Made by a program: the position numbers and the translations under genes. Shown here in pieces: positions 1-49,136 of a DNA stretch of 49,136 bases. Origin of the DNA: an uncultured Eggerthellaceae bacterium (GTDB taxonomy: Bacteria; Actinomycetota; Coriobacteriia; Coriobacteriales; Eggerthellaceae); the NCBI GenBank assembly GCA_905234635.1, contig CAJOJB010000013.1:1-49136 (forward strand), written 5' to 3'. Within the stretch, counting starts at the first letter, position 1, and each line of letters starts with the position of its first letter. The notes under the pieces are model-generated. The model saw nothing but the letters and a program-made list of their open reading frames with translations, did no database searches and had not been told where the DNA came from.

Positions 1-382
1 CGGCGGCAATCGTAGCATATTTAAACTGATTTTTTTGAAGATTTTTAGTTTTGGCGCAGACTACGATTTCCGTTTTCTGATCGCCTTCCGGATCAGTCAG
101 CATGACCTTCTGAATATAGATCTGATAACGATGTGTGTCAGTGGAATATTTGGGATCATTTGTAATAAAACCTTCAACGGTAGAAAAATCAGAAATTGCA
201 GTTTCCGAACGGATTTCTGATTCTGCGATGGTGACAGGTTCTGTTTCTGGTGTTCTATTAGGCTCTGTTACTGCTTCCGTGACAGATTCAACAGAGCTGT
301 TTTCTAATTGTGGATTGCTTCCGCAAGCGGTCAGAAACAAAAAGCCGAAAATCAATATCAAAGATAATTTTTTTGAATTCAT
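1..382 (-). CDS. putative lipoprotein, partial (continues past window edge; absent from ORF track)
   Basis: Reverse-strand ATG at 382-380 preceded by AAGGAGA. Translation MNSKKLSLILIFGFLFLTACGSNP... shows a signal peptide plus lipobox L-T-A-C. The frame stays open to position 1. The segment is AT-rich. Confidence 0.6.
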   Translation of the reverse strand, partial: MNSKKLSLILIFGFLFLTACGSNPQLENSSVESVTEAVTEPNRTPETEPVTIAESEIRSETAISDFSTVEGFITNDPKYSTDTHRYQIYIQKVMLTDPEGDQKTEIVVCAKTKNLQKNQFKYATIAA

Positions 383-392
383 ATATGTCTCC

Positions 393-986
393 TTATGGTT
401 TCTGTGTGACAAATAAAATCCGTTCTGTTTTATCTGAAACAAGAGAAAATTGCTCTGGTGCATCAAGATCAGCATCAGCATCAAACTCGGCGAGCAATAC
501 AAGCCCTGCTTTCCGGATTGCATTCTCAATCAAAGAATTATCATATGCAGTTTCTTTAATAAATTCATCTGAACGATAATAACAATCCTGTTCATCATCA
601 TGAGCGAAAAATGTCAGCTGCATTTCAACAGTATCCCCATGCAGATGATTTTCCCAAGTACAAAAGACCTGTTCTGTATCATAAAGAAAAATTTTATTTT
701 TCAGGATTTCATGATGCTTGTAAAGTGTATTCATATCAAAAAGAAACAGGCCGCCAGGCTGTGCAAATAGGGAAACCCTGTCAAAAACCTGCTGTATTTC
801 GTCATCCGTTAGATCTTTCTGTTCCTGACGTATCTCGGTGACGATATAATTGGGGTCGTAGGAAGTGTCGGTGATATCATCGTTTACCTGCGCAAATACG
901 TTGGAATCACTGGGGTTTAAGTATTCGGGTTTAAGGCCGATTAGCCGGGGGACAAAGTTCGAGTAGCGACTCAACAGTCCCACCAA
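393..986 (-). pseudogene. class I SAM-dependent methyltransferase, apparently 5'-truncated (C-terminal two thirds only)
   Basis: ...FAQPGGLFLFDMNT... and the C-terminal ...ERILFVTQK are typical of small class I methyltransferases. There is no GxGxG SAM-binding motif. The ORF opens right after an in-frame TAG at about 990 with only TTG/GTG starts. Confidence 0.5.
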
Positions 987-993
987 CTATATT

Positions 994-1020
994 ACGCCGT
1001 TCTTCCGAACGGCGTTTTTT
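994..1020 (+). terminator. orphan rho-independent terminator-like hairpin (plus orientation, no plus-strand gene upstream)
   Basis: ACGCCGTTC-ttcc-GAACGGCGT forms a 9-bp stem followed by TTTTTT. It sits exactly where the truncated methyltransferase ORF and the AT-rich block end. Confidence 0.5.
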
Positions 1021-1272
1021 CATACCATACGTCCTGACGCTGCGCGCGACCCCAGCGCATTATCTAGCCCCTTCTGCGCTTACCCTCACGCACCAAAGTG
1101 CGCTCGGTCGCGCGGCGGGGCTATCTAAAGCATTGGATGTCGCGCTCGCTGCTTCACCATGGGCGACCTGTGACTATAGGACCTTTTTGTTACTTCAGGT
1201 TCTGCGAGATGGCCTAAGGACTTTCCCCGGTGGCCCGACCTTTGCGCTCAAACCACAAGCGAAAGGTTATAC

Positions 1273-3189
1273 GTGGTAAAATCACGCACTATGGGAATAG
1301 ATCAACGCATTGATGCACTAACTAAATATATCGATGGTGCAAAAACAGTTTTGGAGCTATCATCGCCGCAGCTGAACGAAAAAGGCGGCGCGGAGGATTA
1401 TCGTCTGTTCCTCCAGCAATCATTTCAAAAAATAGGTGAGCTTGGTAGGAAAAATAACGCGATATTGAAAGAACACCTATTTCCCATCCTAGAGCCCGAC
1501 TACACACTGACCGACGAGGACGTTGACCTTCTCCTTTATTTCAGTTCACAGCTGGCCGACACCACCGCTATGAAAAACATAGATTCGCCTTTAATCTACA
1601 AGCAGGCGGAAAAAATGCTGGAATGTGCGGAAAAAAGCGACAGCCTTCGTGCCTTGATTCTGGCGCTTGATAACATGATCATTTCGGCTTATATGATGAT
1701 AAACCTTACAATTCGCCTCTATCCTGATGAAGATGCCTGCTTCCATTATCGCGACGTCGGCTTGAGGGCTGCCTATAGGCTGCTGGAATTCCTTGAACCA
1801 GACAAATTCAGTTCGCTGCCCGATACTGAGTGCAAAGAACTTGTTTTAATCAATTCGCGGTACATACGCTGTCTTTTCGAATGGAGCGATCGGGCGGGTG
1901 AAGACGAGTGCAACGTGAATGACATAGAATTACTCGAGCGGTCTTTGGCCTTGGCGGACGACTCTTTTTATCACGAACAAGTCCCTGGCTACAATTGGGA
2001 CGTACACGTTTTTCGCACTTTGCAATATCTGGCTGATTTCACGGAAGATAATAATAGCCATTGTTTTAATCATGCTCAGCTCCAAAAAATCAACGGCTAT
2101 ACCAAACGCCTGATTGAGTTCATAAAACAACATCCCGAGCTTGAAAGCGGCTGCCCTCAGATGGAGCAGCACCTCTACTTGGCACGTAATTCATATCTAG
2201 CTGGCGAAAGTTCATTGGAAGACTATCAGAACGAGCTTCTTCGCATTATGTCGCAGCGTGATGTCAGCGACTTCTCTGCGCGCAGCATGTTCATCATGTT
2301 TACTGCACCGATTGAATACATAATGACACTAGACGGAAATGCCTTAAGCGCACAACAGGAAGAACAGCTCCGCTCCGTATACGACTATGTCGCCTCTTAT
2401 GCATATCGCATGCCAAAAACTGGCGTGCTCTCATTCATGCTGACATTTCTCTCGGATATATTATGCAGTTACATGATTGTGCCTGGTGGCATGCGTTTCC
2501 GTGATATGGCGTTAAAAATCATGGCGGCCATGCACCCGCCTACGTACATACACACACTTAATGTAGCTGACATTACTAGATATCTGGCAGAAAAATTAAT
2601 AGAGAAAGAGCCTGACAGGTTCATTGGAATATGTGGTGCCAAAAATACCGCTGACGTATTGGCAAAAATGGACGATATATTGGATTTCGCATACAACGGA
2701 GCATTGCTTCATGATATCGGCAAGATATTCATCGTAGAGACCATAATGACTTACGGCCGCAATCTGATAGATTCCGAGTTCGAGATAATTCAATCTCACA
2801 CCCTGGTTGGTGCATCGCTGCTGCGTCGTTTCCCTTCGTTAGAGGACTACGCAGAAATGGCTATGGGGCATCATAAATGGTTCGACGACTCACGCGGTTA
2901 TCCCAAAAACTTCAGCATGAAAGAGTCCGAATATCAAACGCTCGTCGCCTTACTTGCTGTCGCGGACTGTCTTGATGCAGCAACGGATTCCGTGGGGCGC
3001 AGTTACAAACGCGGAATCACTTTTGAAAAGTACACCGACGAACTACGCAAAGGTAGCGGCACGCGCTATGCACCTTATGTCGTTGAACTCTTTGAGGACG
3101 ACAACATTCAGAGGGAGCTTGAAGAATTTCTCACCGAAGGTCGTGACAAAAACTACCGAAATACCTATCATCTCCTGAAAACACTATAA
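1273..3189 (+). CDS. HD-GYP-type HD-domain phosphohydrolase with long N-terminal helical domain of unknown function
   Basis: 638-aa ORF. C-terminal LLHDIGK (HD) and GHHKWFDDSRGYP (HHx..D..GYP) motifs. GTG start at 1273 with GAAAGG 7 nt upstream. Confidence 0.85.
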   Translation: MVKSRTMGIDQRIDALTKYIDGAKTVLELSSPQLNEKGGAEDYRLFLQQSFQKIGELGRKNNAILKEHLFPILEPDYTLTDEDVDLLLYFSSQLADTTAMKNIDSPLIYKQAEKMLECAEKSDSLRALILALDNMIISAYMMINLTIRLYPDEDACFHYRDVGLRAAYRLLEFLEPDKFSSLPDTECKELVLINSRYIRCLFEWSDRAGEDECNVNDIELLERSLALADDSFYHEQVPGYNWDVHVFRTLQYLADFTEDNNSHCFNHAQLQKINGYTKRLIEFIKQHPELESGCPQMEQHLYLARNSYLAGESSLEDYQNELLRIMSQRDVSDFSARSMFIMFTAPIEYIMTLDGNALSAQQEEQLRSVYDYVASYAYRMPKTGVLSFMLTFLSDILCSYMIVPGGMRFRDMALKIMAAMHPPTYIHTLNVADITRYLAEKLIEKEPDRFIGICGAKNTADVLAKMDDILDFAYNGALLHDIGKIFIVETIMTYGRNLIDSEFEIIQSHTLVGASLLRRFPSLEDYAEMAMGHHKWFDDSRGYPKNFSMKESEYQTLVALLAVADCLDAATDSVGRSYKRGITFEKYTDELRKGSGTRYAPYVVELFEDDNIQRELEEFLTEGRDKNYRNTYHLLKTL

Positions 3190-3218
3190 TTCTCAAAAAA
3201 GCTGGATGGAAAAAGTAG

Positions 3219-5114
3219 ATGCCACAGCAGTCTCTAGAACAATTCATAGCCTTATCGTCGCAGATTCGTTTGTATTCTGCTCCTTCAATCGAATCTATCA
3301 AGAACGAAGGCGAATACCTGTCGACCCTTGTTCGCAACTTTACCAAGATTGGCGTTCTTTCGGAGGAACTCAACCAAACCCTTGACAACTATGTCTACCC
3401 GCTGCTTGAGACTGGCAGGCCTTTGTCTGACGAAGAAACAGAGGCTCTGCTTTCGTTTTCTCGTGGTTTGGTCGATATGTATTCTGTTTCTACCTTAGAA
3501 CCCATGATTTGCTATTTGATATCTTGCAAGCTCGTGGAGGATGCGGACTATAAACAGGATGAAATTAACCGTATTAGTCATCATCTTCGAAGAATCATTA
3601 TAGAACATAAAATCTTATGGTCCTGGGTGTTAGATCTGAACAGGATTTGTGGAGTGCTCTGAATCAGACATCAACTCATGAACTTTAAAAATGTGTTTGT
3701 ATGAAAGAAAAAATGAAATGAGCCAAAGAGTGTAAAAAAGGAGTGAAGTTTTGTTCCTCTTTATTGAGGGAAGGAAGGGAAAGGAAATTGGGAGGAAGAA
3801 GGAGAGGGTGAAAACCAGGCCGATTTGGATCTTTTGCAACGTTCTATGGAACTTGCGGACGACCCCTTCTATCGGGAACAGGCGCCCAACTATAACTGGG
3901 ATTACCATATTTTCCGCTGCCTGCAATATATGGTGAGCTACTCCGAGCGGCTTAACCAACGGGGCATGAATGATGAGCAATTGGAGCTCCTCTACGGATG
4001 TGCGGAACGGCTCATCTTTATCTGGGAATCAAATGTAGACAAATATCGTCGTTACTGCGACCGTAATACCCTAGATCTCTATCAAGCACGACTTGGTTTT
4101 CTGACCGGACGTATGTCAGGAGATGAATACAAGTCGCATTTGCGCGACCTCATGGATCAGGCAAATCTGTTTCAGTTTGGCGTTCACGACAATATTATGA
4201 CCCTCTTTGTGTTGGATGAATATCTGCTTGCTGTTAAACAATTGGGCATAGATGAACAGGATCAAACCGCGCTGAGAACATACTATCGGAACCTGGTGCT
4301 CTACACACATCGGATGCCGAAGCTTGACAGCATCTCTTTCGCAACTGCTAATATTTCAAATGTACTGAAAGATTACGCAGATCTTTCCATCGGTGGGTTT
4401 GAAGAGTTTTGTCTCCAGATGGTTGCCGCTATGCACCCGCTTACCTACGTGCATTCCCTGACGGTTGCGTCTTTGGTAAGACTTCTTGCATCCCGTTTGC
4501 TGGAAGAAAGCCCCGAAGTGTTCATTGGTTTTCAGGGTGCTCAAACAACAGAGGAAGTTCTAGCTCTTTCGCAAGAGATTTTGCGCCATGCCGAGCACGC
4601 AGCGCTTTGTCACGACATCGGCAAAATATTTGTAATCGAAATTATCATGACCTACGGGCGCAGACTGACCGACCAGGAGTTTGCCATCGTTAAAAGCCAT
4701 TCGGCAATTGGCGCTTATATTCTTAAGCAGCATAAGGAAACGGAAGACCTCTTTGCAGTTGCTCTGTGCCATCATGATTACCACGACACGCTGGAGGAAC
4801 GGATTAAAGATGGTGTCATCGATCCGTCCGAGAGGCCCTTCATCGATATCACTTGTTGTGCGGACAGCTTGGATGCCGCCACCGATGCGGTCGGTCGTAG
4901 TTACAAGAAAGGGAAGAGCTTTGATGAGGTCGTGGCAGAGCTTGATGCCGAAAGCGGCACCCGTTACGCTCCGTATGTCGTAGACCTTCTCCACAAGGAA
5001 GACGTAGTAGCCGAAGTCAAAGCAATCCTCTCCGAAGGACGCGAAGAAAACTATCGTCGAGCTTATAAGTTCCTTTACGACATTGCTTCGGAGGACATTC
5101 CTGCGTCCCCGTAA
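3219..5114 (+). pseudogene. paralogue of the preceding HD-domain gene, split into two ORFs (3219-3662 and 3825-5114) by a non-homologous patch
   Basis: The N-terminal ORF aligns with residues about 10-130 of the upstream protein. The C-terminal ORF resumes at DLLQRSMELADDPFYREQAPNYNWD, which matches DIELLERSLALADDSFYHEQVPGYNWD. About 80-95 aa of homology between them is replaced by AT/purine-rich sequence carrying stops. The HD motif (CHDIGK) is present, but the GYP motif is absent (CHHDYHD...). Confidence 0.7.
3766..3814 (+). repeat. polypurine (GA-rich) tract inside the disrupted HD paralogue
   Basis: gagggaaggaagggaaaggaaattgggaggaagaaggagagggtgaaaa contains only 3 pyrimidines in about 49 nt on the plus strand. 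Confidence 0.6.
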
Positions 5115-5260
5115 TGCCACCCCTGAGAGTCGAGTACGTGGCTCTCTGGTCGGCATAACTGTCTCAAAGAATTTTTTCTACACAGCTTGGTAAAGTTGAA
5201 GTTCTCATACTTTTTGCGTGATAATAGCTCCAATACAGTTTGCAAACAAAGGAGGTACTT

Positions 5261-5653
5261 ATGCAACGGGTAGAACAATTCTTGAAGGACGCGGAAACCT
5301 ATTATCTGGCAACTATGGACGGCGACCAGCCACGTGTGCGCCCCTTTGGTACGGTTAATATCTTCGAAGATAGGCTTTATATTCAAACGGGCAAGGTCAA
5401 GGATGTTTCCAAGCAGATTCATGCCAACCCTAAAGTTGAAATTTGCGCCTTCAAAGACGGTTCCTGGCTGCGTGTTGCGGGCGAACTTGTGGAAGACCCG
5501 CGCGAGGAAGCCCAGCAGGCCATGCTGGACGCATACCCGAGCCTTGCAGGCATGTATGCCGTGGGCGACGGTAATACTGAAGTGTTCTATTTCCAGAATG
5601 CTACGGCAACCTTCAGTTCCTTTACCAGCGAACCGGAAGTCGTAAACTTCTAA
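5261..5653 (+). CDS. pyridoxamine 5'-phosphate oxidase-like FMN-binding family protein
   Basis: MQRVEQFLKDAETYYLATMDGDQPRVRPFG... is typical of the PNPOx-like / general stress protein 26 fold. AAAGGAGG lies 6 nt before the ATG at 5261; the ORF track's TTG at 5240 is less likely. Confidence 0.8.
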   Translation: MQRVEQFLKDAETYYLATMDGDQPRVRPFGTVNIFEDRLYIQTGKVKDVSKQIHANPKVEICAFKDGSWLRVAGELVEDPREEAQQAMLDAYPSLAGMYAVGDGNTEVFYFQNATATFSSFTSEPEVVNF

Positions 5654-5681
5654 ATAGCCTCAGTCTTAAAACTAATTCTAT

Positions 5682-5717
5682 AGGCACGACAACCTTGGGC
5701 TCTCGTGCCTAATTATT
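5682..5717 (+). terminator. hairpin downstream of the PNPOx-like gene
   Basis: AGGCACGA-13 nt loop-TCGTGCCT followed by aattatta. The T-tail is weak. Confidence 0.4.
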
Positions 5718-5830
5718 ATGTACCAAGGGGGTCTATACGGATGTCCTGCTTCGGTACCTCGTCACTGTAGGCTTAGCGCAAGTGTGCTACCATGCTCCAC
5801 GGAATAATTGAGGCGAGAAAGAAGGAATAT

Positions 5831-6694
5831 ATGCCTGAAGAAGCGCAAAACGCCCCCGAAGGGCTAACGGAGGAAGAAAAACAACTGCTTAATGCCAGCT
5901 GCCACAGCGGTGCCCCTGCTGCTCCCGCCGTGCTTGAACCGATGGCAGGTTCAACTATTAAGCATGTAATTGGCGTGGTATCGGGCAAGGGTGGCGTAGG
6001 CAAAAGCCTGGTCACTAGCCTGCTTGCTAGTGAGGCTAATAAGCGTGGGCTGAAAGTTGGCATCTTAGATGCCGACGTAACAGGGCCCTCCATCCCTAAG
6101 TCATTTGGGATTTCTGAACCGCTTACGGGCGATGAATCAGGCGTATTCCCTGGTCAAACCGAGAGCGGAATTAAGCTTATTTCAACCAACCTTATGTTGC
6201 CAGCCGAAGATATGCCCGTGGTGTGGCGCGGTCCAGTGGTATCTGGCGTGGTAAAGCAATTCTTCAATGAAGTACACTGGGGCGAAATCGACTACCTGTT
6301 TGTTGACATGCCCCCGGGAACATCTGATGTTTTGCTTACTGTGTTCCAGAGCCTGCCCGTAGATGGCATTGTTACGGTGTCCGCTCCGCAGGAACTTGTG
6401 TCTATGATTGTGGGCAAGGCGGTCAACATGGCACATCAGATGGACGTGCCTGTGCTTGGGCTGGTCGAAAACATGGCCTACTTCACCTGCCCCGACTGTG
6501 GCTCGCAACATCATATTTTTGGTGAGCCCCAAGGTGCAGCCGTGGCGCAGCATTACCAGATTCCTGCTTATGCTACATTGCCAATTGACCCTAAGTTTGC
6601 AGCGCTTGTGGATGAGGGCAAAATTGAGGAATATGATGTTGCAGGTGCGCTTGATCCCATCATCTCCTGCATTGCTGAAGCCGTGAAAGAATAG
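5831..6694 (+). CDS. Mrp/NBP35 (ApbC-like) iron-sulfur cluster carrier ATPase
   Basis: Deviant Walker A GKGGVGKS plus ...DLPPGT-like DMPPGTSD, and CPDCG near the C-terminus. The ATG at 5831 has GAAGGA upstream; the longer ORF from 5792 is possible. Confidence 0.9.
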   Translation: MPEEAQNAPEGLTEEEKQLLNASCHSGAPAAPAVLEPMAGSTIKHVIGVVSGKGGVGKSLVTSLLASEANKRGLKVGILDADVTGPSIPKSFGISEPLTGDESGVFPGQTESGIKLISTNLMLPAEDMPVVWRGPVVSGVVKQFFNEVHWGEIDYLFVDMPPGTSDVLLTVFQSLPVDGIVTVSAPQELVSMIVGKAVNMAHQMDVPVLGLVENMAYFTCPDCGSQHHIFGEPQGAAVAQHYQIPAYATLPIDPKFAALVDEGKIEEYDVAGALDPIISCIAEAVKE

Positions 6695-6733
6695 AAGCTG
6701 ATAATTGTTCTAAGTTATGCAATCCTGAATAAG

Positions 6734-7414
6734 ATGGATATCACGCATTTTTACAAAGAAAAAGGGGAGGGGGACTTCCTTATCCTCCTCCATGGAAACG
6801 ACGAGAACTGCGACTATTTTGAGCATCAAATAGATGAATTTGCCAAAAGCTACCACGTGTATGCTGTGGACACAAGGGGACACGGAAAGACGCCGCGCGG
6901 GGAAGCGCCGTTTACCATCCGTCAGTTTGCTGATGACCTACTGCATTTCATGGACGAGCACCAGATAGGGAAGGCTCACGTGCTTGGGTTTTCAGACGGC
7001 GGAAACATTGCCATGATTTTTGCGATGCAGCACCCCGAACGGCTAGGCAAACTTATCCTAAATGGCGCGAATCTTGATACCAAGGGTGTGAAACTATGGA
7101 CCCAGCTTCCGATAGAAATAGGCTACCGCGTTGCACAATTTCTTCCAGGGACAGATGACCTTACGCGTCGGCATGTTGAAATGCTGGGCCTTATGGTTAA
7201 CGACCCGAATATCAAGCCGGAAGAACTTGAAGCAATTCATGCAAAAACGCTGGTCATTGCAGGAACGAAAGATATGATTCGTGAATCGCATACGCGCCTT
7301 ATTGCGCAAAGTATTCCTAACAGCCAGCTTGTTTTCATCGAGGGAGACCACTTCATTGCGCGCGACAATCCCGATGAGTTTAACCGCGCCGTCCTCGATT
7401 TTCTTGGCGCTTAG
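6734..7414 (+). CDS. alpha/beta hydrolase fold protein
   Basis: LILLHGN oxyanion region, GFSDGG nucleophile elbow, and a C-terminal ...GDHF... His region. Confidence 0.85.
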   Translation: MDITHFYKEKGEGDFLILLHGNDENCDYFEHQIDEFAKSYHVYAVDTRGHGKTPRGEAPFTIRQFADDLLHFMDEHQIGKAHVLGFSDGGNIAMIFAMQHPERLGKLILNGANLDTKGVKLWTQLPIEIGYRVAQFLPGTDDLTRRHVEMLGLMVNDPNIKPEELEAIHAKTLVIAGTKDMIRESHTRLIAQSIPNSQLVFIEGDHFIARDNPDEFNRAVLDFLGA

Positions 7415-7442
7415 GCTTTAGATTTCTGCTCCGTTTTATGCC

Positions 7443-8132
7443 CTAGGAGTCTTCTTTATGCGTAAGGGCATCAATAGGTTTGGACATGGCGTCGAGCAGC
7501 GGCATAGACAGGTCGTGCGAAGGTTTGGTCGAAATGCCAAAAAGCAGGGAGGATAGGCGAATGACCGACACGAGTACAACGCAGATGATGGCTGCGTAAG
7601 GTTCTAGAATTCCGTAGGTTTTCATAAGGGCGAACACGGTTGAGCCCACCACGGCTGCCGTGCCGTAAAGCGACCCTGGCTGGAAAGCGGTAATGGGCCG
7701 TCCCATGAGGGTGTCGCGAACAATGCCGCCACCCACGGAAGCTATGGCAGCAAGCATGATGGCAGGCACAATGGTGAGCCCCGCAGAAAGCGCCTTGCCA
7801 ACGGTAATGACGCCCCACATGCCTAGCGAAAGCGTATCGATTACTTCTACCACACGTGAAAGGTAGTTGACCAGCTGTCCAAAGTAAAACACCACAATGC
7901 CGGTGATAACGCAGGCGATAATAAGCTGGGGGTGCTGGAAGGCATAAATGCCATAGTCCTGCAGCAATATGTCGCGGAAAATGGCACCGAAAAGTCCCGT
8001 GATAATGGTAATAACAATCACGCCGAAAATGTCGTAGCGCGCCCGGGTAGCAACCATGGCGCCCGAAACCGCGGACGTAACCGTGGCCATGAGTTCAAAC
8101 CAATAGGGTATGTTCAATACCATTTCAAGCAT
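7443..8132 (-). CDS. trimeric intracellular cation channel (TRIC/UPF0126, YadS-like) membrane protein
   Basis: 229-aa Gly-rich polytopic membrane protein with duplicated ...GG(G)I(V/F)RD(T/I)L... motifs (FGAIFRDILL and GGGIVRDTLM). Confidence 0.8.
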   Translation of the reverse strand: MLEMVLNIPYWFELMATVTSAVSGAMVATRARYDIFGVIVITIITGLFGAIFRDILLQDYGIYAFQHPQLIIACVITGIVVFYFGQLVNYLSRVVEVIDTLSLGMWGVITVGKALSAGLTIVPAIMLAAIASVGGGIVRDTLMGRPITAFQPGSLYGTAAVVGSTVFALMKTYGILEPYAAIICVVLVSVIRLSSLLFGISTKPSHDLSMPLLDAMSKPIDALTHKEDS

Positions 8133-8453
8133 AGTTTTGCAGTTACCATGAGTTAGCGCCGTCGCGTCGCGTTGTTTCGCATCTTTCGTTTGAGTGTTTT
8201 GTCTTTGCCAATTCTTTCATGTTGGGCACCGCGCAGCCTTTCTTGTGCGGTGTTTCTTTCAGTTCAACTGCGCTATGGTACACGCTTGCGCACGTGGGTG
8301 CACTACGTACAAAATACTTACATCTTCCCAGCTTAAGAAGTGCATTTTTAAGGTACACTTAAGGGCAGCTTTTCATCGGTAGAAAAGGTTCGTTCAAACG
8401 CAGCTTAAACACACTCAAAGCGGACCGCCAAGACACGAAAGTTGGTGGTACTT

Positions 8454-10523
8454 ATGGCTGCTCCTACTTCTGAGCACGTACGCAACATTGCCCTCGTCGG
8501 CCAGGACGGCGCCGGAAAGACTTCATTGGCGGAAGCCATGCTGTTTGTTTCTGGCAAAACACCTCGTATGGGTACAACCCACGATGGTAAGAGCTACCTG
8601 GACTACGATGACGAAGAGATTCGCCGTAAGTTCACTATCAGCACGTCGGTTGCCCCTATTCCTTACAAGGACTACAAGATTAACCTGCTGGACACGGCGG
8701 GTTCACCCGACTTTATTGGTGACACCATTGCGACCATGTATGCCGCAGAAACTGCCTTGTTCGTGGTTGACGCAGTGGATGGCCCCCAGGTCATGACCAC
8801 CAAGCTGTGGAAAGAAGCCAAGAAGATGAAAATCTCGGGGGCTATCTTTATCAATCACATCGACCGTGAACACGCCGACTTCGACAGCGCCCTGGTTGCC
8901 TTACAGGCCCGTTTTGGCAAGCGCGTCACACCACTGACCATTCCCATTGGCCAGGAAGCAGACTTCAAAGGCGTTATCGACGTGGTGCGCATGAAGGCGC
9001 GCTATTTTGGCGAATCCGATACGGAAGAACGCGTGGAAGACATTCCTACTGAATATACCGACCGTGCCAACACCGCGCGCGACCAATTGGTCGATGCTGT
9101 GGCTGAAGCCGACGAAGAGCTGATGATGAAATACCTGGACGGTGAAGAACTGACCCAGGACGAAATTGAAAAGTGCATCCATGACGCCATCAACCAGGAA
9201 CTGCTGGTGCCGGTATATGTGGGTTCAACCATTATCAAGCAGGGCATTCAGGGCCTTATGGAAGACATTGCCACCTTCTTCCCGCATCCGCGTGAACATG
9301 CGGCCTATGCGCTGACCAATGGCGAAAAGTGCGCCATCGACGAAACGGGCAGCCCTGCAGGTTTCGTATTCAAGACCACGACCGACGCCTTTGTGGGCCG
9401 CCTGAGCTACATCAAGGTGCTCACGGGCGTGCTGGAACCTGGTCAGGACCTTGTCAATTCCCGCACGGGCGACAAGGAACGCATTGGCAAGTTGCTCGTT
9501 ATGATGGGCAAGGAATCCACCGAAGTGAAGTCTGCCAAGGCGGGCGACATTATTGTTATCCCGAAGCTGGACAGCGCTCGTGTGGGCGACACCCTTTCGA
9601 GCGACGGCAAGCTGGAACTCGAACCCATGGAACTGCCCGTGCCCTTGTATGCCGTGGCCATTGAAGCCAAGGACAAGAAGGAAGAAGACAAGCTGGGCAC
9701 CTTCCTGGCACGTGCGGCCGACGCCGATCCCACCATTAAGATTAACCGCAACGAAGAAACCCACCAGACACTTATCTATGCCATGGGCGACGAACAAGTG
9801 AACACGCTGCTTTCCCGCCTGAAGGACTCTACGGGCGTGGAAGCAGAACTGAAGCCCGTGCGTATTCCTTATCGCGAAACCATTCGTAAGACGTCGGAAG
9901 CACAGGGTCGCCATAAGAAGCAAACGGGCGGCAGCGGCCAGTTTGGCGACTGCTACCTGCGCTTGGAGCCCAACCCTGGTGCTGGCTATGAATTCGTCGA
10001 CGAAATCAAGGGCGGCGCTATTCCTGGTGGCCTTATTCCTGCTGTCGACAAGGGTGTACAGGACGCCATGCTCGAAGGCTTTATTGCGGGCTATCCCATG
10101 GTGGACATTAAGTGTGCCTGCTACGACGGTTCTTACCATTCAGTAGACTCCAACGAAATGGCCTTTAAGACGGCTGCCCGCATTGGCTTTAGGGCTGCAT
10201 GCGAAAAGGCCGACCCAGTTATTCTGGAGACCATGGCCGACATGCGTGTAACCGTAACCGAAGAATATGCGGGTGCGGTTATGGGCGACCTGCCTACCCG
10301 CCGTGGCCGTATTATGGGTTCTGAATCGGGCGAAGAACCAGGTGAAACTGTTATTGTGGTGCGCGTGCCTTACGCTGAAATCGTAAACTACACGCGCGAC
10401 CTGCGTTCCATGACACGCGGCAATGGTTCGTACACCTATGAAATCAACGGCTACGAACAGGCCCCTGCCGACATTCAGCAAAAGCTTGTTGCAGAATACG
10501 AAGCTTCGAGGAATCAGGGCTAA
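8454..10523 (+). CDS. elongation factor G paralogue (EF-G2-like translational GTPase)
   Basis: G1 motif GQDGAGKTS, DTAG (G3) and NHID (G4, NKxD-type), plus full five-domain EF-G length. The ATG at 8454 is preferred over the TTG at 8442. Confidence 0.9.
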   Translation: MAAPTSEHVRNIALVGQDGAGKTSLAEAMLFVSGKTPRMGTTHDGKSYLDYDDEEIRRKFTISTSVAPIPYKDYKINLLDTAGSPDFIGDTIATMYAAETALFVVDAVDGPQVMTTKLWKEAKKMKISGAIFINHIDREHADFDSALVALQARFGKRVTPLTIPIGQEADFKGVIDVVRMKARYFGESDTEERVEDIPTEYTDRANTARDQLVDAVAEADEELMMKYLDGEELTQDEIEKCIHDAINQELLVPVYVGSTIIKQGIQGLMEDIATFFPHPREHAAYALTNGEKCAIDETGSPAGFVFKTTTDAFVGRLSYIKVLTGVLEPGQDLVNSRTGDKERIGKLLVMMGKESTEVKSAKAGDIIVIPKLDSARVGDTLSSDGKLELEPMELPVPLYAVAIEAKDKKEEDKLGTFLARAADADPTIKINRNEETHQTLIYAMGDEQVNTLLSRLKDSTGVEAELKPVRIPYRETIRKTSEAQGRHKKQTGGSGQFGDCYLRLEPNPGAGYEFVDEIKGGAIPGGLIPAVDKGVQDAMLEGFIAGYPMVDIKCACYDGSYHSVDSNEMAFKTAARIGFRAACEKADPVILETMADMRVTVTEEYAGAVMGDLPTRRGRIMGSESGEEPGETVIVVRVPYAEIVNYTRDLRSMTRGNGSYTYEINGYEQAPADIQQKLVAEYEASRNQG

Positions 10524-11089
10524 TGACCGACTATCAAGAACACGAACAGCTTGAAAACGAACAGGAGGAGGAAATTCCTCCTGTTCAATTAGAAGGCAGT
10601 GTAGGGCTGGGTGTCGACCTGGTTGAAATAGAACGCATGAAGCGCATTTTGGGGCGCACGCCGCGTTTTAAGGTGCGCGTGTATACGGACGAAGAACGGC
10701 AGTACTGCGACGCGACGGCCAACCCCCATGTGCATTACGCGACGCGCTTTGCTGCCAAGGAAGCCGTCTTGAAGGCGCTGGGAACAGGCTTTGCCTTTGG
10801 GATTGCGCCGGCCGACGTCGAAGTGGTGCGTAATCAGTATGGGCGTCCTTCGGTGCAGCTGCATCGCAAGGCGGCTGAAATTGCTGCCAAGCAAGGGGTG
10901 CGTGAAATTCCCGTATCGCTTTCCTACACCCACGCGGAAGCGGTGGCCTGTGCCATGGCCATTACGGCCGATTCCGTGCGTGTGGCCGAAGAACGCATAG
11001 ACCCCATGGAAGAATTGGCGAAGCAATTCAAGGAAGCACGTTCGCTTTTGGACGAGCTTCCCGTGCAGGGCGAAAGTGGGGACATCTAA
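10523..11089 (+). CDS. acpS: holo-[acyl-carrier-protein] synthase (4'-phosphopantetheinyl transferase) with N/C extensions
   Basis: GLGVDLVEIERM..., ...FAAKEAVLKALG... and ...SLSYTHAEAVA motifs. The start overlaps the EF-G stop (TAATG). Confidence 0.85.
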   Translation: MTDYQEHEQLENEQEEEIPPVQLEGSVGLGVDLVEIERMKRILGRTPRFKVRVYTDEERQYCDATANPHVHYATRFAAKEAVLKALGTGFAFGIAPADVEVVRNQYGRPSVQLHRKAAEIAAKQGVREIPVSLSYTHAEAVACAMAITADSVRVAEERIDPMEELAKQFKEARSLLDELPVQGESGDI

Positions 11090-11967
11090 TGCGTGAATAT
11101 GCGCCAGACGTGTTTGCGGATTTGCTTCCGTACCCAACGCCTAATTTGTATAAATATTCACGTGGGCGTTTGATTTTGGTTGTGGGCAGCCGTGCCTACC
11201 CAGGGGCTGCTGGCTTGGCATCGCTTGCGGGGCAGCGGGCCGGTGCGGGCTACACGGAAGTTTACGTGGAAGATTCCATTGTTCAACGCGTGCAAATATA
11301 TGCACCTTCTTTGGTGGTGCGCGCGTGGAGCGAATGGGACAGTGCCCACTGGTTGCCACGGGCAGACGAACGCCACCCACGCGCTTACGTGCTGGGTTGC
11401 GGCTTCGATGCGACCGACCCCTACATTGCTAACGTTACGCGTCAGATTTTAAAGCGCGGCAAGGCCCCCGTGCTTGTTGACGGTGGGGCCCTGCAAATGC
11501 TTTCGGCGCGCAAAATTCATGCTCTGTGCGAACCGCGCATGAAAGACAGTCTGCCCACCATTATTACGCCGCATTTTGGCGAGGCGGTCACCTTGGCTCA
11601 TGCCTATGGTATCCCCACGGAAGACCCCACTGAACTGGCGAAAGAACTGGCGCGTCACTACCATGCAACCTGCGTGTTGAAGGGCCCGAACACCTATATT
11701 TCCGACGGTGAAGACTGCTATTGCATGACCGAAGGAACGGCAGCGCTTTCGAAGGCTGGTACGGGTGACGTGCTGGCGGGCATTATTGGCGCGCTGCTGG
11801 CTCAGGGCGTGGACCCTGTGGACGCGTGCGTGCTGGGCACGACGCTGCACGCGCGGGCTGGGCGTTTGGCCGCCGCAGATCTTACGAGCATTGCGGTCAC
11901 GCCAGAAGATGTTATCGACTACATTCCCCAAGCTGTGCTTTCGCTTGGCAAGGGTCGAACGGAATAG
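11089..11967 (+). CDS. nnrD: ADP-dependent NAD(P)H-hydrate dehydratase (YjeF C-terminal domain)
   Basis: KYSRGRLILVVGS..., ...VLTPH-like IITPHFGE and GTGDVLAGIIGALLAQG motifs. The start overlaps the acpS stop. Confidence 0.85.
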   Translation: MREYAPDVFADLLPYPTPNLYKYSRGRLILVVGSRAYPGAAGLASLAGQRAGAGYTEVYVEDSIVQRVQIYAPSLVVRAWSEWDSAHWLPRADERHPRAYVLGCGFDATDPYIANVTRQILKRGKAPVLVDGGALQMLSARKIHALCEPRMKDSLPTIITPHFGEAVTLAHAYGIPTEDPTELAKELARHYHATCVLKGPNTYISDGEDCYCMTEGTAALSKAGTGDVLAGIIGALLAQGVDPVDACVLGTTLHARAGRLAAADLTSIAVTPEDVIDYIPQAVLSLGKGRTE

Positions 11968-11986
11968 TTCCTGGGGAAGCAATTAA

Positions 11987-14493
<2,507 letters not shown>

Positions 14494-14585
14494 GAAACGG
14501 AGCCGTGTCCCGATTCGATGGTCTGGGCGTACTCCGTTTCGTAAGTATTATGGCATATTTCGCTGAAGAGGGCTTTACTGGGGGC

Positions 14586-15314
14586 ATGAAGAAGATCCGT
14601 TTAGATGAACTGATGGTGCAGCGGGGCTTGGTGGAATCCGCTACCGACGCGCTGCCTTTGGTGGTGGCCCATGAGGTAAAAGTGGGCGACGAATATGCGA
14701 CATCGGTTGCCCAGTTGGTTGCGCCCGATGCAGCTGTTGTTCTTAAAGGGAAGGGGCGTTTTGTTTCCCGCGGGGGCGACAAACTCCAGGCGGCCCTTGA
14801 CCACTTTGGCCAGCAGGTTGAGGGTTTGCGCTGCATTGATATCGGATCTTCCACCGGGGGTTTTTCGGACTGCTTGCTTCAGGCAGGAGCCGCCCATGTT
14901 GCCTGCGTAGATGTAGGCTATGGCATTTTGGCCGATGTGGTCCGCAACGATGCGCGCACAACCGTATTCGAACGCACCAATATCCGTACGGCGAACCCTC
15001 AAGACCTGGGTGCTCCATTCGACCTTTTAGTGGCGGACTTAAGCTTCATAGGCCTTGCTCAGTTGGCACCCACGTTTGCCCAGCTGTGCGAGCCGGGCAG
15101 CGTGTTTCTTGCGCTGGTAAAACCTCAGTTCGAAAGTGCTCACGAAGAAACCGAGGGCGGTTTGGTAACAGACCCTGCGGTTCGTACCCGCACTATTGAA
15201 GAGGTGCGTACCGCCCTCGAACAGGCAGGATTTACTATTCTTGGAACCATGGAGTCGCCCGTACCTGGCAAGAAGGCGGGCAACATCGAATACTTTATTC
15301 AGGCGGTTTTCTAG
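14586..15314 (+). CDS. tlyA: TlyA family rRNA (cytidine-2'-O)-methyltransferase
   Basis: S4-like N-terminus MKKIRLDELMVQRGL... and FtsJ-type SAM site IDIGSSTGGFSD. The internal ATG at 14586 is preferred to the track start at 14505. Confidence 0.85.
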   Translation: MKKIRLDELMVQRGLVESATDALPLVVAHEVKVGDEYATSVAQLVAPDAAVVLKGKGRFVSRGGDKLQAALDHFGQQVEGLRCIDIGSSTGGFSDCLLQAGAAHVACVDVGYGILADVVRNDARTTVFERTNIRTANPQDLGAPFDLLVADLSFIGLAQLAPTFAQLCEPGSVFLALVKPQFESAHEETEGGLVTDPAVRTRTIEEVRTALEQAGFTILGTMESPVPGKKAGNIEYFIQAVF

Positions 15315-16738
15315 GAGTTTGCTTCTTCGTATTCTTCGCCCTTACCGTCGCCCGTATCGTCGGAGCCCCCGGAAGCTTCTTCAGATTTTTCGGGCTGGTG
15401 GTAGTTCATAAGTTCTTCGACCGTGACGAAGGTATAGCCTTTATCCTTGAGCTTGGGCAGGGCAGCGCGCAGGGCTTCTACCGTTTGTTCACGGTCGCCG
15501 CCACCGTCGTGCATGAGTACAATGTCGCCAGGCGAAGCGGTCAGCAGCGCTTCTTCAACTGCTTTGGCTCCAGGCTTTTGCCAATCGAGCGTATCAAGCG
15601 TCCAGCCAATTTCATAGGTGATATACGGCGAAATAGACGCAGCCGTTGTGGGGCTATAGTTGCCGCCGGGTGCGCGGAACATTTGGTTGCACTTCGAGCC
15701 TGTCGCCTTTTCGATAGCCTTCTGCCCCTTGGTAACATCTTCGACACGCGCGTCGTGCGTCATAAGGCCCAAGTCGTAGCCAGCGCCTTCAAACGCGTGG
15801 CTGTAGGTATGCGTGCAAATTTGGTGACCGGAATCGTATTCACGCTTTACCAGCGCGGCCATTTCGGGACCTTCGTCAATACGGTTTCCAACCACGAAGA
15901 AGGTAGCTTTGGCATCGTTTTCATCCAGGATGTCCAAAATTTGTTCAGTGGTTTCGTCCCAAGGACCGTCGTCGAAGGTGAGCGCGATAACGCGTTCTTT
16001 TGTTTCAATGTCAAACATATGCAGGACACCCTGCTGTTCAAAGGTGGGTTTTTCCTTTTCGACCATGACGCCGGAAATCCTTCCGACTATGGCGCGACCA
16101 GCACCTTCGTCACTGACGCCCTTGACTTCTCGAATCGAACCCCAGCTGTCGTCGCTTGTGGCGTCCGTGATGTTGTAGGTAAGGCGCTCGTAGTAGTCTT
16201 CTTGGATGTTCTGACCTGCGGTTACTTCAACATTTGCTCTGTTTGGCACGGGGCTGCGCGGTTCGGCTGGTTCACCGTTAATGGTAGCCGTGAAAGGTGT
16301 ACCGCCATTTTCCTTGATAATGCTGCCATCTACGGCCACCAGGCTGCCGGGGGTGGTGTTGATGCCTGCTTCGGTAATGGCCATGGCAACCGTGTTTTCT
16401 TCTGGCAGCCCAACGCGTTTCCCGTTCACCTTGGCTTTTACTGGCGCAGAATTTGCACAGCTAAAGCCAATAAAACCGATAAGCAAGACCAGAAAGACTG
16501 CTGCAATAAGGGGAAGGAAGCGACGCAAATTGCTCCCATAGGAATAGGTCATAGCAGAAGCGCTTGGCGAAAAGAGCTGACTTGGCATGCCGCTTGTCGT
16601 GTAGTTCCTTCGGCTTGTACGTGTCGATGTGCGCGCCGACGTGCGCGTCGAAGGACGACTTGAAATGCGTTCGGTGCTGCGGGTTCTTGGCCGGCGTCCG
16701 CCAGAACCGAAGGAATTGTTGTTATACGAGTTGCGCAC
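15311..16738 (-). CDS. membrane-anchored polysaccharide deacetylase (NodB homology domain)
   Basis: ALTFDDGPW, FFVVG, HTYSH and MHDGGGDR motifs. N-terminal Arg/Ser/Thr-rich tail followed by a TM helix. GTG start with GAAGGA upstream. Confidence 0.85.
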   Translation of the reverse strand: MRNSYNNNSFGSGGRRPRTRSTERISSRPSTRTSARTSTRTSRRNYTTSGMPSQLFSPSASAMTYSYGSNLRRFLPLIAAVFLVLLIGFIGFSCANSAPVKAKVNGKRVGLPEENTVAMAITEAGINTTPGSLVAVDGSIIKENGGTPFTATINGEPAEPRSPVPNRANVEVTAGQNIQEDYYERLTYNITDATSDDSWGSIREVKGVSDEGAGRAIVGRISGVMVEKEKPTFEQQGVLHMFDIETKERVIALTFDDGPWDETTEQILDILDENDAKATFFVVGNRIDEGPEMAALVKREYDSGHQICTHTYSHAFEGAGYDLGLMTHDARVEDVTKGQKAIEKATGSKCNQMFRAPGGNYSPTTAASISPYITYEIGWTLDTLDWQKPGAKAVEEALLTASPGDIVLMHDGGGDREQTVEALRAALPKLKDKGYTFVTVEELMNYHQPEKSEEASGGSDDTGDGKGEEYEEANS

Positions 16739-16756
16739 CGCTACATTCCTTCAAAG

Positions 16757-18121
16757 CTAGTTCTTTAAGCTGTTAATGGGGGCGGGGAAACGGCCGCCAC
16801 GGTGGGCAAAAACATCGCCTGCATGCCCGTTAACTTGCATGATGGGAGCGTAGCCTAAAAGTCCCCCGAATTCTACCTTTTCGCCCACCTTTTTACCCTG
16901 AGCGGGAATAAGGCGCACGGCAGTGGTCTTGCTGTTGATAACACCAATAGCGCATTCGTCGGCGATAATGCCGAAAATGGTTTCAGCACTCGTGTCACCA
17001 GGTACGGCAATCATGTCCAAGCCTACACTGCACACGCAGGTCATAGCTTCGAGTTTTTCAAGCGAAAGGGCACCTTCTTCAACGGCGCGAATCATACCGG
17101 CATCTTCAGAGACCGGGATAAACGCACCTGAAAGACCGCCAACGCTGCTTGAAGCCATGACGCCACCTTTCTTGACGGCATCGTTGAGCAGGGCAAGAGC
17201 GGCCGTGGTGCCAGGACCACCGCAGGTTCCCACGCCTATGGCTTCGAGGATTTCTGCAACGCTGTCGCCTTCAGCGGGAGTGGGCGCAAGTGACAAGTCC
17301 AAGATACCCTGGACTACGCCCAGGCGCTGGCTGGCTTCGCGCGCCATTAATTCGCCGGCGCGGGTAATCTTGAAAGTAGTTGCCTTGATGGCTTCAGCGA
17401 TGTCGGTGATATTGGCGTCTTTGGGCATATTGGCAAGCACATTGCGAACCACGCCCGGGCCCGAAACGCCCACGTTAATAACTGCATCTGCTTCGCCCGA
17501 CCCGTGGAAAGCGCCCGCCATAAAGGGGTTGTCTTCTACCGCGTTGGCAAACACTACCAACTTGGCGCAGCCGATGGAATCTCGGTCGGCGGTAGCGCGT
17601 GCCGTGTCCAGAATGATGTTGCTCATCTTCCAAACGGCATCCATGTTAATGCCGGCGCGGGTTGAAGCCACATTGACCGAAGAGCACACGCGATCTGTCG
17701 TTGCCAGCGCGGAAGGAATTGATTCCATGAGCTTGTTGTCGGCTCCACTGGCGCCTTTGTGCACGAGTGCCGAAAAGCCGCCCACGAAGTCCACGCCCAC
17801 TTCTTTGGCGGCACGGTCCATGGCGGCCGCGATGGGGGACAGGTCGGTTTCCTGGGTAGCTGCGCAGATTTCTGCAATGGGCGTGACCGAAATGCGCTTG
17901 TTAACAATGGGAATACCAAATTCGCGTTGTAGCTGGTCGGCGGTGGGAACGAGGTCCTGTGCAGCGCTGGCCATACGGTCGTATACACGCTTGGCAATGG
18001 TGTCTACGCTGTTGCTGGCACAGCCGCGCAGATTCAGGCCCAAGGTGATGGTGCGTATGTCCAGATGTTGTTGCGAAACCATTGCTTGAGTTTCGGCAAT
18101 TTCGCGAGGTGTAATTTGCAT
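16757..18121 (-). CDS. UPF0210 / PFL-like (DUF711) family protein
   Basis: 454 aa. The N-terminus [31 protein letters not shown] is characteristic of the UPF0210 family. Confidence 0.8.
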
Positions 18122-18280
18122 GCGTCAAGCCCTTTCTATACAACAGGTATATTGTGCCATATTTAGGGCGACGATGAAGTTTGTTAAGCAAATGCTTTTT
18201 CTGCAGACCTGAATGCTTAACCTAGCGGTAGGTATTTGTGCGTTCTATTGAAAGTGTCAGCTGCGATATTAGACAAGATG

Positions 18281-18286
18281 TATAAT
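18281..18286 (+). promoter_or_regulatory. candidate -10 box (TATAAT) placed for a leaderless TetR transcript
   Basis: A perfect TATAAT ends 7 nt before the ATG at 18294. No SD is present. No convincing -35 was found. Confidence 0.3.
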
Positions 18287-18293
18287 ATTGTGC

Positions 18294-18902
18294 ATGTTGT
18301 CTAAGACTGAAGATAGACGCATTTCACGTACGCAAGCCGCCTTGCGTGATGCCCTCGTGACGCTTGTGGAGGAGTGCGGGCTTGATGCAATTTCGGTAGG
18401 CGATCTTTGCGCTGCTGCCAATATTACGCGCGGTACGTTTTACAACCATTTCAAAGACAAGGAAGCCGTGGTCGACGCCTTTGAAGACGAAGTTATTACT
18501 GGCCTCGAGGTGTTTCAGGAACGTATGGGTAAGTTGTCCTTGCCCGAGTTGGCGAAGTGCGTAGCGCTCAAGCGACCCTTGCCCTTGCTCGTAGAAATGT
18601 TTGACTACTTGCGTGAAGAAGGCGCCTTCCTGCATGCCATGCTTGGCGAAGGGGGCGATTCGGCCTTTAGCTTGCGCATCCGCGACAGCGTGTGTACCAA
18701 CCTGGTCCAGTCCATTTTGCACAAGCGCTATCGTGAAAGCACCGACCCCTTTGTGGGTTACTACGTTTCTTTTTATGCTTCGGCCTATTTGGGCATGATT
18801 ATGCATTGGATTGAAACGGGCATGATGGAAAGTTCTGAAGACATGGCGCGTATAGCCCAGCGTCTTTTATTTATTAAACCTGGTGAAAGCATCAAATTGT
18901 AG
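18294..18902 (+). CDS. TetR/AcrR family transcriptional regulator (DhaS-like C-terminal domain)
   Basis: [49 protein letters not shown] is a TetR-type HTH. Confidence 0.85.
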
Positions 18903-18913
18903 GAGATTTGATT

Positions 18914-21900
18914 ATGGTTGACGAAGCGGAACAACAGGCTCAGACGGGCGAGCAAGCGCAGACCCAGGAACAGGCGCACTCCCAGCACGCGCAGGATTCC
19001 GAGCAGCTGCACATTGGTATTGACGTGGGTTCTACCACGGTGAAGCTGGCAATTTTGGACGACGCGAATGACATCCGTTATTCCATTTATCAGCGCCATC
19101 ATGCCGACGTGCGCGCCACCATTTTGGAAGTGCTCAAGGCCGCGGGAGTCGAGTATGGCGACCGCGTTATGACCACTGCCATTACGGGGTCGGGCGGCTT
19201 GCTGCTGGCCCAGTGGTTGGGTATTACCTTTGTGCAAGAAGTAATCGCGTCCAAAACGGCCGTCGAAACCTTTATCCCCCAGACCGACGTTGCTATCGAG
19301 CTGGGCGGGGAAGACGCCAAGATTATCTACTTTGACCAGGGTATAGAACAGCGTATGAATGGTACGTGCGCTGGTGGTACGGGAGCGTTCATCGACCAGA
19401 TGGCAGCGCTTTTGGACACCGACGCATCTGGTTTGGATGAATTGGCCGCCAAGCACGAAATCCTCTATCCCATTGCGAGCCGCTGTGGCGTGTTTGCCAA
19501 GACCGACGTGCAGCCGCTCCTTAATGAAGGTGCTAAGCGCGAAGACATTGCGGCATCTATTTTCCAGGCGGTTGTTACCCAGACCATTTCGGGCCTGGCA
19601 TGCGGGCGCCCTATCCGCGGACACGTGGCTTTCTTGGGTGGCCCTTTGCAGTATTTGCCTCAGCTGCGCGAACGTTTCTACGATTCACTGAACTTGGATG
19701 AAGACCATATTATCGTGCCCGAAAACGCCCACCTGTTTGTGGCGGCGGGTTGCGCGATTGCGGGTAAAGTCGAAGCCAAGGCCGAGCGTCTTAACGACAT
19801 TATCGCGCGCTTGGAAAACTTGGGCGACGTAGAAGTGGTGCGTCTGCCTGCACTTTTTGCCTGCCAGGCCGAATACGACGAATTCAAGGCGCGTCATGCT
19901 TCTGAAGAAGTTAAAAAGGCTGATCTGGCAAGCTATGAGGGGCTGGCCTACCTTGGCATCGACGCGGGTTCAACTACTTTTAAGACGGTCCTGGTGGGCG
20001 AAGACGGCAGCTTGCTGTGGAGCTACTACACGTCTAACAAAGGCGACGTGTTGGGCACCGCCAAGCGCGGCATTAAGATGCTCTATGATGCCCTGCCCAA
20101 GAATGTCGACGGAACGAGCAAGGTTGAAATTGGTCATGCTACCGTTACGGGCTATGGCGAAGGTTTGTTGCTGGAAGCCTTGCGTGTAGACAGCGGTGAA
20201 ATTGAAACGGTGGCCCACTTGCGTGGCGCCGAAGAAATGCTGCCTGGCGTGGAATTCATTTTGGACATTGGCGGCCAGGACATGAAATGCCTGCGTGTGA
20301 AAGACGGCGTTATCGATTCTATTATGCTCAACGAGGCATGCAGTTCTGGCTGCGGTAGCTTTATCGAAAGTTTTGCAGCGGGCTTGAATCTGGACGTGAA
20401 AGACTTTGCGGCTACGGCCAATTCTGCCGATGCGCCCGTGGACCTGGGTAGTCGCTGTACGGTATTTATGAACAGCCGTGTGAAACAGGCCCAAAAAGAA
20501 GGTGCTACGGTGGGCGACATCGCAGCGGGTTTGGCTATTTCGGTTATCAAGAATGCCCTATTCAAAGTTATTAAACTGCGTGATCCGCACGAGGTGGGGA
20601 ACAAGGTTATCGTACAAGGCGGTACCTTCTTAAACGATGCGGTTTTGCGTTCCTTTGAACAGCTGGCAGGCGTGAATGCTGTACGCCCCGATATCGCTGG
20701 TAACATGGGGGCATACGGCGCCGCCCTCCTAGCCCGTGACCGTGCTTTTCGTGGGAATTTGGGGACGGAGGATTTTGTCCCAGAAAATCGAAAAGCAGGT
20801 ATTGAAGGTGATTCTGGGACAAAATCCTCCGTCCCCAAATTCCCACAGGTGAAATCTACTCTTTTGACGGCAGACGAATTGGATGCATTGGAGCCCACGC
20901 ATCGCACACTACGCTGTAAGGGCTGCTCCAACAGCTGCCTGCTTACCGTGAATGACTTTGGCGAAGACCCGAACACCGGCAAGCATCGCCGCTTTATTAC
21001 GGGTAACCGCTGCGAAAAGGGTGAAGCTTTGGCGGGTGGTAAGGAAGCGGGCGCTGCCGTGCCTAACCTCTTTGAGTACAAGGCACATCGCTTGTTTGAC
21101 TACGAGCCGCTTTCCCGCGAAGACGCTGTTCGTGGCACTGTGGGTATGCCTCGTGTCCTCAACATGTTTGAAAACTATCCCTTCTGGTTTACCTTCTTCA
21201 ATAAGTTGGGCTTCCGCGTGGAGCTGTCCGATGCGTCCACCAAGAAGACCTATGAAGCGGGCATTGAATCTATTCCTTCAGAAAACGCGTGTTACCCCGC
21301 CAAGATTAGCCACGGCCACGTAATGAACTTGCTGGAAAAGGACCTCGACTTCATTTGGATGCCCTGCGCGAAGTGGGAACGCCAGGAAGACGAAGGGGCG
21401 GGCAACCACTACAACTGCCCGATAGTCATGAGCTATTCGGAAAGCTTGCGCTTAAACATCGATGAACTCAATGAACCTGGCGCACCGGCCTTCCTGAATC
21501 CGTTTTTGCCCTATGACAAAAAGGACAAGCTGAAGAAGCGCCTCTACGCCGAACTGGTGGAAGCGCACCCCGAAATCATGGGCAAGTACGCGAAGGCACC
21601 TACGCAGAAAGAAATCGATGAAGCGGTTGACCTTGCTTGGGCAGAAGACGAAAAGTTCAAGGCCGACATGCGCGCTAAGGGCGAAGAAACGCTTGCCTGG
21701 ATTGAAGAAAACCAGGCGCACGGCATTGTGCTGGCGGGCCGTCCTTACCATAACGATCCCGAAATCAATCATGCTATTCCTGAACTACTGACAGGCTTTG
21801 GCCTGGCGGTGCTCACGGAAGATTCGGTTGCCCATCTGGGTAAACTCGAACGTCCCATCCGCCTGATTGACCAGTGGATGTACCACACGCGCTTGTATGC

Positions 21901-23728
21901 GGCAGCCAAGTTGGTTACCGAGCGCGACGACCTTGACCTTATCCAGCTAAACAGTTTTGGTTGTGGTTTGGACGCGCTTACCACCGACCAGGTCCAGGAA
22001 ATTTTGGAAGCCAGCGGCAAGGTGTACACGCTTATTAAGATTGACGAAGTGTCCAATTTGGGCGCTGTGCGCATCCGCGTGCGTTCGCTGCTTGCCGCCC
22101 TTAAGGATGCTGCAGACGATCGTGCCGAAGCGGAAGCCTTCGCGGCATCGTGCCCCGCAAGCGAAGCAAAGATAGACCAACTTTTGGCCGACGTCGACCG
22201 CCGGGAAGCGGCCATGGCCGACTTCGAAGAACGTCGCGAAGCCAAGACGGGCACCAGTGAAGCCAAGGCCGCAGCAGCCATTGCCCAGGCTAACGTGCGC
22301 AATACCAAGCGCGCGATTGCCAGCACCGAATTCGAACGCGTGGAATTCACCAAGGAAATGAAGGACGCGGGCTACACCATTTTGGCACCGCAGATGGCGC
22401 CGTATCATTTTGAACTGCTGGCACCGGTGTTCCATGCCTATGGCTTCAACTTGGAACTGCTGCCCAGCGTGGACCATGGCGCAGTGGACGCAGGCCTGAA
22501 GTACGTGAATAACGACATTTGCTACCCGTCCATTTTGACCGTGGGTCAGATTATGGAAGCGGTCACGAGCGGCAAGTACGACACCGACCACCTGGCCGTC
22601 ATTATTACGCAGACGGGTGGTGGCTGCCGCGCTACTAATTACATCAGTCTTATTCGCAAGGCACTTAAAGCTGCCGACCTGGCCCACATTCCCGTTATTG
22701 GCCTGGCGCTGCAAGGTCATGTGGACGAAGGCAATTCGGGCTTTAAGGTGACGCCGCCCATGCTCAAGCAGGCCATTTATGCCTTTAGTTATGGCGACTT
22801 GCTTATGACGGCTTTGTACCGCACGCGCCCCTACGAAGTGGAGCCGGGCAGCGCGGAAGCCCTGTTTAACCATTGGATGGACGTGTGCAAAAAGCAGATG
22901 CGCGAAGGCGAAAAGCAGGCGCGCTTCGCCAAAACTGTCCAGGCCATCGTTGAAGACTTCGACACACTGCCGCTGGAAGGTGAAGGTACCAAGCCGCGCG
23001 TGGGTGTTGTGGGTGAAATCCTCGTGAAGTTCCATCCGACGGCCAACAACCAAGTGGTGGACCAGATTGAAGCCGAAGGCTGCGAAGCGGTCGTACCGGG
23101 CCTTATCGAATTCTTCTTGTTCGGCATCGTGGGCCGCATCTTCCAGAAGGATCCGCTCGGTCGTTCGACCAAGGGGGCCATCGGTGCGCGCGCTGCCTTG
23201 AAGTATATCGACCACGTGCGCAAGCCGCTCTACAAGGCCTTGGAGAAGTCGAATCGTTTTGAAGCGCCGACCGACATTTTCACTCTGGGTGCCTACGCCG
23301 AAGAGATTCTTTCGCTGTGCAATTCCATGGGTGAAGGCTGGCTGCTGGTGGCCGAAATGGTCGAGCTCATTTTGCATGGGGCGCCAAACATTGTGTGCGC
23401 CCAGCCCTTTGCGTGCCTGCCGAACCATGTGGTGGGCAAGGCTGTTATCAAGGAACTGCGTCGCAAGTACCCGCAGTCCAATATTGTGGCGGTTGACTAC
23501 GACCCAGGTGCCAGCGAAGTGAACCAGCTTAACCGCATTAAGCTCATGATCGCCGTGGCGAAGGCCAACCTGGCCGAAGCCGAAGAAGCGGCCCGCGCAG
23601 CCCGCACGGCAAGTTATCGCGCCGAACCCGAAACGAAGTCCTGCGGCGCAGTGTTTGACATCGAAGAAGCCTTACTTGCCGAAGACGGCACCGTAACCGA
23701 AGAAGAAAAAGAGCTGGTGTTGGAATGA
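18914..23728 (+). CDS. giant fusion protein: two BadF/BadG/BcrA/BcrD-type activase ATPase modules plus 2-hydroxyacyl-CoA dehydratase-like / DUF2229-like domains
   Basis: Two GIDVGSTT / [15 protein letters not shown]-type ATPase starts, a Cys-rich [11 protein letters not shown]...GNRCEKGE segment, and a long C-terminal HgdB/BcrB-like region. AGGAG lies 8 nt before the ATG at 18914. Confidence 0.85.
20751..20846. repeat. 96-nt palindromic element (34-nt perfect inverted arms, 28-nt loop) inserted in-frame in the giant gene
   Basis: Positions 20751-20784 (gtgggaatttggggacggaggattttgtcccaga) are the exact reverse complement of 20813-20846. 96 nt equals 32 codons. The arm sequence recurs at 39338-39467. 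Confidence 0.9.
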
Positions 23729-24717
23729 ATGAAGTGCAGCAAAAAGCAAGCTCGATAAACCAGGTTCAAGGCGCCCTTAATGCCTGGGAATTTGGCAGTT
23801 ATGGCATATACCAGGTGGGCGCCGACCTGGGTGGGGAATCGTATCTGTTGGCTACAACCGACGGCACCTACGCTCTGTTTGACACCGGTTTTGCCTTCTG
23901 TGCCGAACAAACCCTCAACAATATTTATGCCATTACGGGTGGCGCCCCGGTGGACTATATCGTGCTTACCCATTCGCATTACGATCACTGTGCGGCGACG
24001 GGCTACTTGCTTAAGTACATGCCCGGTGCCCAGGTGGTTGCCAGCGAGCACGCCGCCTACGTGTTTACGCGGCCAGGCGCCTATAAGACCATGCGCGAAC
24101 TCAATACGAGCCGTGCGAACGAAAAGGGCGCAGCCGACCATTACGTGGATGTCTATGACAATATTCCCGTACACGTGGTGGTAAAAGACGGCGACACCTT
24201 CATGCTAGGCAACATGGAATTCCAGGCCATTTCTGCGGTGGGGCATACGAAGTGCTGCATGGCTTATTGGTGCGCAAGCGAAGGCTTACTTGTGTCTACC
24301 GAAACAGCCGGCGTGCCTTGCGAAAGCATTCCCCAAAGTGTTGCCGTGCCTGACAACGTGCACTATATGATCGACCTTATCGAACTCATTACTTTCCGTG
24401 GCGCCCTCGAACATATTGAACGCCTGCGCGAACTACCCATTCGTGTGTATGTTTCACCGCACTATGGTGTGCTTGCGGGTGCTGAAATTGCCGACATGTG
24501 GGTTTCGGTGGATTTCTGGGCAGATTTTATTCGCGACTTCGTGGTGAGCAGGTACGAACAAGGACAAGCGGTTGAGGAAATCATCGCGGCCTACAAGGAT
24601 ATTTTCTACTGGGGCGGCACGGCGCCGTACCAACCTGAAGCGGCCTTCGACATTAACGTGTCCTACGCAATCCCGACCATCATTCGCGATTATTGTGACG
24701 AGGGGGAAAGCGCCTAG
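23725..24717 (+). CDS. MBL-fold metallo-hydrolase
   Basis: [13 protein letters not shown] (HxHxDH) motif. The start overlaps the stop of the giant gene (ATGA). Confidence 0.85.
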
Positions 24718-24784
24718 CGGCGTCAGAGGCATCGAGCGGTGCCCAAGATGCTCCGTGGTGCTTACTAATATATATGGGTGATAT

Positions 24785-25154
24785 ATGGGTGCATTTTCTG
24801 ACAAAGTGTTCGAAGCGGTGAAGCAGATTCCCCGCGGCTACGTAGCAACCTATGGTGACATCGCGCGTGTTATTGGCAGCCCGCGTTCGGCGCGTTATGT
24901 GGGCTATGCCTTGCGCAAAGAAGGCTACGACGTCGATGTGTTCGACAACGGCGAAGCCGCCTTGTCGGCTGCAGATTTGCGACAACTTTGCCTTTGGCGG
25001 GGTAGACGTGCAGCGCAAAATGCTCCAAGACGAAGGCGTGATGTTTGTTGACGGCATGCACGTGGACATGGACCGCTGCCATTTTGCTTTTGTTGCCGAC
25101 GCCCTTGGTCGCCCGACCAACATCGACTGGGCCGCTGAGTTTGGCGAAGATTAG
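24785..25154 (+). pseudogene. MGMT-family (Atl-like, methylated-DNA-protein-cysteine methyltransferase DNA-binding domain) gene, frameshifted
   Basis: Frame A gives [43 protein letters not shown].... The conserved C-terminal ...[26 protein letters not shown]... is in frame +1 (ORF 24852-25154). The PCHRVV region is shortened or garbled. Confidence 0.65.
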
Positions 25155-25230
25155 CTTTTTTGAACAGCTGGTCTCAAGAAGATTAACCTCAGGAAGATTA
25201 GCTTCAGTTAGCCTCAGGAAGATTAAACTG

Positions 25231-25575
25231 TTAACCGAGAGCGAGCGGCGAATTTCCCGCAAGCATCATGGGGATAATATTGAAGACGATACTAAAGACG
25301 ATGCCCACAACGGCACCAATAATGGCGAACCGCGCTTTTTGGGGGTCCTTTTTCCACCAAATAAGATAAAAAATCAAGCCAATAATGGGAATGAGAAAAC
25401 TGAAAACACCGATGATAATAGAACTCATACGGATGGCCGCTTGGGTGCCCACAGCGTTTCCTGCTTGGAAGGTCTGACCGCCTTCTGCCACCCCGCTATT
25501 CAACGCTGCACCACATGAAGGGCAGGCAGCCAAACCGTCGGGAATAGGTTCTCCGCATGATCCGCATTGAGCCAT
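25231..25575 (-). CDS. zinc-ribbon domain membrane protein
   Basis: MAQCGSCGEPIPDGLAACPSCGA followed by two TM helices. AAAGGAAG lies 5 nt upstream of this ATG; the track start at 25602 is less likely. Confidence 0.7.
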   Translation of the reverse strand: MAQCGSCGEPIPDGLAACPSCGAALNSGVAEGGQTFQAGNAVGTQAAIRMSSIIIGVFSFLIPIIGLIFYLIWWKKDPQKARFAIIGAVVGIVFSIVFNIIPMMLAGNSPLALG

Positions 25576-25933
25576 CGTGCTTCCTTTCTCGTATTTTTGC
25601 ACGCGGGCATTGTATCATGAGTAGTTTTGCCCGCCTGAAGCCAGGTTATTTTGCTTGGTTTATAAATAAAGATAAAGCTCTTAATGTACGGAAACCATAC
25701 TAGGGTAAAACGCTATTTTTTACTGGCTTGGGCCCTCGTCTTTTAGAAGTTTGGCGAAAAACGACAGGTCGTAGGGTCTGTCTTTCTCGACGGAGATGTT
25801 TGGCAAGTGCAGGGGAGGTACAGTTTAGGCGCTTTACGCTTGAAAAAACAACAATTTCCATTTCCGCCTTTTTCCGTACGTTGACCAAATAAATACGCTC
25901 CATTCGGGCAAAGTCTTGTGTATAATGCAACAT

Positions 25934-25969
25934 GGGTTATGGAATTTAGCTTACGAAATTCCATAACCC
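25934..25969. promoter_or_regulatory. perfect 14-8-14 palindrome upstream of lctP, just after a TATAAT
   Basis: gggttatggaattt-agcttacg-aaattccataaccc. TATAAT lies at 25921-25926. No T-tail follows, so it looks more like an operator than a terminator. Confidence 0.4.
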
Positions 25970-26039
25970 AAGCAGTGTTTCAACAAAGTGGTTTGTTGAC
26001 GGTGAATACAACGGGACTAGGTTCAAAAGGAGGATGCCT

Positions 26040-27721
26040 ATGTATGCACTGATCGCTTTTATTCCGCTTGTTGTAGTTGTCGTGTTGATGATTGCATTCA
26101 ACTGGCCAGCTACGCGAGCACTACCCTTGGCGTGGGCGCTGTCGCTCATCATCGCCGGGGTATTTTGGCAGTTAGGTCCTGTTGACATGACCGGCCTAAC
26201 GCTAAGAGGCTTCTTGGACGCCTTCACAACCTTGTTTATCATTTTTGGCGCTATCTTGATTATGAACACGCTTTCCGCGTCTGGCGCCATGAGTGCTATC
26301 AATGGTTTGTTCAAGGGCGTGTCCCAGGACGCTCGTATCTTGGCAATCTTAATCGGCTTCTTGTTCGGTGCCTTTATCGAAGGTGCTGCTGGCTTTGGTA
26401 CGCCGGCTGCATTGGCTGCACCGCTGCTGATTAGCGTTGGCTTCCCGCCGCTAGCTGCCGCAGTTGTAGCTTTGTTTATTCTGTTTTTCACTCTTACTCC
26501 GCGTGCTAAAAAGGTTTTGGAGCCACAGTTAAGGACGCGGTTGTAGATGGTGGCGCGAATCCAGACGCATGGCTGATGGCTCTGACCCAGTGGTCCGCTT
26601 TCAACCTGACCGTTGGTTCGTTCTTTATCCTTATCATCTGCGTTGGCCTTATGTGCAAGGTGTTCGGTCCGAACAAGCGCTTCGGCGACGTTGTTCCTGT
26701 AATCCCGTTCATCATTTTCGTACTCGTTGTATTCAATATCATCTATCTGCTTATTGCTAGCTTCATCGGTCCCGAACTCGTATCCCTGGTTGCTGGTGTT
26801 ATCACCTTGCTCGTTGGCCTGGGTACGGCTCGTGCTGGCTTCCTTCAGCCGAAGGAAATCTGGACCTTTGCAGAAAAGAGCCAGTGGGAAGAATCTTGGC
26901 TGGCCAAGTCTGAAGTTTCGGCACCGAAGGTGTCCGACATGAACATCATTAAGGCTTTCTTGCCTTACTTCATCATTATTCTCGTGCTGGTTGGTACGCG
27001 CGTAAGCCAGAATGTTGGTATGGACTGGGCAAACGCCATGAAGTCCTTCACCATCGGTACTGGCGAAAGCGGTATCATCCTTGGCCAAAACTGGAACTGG
27101 GCTGTTCTGTGGAGCCCCGGTCTGGTCTTCGTGCTCACCGCTCTTATCACGGTTGCCCTTCATGGCATGCAGGGTGGCGAAGTCAAGCAGGCTTGGATTA
27201 ACTCCTTGAAGCAGGTCAAGGGCGCTGCTATCGCCCTGTTCTTCGGCGTTGCTATGGTTAACATCTTCCGTTACACCGGCATGACCAACCCCGACCTCGT
27301 TCTGGTTGACGGTTTGGGCGCTGGCGCTTCCATGCTTACCGTTATGGCTAAGGGTCTGGCCGACCTGTTCCAGGGTGCATACGTCATCGTTGCTCCGCTC
27401 ATCGGTGTACTCGGTGCGTTCATGTCTGGTTCTAACACGGTTTCCAACACCCTGTTTGCTCCGCTGCAGTTTGAAACGGCTACCATGCTTGGCATGTCCC
27501 AGGTTCTCATCGTAGCTCTGCAGAACAACGGTGGTGCAATTGGTAACATGGTTTGCGTGAACAACGTAGTTGCTGCCTGCGCTACGACAGGTACATCTGG
27601 CAACGAAGGTCTTATCATTAAGACCAACGTTTTGCCGATGATCATCTACTGCGTAATCGTTGTGGCAGTTGTTGCGGTGGCGATGGCACTCGGGGTGAAC
27701 CCCGTTCCGCTTGCCGCATAG
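26040..27721 (+). pseudogene. lctP: L-lactate permease (LctP family), reading frame broken around 26480-26575
   Basis: ORF 26034-26546 carries the N-terminal TM helices (...[32 protein letters not shown]). The rest of the permease continues in another frame (...[12 protein letters not shown]...MALTQW..., ORF 26576-27721). The break lies near the run ctaaaaagg. Confidence 0.8.
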
Positions 27722-27756
27722 GGGTCTTAGTTAAGAGAATCCCCAAGTCGCTTAAC

Positions 27757-27788
27757 AGAAGGCCCCGCTCCATTAAGTGGGGCCTTCT
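27757..27788 (+). terminator. hairpin after lctP
   Basis: AGAAGGCCCC-12 nt loop-GGGGCCTTCT, followed by tgtaagg. The U-tract is poor. Confidence 0.45.
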
Positions 27789-27862
27789 TGTAAGGAAGAA
27801 GCTGGGAATAAACTTGTTGCAAATGTATACAAGTACCCACATAATTAATAAGTAGGTAATGC

Positions 27863-27882
27863 GTTCTGTTTGGAAACAGAAC
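27863..27882. promoter_or_regulatory. palindrome GTTCTGTTT-GG-AAACAGAAC about 50 nt upstream of lutA (candidate operator)
   Basis: 9-2-9 perfect inverted repeat located between the lctP terminator and the lutA SD. Confidence 0.4.
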
Positions 27883-27931
27883 AGGTTATTTATCAGACAT
27901 GTCAATTTGGCAAAGGGGAGAAGGAGGATAA

Positions 27932-28678
27932 ATGAAAATTGCGTTTTTCCCTGGGTGCATGGTCGACATGATTTACCCCGAAATTGGTATCGCAGCCGTA
28001 AACGTGCTTGAACGCCTTGGTTGCGATCTGGTGCTGCCCGACGAGCAGGTATGCTGCGGGCAGGGTCTGCTTAATTCGGGTTATCGCGACTATAATATTC
28101 CCGTCGCAAAAATGGTTATCGATGCCTACGACCGTCCCGAATACGACCTTTTCGTTTCGCTGACCGGTTCGTGCATGAACGCGATAATCAATGACTATCC
28201 TATCGTTTTTGAGAAAGAGCCTGCCTATCTGGAACGCACCAAGAAATTGGCCGAGCGTTCTTATGAATTCACGGACTTCATCGTGAATTACCTGGGCAAG
28301 ACAGACCTTGGTGCCAGCTTCCACGACACGGTAACCTTCCACAAGAGCTGCCATGTCACCCGCTTGCTGGGCATTAAGGAACCGCCTCTGAAGCTTCTTG
28401 AAGCCGTAGAAGGCCTAGAATACATTGAGATGGTACACGCCGACCGTTGCTGCGGTTTCGGTGGTACTTTCTCTTTCAAGCAGCCAGAAATTTCCGGCGA
28501 AATCGTCTACGAAAAGTGCCAGACCATTATCGACACTGGTGCAAACGTAGTGGTAGGCGCAGACGTGCCTTGCCTCATGAACATCAAGGGCGGCCTTGAG
28601 CGTATGCGTAGCGACGGTCGTCTGGACCGCGATATCCGCGTAATGCACATTGCTCAGATTCTGGATGCGAGGGAGTAA
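27932..28678 (+). CDS. lutA: lactate utilisation protein A, (Fe-S)-binding CCG-domain oxidoreductase
   Basis: Two CCG-type motifs (VCCGQG and RCCGFGG). GAAGGAGG SD. Confidence 0.9.
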   Translation: MKIAFFPGCMVDMIYPEIGIAAVNVLERLGCDLVLPDEQVCCGQGLLNSGYRDYNIPVAKMVIDAYDRPEYDLFVSLTGSCMNAIINDYPIVFEKEPAYLERTKKLAERSYEFTDFIVNYLGKTDLGASFHDTVTFHKSCHVTRLLGIKEPPLKLLEAVEGLEYIEMVHADRCCGFGGTFSFKQPEISGEIVYEKCQTIIDTGANVVVGADVPCLMNIKGGLERMRSDGRLDRDIRVMHIAQILDARE

Positions 28679-28680
28679 CT

Positions 28681-30162
28681 ATGTCTATTCTTTATCATAC
28701 TGACGTTACCCTGCGCGAACGTGTCGCTGAATGCTTGAAGGACGACTTTAAGCACAACGCCATTAAGACGGCGCAGGAAGTTTTCTACAATAAGCGTGCT
28801 GCGCTTGTTGAAGAAATGGGCGAAGGTTGGGAAGAGCTGCGCTTGCATGCTACCGAAATTCGCAACCACGTTACCGAGAACCTGGACTATTACGTAAAGA
28901 TGTTTGCCGAAAATGCTGAAGCAAACGGCTACATCATGCACTATGCTCCAACCGACCAGGACGCCCTGGCCGAGGTGCTCGACATTTTCGAGAAGACCAA
29001 CTCGACGTCCACGGTAAAGTCCAAGTCCATGATGACTGAAGAAGTGGGCCTGAATGAAGTGCTCGAAGAAGCAGGCTACAAGGTAGTCGAAACCGACTGC
29101 GCTGAATGCATTCTGCAGAAGGCCGAATCTAAGCCTTCGCACATTGTTGTGCCGGCTCTCCACTTCAACCGCGACGCAATCCGCGACATCTTTACTGAAA
29201 AGTGCGGCTATGAAGGCACTTCGGTTCCTGAAGAACTGACGCACTTCCTGCGCAGGTATCTGCGTACCGAATTCTTGAACGCCGATGTTGGTATTCGTGG
29301 CTGCAACTTTGCGGTTGCTTCTACGGGTTCCCCAACGCTTATTACCAACGAAGGTAATGGCCGCATGGTTGACTCGGTGCCTAAGGTACAGATCATCTTT
29401 GTGGGTATCGACCGTATCGTGCCCGACCTGCAGTCCCTCGACACCATGGAAGCCCTGGTGCCGCGTAGTGCTGTAGGCTCCAAGATGACGGCTTACTTCA
29501 GCGTAGACAGCGGCCCGCGTCGTTCTGACGAAGTTGACGGTCCGGTTGAAGCTCACATCATCCTTATGGACAATGGTCGTTCTCGTATTCTTAAGACCGA
29601 CTTCGAGCCTATGTTCCGTTGCATGCGCTGCGGTGCCTGCCTGAACATTTGCCCCGTTTACAGGCATATTACTGGCCATGGTTACGGCTCCATTTATCCG
29701 GGCCCCATGGGTGTTGTTATGACTGCAAACATGGTTGGCTACGACAAGATCGACACCATGACCTTTGCCTGCACGCTTTGTGGAGCATGCGCCGAACATT
29801 GCCCGGCTACCATTCCGCTGCATGACCTTATTCGTCAGCATCGTATTAACATTGTGGACCAGGGCAAGAACCATTCCGAAGAAGTGCCTGTCTTCAAGCT
29901 GCTGAAGAAGATGTGGTCAAGCGTTGGCTTCTACAAGTTTGCCATGGGCGCTGGTGCCCCTGTTATGGGTCTGTTTACCAACAACAAGGGCGCTCTCGAC
30001 GCGAAGAGCACCTGGATGCCTGTGGTTAAGGGCTGGACATCCACGCGTGACTTCGACGGTCTTTCGAAGGACCGCTTCCGCACGTGGTTCAAGAACCACA
30101 AGCCACTTGCTGCGGAAGCTCCCGTACAGAAAACTGAAGGCACCGAAGGTGGTGGTGAATAA
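28681..30162 (+). CDS. lutB: lactate utilisation protein B, 4Fe-4S cluster-binding
   Basis: CMRCGACLNICP and CTLCGACAEHCP ferredoxin motifs plus a LUD domain. Confidence 0.9.
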   Translation: MSILYHTDVTLRERVAECLKDDFKHNAIKTAQEVFYNKRAALVEEMGEGWEELRLHATEIRNHVTENLDYYVKMFAENAEANGYIMHYAPTDQDALAEVLDIFEKTNSTSTVKSKSMMTEEVGLNEVLEEAGYKVVETDCAECILQKAESKPSHIVVPALHFNRDAIRDIFTEKCGYEGTSVPEELTHFLRRYLRTEFLNADVGIRGCNFAVASTGSPTLITNEGNGRMVDSVPKVQIIFVGIDRIVPDLQSLDTMEALVPRSAVGSKMTAYFSVDSGPRRSDEVDGPVEAHIILMDNGRSRILKTDFEPMFRCMRCGACLNICPVYRHITGHGYGSIYPGPMGVVMTANMVGYDKIDTMTFACTLCGACAEHCPATIPLHDLIRQHRINIVDQGKNHSEEVPVFKLLKKMWSSVGFYKFAMGAGAPVMGLFTNNKGALDAKSTWMPVVKGWTSTRDFDGLSKDRFRTWFKNHKPLAAEAPVQKTEGTEGGGE

Positions 30163-30878
30163 TGGCTTTGGGTAACAAAACACTTCAGGACCTGCTCGAC
30201 CCCATTTCTAAGCAGATGGGTCATACGGCTATTGCCGAAAAAGTCGAACTTCCCGAATGGCAGCATAAGCCCTGGCGTTGTACCGACGGCATGAACCAGG
30301 AACAGCTCGTAGACAAGTTCATCGAAGAAGCTGGCAAGATTGGCATTACGGTGGTGCGCACTCCTGCGGCCGACATTGCCAAGGCAGTAGCTGGCATCAT
30401 TGAAGAAGGCGTGCCAGAGGCACCTGCCAGCTGCACGGTTGTGGCAGCTAACGACGAGCGTTTTGCAGCTTCGGGTCTCTATGACACCGTAAGTGGTCTG
30501 GGTAATGTTTCCGAACTGACCATTTGGGACAGTGCCAAGGGTCAGGCCAACGCTGACGCTGCTGAAGCGGCAGCTTATGGCATTACCTATGCTGTGGCTG
30601 GCATTGCTGAAACGGCTACCATCGTGCAGCCGAGTGACGCTAACTGCGGCCGTACGACCAGCCTGCTGCCCCTGGTGCACATTGCTCTTGTCGACGCAGC
30701 TACCATTAAGCCCATCATGCTTGATGTTCTGAAGGACCTTGAAGCACAGGTTCAAGAAGGCCCACTTTCTTCTTCCATCTGCTTCATCAGCGGCCCTTCG
30801 GCTACGGCCGACATCGAACTGGTGCGCGTACAGGGTGTTCATGGCCCCATGTACATCTACTACGTGCTGGTTGACTAA
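30162..30878 (+). CDS. lutC: lactate utilisation protein C (LUD domain)
   Basis: Size, position after lutB with an overlapping TAATG, and ...SGPSATADIE... typical of LutC/YkgG. Confidence 0.85.
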   Translation: MALGNKTLQDLLDPISKQMGHTAIAEKVELPEWQHKPWRCTDGMNQEQLVDKFIEEAGKIGITVVRTPAADIAKAVAGIIEEGVPEAPASCTVVAANDERFAASGLYDTVSGLGNVSELTIWDSAKGQANADAAEAAAYGITYAVAGIAETATIVQPSDANCGRTTSLLPLVHIALVDAATIKPIMLDVLKDLEAQVQEGPLSSSICFISGPSATADIELVRVQGVHGPMYIYYVLVD

Positions 30879-30905
30879 AACTCTTTGGCTTTTAGCTAGA
30901 GTAGT

Positions 30906-30936
30906 AAATAAGGACCCTTCGGGGTCCTTATTTATT
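30906..30936 (+). terminator. rho-independent terminator after lutC
   Basis: AAATAAGGACCC-ttcg-GGGTCCTTATTT forms a 12-bp stem, followed by attg. Confidence 0.7.
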
Positions 30937-31048
30937 GTGCGTATTCTGAGGGAAAGCCAGTCCTTTCCCTGTTAAGGCGCTTTAAGAATTGTATTAAACT
31001 GTCATGCATTAGATAAAAATGTCGGACCGAATCTAAGTGTGGGCAAAA

Positions 31049-31144
31049 GTATGCCTGGCCGAAAGTGAGTGAAGGCAGAGGTATGCCTGGCCGAAAGTGA
31101 GTGAAGGCAGAGGTATGCCTGGTCGAATTTGAGTACAGGCCGAA
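31049..31144. repeat. 32-bp tandem repeat, two identical units plus one degenerate unit, abutting the MFS start
   Basis: gtatgcctggccgaaagtgagtgaaggcagag occurs at 31049-31080 and 31081-31112. A degenerate third unit at 31113-31144 contains the GAAGGAGG SD of the MFS gene. Confidence 0.85.
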
Positions 31145-31153
31145 GGAGGGAAA

Positions 31154-32431
31154 TTGGCTGCCGAGAGTGCAAAAAAGGGATCGCTTGGCGAAATTTTTAC
31201 ACGCGACTTTCTTTTGCTTACGACTATCAACCTGTCGACCTTTTTTGGCTTTCAGATGGTCAATATCGGTTTGCCTCTGTACATGGACCAGTTGGGGGCA
31301 ACGGGCCAAATAGTTGGTCTTGCCACCACGCTCATGACCGTCACGGCCACCCTTGTGCGTGTGTTTGCAGGCGCCTTGCTTGACCGCTTTGGCCGCACGG
31401 GCATGCTTATCGCAGGTGCTTTTGTTATGGCTTGCACGATTGTTTCGTACGCCATCTTTCCCTTTGTGGGCATAATCTTGGGTCTGCGTCTGCTTCACGG
31501 TTTTGGTTGGGGTATGGGTTCTACGGCGTCATCCACGCTTGCGGCAGATATTATTCCCAAGCATCGCTTTGCTGAAGGCATGGGCTATTTTGCTATGACA
31601 AATGCCCTGTCAAGTGCTGTGGCGCCCGTAGTGGCACTTGCCCTGGTCGACGGCCCTGGCGCGGTATACATGATTTATGTTGCTGCGGGTATAACGCTTA
31701 TTTCCTTAGTTCTTTCATTCATCGAGCACCAGTTCTTGAAACAAGGTCTTCCTCGTGAAGCTGGACTGCGGGACGAACAGGGGGCCGCAGAAGTGGCCGC
31801 CGACAATCCTAAAAACAACGCTTCCGCCGTGCCGCAAGGGCAAGCGTATACGAAGCTCGAAACACTCTTCGATCGACGTGCTGTGCTGCCTGGCGTTCTT
31901 ATGATGCTGGTAAATATCGGCTTTGGTTGCATTACGACCTTTATCGCGCTTCACGCAAGCAGCCAGGGTGTAGAAGGTGTTTCAATTTACTTTGTTATGT
32001 ATGCCATTTCTACGTTTGTCAGCCGCCCCGTTATCGGTCGTCTTATCGACCAACATGGGTTCCGTATTCCAGCGATATTTGCGACCTTGTGCACAGCGGG
32101 GACGCTTGTGCTTATTGGCGCGGCAACTAATGTGCTCATGTTTGCTGCTGCGGGCGTGTTTGGTGGCCTGGGTATTGGTACCGCTATGGGCACCTACCAG
32201 ACCATGGCCGTAGTAAGTGTGGAGCCTTGGCGTCGCGGCGTGGCAACTTCTACCTATATGACCTTGTTCGACATTGGTATTGCCGTTGGGTCACTCATTG
32301 GTGGCATTATTGCCGACGCGTCTGGTTACCGCGTTATGTACTATGTTGTTGCCGCGTTTTCGCTGGCTGCTTGCCTTATTTCTTTTGCGCGTGTGAAAAA
32401 CGACAAACCGGTTGTGGGCGGACCACGCTAA
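31154..32431 (+). CDS. MFS transporter
   Basis: 12-TM-type profile with an ...LLDRFGR... motif in the loop 2-3 position. TTG start 5 nt after GAAGGAGG. Confidence 0.85.
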   Translation: MAAESAKKGSLGEIFTRDFLLLTTINLSTFFGFQMVNIGLPLYMDQLGATGQIVGLATTLMTVTATLVRVFAGALLDRFGRTGMLIAGAFVMACTIVSYAIFPFVGIILGLRLLHGFGWGMGSTASSTLAADIIPKHRFAEGMGYFAMTNALSSAVAPVVALALVDGPGAVYMIYVAAGITLISLVLSFIEHQFLKQGLPREAGLRDEQGAAEVAADNPKNNASAVPQGQAYTKLETLFDRRAVLPGVLMMLVNIGFGCITTFIALHASSQGVEGVSIYFVMYAISTFVSRPVIGRLIDQHGFRIPAIFATLCTAGTLVLIGAATNVLMFAAAGVFGGLGIGTAMGTYQTMAVVSVEPWRRGVATSTYMTLFDIGIAVGSLIGGIIADASGYRVMYYVVAAFSLAACLISFARVKNDKPVVGGPR

Positions 32432-32469
32432 GGAACTAGTTTGTCGCTGGCGGTTCGCTGGTTGAGCGC

Positions 32470-33114
32470 TTATTCGCCGTGCTTTTCGCGGCACATCTTG
32501 CACAGGCGATAACCCTCCTCTGCAGGGTAGGTGGCCTGTAGTTCTTCGAGCGTACCGTTGAAATATATTTTGTTATGGTCGCGCATGTCGCCCAGGGCTT
32601 CGCAGTCGGGGTAGTGGTAGACGCCCGACCCCCTGTTAATAACGAAGTCGGCCGCAGCTTCTTCGGCCGTGGGAACGTAGGCCTCTTTTTGTTTGGTGCC
32701 GTCGGCTTCGTTTTCACCCGTGGCATAGTTTATAGCCACGCCAGGTTCCACGTTGTAGCAATACACGCAGAACTGAATGCCATTTCCGCTGTCTTCGACC
32801 GATTCTGCTTCGATGAGTACTCCATTCGCCACCAGGTTATCGGACCAAAAAATGGGTGTTACGCGATAGAGCACGCTGTTGTTCGTGCGATAGATGTAGC
32901 GCATGACGGCGTCTTCGAAGGGGCGCATGCCTTCGATGTTTAAAGTACGCGTGCCCGTTATCAGGTTTTGTGGGTTATCGCCTTCGGCTGCGAGCGACCA
33001 CGCAATTAAATGGCAGCGGTTGTAAAGGAACTGGTAGTCCACGAAGTCATATTTGTTTACTTGCCAGCCCGTGGGGTTGTACTTCAGGTCGCCCTGGCGT
33101 TCTTCGGTGGGCAT
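32470..33114 (-). CDS. DNA/RNA non-specific endonuclease (DNA-entry nuclease family); conserved domain continues upstream of the first ATG to the TGA at 33358-33360
   Basis: YNRCHLIAWSL...NPQNLITGT...VLYRVTPIF...NVEPGVAINYATG motifs. Codons 33357-33115 encode ...IEINGNTPFFSEEDR..FETYSELDELGRAGVAFALI, which belongs to the same domain but contains no ATG/GTG/TTG. Confidence 0.75.
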   Translation of the reverse strand: MPTEERQGDLKYNPTGWQVNKYDFVDYQFLYNRCHLIAWSLAAEGDNPQNLITGTRTLNIEGMRPFEDAVMRYIYRTNNSVLYRVTPIFWSDNLVANGVLIEAESVEDSGNGIQFCVYCYNVEPGVAINYATGENEADGTKQKEAYVPTAEEAAADFVINRGSGVYHYPDCEALGDMRDHNKIYFNGTLEELQATYPAEEGYRLCKMCREKHGE

Positions 33115-33357
33115 GGTATCGCGCGTAATAAGGGCAAAAGCTACGCCCGCGCGCCCTAGTTCGTCCAGTTCACTATAGGTTTCGAAAGGCCCGCGCGTGC
33201 GGTCTTCTTCGGAGAAGAAGGGGGTGTTGCCATTGATTTCAATCGAGAGTGCATCTGAATATGCGGGTACGCTATCAAGTTGGATAGGTGCCTCAGTTGC
33301 GCTGCTACTACTGTCTTCAATTTCTAGCTCGTCTGCTTCGGTCCCCGCCGGCGTCCT

Positions 33358-33870
33358 TCAGGCGCTAAAGGTTTCAACGGGTTCGTTTACATAGCTTGAT
33401 TCTTCAGGTATGAAGGTCATTCCTAGACCGCCGTTGACTTCGAAAACAAAAGTCTGCACTTCTGCGGGTTCTTCGTCCTCCCAGCTGCGCTTAAGCTCGC
33501 AGGTCAGCGTGGCTTTTCCAGGTGCGCGAGCAATAATATTTACATAGTCACGCATGGGCCCACCCGTGGTGGATTCCTTGCTGTCGGACATGTTTTCGGT
33601 GTGCGTGCCAATGATGTCAAAGATATCTTCGGGCTCTACGGTACACACCCATTCGTAACCTGTGCCTGCATTGTAATCGAGCAGTACAGCATAGCGCTCT
33701 TCCAGGTCGGTCGTGATTGGTTCGTCGCTGCTGTTCGGGCTGACCGAACTCGGAGAACTTGATGTTTGTGCTGGTAGTTTGCACGCCGTAAGGGCAAAGC
33801 ATGTTGCAAGGCACAGTATGGCAAGCAAGACGATAACAAGGTGGGTACGAACGTTGCGAATGCCAGCCAT
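33358..33870 (-). CDS. lipoprotein with chagasin-like (inhibitor I42) domain
   Basis: Signal peptide plus lipobox ALTAC. NAGTGYEW, TTGGP and KRSWEDEEP resemble chagasin-family motifs. GAGGAGG SD. The stop TGA is in the same frame as the nuclease ORF. Confidence 0.65.
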   Translation of the reverse strand: MAGIRNVRTHLVIVLLAILCLATCFALTACKLPAQTSSSPSSVSPNSSDEPITTDLEERYAVLLDYNAGTGYEWVCTVEPEDIFDIIGTHTENMSDSKESTTGGPMRDYVNIIARAPGKATLTCELKRSWEDEEPAEVQTFVFEVNGGLGMTFIPEESSYVNEPVETFSA

Positions 33871-33940
33871 GATGCCTCCTCTATCTGGGCGTATATGGGC
33901 CTGGGGAAATTCTACACCTTAATACGGTAAGATTGAGTAT

Positions 33941-34879
33941 ATGAAAACGAGCGGTAAACAAGAAAAAAGTGGCAAGCTGGTTATTTGTCCCACGCCCCTA
34001 GGCAATTTGGGCGACATGCCGCCACGCGCCCTGGAAGCCCTGCGTGAAGCAGATGTAGTGTGTTGCGAAGATACGCGCGTCACGGGCAAACTGTTGGCAG
34101 CGTTGGGCGTGGAAGGTGTACGTCTGGAGCGCATGGACGAAGCAATCATTCGTATGCCGTTGAACCGCGCTGGTATGACGGGCGGGTCGTTGTCTGCTGG
34201 CGACCAAATAACTAACGGCGATGCGCTTGTTAGCCGAGCGCTCGGCGGGGAAGTGATTGTGTACTGCAGCGACGCGGGCATGCCTGGTGTTTCCGACCCG
34301 GGGCAGCTTCTTGTGGCGCTCGCACGCAAAATGGGTGTACCTGTGGACGTGCTGCCCGGTCCCACGGCGGCCACAACGGCCTATGTGGCCAGCGGTTTCA
34401 CCTGTCCGCGTTTTTACTTCGGTGGGTTTTTCCCACGCAAGGCAGGGGAGCGCACGAAAGTTCTTGAAAGCGTGCGTGCTCTGGACGCTGTCGCCCTGTT
34501 CTATGAAAGCCCGAAGCGCTTGGTGGCATGTCTTGAGGCTATCGCGGCTGTGTTTCCAAAGCGCATGGTTGCGGTTTGTCGTGAACTTTCTAAGCTGCAT
34601 GAAGAAGTTGCTATCGACCTCGCCCCTGCACTGGCGGACTATTTTGCGTCCCGCGAAGCGAACGAGGGTATCAAGGGTGAAATAGTGGTTGTAATCGATG
34701 TGGCAAATGAAGACGAACTTGCTGAAGCCAGTAATTGTGCCCTTGATCGCGCCACGCAGGCCGCTCTCGACATGCTTGCTGCGGGTGAGCTTTCCAAAAA
34801 AGAGGTAATACAAAGGCTGCAAGAAGAATTTGGCATTTCGCGCAACGCTGCCTACCAGTTGGTGCATGTAACAAAATAG
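33941..34879 (+). CDS. rsmI: 16S rRNA (cytidine1402-2'-O)-methyltransferase
   Basis: LVICPTPLGNLGDMPPRALEALREADVVCCEDTR and SDAGMPGVSDPG motifs. Confidence 0.9.
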   Translation: MKTSGKQEKSGKLVICPTPLGNLGDMPPRALEALREADVVCCEDTRVTGKLLAALGVEGVRLERMDEAIIRMPLNRAGMTGGSLSAGDQITNGDALVSRALGGEVIVYCSDAGMPGVSDPGQLLVALARKMGVPVDVLPGPTAATTAYVASGFTCPRFYFGGFFPRKAGERTKVLESVRALDAVALFYESPKRLVACLEAIAAVFPKRMVAVCRELSKLHEEVAIDLAPALADYFASREANEGIKGEIVVVIDVANEDELAEASNCALDRATQAALDMLAAGELSKKEVIQRLQEEFGISRNAAYQLVHVTK

Positions 34880-35163
34880 CACCTACAATCTGTTGCGGAA
34901 ATGGGTGCACGAAGGCCCATTTGCGTCTTTGTTTTGCCCACAAGCGCTTCACAAGTCCTGCATTTCTATAAGCCCTGTTCGCTATGTAAAGAAAGCCATT
35001 TTTGCGTGTAAAAAGCCCTCTTTTGTGTTTCCAGCCCGTAAAGCGCTGCATGCCATTCAGGTATAATAAAGGCACTTTTCAGCCACTCGTTTGAAGTGGT
35101 CGCGCATAGGAAAGCATATGGGTAGCCGTGCATGTTTGCAGCTGCCCCAGAAAGGTTAAGTAC

Positions 35164-36336
35164 ATGCTAAAAACTCTGAGGAGCAATTCCAAGGCTATTG
35201 CCGCGCTTGCTGCTGCTTTGCTTGTACTTGCGTTCTTGTACGGGCAGTCAGCATTCGCCGACGAACCCGAAATTGTTTTGAACGATCAGGTGACCGAAGA
35301 GCTTTCGAACCTGCAGGCTCAGATTGAATCGACCGCCGCCGACTACGACCAGGCGGTTGCACTTATCGACGAACTGCAGGGCAAGATTGACACCAACCAG
35401 GCACGTATCGACGAAATTAATGCTGCGCTTCCGAGCCAAAAAGCCAATGCTGCGGGTGCGCTTAAGCTTCTGTATATTCTTCAGGCTGAAGGCTACAACA
35501 TTGTTAACCTTGCACTTTCGGCCGACAATCTTACCGATTTCCTGAAGCAGGTCGACTATATCGACTGCATCCACCAGCATTCTGCAGGCGAAATTACCAA
35601 GTTGGATTCCATGAAGGACGAACTGGAAACCACTCAGGACCAGCTTGCAAAAGACAAGGAAGAAGCCGAAACGGCAGCCGACCGTGCGGAACGCGCCATG
35701 GAACAGGCTAAGGCGGCTCGTCAGCAGGCACAAGAAGAAGCCATAGCCCAGGCAAAGGCTGAAGCAGAAGCCAATGCGGCTGCGAATGCGGCGGCTGAAG
35801 AAGCGGCCCTGGCTGCTGCGGCTGAAGCTATGGCGGCAGTTCAAGCCGAAGGTGGCGACGAAGAAGCTGCTGCTGTGGCTGCTCAGGAAGCCGCCCAGGA
35901 AGCCTATGTTGAAGCGGGCGGGACCACTTCCGCTGCGGCGTCTTCTGGTCTTTCTGCTGTCGACTGGGACGTGACCAAGGAAGACTTTGTGAGCGAATGG
36001 GCTGGCCGCATCAATAACTACCTTGAAGGTTCTGCTATGGCAGGCCAGGGCGAAAATTACGCGGAAGCCGCCTGGAAGTACGGCGTGGATCCACGCATCA
36101 GTCCTGCAATTTCTACCGTAGAAAGTGCTACGGGTAGCGTTTGCTTCCGCGACTACAATGCGTGGGGCTGGGGCAATTCGAGCTGGTCTTCGTGGGACGA
36201 AGCGATTGACGCTCACGTAAGTGGTTACGCCCATGGCTACAGCAATAATGTCACCATTGAAGACGCATCGAAGTATTGCCCGCCTAATGCTGGTGAATGG
36301 CAAAACCAGGTTATCAACAACATGGAGAGCATGTAA
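35164..36336 (+). CDS. secreted coiled-coil protein with C-terminal lysozyme/glucosaminidase-like domain (PcsB/CwlO-like architecture)
   Basis: Signal peptide ...LYGQSAFA, a long heptad/Ala-Glu-rich region, and C-terminal ...AEAAWKYGVDPRISPAISTVESATGS...NAWGWG.... The ATG at 35164 is preferred. Confidence 0.7.
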   Translation: MLKTLRSNSKAIAALAAALLVLAFLYGQSAFADEPEIVLNDQVTEELSNLQAQIESTAADYDQAVALIDELQGKIDTNQARIDEINAALPSQKANAAGALKLLYILQAEGYNIVNLALSADNLTDFLKQVDYIDCIHQHSAGEITKLDSMKDELETTQDQLAKDKEEAETAADRAERAMEQAKAARQQAQEEAIAQAKAEAEANAAANAAAEEAALAAAAEAMAAVQAEGGDEEAAAVAAQEAAQEAYVEAGGTTSAAASSGLSAVDWDVTKEDFVSEWAGRINNYLEGSAMAGQGENYAEAAWKYGVDPRISPAISTVESATGSVCFRDYNAWGWGNSSWSSWDEAIDAHVSGYAHGYSNNVTIEDASKYCPPNAGEWQNQVINNMESM

Positions 36337-36384
36337 GCATATATTGTATGTACTCAACGAAAACCACTAAATAGAGTACACTTA

Positions 36385-36410
36385 CAGGAGCGGTTTCCGC
36401 TCCTGTTTTT
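36385..36410 (+). terminator. rho-independent terminator between the two coiled-coil genes
   Basis: CAGGAGCG-gtttc-CGCTCCTG followed by TTTTTG. Confidence 0.7.
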
Positions 36411-36421
36411 GTGAGGGATAT

Positions 36422-37582
36422 ATGCTTACACTGAGAGCTCACAATTTTTTCTTGGTTGCCCTAGGCATAGCCTTGGCGTGCCTTGTCCTGCTGTTTTCTT
36501 TTGTTGCGGAGCAGCCCCTGTTTGCTTTTGCTGACGAAGAAGAAAATGTTTCGTTGGTAATTGCTGGTGAAGAAGAAGTGGCCGATGTGGTTACCGTTGA
36601 ATCGCTCGACCTTCCAGCGTGGGCAGCAGAAGACGAAGACATCGCAGTATTTCTGACCACCATTAATGAAAGGGCTAACGACGTTAAGGCCGCGGAAGAA
36701 AACGCTGCTGCTGCCGAACAGGGTGTGGCCCTTGCCCAGCAAAAAGTCGAAGAGCTGCAGGGTCAGATCGAAGACATGAAGGCAACGGTTAAGGAAACCG
36801 AAGGACAGCTGACCAACCAGAAACAAAAAAGCGCCGATGCTTTGAAGCTTCAATACATGCTCGATGCTTCTGGTTTTAATTTAACGGATTTTATTTTTTC
36901 GAGCACGACACTTAACGACTTCGTGCGTAATCTGGAATATATGGACCATCTGCAGGACTTGAATTTGTCTGAGATTGGTCGCTATGCCGAAATGAAGGCT
37001 GAATACGAACAGGTTCAGACCGACTTGGAAAAGAAGGAATCGGAAGCCGCCGAAGAACAGCGCGTGGCCGACGCCAGGCTTGAAGATTCCCGTGCCAAGC
37101 TTGATGAAGCCAAGGCAGCTCGTGTCCAGGCTGAAGAAGACCTTGCGGCTGAAGTTGCCGCACGCGCTAAGGCGCTCGAAGATACGGGTACCATAGACGA
37201 CAACGTGAATTGGGACATGAGCAAGGAAGACTTCATTAAAGAATGGGGCGATCGTATCGACGCCTATTTGGGCAGTGCGCCTTTGGGCGGCAACGGCAAG
37301 GTCTTTGCCGAAGCTGCCTGGGACAATCATATAGACCCTCGTTGGAGTCCAGCTATTTCCTGCGTTGAAAGTGGTAAGGGCAGAATATGCTTCTTGCCGC
37401 ACAATGCCTGGGGCTGGGGTCAGTCCAGCTGGTCTTCTTGGCCTGAAGCCATTAAGGCACATGTGGCTGGTTTGGCCAAGGGCTATGGTTATTCGGTTAC
37501 GCTGGAAAAGGCCATGAAATACTGCCCGCCGAACGCCCAGGAATGGTACGTTCAGTGCGTGGGCGAAATGCGCCTAATATAG
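36422..37582 (+). CDS. paralogous secreted coiled-coil protein with the same C-terminal domain
   Basis: The C-terminus ...AEAAWDNHIDPRWSPAISCVESGKGR...NAWGWGQSSWSSW...KYCPPNAQEW is collinear with the upstream protein. Confidence 0.7.
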   Translation: MLTLRAHNFFLVALGIALACLVLLFSFVAEQPLFAFADEEENVSLVIAGEEEVADVVTVESLDLPAWAAEDEDIAVFLTTINERANDVKAAEENAAAAEQGVALAQQKVEELQGQIEDMKATVKETEGQLTNQKQKSADALKLQYMLDASGFNLTDFIFSSTTLNDFVRNLEYMDHLQDLNLSEIGRYAEMKAEYEQVQTDLEKKESEAAEEQRVADARLEDSRAKLDEAKAARVQAEEDLAAEVAARAKALEDTGTIDDNVNWDMSKEDFIKEWGDRIDAYLGSAPLGGNGKVFAEAAWDNHIDPRWSPAISCVESGKGRICFLPHNAWGWGQSSWSSWPEAIKAHVAGLAKGYGYSVTLEKAMKYCPPNAQEWYVQCVGEMRLI

Positions 37583-37769
37583 TTTCGTTGTTTCGACAAA
37601 CAACGAAGTGAATCGACATCGCATTCAATTTCACTGACTTTGTAGCCACCTAATGCCTTGAATATGATTTTTCCCGACACTGTGGCTAGCCAAAGCCCCC
37701 CGAATATGGTTTTCTTCGACTCTGCGCCTACCTGGGGTATCATAGTGTGGCTTGAGTGAAAGAGGAATT

Positions 37770-39330
37770 ATGTCTAAAGGAACGTTTTACATTACTACGC
37801 CTATTTACTACGTGAATGCTGCGCCGCATCTGGGTACGGCTTATACCACGGTGGGCGCCGACACGCTGGCGCGTTTTAAGCGCATGGACGGCTATGATGT
37901 GCGTTTTGTAACAGGTATGGACGAACATGGCCAAAAGGTGGCTGAAACCGCCGAAAAGCAAGGCATGGCCCCGCAGGAATGGTGTGACAGTATGGAGCCG
38001 GCATTTCGTGATGCCTGGGACTTGCTTGATATTACCTATACGGATTTTGTGCGTACATCGAGCGAGCGTCATGCGCGCACGGTGCGGGACTTCCTGAACC
38101 GTGTTAACGATGCAGGTTGGCTGTATAAGGCCAGTTACGAAGGCTGGTATTGCGTTCATGAAGAAACCTACTACGCCGAATCCGACTTGGAAAAGAATGA
38201 CGACGGCGAATTCGTGTGTCCCGACTGCAAGCGCCCCGTGCGTTACGAAAGCGGTGGGGAAGAAAACTGGTTCTTTAAGCTGTCTGCCTTTCAGGACAAA
38301 CTGCTGGAATTTTATGAGCAGCATCCCGATTTTATCCAGCCAGAAACGCGCCGCAACGAAATCGTGACCTTCGTGAGGGGCGGCCTGAAGGATTTGTCCA
38401 TTTCGCGTTCGACCTTCAACTGGGGCGTTCCGTTCCCCTTTGACGCCGACCATGTGGCCTACGTGTGGTTCGACGCACTGCTGTCTTACTTTACGGGCAT
38501 TGGCTATGCCGATGCTGCTCGCGAAGGTGAATGGGAACGTTTCTGGCCAGCGGCCTTCCACTTTGTGGGCAAGGATATTACGCGTTTCCACTGCGTTATT
38601 TGGCCAGCTATGCTTATGGCGGCGGGTATGGAAGTGCCTGAGTACCAAGGGCGAAAAGATGTCGAAGTCCAAGGGCAATGGCGTGCGTCCAGCTGATTTG
38701 GTGAAGGTTTTTGGCGTGGATGCGTATCGCTACTATTTCTTAAGCGACGTTCAGTTTGGTCATGATGGCAATATCTCACTTGAACGCATGGTTGAAGTGT
38801 ACAACCATGATTTAGCTAATACTTGGGGTAACTTGTGCAGCCGCGTGTTTAATATGACGGGCAAGTACTTCGACGGTAAGGTGCCCTCTGTGCCTGAAGG
38901 TGCCGCAGTTGCTAATCCGCTGGCGGAAGTGGCCGCGGGCTTGTATGCTGAATACGAAGCCTGTATGAGCAAGGTGGACTTTACGGGCGCCGCGCGCGCC
39001 GTCCAGAAGCTGGCGGAAGCGGCGAACTTGTACGTGGAAAACATGGCGCCATGGAACCTGGCGAAGAGCGAAGAAACGGCTGACGAACTGGCGGCTGTCA
39101 TGTATAACCTGCTGGAAGCTTGCCGTATTATTGCTCTGTTTATGGCACCGTTTATGCCCAATACTTCGCAGGAAGTGTTCAATCGCCTAGGTCTGGGTAC
39201 GCTGGATGATGTTGCAGACATTGAAGCGGCGGCTGCCTGGGGTGGTCTGCCCGCGGGCAACACCGTGGTTACGCGCGACCCACTCTTCCCGCGCCTCGAC
39301 GTTGACGCTATTGACCTCAACCTGGAATAA
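37770..39330 (+). pseudogene. metG: methionine--tRNA ligase, reading frame broken near 38640
   Basis: N-terminal ORF: MSKGTFYITTPIYYVNAAPHLGTAYT (HIGH-type) ... FHCVIWPAMLMAAGMEVPE, then out of frame. The second frame (ORF 38440-39330) carries TKGEKMSKSKGNGV (KMSKS). About 8-10 residues normally found between the two pieces are missing. Confidence 0.8.
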
Positions 39331-39337
39331 TTGTTTT

Positions 39338-39467
39338 TGGGAATTTGGGGTCGGAGGATTTTTCCCATGTTTACCATGCAGGACACTTCATCGTCTGTTT
39401 TTGGGAAAAATACCTCCGACCCCGAATTCCCATTTTTGGGAAAAAATTCTCCGACCCCAAATTCCCA
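39338..39467. repeat. three arms of the same palindromic repeat family (one forward, two reverse) at the metG/tatD junction
   Basis: 39338-39367 is tgggaatttggggtcggaggatttttccca. 39402-39432 and 39437-39467 are its near-exact reverse complements. The arm differs from that at 20751 at only two positions. Confidence 0.85.
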
Positions 39468-40452
39468 AATTGCAAGAACGCCGGGTGGGGACGAGCCCTT
39501 TGGTTCGGATGTGGTTACGCAGTTTAACGACGCGCTCTTCCGCTGCAAGAAGAAGCATAAGATTCGTGAAGTTCCTCCGCCTGAGCCAGCGCTTGAAGCG
39601 CCCGTGGCAGACACGCATATCCACCTTGCCATGATGCGCGACCCTGCGCTGGTTATTGCGCGCGCGGCCGTACATGGCATTGGTTTTATCTGCTGTATGG
39701 CCGACCCCGCGTCTGCGGCAAATGTGGTGTATTCCCAGATAGATAGCTGGTTTGCTGAAGCCGAAGAGCGCCTGCGCAGCATTGCGCCAGGCGTTGAAGT
39801 GCAGCTGCCTGCCTATCGCATTTCCTGTGGCGTGCACCCCCATGACGCGCGCCTCTACGATGCAGCTATGGAAGCGCAGTTGCTTGAATATTGGAAGGAC
39901 CCGCGCACGGGTTGTGTGGGCGAGTTGGGCCTGGACTTTCATTACGATTTCAGCCCGCGCGATGTGCAGCGCGAAGTTTTTGCACGTCAGGTAGAGCTCA
40001 TGCATCAAACGGGGCTGCCGCTCACTTTGCACCAGCGCGAATCGCACGACGAAGCGCTTGTCATTATGGACGAGGTTGGCTTCCCCGAGGCGGGCACCAT
40101 TTTGCATTGTTTCAACTTGGGCACCAAAGAACTTATGCCGTGGGTGGAACGCGGCTGCTATATTGCGGTGGGCGGTGCGGTTACTTTCGGTTCGTCGGAA
40201 GACTTGCGCGACGCCTTGGCGCATATTCCGCGCGACAAGTTCCTCTTTGAAACCGACGGTCCCTTCATGGCACCTGCGCCTTTCCGCAGTGTGGAATGTG
40301 GGGCGGACCTGACCATCTTTACGGCCGAATTTATTGCCGAACAGTTGGGCTTTGAGCCTGGTCCTGAGCGCGCAAGCTTCTTGCGCGACGTGTACAACAA
40401 TTCACTTTCGCTTTTGAACAGGGAGGTTACGCCATGGCAAAGCGCCTCGTAA
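39367..40452 (+). CDS. tatD: TatD family hydrolase (start uncertain; N-terminal about 45 codons overlap the repeat arms)
   Basis: ADTHIHL, ...GELGLDFHY... and ...LFETDGPFM... motifs. The ATG at 39367 lies 9-10 nt after a GGAGG contributed by the repeat arm. Alternative starts are 39376 (ATG) or 39511 (GTG). Confidence 0.75.
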   Translation: MFTMQDTSSSVFGKNTSDPEFPFLGKNSPTPNSQIARTPGGDEPFGSDVVTQFNDALFRCKKKHKIREVPPPEPALEAPVADTHIHLAMMRDPALVIARAAVHGIGFICCMADPASAANVVYSQIDSWFAEAEERLRSIAPGVEVQLPAYRISCGVHPHDARLYDAAMEAQLLEYWKDPRTGCVGELGLDFHYDFSPRDVQREVFARQVELMHQTGLPLTLHQRESHDEALVIMDEVGFPEAGTILHCFNLGTKELMPWVERGCYIAVGGAVTFGSSEDLRDALAHIPRDKFLFETDGPFMAPAPFRSVECGADLTIFTAEFIAEQLGFEPGPERASFLRDVYNNSLSLLNREVTPWQSAS

Positions 40453-40970
40453 TTTCGGCGAGCCCACGCGCGATGGGCAAGTGCGCTCGGGTTTCGAAAG
40501 CCCTGGTAACGCATATGACCAGCGCATTTCCTGGCGACGAGGTGGACTACTTGCGTCTTCCCGACTTGAATATTCATCACTGCACAGGCTGCGACGTATG
40601 CAAAAGCACACAGGAATGTTGTATCGAAGACGATATGACGCAGGTTCTGGCGGCCGTGACCTGCGCGGATGAGATCTATATCGTGGCGCCAGTTTACTTT
40701 ACGGGCCCTTCGGCGAACTATAAGGCCATGCTTGACCGATTCCAGCCCTACTATTGGACCGACACACGCAAGGGGCCAAGACGTTCAGTGCACTTAATTG
40801 CCTTTGGTGAAGGCGGCGACCCCTACGGGTACGACGCGCTTCCTCTTTGCACGCGGTCGGCTTTTGATGTGGTAGGTTTCGATCTGAGTTCCCTAAATGC
40901 TTATATTGGCATTGATGCGAACGAAGCTGCCAAAAAGGTTGTGGCCGATTTGTTTGGGACCGAAGATTAA
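40434..40970 (+). CDS. flavodoxin-like fold NAD(P)H-dependent FMN reductase / iron-sulfur flavoprotein-like
   Basis: LVISASPR..., HHCTGCDVC.. and IVAPVYFTGPSANYKAMLDR are typical of the FMN_red / iron-sulfur flavoprotein family. GGGAGG SD. Confidence 0.7.
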   Translation: MAKRLVISASPRAMGKCARVSKALVTHMTSAFPGDEVDYLRLPDLNIHHCTGCDVCKSTQECCIEDDMTQVLAAVTCADEIYIVAPVYFTGPSANYKAMLDRFQPYYWTDTRKGPRRSVHLIAFGEGGDPYGYDALPLCTRSAFDVVGFDLSSLNAYIGIDANEAAKKVVADLFGTED

Positions 40971-40973
40971 GTG

Positions 40974-42071
40974 ATGTATTCGTCGCTTGCTACACCTTCT
41001 GCTACGCGAGCCGTGCTGGAAGCGCATGGCCTTTCGACCAAGAAAAGCTTAGGTCAGCATTTCCTGGCAAACGACGCCATCGTGGGCAAGATTTTGGATT
41101 TGGCAGACATTCAACCAGGCGACAAGGTGCTGGAAGTGGGGCCTGGGATTGGTACGCTTACCGTGGCACTGCTGGCTGCTGGTGCGAATGTGCTTGCCAT
41201 TGAGCGTGACCCTGCACTACCTGCCGTGTTGGCAGAAACGTGCGCGGAATGGGCCGATCAGCTGACGGTACTTTCGATGGATGCTCTGGATGCACCTGAC
41301 AAGGGGACAGGTCATTTGTCATATTTTGCTCCGACACAACCTGACAAGGGGACAGGTCATTTGTCATATTTTGCTCCGACAAAGTTTGTAGCAAACCTGC
41401 CTTATGCGGTGGCTGCTACGCTCGTGCTGGATTATTTCGAGCGCTTTCCTTCGCTTGAGCAGGCAACCGTCATGGTGCAGGCCGAAGTGGCGGACCGCAT
41501 GATGGCGCAACCTGGCAGCAAGGACTACGGCGCCTATACGGTAAAGCTGGGGCTGTATGCGCAGCCTGTGGGTCGCTTCAAGGTGGGGCCTGGCAATTTC
41601 TTCCCGCCACCACGTGTGGATTCCGCCGTCATCCGTCTGAATAGGGTAGGGACACCGTCAAGTTCGAACAATGATACCGATACTTTTTCCGGCATCGCCG
41701 CTCAGGTTTCTTCGGACATGCAGGATATCAACGCGCTACTGGCGTCCCTTACGCCTGAAGAGTGTGCCGCCGCCGCAACCATGGCAGATGCTGCATTCGC
41801 CAACCGTCGCAAAACACTGGCAAATTCTTGCAAGACTTACTTCTCGGGTATCCAACAACTCCCATTTGTAGGGCAGGACTCCTTAGATTCCGTCGCCCCT
41901 ACAGCCCTTGAACAATGCCCGCCTCTCACGGGCGTTCAGATTGTTGAAGCCCTGCCTGCCATATTCGAAGCTGCTGGCATCGACCCTTCGGCCCGCGGTG
42001 AAACACTTGCTCTCACTAATTTCATCACCCTCGGCAAGGAACTTCTAAAACTCTATTCTTGCATTACGTAA
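40974..42071 (+). CDS. rsmA: 16S rRNA (adenine1518/1519-N6)-dimethyltransferase with internal duplication and long C-terminal extension
   Basis: KKSLGQHFL, VLEVGPGIGTLT and FVANLPYAVA motifs. Confidence 0.9.
   Translation: MYSSLATPSATRAVLEAHGLSTKKSLGQHFLANDAIVGKILDLADIQPGDKVLEVGPGIGTLTVALLAAGANVLAIERDPALPAVLAETCAEWADQLTVLSMDALDAPDKGTGHLSYFAPTQPDKGTGHLSYFAPTKFVANLPYAVAATLVLDYFERFPSLEQATVMVQAEVADRMMAQPGSKDYGAYTVKLGLYAQPVGRFKVGPGNFFPPPRVDSAVIRLNRVGTPSSSNNDTDTFSGIAAQVSSDMQDINALLASLTPEECAAAATMADAAFANRRKTLANSCKTYFSGIQQLPFVGQDSLDSVAPTALEQCPPLTGVQIVEALPAIFEAAGIDPSARGETLALTNFITLGKELLKLYSCIT
41295..41384 (+). repeat. 45-bp in-frame tandem duplication inside rsmA
   Basis: cctgacaaggggacaggtcatttgtcatattttgctccgaca occurs twice back to back (41295-41339 and 41340-41384), encoding PDKGTGHLSYFAPT(Q/K) twice. 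Confidence 0.9.
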
Positions 42072-42108
42072 TGCATAATGATACTATCGCTTCAAGAGGT
42101 GATATAAA

Positions 42109-42411
42109 ATGCCTGTTGAAGCAACCATTAATGCACGAATGCCCGACTCTCTTAAACGCGGTGGAACGCGCGTTTTAGTTCGGAATGGGGTGAGCCCCAC
42201 GCAGCTTATTCGCAGTCTCTATTCCTATATGGACCGCGAGGATCGAATCCCGGAGTGTCTCGAACAAGAAATGGCGCAATCTCAGGACAAGTACGAACGT
42301 CGACGTGCGCTTGTGCGTAGTGTTGCAGGGGTGGTTTCTCTTCCCGAAGGCTTCAATGTAAAGAAGGCTCGCGACGAACGTATCGAAGAAAAATATGGGT
42401 ACCTGTTATGA
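42109..42411 (+). CDS. type II antitoxin, RelB/DinJ-like ribbon-helix-helix
   Basis: MPVEATINARMPDSLKRGGTRVLVRNGVSPTQLIRSLYSYM fits a DinJ-like N-terminus. It overlaps the downstream PIN gene (ATGA). Confidence 0.65.
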   Translation: MPVEATINARMPDSLKRGGTRVLVRNGVSPTQLIRSLYSYMDREDRIPECLEQEMAQSQDKYERRRALVRSVAGVVSLPEGFNVKKARDERIEEKYGYLL

Positions 42412-42863
42412 AGGTCTGCTTCGATGTAAACACCCTTATTTATCTGTTTGCGGGCGCACCTGAGCAAGCGGATGTATTTTTCGCGTATGACGTCACAAAT
42501 ATCCGCAAGTTTGATGCGTGCATTCCCGCTTGTGCTTTGCCAACCATTCATTACATTATGAGGAGGGGTGGCTTAAAGGGCGAAGAGCTTGACGGCATTA
42601 TGCAAAACGTTTTCGAGATGTTCGACGTCTTTGATGTAATCGAACAAGATGGCAAGAACGCCCTTCAAAACAATATGAACGATTACGAGGATGCGCTTAT
42701 CGCCGAAAGTGCCGCCCGAAATGGCGTGGACCTTATCCTTACATACAACGAAAAAGACTTTATAGACTCACCTGTTAAGGCCATGCTTCCCGCGCAGTTT
42801 ATTGAAGCATTTAAACCTGCCAGTGTTGAATACGCAGGAATGAACCAAGGGCAAAGCCGGTAA
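42408..42863 (+). CDS. PIN-domain toxin (VapC-like ribonuclease)
   Basis: FDVNTLIY (first acidic residue), ...DYEDALIAESAARNGVDLILTYNEKDF (conserved D/E and TxN/D). Confidence 0.8.
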   Translation: MKVCFDVNTLIYLFAGAPEQADVFFAYDVTNIRKFDACIPACALPTIHYIMRRGGLKGEELDGIMQNVFEMFDVFDVIEQDGKNALQNNMNDYEDALIAESAARNGVDLILTYNEKDFIDSPVKAMLPAQFIEAFKPASVEYAGMNQGQSR

Positions 42864-43171
42864 GCTTGCTCTTTTCTTCACAATCCCTATTGAACAATCC
42901 ATCCCGGCCATCTACCACTATTACTTCTGGTTGATTGACCTGCATTGCTTTTCCTTCTAAGCGCGGCGATATCATTAATGCGAAAGTTATTGCTATTAAG
43001 GATGATACTGGCGCACTTGTGCTTTCGATGAAGCAGTGTAAATAGTGAATACTTTTTTCTATGGGCTGGAATGAGATTCTGTTTTGCTTGGAATGCTTCA
43101 TTACGCATCCACCATGGTAGAGTATTGCAAAAGGTTTTATCTATAGTGTTATCGCAGGAAGAGGTGTTGTT

Positions 43172-43639
43172 ATGGACAGGGAAGAACTTATAACTATTGC
43201 AAGCGACACGGCAAGCGAGCTCGACAGTGCGGTTTCAGAAATCGAAGATGCGGTCTATCAGTTAGAGTCGATTGAATCTGAAATAGATACACTAGAAGAA
43301 GATGATGATAGCCCAGAAGTAGTTGGGGAAGCATACTCTATCTTCAGCAGTGCAGCTCTTGGTCTTGAAAGTGCAGTAGCGACAATCGAAAGTGCTATCG
43401 ATTCCCTTTATATTCCCGGGGAGGCTATACCTTCATCCGAAGAAGATAGCAAAAGGGCAGCTAAGCGTACAGTTAATCCAGTATGGCGTCATATGATCAA
43501 TACTAATCTTCGAATGAGCGCACTTGATGTTGAGTTGGGGGACTGCGATTCTGCTCTGAAATCAATTGAAGACGCTCGTAAACTGCTTGACCGCATTTCT
43601 GAAGAGGTCCGTGCAATAGCTGCTCAAAAACAGTCATAG
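43172..43639 (+). CDS. hypothetical acidic helical protein with three internal SA(V/L)xxIE(D/S)A motifs
   Basis: GAAGAGG SD. The motif recurs as LDSAVSEIEDAV, LESAVATIESAI and CDSALKSIEDAR. I recognise no family. Confidence 0.5.
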   Translation: MDREELITIASDTASELDSAVSEIEDAVYQLESIESEIDTLEEDDDSPEVVGEAYSIFSSAALGLESAVATIESAIDSLYIPGEAIPSSEEDSKRAAKRTVNPVWRHMINTNLRMSALDVELGDCDSALKSIEDARKLLDRISEEVRAIAAQKQS

Positions 43640-43763
43640 GTAGGGTTTAAAAAACGACGTTGCAGATATCCTGCTCAGATTCAAGAGTTTAACAAGTCAG
43701 ATTCCTTGAGATAATTAGTTGTTAATTACCTCAAGTGGTTCCCGAACTGCCCTACCTATATAC

Positions 43764-43832
43764 TTTGGTAAAGTCTACTTACAAATTTTGGTTTACTCTA
43801 CTTACAAATTCTGGTAAAGTCTACTTACTAAT
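43764..43832 (+). repeat. three direct 23-nt repeats (iteron-like) immediately upstream of the ATPase gene
   Basis: tttggtaaagtctacttacaaat, tttggtttactctacttacaaat and tctggtaaagtctacttactaat, then a partial tttggttt. Confidence 0.85.
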
Positions 43833-43853
43833 TTTGGTTTTTTTGGGGGTTGT

Positions 43854-45110
43854 ATGATTCAGCGCGAATTGGAAGCCTGGTTACGCAATCTTGCTGGGTG
43901 GTTTCCTATTGTATCGGTAACAGGGCCGCGCCAAAGTGGTAAGTCTACATTGGTCCAAGCTGCTTTTTCAGAATATGACTGTATCAATTTGGAAGACCCA
44001 GCAACGCGCGAGCGTGCAGTGGCTGATCCGTCGGGGTTTGTTGCTCATTTATCAAATCAGACCATAATAGATGAAGCCCAGTATGTTCCGAACTTGTTTC
44101 CAGCGCTTCAAGCTAAAGCAGATCAAGAGAAAAAGAAGGGGCAATTCATTCTTACTGGATCACAGAATTATCTTCTGTCATCCTCCATCAAAGAATCTCT
44201 TGCAGGGCGGGTAGGTATTGCTCGTCTTTTGCCCCTTTCATATTTGGAGATAAAAAGCGCGTACAGCGATATTTTGTTTGAACAGGTAATGCTGCAGGGT
44301 TCCTATCCTGGTCTATATGCAGACAATATTCCTGTAAACATTTTTTATTCCAATTATATTGACACCTATATTACGCGCGATGTGGTAGGGCTCCTTGACG
44401 TTCGCAAAGAATCACAATTTCGAGCATTCCTGAAAGCCTGCGCGGCGCGTGTTGGTAATCTCGTGAACTATTCAGACCTATCTCGCGATGTTGGAATTGC
44501 ATTGCCGACTGTAAAAGATTGGCTTTCAATTCTCGAAGCGAGTTATGTAGTCAAGCAGTTGCCTGCGTATTCGCGTAATATTTCAAAACGTGTTGCGAAG
44601 TCTCCAAAATTGTTTTTCTACGACACTGGGCTTCTGTGTTATCTGCTTGAACTCACAAATGTTAAAAGTCTCTATTCCAGCCCTTATTACGGTGCCGTGT
44701 TTGAAAACTACATTATTTCAGAACAGTTCAAGAATCGTTTCAATAGCTTGCTGGTCCCTGATATCTATTTCTATCGCGATGACAGCAAAATCGAGGTGGA
44801 CATGATTGATGTGACCGAAGCAAAAGAAGCAATAATATGCGAGATCAAGTCAAGTCAAACTTTCAGCCAATCCTTTGTACGTAATGTTAATAGAGTCGTA
44901 AATGTATCTGGACTAACCGAGGTGCTCCCTGCTGTTGTGTATGGGGGGGAGGGTACTTTCGAATGCAATGATGTTTATATTTATGGCATCAATGAGTGGC
45001 TGTTAAAAAGGCATGATAAAGAATTGAGCGGTATGTCGTTTACGATTGATGGTCGAAGGTATCGCTGCGAATGGGCTATTACCGACCGTGATAGATACAA
45101 GAAGGCATAG
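43854..45110 (+). CDS. AAA-family ATP-binding protein (AAA_14 N-terminal domain plus DUF4143-type C-terminal domain)
   Basis: Walker A GPRQSGKST and Walker B-like IIDEAQ. The C-terminal EVDMID...EIKSS has restriction-endonuclease-like D..E.K spacing typical of DUF4143 proteins. Confidence 0.85.
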   Translation: MIQRELEAWLRNLAGWFPIVSVTGPRQSGKSTLVQAAFSEYDCINLEDPATRERAVADPSGFVAHLSNQTIIDEAQYVPNLFPALQAKADQEKKKGQFILTGSQNYLLSSSIKESLAGRVGIARLLPLSYLEIKSAYSDILFEQVMLQGSYPGLYADNIPVNIFYSNYIDTYITRDVVGLLDVRKESQFRAFLKACAARVGNLVNYSDLSRDVGIALPTVKDWLSILEASYVVKQLPAYSRNISKRVAKSPKLFFYDTGLLCYLLELTNVKSLYSSPYYGAVFENYIISEQFKNRFNSLLVPDIYFYRDDSKIEVDMIDVTEAKEAIICEIKSSQTFSQSFVRNVNRVVNVSGLTEVLPAVVYGGEGTFECNDVYIYGINEWLLKRHDKELSGMSFTIDGRRYRCEWAITDRDRYKKA

Positions 45111-45226
45111 TTGTCATCAAAGCCTATGCTGTTTTGGCATGTGGTGCAGCATCTAGAAATCCCGTTATATTAAGATGGGCGTGTGTAGCCACACATTGCC
45201 GTCTTCCCCTTGAGCATAATACAGTA

Positions 45227-45248
45227 TACTATCACTAAAGTGATAGTA
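45227..45248. promoter_or_regulatory. perfect 9-4-9 palindrome TACTATCAC-taaa-GTGATAGTA abutting the SD of the DUF3990-like gene
   Basis: Lies between a CATAAT (45215-45220) and AAGGAG (45248-45253). Confidence 0.5.
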
Positions 45249-45257
45249 AGGAGCGTT

Positions 45258-45938
45258 ATGCTTTCTGCGGCAGAATTCTTTGGGAAAGATAAAATAACGA
45301 TTTTTCATGGGTCACCAGTTGAGGTGCGTGTGCCAACCTATGGCGTGGGCAACCCGCGTAACGACTATGGGTTGGCCTTCTATTGCACCGAACTTAAGGA
45401 ACTTGCCTGCGAGTGGGCATGTCCAACTGAATCAGACGGCATAGTTAACGAGTACGAGCTGGACTGCACGGATCTGAAGCTGCTTAACCTGAACAGTGAT
45501 GAATTTTCGGTCCTGAACTGGCTTGCCGTTCTGGTGAAAAACCGTCCATTGGGGCAGCGCCACCAAATTACGAATGAAATGCAAAAGTGTTTGATAGAGC
45601 AATACAGTGTCAATCTTAATAAAGCCGATATTGTTTACGGGTATCGCGCAGACGATTCGTATTTTTCTTTTGCTCGTGCATTTTTGAATAACACTATTTC
45701 GCTTGAATCGCTTGAACAGGCCCTTTTCTTTGGCGGGCTTGGTTTCCAGGTCGCCCTGCGCAGCAAGAAGGCCTTCAAGCATATTCGTTATGTAGGTTCC
45801 GAAGCGGTTCCAGGCGCGCTCTGGAACCCGCGCCGAATGGAGCGCGACAGCCTCGCGCGTGCGGCCTTCGAGCGCATCCAGCGTGAACAGGGCCTGGGCG
45901 GGACTCGCGCAATCGACATTATCGGAAAGGGTGAATAA
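45258..45938 (+). CDS. DUF3990-like protein
   Basis: ITIFHGSPVEVRVPTYGVGNPRNDYGLAFYCTELKELACEWA matches my memory of the DUF3990 N-terminal signature. AAGGAG lies 4 nt before the ATG at 45258. Confidence 0.7.
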   Translation: MLSAAEFFGKDKITIFHGSPVEVRVPTYGVGNPRNDYGLAFYCTELKELACEWACPTESDGIVNEYELDCTDLKLLNLNSDEFSVLNWLAVLVKNRPLGQRHQITNEMQKCLIEQYSVNLNKADIVYGYRADDSYFSFARAFLNNTISLESLEQALFFGGLGFQVALRSKKAFKHIRYVGSEAVPGALWNPRRMERDSLARAAFERIQREQGLGGTRAIDIIGKGE

Positions 45939-45940
45939 GC

Positions 45941-46603
45941 ATGCCTCAGGTCGAGTACTATTTTATTTCCCTCAAGGACGATGCCTGTTTCTTCGATGCG
46001 CAGGAAAACCTGGCTTCTGTTTTCGAAATTGGTGTGAACGCATGCGGCCTCGATGGGCAGCGTGTTGCAGACGCTTTTGTGGCGTCGGGTCTTGCGCATG
46101 AATTTGAGCGCAGGAACCCCGTGTTCACGGCGGGGAAGTCTGCCGTCGACTTGCTGGACTATATGGCGCCGTATTTGGGTATTCAGGTACCCGTGCCCGA
46201 ACCAGAATTCGTGTATCCCGGCATGGACTATTGGGTGGGCTGGGCGCTCGTGCACTTCCAGTACGAAACGGGCTGCCCCTACAAGCGTGTGTTCGAAGTG
46301 GTGCCCTATCAGGAGCTCCAAGGCATGTATTATCCGCTGCATGAAGCACACGAATCCAAATTTGTGGACGTACTCCTGAAGCGCATGGCAGACGCACGCA
46401 AGACCACACGGTTGCGCATTCAGCGCGACATCGTGGGGCTTTCGCAGGCAGAACTTGCGCAACGTTCTGGCGTGAAATTGCGCTCTATTCAGATGTACGA
46501 GCAGCGCAATAAGAACATCAACCATGCGTCTGCTGAAACCTTGTACCGCTTGGCGCATGCGCTTCACTGTCCCATGCAAGAACTCCTTGAGTTTGCGGGC
46601 TAG
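45941..46603 (+). CDS. protein with unknown N-terminal domain and C-terminal XRE-family helix-turn-helix
   Basis: LRIQRDIVGLSQAELAQRSGVKLRSIQMYEQRNKNINHASAETLYRLAHAL is an XRE-type HTH. It starts 2 nt after the stop of the preceding gene. Confidence 0.75.
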   Translation: MPQVEYYFISLKDDACFFDAQENLASVFEIGVNACGLDGQRVADAFVASGLAHEFERRNPVFTAGKSAVDLLDYMAPYLGIQVPVPEPEFVYPGMDYWVGWALVHFQYETGCPYKRVFEVVPYQELQGMYYPLHEAHESKFVDVLLKRMADARKTTRLRIQRDIVGLSQAELAQRSGVKLRSIQMYEQRNKNINHASAETLYRLAHALHCPMQELLEFAG

Positions 46604-46621
46604 GGCAAAGCGATTGCAGTG

Positions 46622-46650
46622 TTGAATAAATACTTAGTATTTGCTAATAT
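46622..46650 (+). promoter_or_regulatory. sigma70-like promoter for hicAB with a palindrome in the spacer
   Basis: TTGAAT, a 17-nt spacer, then TAATAT. The spacer contains AAATACT-t-AGTATTT (7-1-7). Confidence 0.5.
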
Positions 46651-46662
46651 TTTAGGAGAGCC

Positions 46663-46836
46663 ATGACTAAACGAAGGGATTTAGTAAAAGAACTTATCAG
46701 TGCAGGCTTCATAAGTGACGGCGGTACCAACCATGAGCATTTCGTAAAAGACGGGAAAATGGTAAATGTTCCCAGACATCGTGAAATACCAGATCAAACG
46801 GCAAAACGCATACTTAGGCAAGCGGGTTTGCGCTAG
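46663..46836 (+). CDS. hicA: HicA family toxin (mRNA interferase), 57 aa, below ORF-track cutoff
   Basis: MTKRRDLVKELISAGFISDGGTNHEHFVKDGKMVNVPRHREIPDQTAKRILRQAGLR fits the HicA pattern (...H..f......vP+H.ei...l...Il+qaGl). AGGAGAG SD. Confidence 0.8.
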   Translation: MTKRRDLVKELISAGFISDGGTNHEHFVKDGKMVNVPRHREIPDQTAKRILRQAGLR

Positions 46837-46853
46837 ATAAAAGGAGTAGAACT

Positions 46854-47312
46854 TTGATTTACATACATGAATTTGAGTTTTTTGAAGAGGAGGGTATGGT
46901 TTCTGCCGTCCCATTTGGGCTGGAGGGAGCAACAGCTGGCGCTGATTTGGATGACGCTGTATTTATGGCCACAGATTGGCTCAGGAGCACCGTTGAATAC
47001 CAACTCATTCGTGGGGAAAAGCCCGAAAGTAGCTCCTTTGGCAATAAGCCAAAACACGGGGGGCAGGTTATCGCTATCTCAGTGGATTGTGACCTTGATC
47101 GCGTTAATGCTGTCACAGCCGCAGACGCTGCACGAATACTTGGCGTGTCCAGCGCGCGTGTTGCGCAAATGTGCGAAACGGGGCAACTGACTTCTTGGAG
47201 GGATGGCACTCGCCGTATGGTATTGCGCGACAGCGTAAATGCACGCCTTGCCGAGCAGCCAAAGCCTGGCCGTCCACGCAAAGATTCTGTCTTGGATTAC
47301 CAGGAGGCTTAG
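46854..47312 (+). CDS. hicB: HicB-like antitoxin with C-terminal excisionase/MerR-type HTH
   Basis: The N-terminus IYIHEFEFFEEEGMVSAVPFGLEG...DLDDAVFMATDWL is HicB-like. The C-terminus AADAARILGVSSARVAQMCETGQL is an HTH. TTG start after AAAGGAG. Confidence 0.7.
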   Translation: MIYIHEFEFFEEEGMVSAVPFGLEGATAGADLDDAVFMATDWLRSTVEYQLIRGEKPESSSFGNKPKHGGQVIAISVDCDLDRVNAVTAADAARILGVSSARVAQMCETGQLTSWRDGTRRMVLRDSVNARLAEQPKPGRPRKDSVLDYQEA

Positions 47313-47440
47313 TCTTTTTCTAATCCTACGCCGTTTTGGTGGGCGGTACAGCCAATAAGGAAATAACCCTTGCCTTCAAAGAAGATGCACTCGATGACAA
47401 TTGTCCGCATTGTTCAGTCTTGAAGCATGAATACTAAAGG

Positions 47441-47593
47441 TCATTTGTTTCTATTTATGTACTCACGCGTTGCTGACCCAAGCCAAAAACCTACGATGAA
47501 CAGGACAATTCCAACAATGATTATTCCCACGTCCTTAGTTGAAAAGCCATAAAATACGAGAATCGCCCCAATTATTTTCAAAACCGCGCTCAT
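47441..47593 (-). CDS. possible 50-aa two-TM membrane peptide (below ORF-track cutoff)
   Basis: MSAVLKIIGAILVFYGFSTKDVGIIIVGIVLFIVGFWLGSATREYINRNK. No clear SD. Confidence 0.3.
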   Translation of the reverse strand: MSAVLKIIGAILVFYGFSTKDVGIIIVGIVLFIVGFWLGSATREYINRNK

Positions 47594-47624
47594 ATGCAAC
47601 CATCTCTCTATTGTGTACCGATTG

Positions 47625-47915
47625 TTAGCATTTCCAATAAAGCATTAGCATGCCAGATTCCAGAACTCCCATGCTTCCATCAATTTCTATAAGCGCTTGA
47701 GCTACGGATCCATTCCCAGCCATGTTGTAAATCAAAAATGAATCGCCAGTGAAAGACCAGGTAAAGCTGCGATGTCTTCCAAAAAGGGTGCGTGAATCCA
47801 TTTTCCCAGTACCGTCACTGTAGAACGTAAGCTTCTGTCGATCATATTCTTGGTAACCCGCTGCAGTTGCAACCGCTTTGCTTTGCCATGATCCAAGGAT
47901 ATCGTCTTTTTTCAT
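47625..47915 (-). CDS. hypothetical small protein (beta-rich, lipocalin-like feel)
   Basis: 96-aa ORF in the same orientation as its neighbours. DILGSW...TFYSDGTG...SFTWSFTGDSF pattern. Confidence 0.45.
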   Translation of the reverse strand: MKKDDILGSWQSKAVATAAGYQEYDRQKLTFYSDGTGKMDSRTLFGRHRSFTWSFTGDSFLIYNMAGNGSVAQALIEIDGSMGVLESGMLMLYWKC

Positions 47916-47970
47916 ATGTGTGTTTCACCATCCAATCTCTTTCGGTTTTCCTGACGAGGCGGCGTTAAGG

Positions 47971-48420
47971 CTATAGGTATATATTGATAATATTTGCTGA
48001 AAGCGCGAGAATATACCTTACTTCGTTGCCGTAATGGTTCCTTTCAACATAGTTCTTGTAATTTGGAAAGGTCATGCCAATAGCTTGAGCTGACATTTTG
48101 GCGTTAGAAGTATTGCCCCCCGACCTGGCTGGATCATACATAGGGTTTTCAAGATACTCGCCAATTGCAAATGCGTATGCAACTGCAAGAGGTATTAGTA
48201 AGTTACTTTCCTCAAGAGTTTTCCAGTAAATAGTTTTAGTGCGAGGATTGAGGCAACCGCCATAATTAGCTTGCATATCGAACGCACGTTGTGCCGTAGC
48301 TTTAGATGAGTCGGAACCAGTATATGTGCCGTAGCGCTCGATACTATTGATCATGTGTTGCACTGCAGGATTGCTACGGAATTGTTCTTCGCTACTTTTG
48401 CGATTAAAAAATATTCCCAT
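47971..48420 (-). CDS. hypothetical protein
   Basis: A start at MGIFFNRK (AAAGGAA upstream) leaves a 4-nt gap to the upstream lipoprotein gene. I recognise no family. Confidence 0.45.
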   Translation of the reverse strand: MGIFFNRKSSEEQFRSNPAVQHMINSIERYGTYTGSDSSKATAQRAFDMQANYGGCLNPRTKTIYWKTLEESNLLIPLAVAYAFAIGEYLENPMYDPARSGGNTSNAKMSAQAIGMTFPNYKNYVERNHYGNEVRYILALSANIINIYL

Positions 48421-48424
48421 TCTG

Positions 48425-48856
48425 TTATTTCCTTTCAGGGACATCGATGTCACGAGGGTCAACCGGTACTCCGGAAACCCCGTCAATAGTCATGCCATAT
48501 TTCTGGCTGAATTTTTTAGCAGCAACGTTGTAGCGGCTCGCAGCATCGTTGTATTGGTCGACATAGTAGTTGTATTCGTCAACTTGTTCCTGAGTAGTAA
48601 AAGCGTCCGTATTGCCCATTGACTTCATACTGTCATCCCAGTGAATCGCTTCGCTTAGTATTTGCTCTAGTTCGCTAACATCGCTGTTGTATTCGGCGAT
48701 AGAGTAGCCGTTGACAGTTTCCTGGGGTTTAGCACCGCTTCCGCTATTGCTACCAGAAGAACTTGAACAACCAAAAAGAAACAGGCAGGTCAATAAAGCA
48801 AGGATAACGGTTGTTACGATATTGAAGAAACGCACTCTGGCTTTAATCGTTGTCAT
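48425..48856 (-). CDS. putative lipoprotein
   Basis: Signal peptide plus lipobox LFGC followed by a Ser/Gly linker. AAGGAAGG SD. Confidence 0.65.
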   Translation of the reverse strand: MTTIKARVRFFNIVTTVILALLTCLFLFGCSSSSGSNSGSGAKPQETVNGYSIAEYNSDVSELEQILSEAIHWDDSMKSMGNTDAFTTQEQVDEYNYYVDQYNDAASRYNVAAKKFSQKYGMTIDGVSGVPVDPRDIDVPERK

Positions 48857-48905
48857 AGTTACCTTCCTTTCGTCGGGTGGTTTATTTGCAGTGTGAACGT
48901 GTTTA

Positions 48906-49124
48906 CTAATCCTTTTTCATCCGAAAACCTATACCGGGCGTGTAGGTCTTGGTGTAGCCAAACTTCGACTGTCCAGTGTGTTGATGGGCTTGCGCGGACG
49001 AGTAGCTGCGCCCGTGAGAGCTTGAACGTGAGGTACTGCTGCGACTATAACCATTCGAACGAGAACTGCTTGAGCGATTATATCCGCCAGATTGTGAACC
49101 GCCGCTTCTTCCATAACGTGGCAT
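48906..49124 (-). CDS. Ser/Arg/Gly-rich low-complexity small protein
   Basis: MPRYGRSGGSQSGGYNRSSSSRSNGYSRSSTSRSSSHGRSYSS.... AAGGG lies upstream. Coding status is uncertain because of low complexity. Confidence 0.35.
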   Translation of the reverse strand: MPRYGRSGGSQSGGYNRSSSSRSNGYSRSSTSRSSSHGRSYSSAQAHQHTGQSKFGYTKTYTPGIGFRMKKD

Positions 49125-49136
49125 TTTGGTACCCTT

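Follow-up and report, generated by a model that had tools for sequence, protein, structure and literature searches.

How does a perfect palindrome come to lie in frame within the gene of a large fused enzyme, and does it have relatives elsewhere in the same DNA? This question is raised by a stretch of 49,136 nt from an uncultured Eggerthellaceae bacterium (contig CAJOJB010000013.1; the whole of this stretch is referred to as the window), in which a first-pass annotation had drawn attention to a 96-nt palindromic element inside the coding sequence of a protein with two BcrAD_BadFG ATPase modules. In the following, the element within this gene is called locus 1 and a related cluster between metG and tatD is called locus 2; the coordinates of both are collected in Table 1.

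Two loci with related palindromic arms

An inverted-repeat search delimited the arms of the gene copy as 35 nt each, 100% complementary and 26 nt apart, which leaves the previously given total of 96 nt intact and corrects the arms of 34 nt and the loop of 28 nt that had been given with it. The unit corresponds to 32 codons and keeps the reading frame, and translation of the ORF starting at 18908 returned the 32-residue peptide as it had been described, at residues 615-646. Complementarity ends at 20750/20847, and the arms do not reach into the flanks, which end in GCTTTTC on the left and begin with AGGTGAAA on the right; direct reading of these flanks revealed no target-site duplication at locus 1. 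As RNA, the locus is predicted to form one hairpin with -71.7 kcal/mol, compared with -30.8 +/- 3.4 kcal/mol for shuffled sequences (z = -12; 0 of 200 shuffles were as stable). A perfect palindrome of this kind lies well outside what chance would produce. A search against Rfam returned zero matches across the whole window, and a terminator scan found no terminator at either locus.

Two contigs of the same species assembled from other samples, L042 and L043, match the window at 99.6-99.9% identity and repeat the 96 nt with their flanks base for base; both encode P0123, a protein near-identical to the host protein. The ORF with the 32 codons is thereby found intact in three assemblies. Likewise, the cluster at locus 2 is identical in three conspecific assemblies (L046, L047, and L048). 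ERZ28573574, ERZ1667847, and ERZ27234819 are accessions of conspecific assemblies.

Table 1. Coordinates and properties of the repeat arms, their loops, and the two genes in which they lie (positions within the window).
Feature	Coordinates	Strand	Remarks
Host gene, fused protein: 2x BcrAD_BadFG ATPase (activase) + DUF2229 (2-hydroxyacyl-CoA dehydratase-related)	18914..23728	+	Pfam; protein collection P0121
Locus 1, left arm of the in-frame palindrome (GTGGGAATTTGGGGACGGAGGATTTTGTCCCAGAA)	20751..20785	+	35 nt; encodes (R)+11 residues
Locus 1, loop	20786..20811	+	26 nt; without relation to the locus 2 loop
Locus 1, right arm	20812..20846	+	Exact reverse complement of the left arm; encodes 11 residues
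Locus 2, left arm	39336..39366	+	Starts 6 nt past the metG stop (39328-39330); holds GGAGGA at 39353-39358
Locus 2, loop	39367..39397	+	31 nt; opens with ATG 39367
Locus 2, first right arm (inverted copy)	39398..39432	-	In frame within the called tatD N-terminus
Locus 2, second right arm	39433..39469	-	In tandem with the first, 35-nt period; abuts conserved tatD codons
tatD as called in conspecific assemblies	39367..40452	+	361 aa; first ~37 residues from the repeat cluster
Repeat-encoded TatD N-terminus, predicted tryptic peptides			MFTMQDTSSSVFGK, NTSDPEFPFLGK
Arm consensus			TGGGAATTYGGGGWCGGAG

The element had also been said to have relatives elsewhere in the DNA, with near-identical arms about 18.5 kb away at 39338-39467. 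Both the claim and the place proved correct: a real second locus is found there, a cluster of 134 nt (39336-39469) whose three arms share 90-96% identity with those of the gene copy where they align. Its RNA fold amounts to -65.5 kcal/mol (z = -8.4). A 21-nt core of the arms has 5 matches in the window compared with 0.00 expected from shuffles. While the arms of the two loci are closely related, they differ in a compensated manner, with GGGGACGGAG in both locus 1 arms and GGGGTCGGAG in all three locus 2 arms; furthermore, both locus 1 arms carry an extra G near their inner end. Since the loops are unrelated and the changes are compensated, neither locus was copied directly from the other, and this speaks for separate sources.

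All five arms are free of stop codons in six frames. For two of the arms, the absence of stop codons on both strands recurs in 2% and 0.2% of composition-matched shuffles, and it holds for 11% of the 35-mers of the window, which were taken from mostly coding sequence; the signal is suggestive, not strong. Individually, the arms fold weakly (-2.9 to -4.6 kcal/mol, z = -0.3 to -1.5). As single arms have no stable hairpin of their own, it is the pair of arms that makes up the structural unit, in the manner of a MITE or long hairpin, and assignment to a classical REP unit was rejected. Two further candidates were discarded, a CRISPR array because no spacer separates the two tandem arms, and an intron or intein because the element is too small.

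The start region of tatD

An overlap with the start of tatD, which the first-pass annotation had missed, means that the second copy is not simply intergenic. In all three conspecific assemblies (3/3), gene callers picked ATG 39367 as the tatD start, 9 nt downstream of the Shine-Dalgarno-like GGAGGA in the left arm. The resulting TatD comprises 361 aa in this species compared with 333-334 aa in relatives. In the closest other species (L049; TatD 94% identical, 334 aa) as well as in L050 (84%), the spacer is short, tatD starts with GTG (VVDEHTEVLRTPGG), and the repeat is absent; in L049, metG and tatD are separated by 47 nt with a GAGGGA motif of their own. Relative to L049, the native spacer, the start codon, and ~9 codons are gone in the window, with the repeat cluster in their place, and the conserved tatD codons (TPGGDEPFGSDV) run from 39478.

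In the 50 codons after the cluster, 18 differences distinguish the window from L049, 17 of which fall at third positions, and the same is true for 5 of the 5 differences upstream of the next possible start. This third-position pattern implies that the stretch after the cluster is translated and, therefore, that initiation must lie inside the cluster. From these comparisons, it is very likely that the cluster provides the tatD initiation region, the exact start of which we infer (ATG 39367 and TTG 39436 being the candidates), together with ~37 N-terminal residues; in addition to the ATG, the cluster would most likely supply the ribosome-binding site. A promoter scan of both loci yielded one weak promoter-like match, at 39302-39331. 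Moreover, AATTG occurs near both ends of locus 2, in a pattern that misfits a simple duplication when set against the empty site of L049, and neither direct reading nor the comparison with L049 revealed a target-site duplication at this locus.

The linker of the host enzyme and its occupants

The enzyme gene, which had been described as encoding a giant protein of 1606 aa, is indeed an intact ORF; it opens at 18908, and the database form of the protein, which starts at ATG 18914, has 1604 aa. Pfam places the second BcrAD_BadFG module at 349-609 and DUF2229 at 744-974, and the insert starts 6 residues past the ATPase module. The homologues of the host protein are Eggerthellaceae proteins, 119 of which were aligned between QGGTFLN and GNRCEKG. 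In this alignment, both flanks of the linker are nearly invariant and the part from ...ALLARDR to STLL...PTHRT is hypervariable, with an ARDR-PTHRT spacing of 18-110 residues (median 28; 117 homologues) and zero conserved columns between R268 and L309 (alignment A1). In an AlphaFold2 model of residues 345-990 (mean pLDDT 69, moderate quality), the insert, corresponding to model residues 275-301, is predicted as coil with a pLDDT < 50. The placement of the insert in a tolerated linker, as initially suggested, agrees with all of these observations, and, judged from alignment and model, the linker appears to tolerate almost any length and sequence. The simplest reading is that it acts as a filter: in-frame, stop-free insertions would survive there and nowhere else in the gene.

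Among the closest relatives, four different states of this linker were found. The site is empty in P0003 (L039, 87% aa identity), which reads ARDR-AQANTA-STLL without an insert or inverted repeat. In P0001 (L038, 94%), AFRG is followed by a decayed palindrome of unrelated sequence, the 43-nt arms of which retain 77% complementarity; direct reading revealed a decayed insert homologous to it after ASRG in P0004 (L041, 86%); and an AT-rich insert of a third kind is present in P0002 (L040, 91%). Window-family arms were absent from ~78 kb of DNA from these relatives (L038-L041). Since the linkers of the relatives differ and lack arms of the window family, the 32 residues are confined to this species and were acquired after its split from the nearest sampled relatives. 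The lineage-specific insertion that had been postulated is thus in line with the alignment of orthologues, which was the check named for it: no close relative has the same linker, and the site in L039 is empty.

Two more distant homologues with long linkers (L044 and L045) were examined as DNA. The linker of L044 contains three ~78-nt tandem units as well as inverted repeats, and that of L045 contains an inverted repeat with 58-nt arms that are 79% complementary. Intergenic repeats on the same contig (4369-4443 and 14282-14355) share 76% identity with a 76-nt piece of the L045 linker, which indicates that a different dispersed family occupies the same linker. On these sequences, the linker appears to have captured repeats repeatedly across the Eggerthellaceae, with repeats unrelated to that of the window. 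In the linker of Arabiibacter P0100 (CHPE...AQDDN), a palindrome is suspected from the peptide only.

Origin of the repeats and comparison with known systems

We consider it probable that the 96-nt unit is a copy of a small, non-autonomous family of hairpin repeats that entered the linker, and that a second cluster replaced the 5' end of tatD. Such a family would be characterized by inverted arms of ~30-35 nt around a variable loop and would be specific to this Eggerthellaceae species. One copy would have landed in the predicted disordered linker between the activase half and the DUF2229 half after the split from the closest sampled relatives, and it would have survived there because its length is a multiple of three, its arms are stop-free in six frames, and the linker is tolerant. 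Most likely, this copy would be both transcribed and translated, adding to the protein a surface loop of 32 residues that hardly affects the enzyme. However, a 35-bp perfect RNA duplex in the mRNA is possibly costly, e.g., as a substrate of RNase III, so that near neutrality is an assumption. The second cluster, in which a loop separates a single left arm from two right arms, would have taken the place of the native 5' end of tatD.

The species DNA covered amounts to ~51 kb and contains these two loci. An exact-pattern scan of the GTDB species representatives returned 37 matches, all of them single and none a family member; they correspond mostly to PKD-domain WEFGDG coding sequence and, in a few cases, to unrelated REP-like hairpins from Burkholderiales and Terriglobia MAGs. 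In metagenomes, a strict pattern returned 0 matches and a looser pattern at least 120 single matches, none of which reached the full arm or had a family-like partner. Neither a viral-contig scan nor BLAST searches against plasmids and phages revealed a family member. A six-frame peptide search against 5.8 billion protein clusters returned nothing at E <= 10. According to a local control, a cluster representative containing an identical copy in frame would have scored ~E = 1e-10; the search is blind to single arms and to copies in non-representative cluster members, the window's own protein being such a member. Transposase-type Pfam domains were absent from the genes of L042/L046 (~8.9-51 kb) and from the 15 window ORFs scanned (including 0.4-8.1 kb), and no RAYT or parent insertion sequence was found among the genes scanned (~0.4-8.1 and ~8.9-51 kb). 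The family appears to be narrow in distribution.

An alternative that we regard as unlikely is a local origin, in which the linker would be a hotspot of recombination or template switching, the palindrome would result from fold-back synthesis or ectopic gene conversion, and the likeness to tatD would reflect a single templated repair. Template-switch mutagenesis at quasipalindromes could yield perfect arms as well as the inverted copies of host flanks that are seen in relatives. In L038, the left arm begins with the DRAFRG codons, of which the right arm is an inverted copy, the left arm in L045 begins at the GAALLARDR codons, and in L041 a direct ARDRA...ARDRA duplication surrounds the insert; because left arms start in conserved RDR codons in several cases, a local template switch is kept as a live explanation there. 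The lack of a target-site duplication, a transposase, or a third locus in the DNA searched fits a local origin as well, and the perfect pairing (35/35) is compatible with templated correction. In the window, however, the palindrome stops short of the host flanks on both sides, and unrelated loops together with compensated changes are not what a simple copy of one locus at the other would leave behind. Furthermore, locus 2 already contains three arms, and L045 provides a case of real dispersed repeats entering this linker. Quasipalindrome template switching also leaves related arms 18.5 kb apart with different loops unexplained.

A role as RNA or DNA for which the hairpin would be retained is very unlikely. 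Such a role at locus 1 could consist in ribosome pausing at the domain boundary or in a cut by RNase III that uncouples the two enzyme halves; at locus 2, the Shine-Dalgarno motif of tatD, which is part of the left arm, could be sequestered, and translation could thus depend on ribosomes finishing metG, with its stop 6 nt upstream. Such roles would be consistent with the extreme stability of both stems, with arm differences between the loci that are compensated in a way that keeps the pairing, and with the recurrence of different palindromes at the same linker in several lineages. Perfect pairing, however, is also expected of a young copy, a close homologue does without any insert, and in most homologues the linker is short and free of inserts. 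The inserts of the relatives are unrelated and some have decayed (77-79% complementarity), which fits tolerance rather than selection, and both an Rfam match and a terminator-like tail are absent. An assembly artefact or chimera of the metagenome-assembled genome, to which local oddities of the window without a conspecific counterpart might point (a 26-nt deletion in metG and a 53-nt segment replaced at 24918-24971), can be dismissed, since both loci are identical in independent assemblies from other samples.

The reading as a small hairpin repeat family could be extended considerably. Six-frame stop-free palindromes might form a second RPE-like system in this species or in the wider Eggerthellaceae, routinely entering coding sequence, being recruited as protein segments and starts, and being moved by some enzyme, with the activase-DUF2229 linker as a recurrent landing pad; we hold this to be quite improbable. 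The hairpin repeat reading extends protein-coding palindromic repeats to Actinomycetota of the gut and rumen (Eggerthellaceae). The linker offers a natural series at one site, ranging from an empty state over a young, perfect palindrome to decayed palindromes and unrelated repeats, which is usable for studying how insertions enter and decay, and at tatD, the replacement of a native initiation region by a repeat can be seen fairly cleanly. It should also be noted that such inserts add to the length variation of protein clusters and may go unnoticed within clusters at 90% identity, and that the host family, fusions of 2-hydroxyacyl-CoA dehydratase activases, is often annotated automatically.

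Palindromic repeats that colonize ORFs in frame had been stated in the first-pass annotation to be known almost only from Rickettsia. This is overstated: intragenic REP dimers tagged with GTAG or CGTC and encoding 20-30 aa, also at N-termini, have been described from Opitutus, Thauera, and others (PMC3733652), in-frame fusions of MITEs with ORFs have been reviewed as not unusual (PMC10969869), and QMITE1/2 are known from Coxiella (PMC5896051). In the literature searched, such repeats were not described from Eggerthellaceae.

The rickettsial palindromic elements (RPEs; Ogata et al. 2000 and 2002) are, as far as they are summarised in PMC10969869 and PMC3733652, palindromic units of ~100-150 bp that lie in frame in genes for normal proteins and add a peptide at tolerant positions, including N-termini. 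The units described here, of 96 and 134 nt, resemble them in this respect, the added peptides being predicted from sequence. In contrast, the host belongs to an unrelated lineage (Eggerthellaceae, Actinomycetota), and where these summaries give dozens of RPEs per Rickettsia genome, one internal and one N-terminal case were found within ~51 kb. Moreover, the CGTC tag (PMC3733652) occurs only in the gene copy (CTCCGTCCCC), whereas the locus 2 arms read CTCCGACCCC, with CGAC; the elements are set apart here by this tag.

With REP sequences and REPINs (PMC3733652; for REPIN/RAYT, PMC3116915 and PMC3337134), the repeats share the arrangement of two inverted units around a short spacer that form a long hairpin, the encoding of 20-30 aa by intragenic dimers, the occurrence of clusters with extra units, and the lack of a target-site duplication. 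They differ in that each REP unit is a short, imperfect palindrome, whereas the single arms described here are not stable stem-loops, and in that REP stems are usually GC-rich with 8-9 bp, while both ends of the present arms are AT-rich. GTAG is absent from all arms, and the genes scanned contain no RAYT.

Bacterial MITEs (QMITE1/2 of Coxiella, PMC5896051; ERIC, BOX, and the Anabaena MITEs, PMC10969869) are likewise short, non-coding, hairpin-forming elements with terminal inverted repeats, some of which lie in or over ORFs, to which they contribute residues, start or stop codons, or promoters. The element in the host gene falls within their range of 50-500 bp and has no coding capacity of its own. 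It differs from them in that neither a target duplication nor a parent insertion sequence was found in the species DNA covered (~51 kb) and in that, at 96 nt, it is small for a MITE and consists almost entirely of stem. Thus, we assign the element to a known class, the coding-compatible palindromic repeats of RPE-like or MITE-like type, rather than to a new kind of system.

Probable assembly errors in the window

Two segments of the window (see table) probably owe their structure to assembly. The metG gene, which is intact and encodes 528 aa in the conspecific contigs L046, L047 and L048, is split by a frameshift into two ORFs, and directly 5' of the KMSKS motif these contigs carry 26 more bases (tgcgtgtttggtcatggctacctgct) than the window. 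L047 and L048 both start inside metG, less than approximately 20 nt from the frameshift point. In the MAG to which the window belongs, the frameshift is probably due to misassembly. Furthermore, 53 nt stand in place of 73 nt that are found in two other conspecific contigs (L042 and L043) as well as in a contig of the sister species (L038). The missing stretch encodes the active-site region, with PCHRV, of an MGMT-like protein (DNA_binding_1), while the translation of the window version resembles a piece of a response-regulator receiver domain; this segment is probably a chimeric assembly.

Coordinates of the features discussed in this part
Contig	Positions	Feature
window	24918-24971	replaced segment
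window	25857-30942	lactate gene block
L038	16715-21813	lactate gene block
window	37752-38696	metG, first ORF
window	38440-39330	metG, second ORF
window	38630-38640	metG frameshift
window	39302-39331	promoter-like match
window	41294-41381	two 43-nt copies in rsmA
window	42-49 kb	lower-GC island
window	43752-43840	23-nt tandem units
window	43854-45110	AAA_14/DUF4143 ATPase gene
L044	1-132; 20028-20072	repeat clusters
L045	4087-4493; 14269-15005	repeat clusters

Differences between strains and species

In the window's RrnaAD/rsmA gene, a 43-nt unit occurs twice without mismatch, with 2 nt between the copies (period 45 nt), whereas L048 has a single copy, with a product of 350 aa compared to 365 aa. 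This is a 15-residue in-frame duplication that is strain-polymorphic. A block with genes for lactate permease and lactate utilisation (CCG, LUD) shares 95% DNA identity with the sister species, whereas its flanking genes reach only approximately 78-88%, which suggests a recent recombination or transfer of the block.

Elements near locus 2 and in the lower-GC island

At the 3' end of metG, a promoter-like sequence (TTGACG, 18 nt, TG-AATAAT; 10/12), called by consensus match alone, would place transcription start at approximately the first base of the left arm of locus 2, the cluster of three repeat arms between metG and tatD. Further downstream, approximately 4 tandem units of 23 nt (CTACTTACAAATTTTGGTAAAGT-like), a possible operator or iteron array, lie immediately 5' of an AAA_14/DUF4143 ATPase gene, within an island of lower GC where PIN, HicA and HTH genes abound; in L046 a ThsB-TIR gene follows this island.

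Repeats and hairpins in other genomes

In the more distant Eggerthellaceae contigs L044 and L045, GC-rich dispersed and inverted repeats are densely clustered between genes and at the ends of contigs; we found no description of these families for Eggerthellaceae in the literature. The linker of the Arabiibacter massiliensis homologue (P0100) of the 1604-aa enzyme reads ...SCHPERAQRVEGS...PALRASAQDDN..., in which CHPE and AQDDN, judged from the peptide alone, look like the putative two arms of another translated palindrome. REP-like hairpins in GTDB MAGs of Terriglobia and Burkholderiales (L001, L006, L023, L024 and L029) have the core GAATTYGGGGACGGAG in common with the window's arms but have a different sequence outside it (GGGGACGGAGCCC...GGGCTCCGTCCCC), and this common core may reflect convergence or chance.
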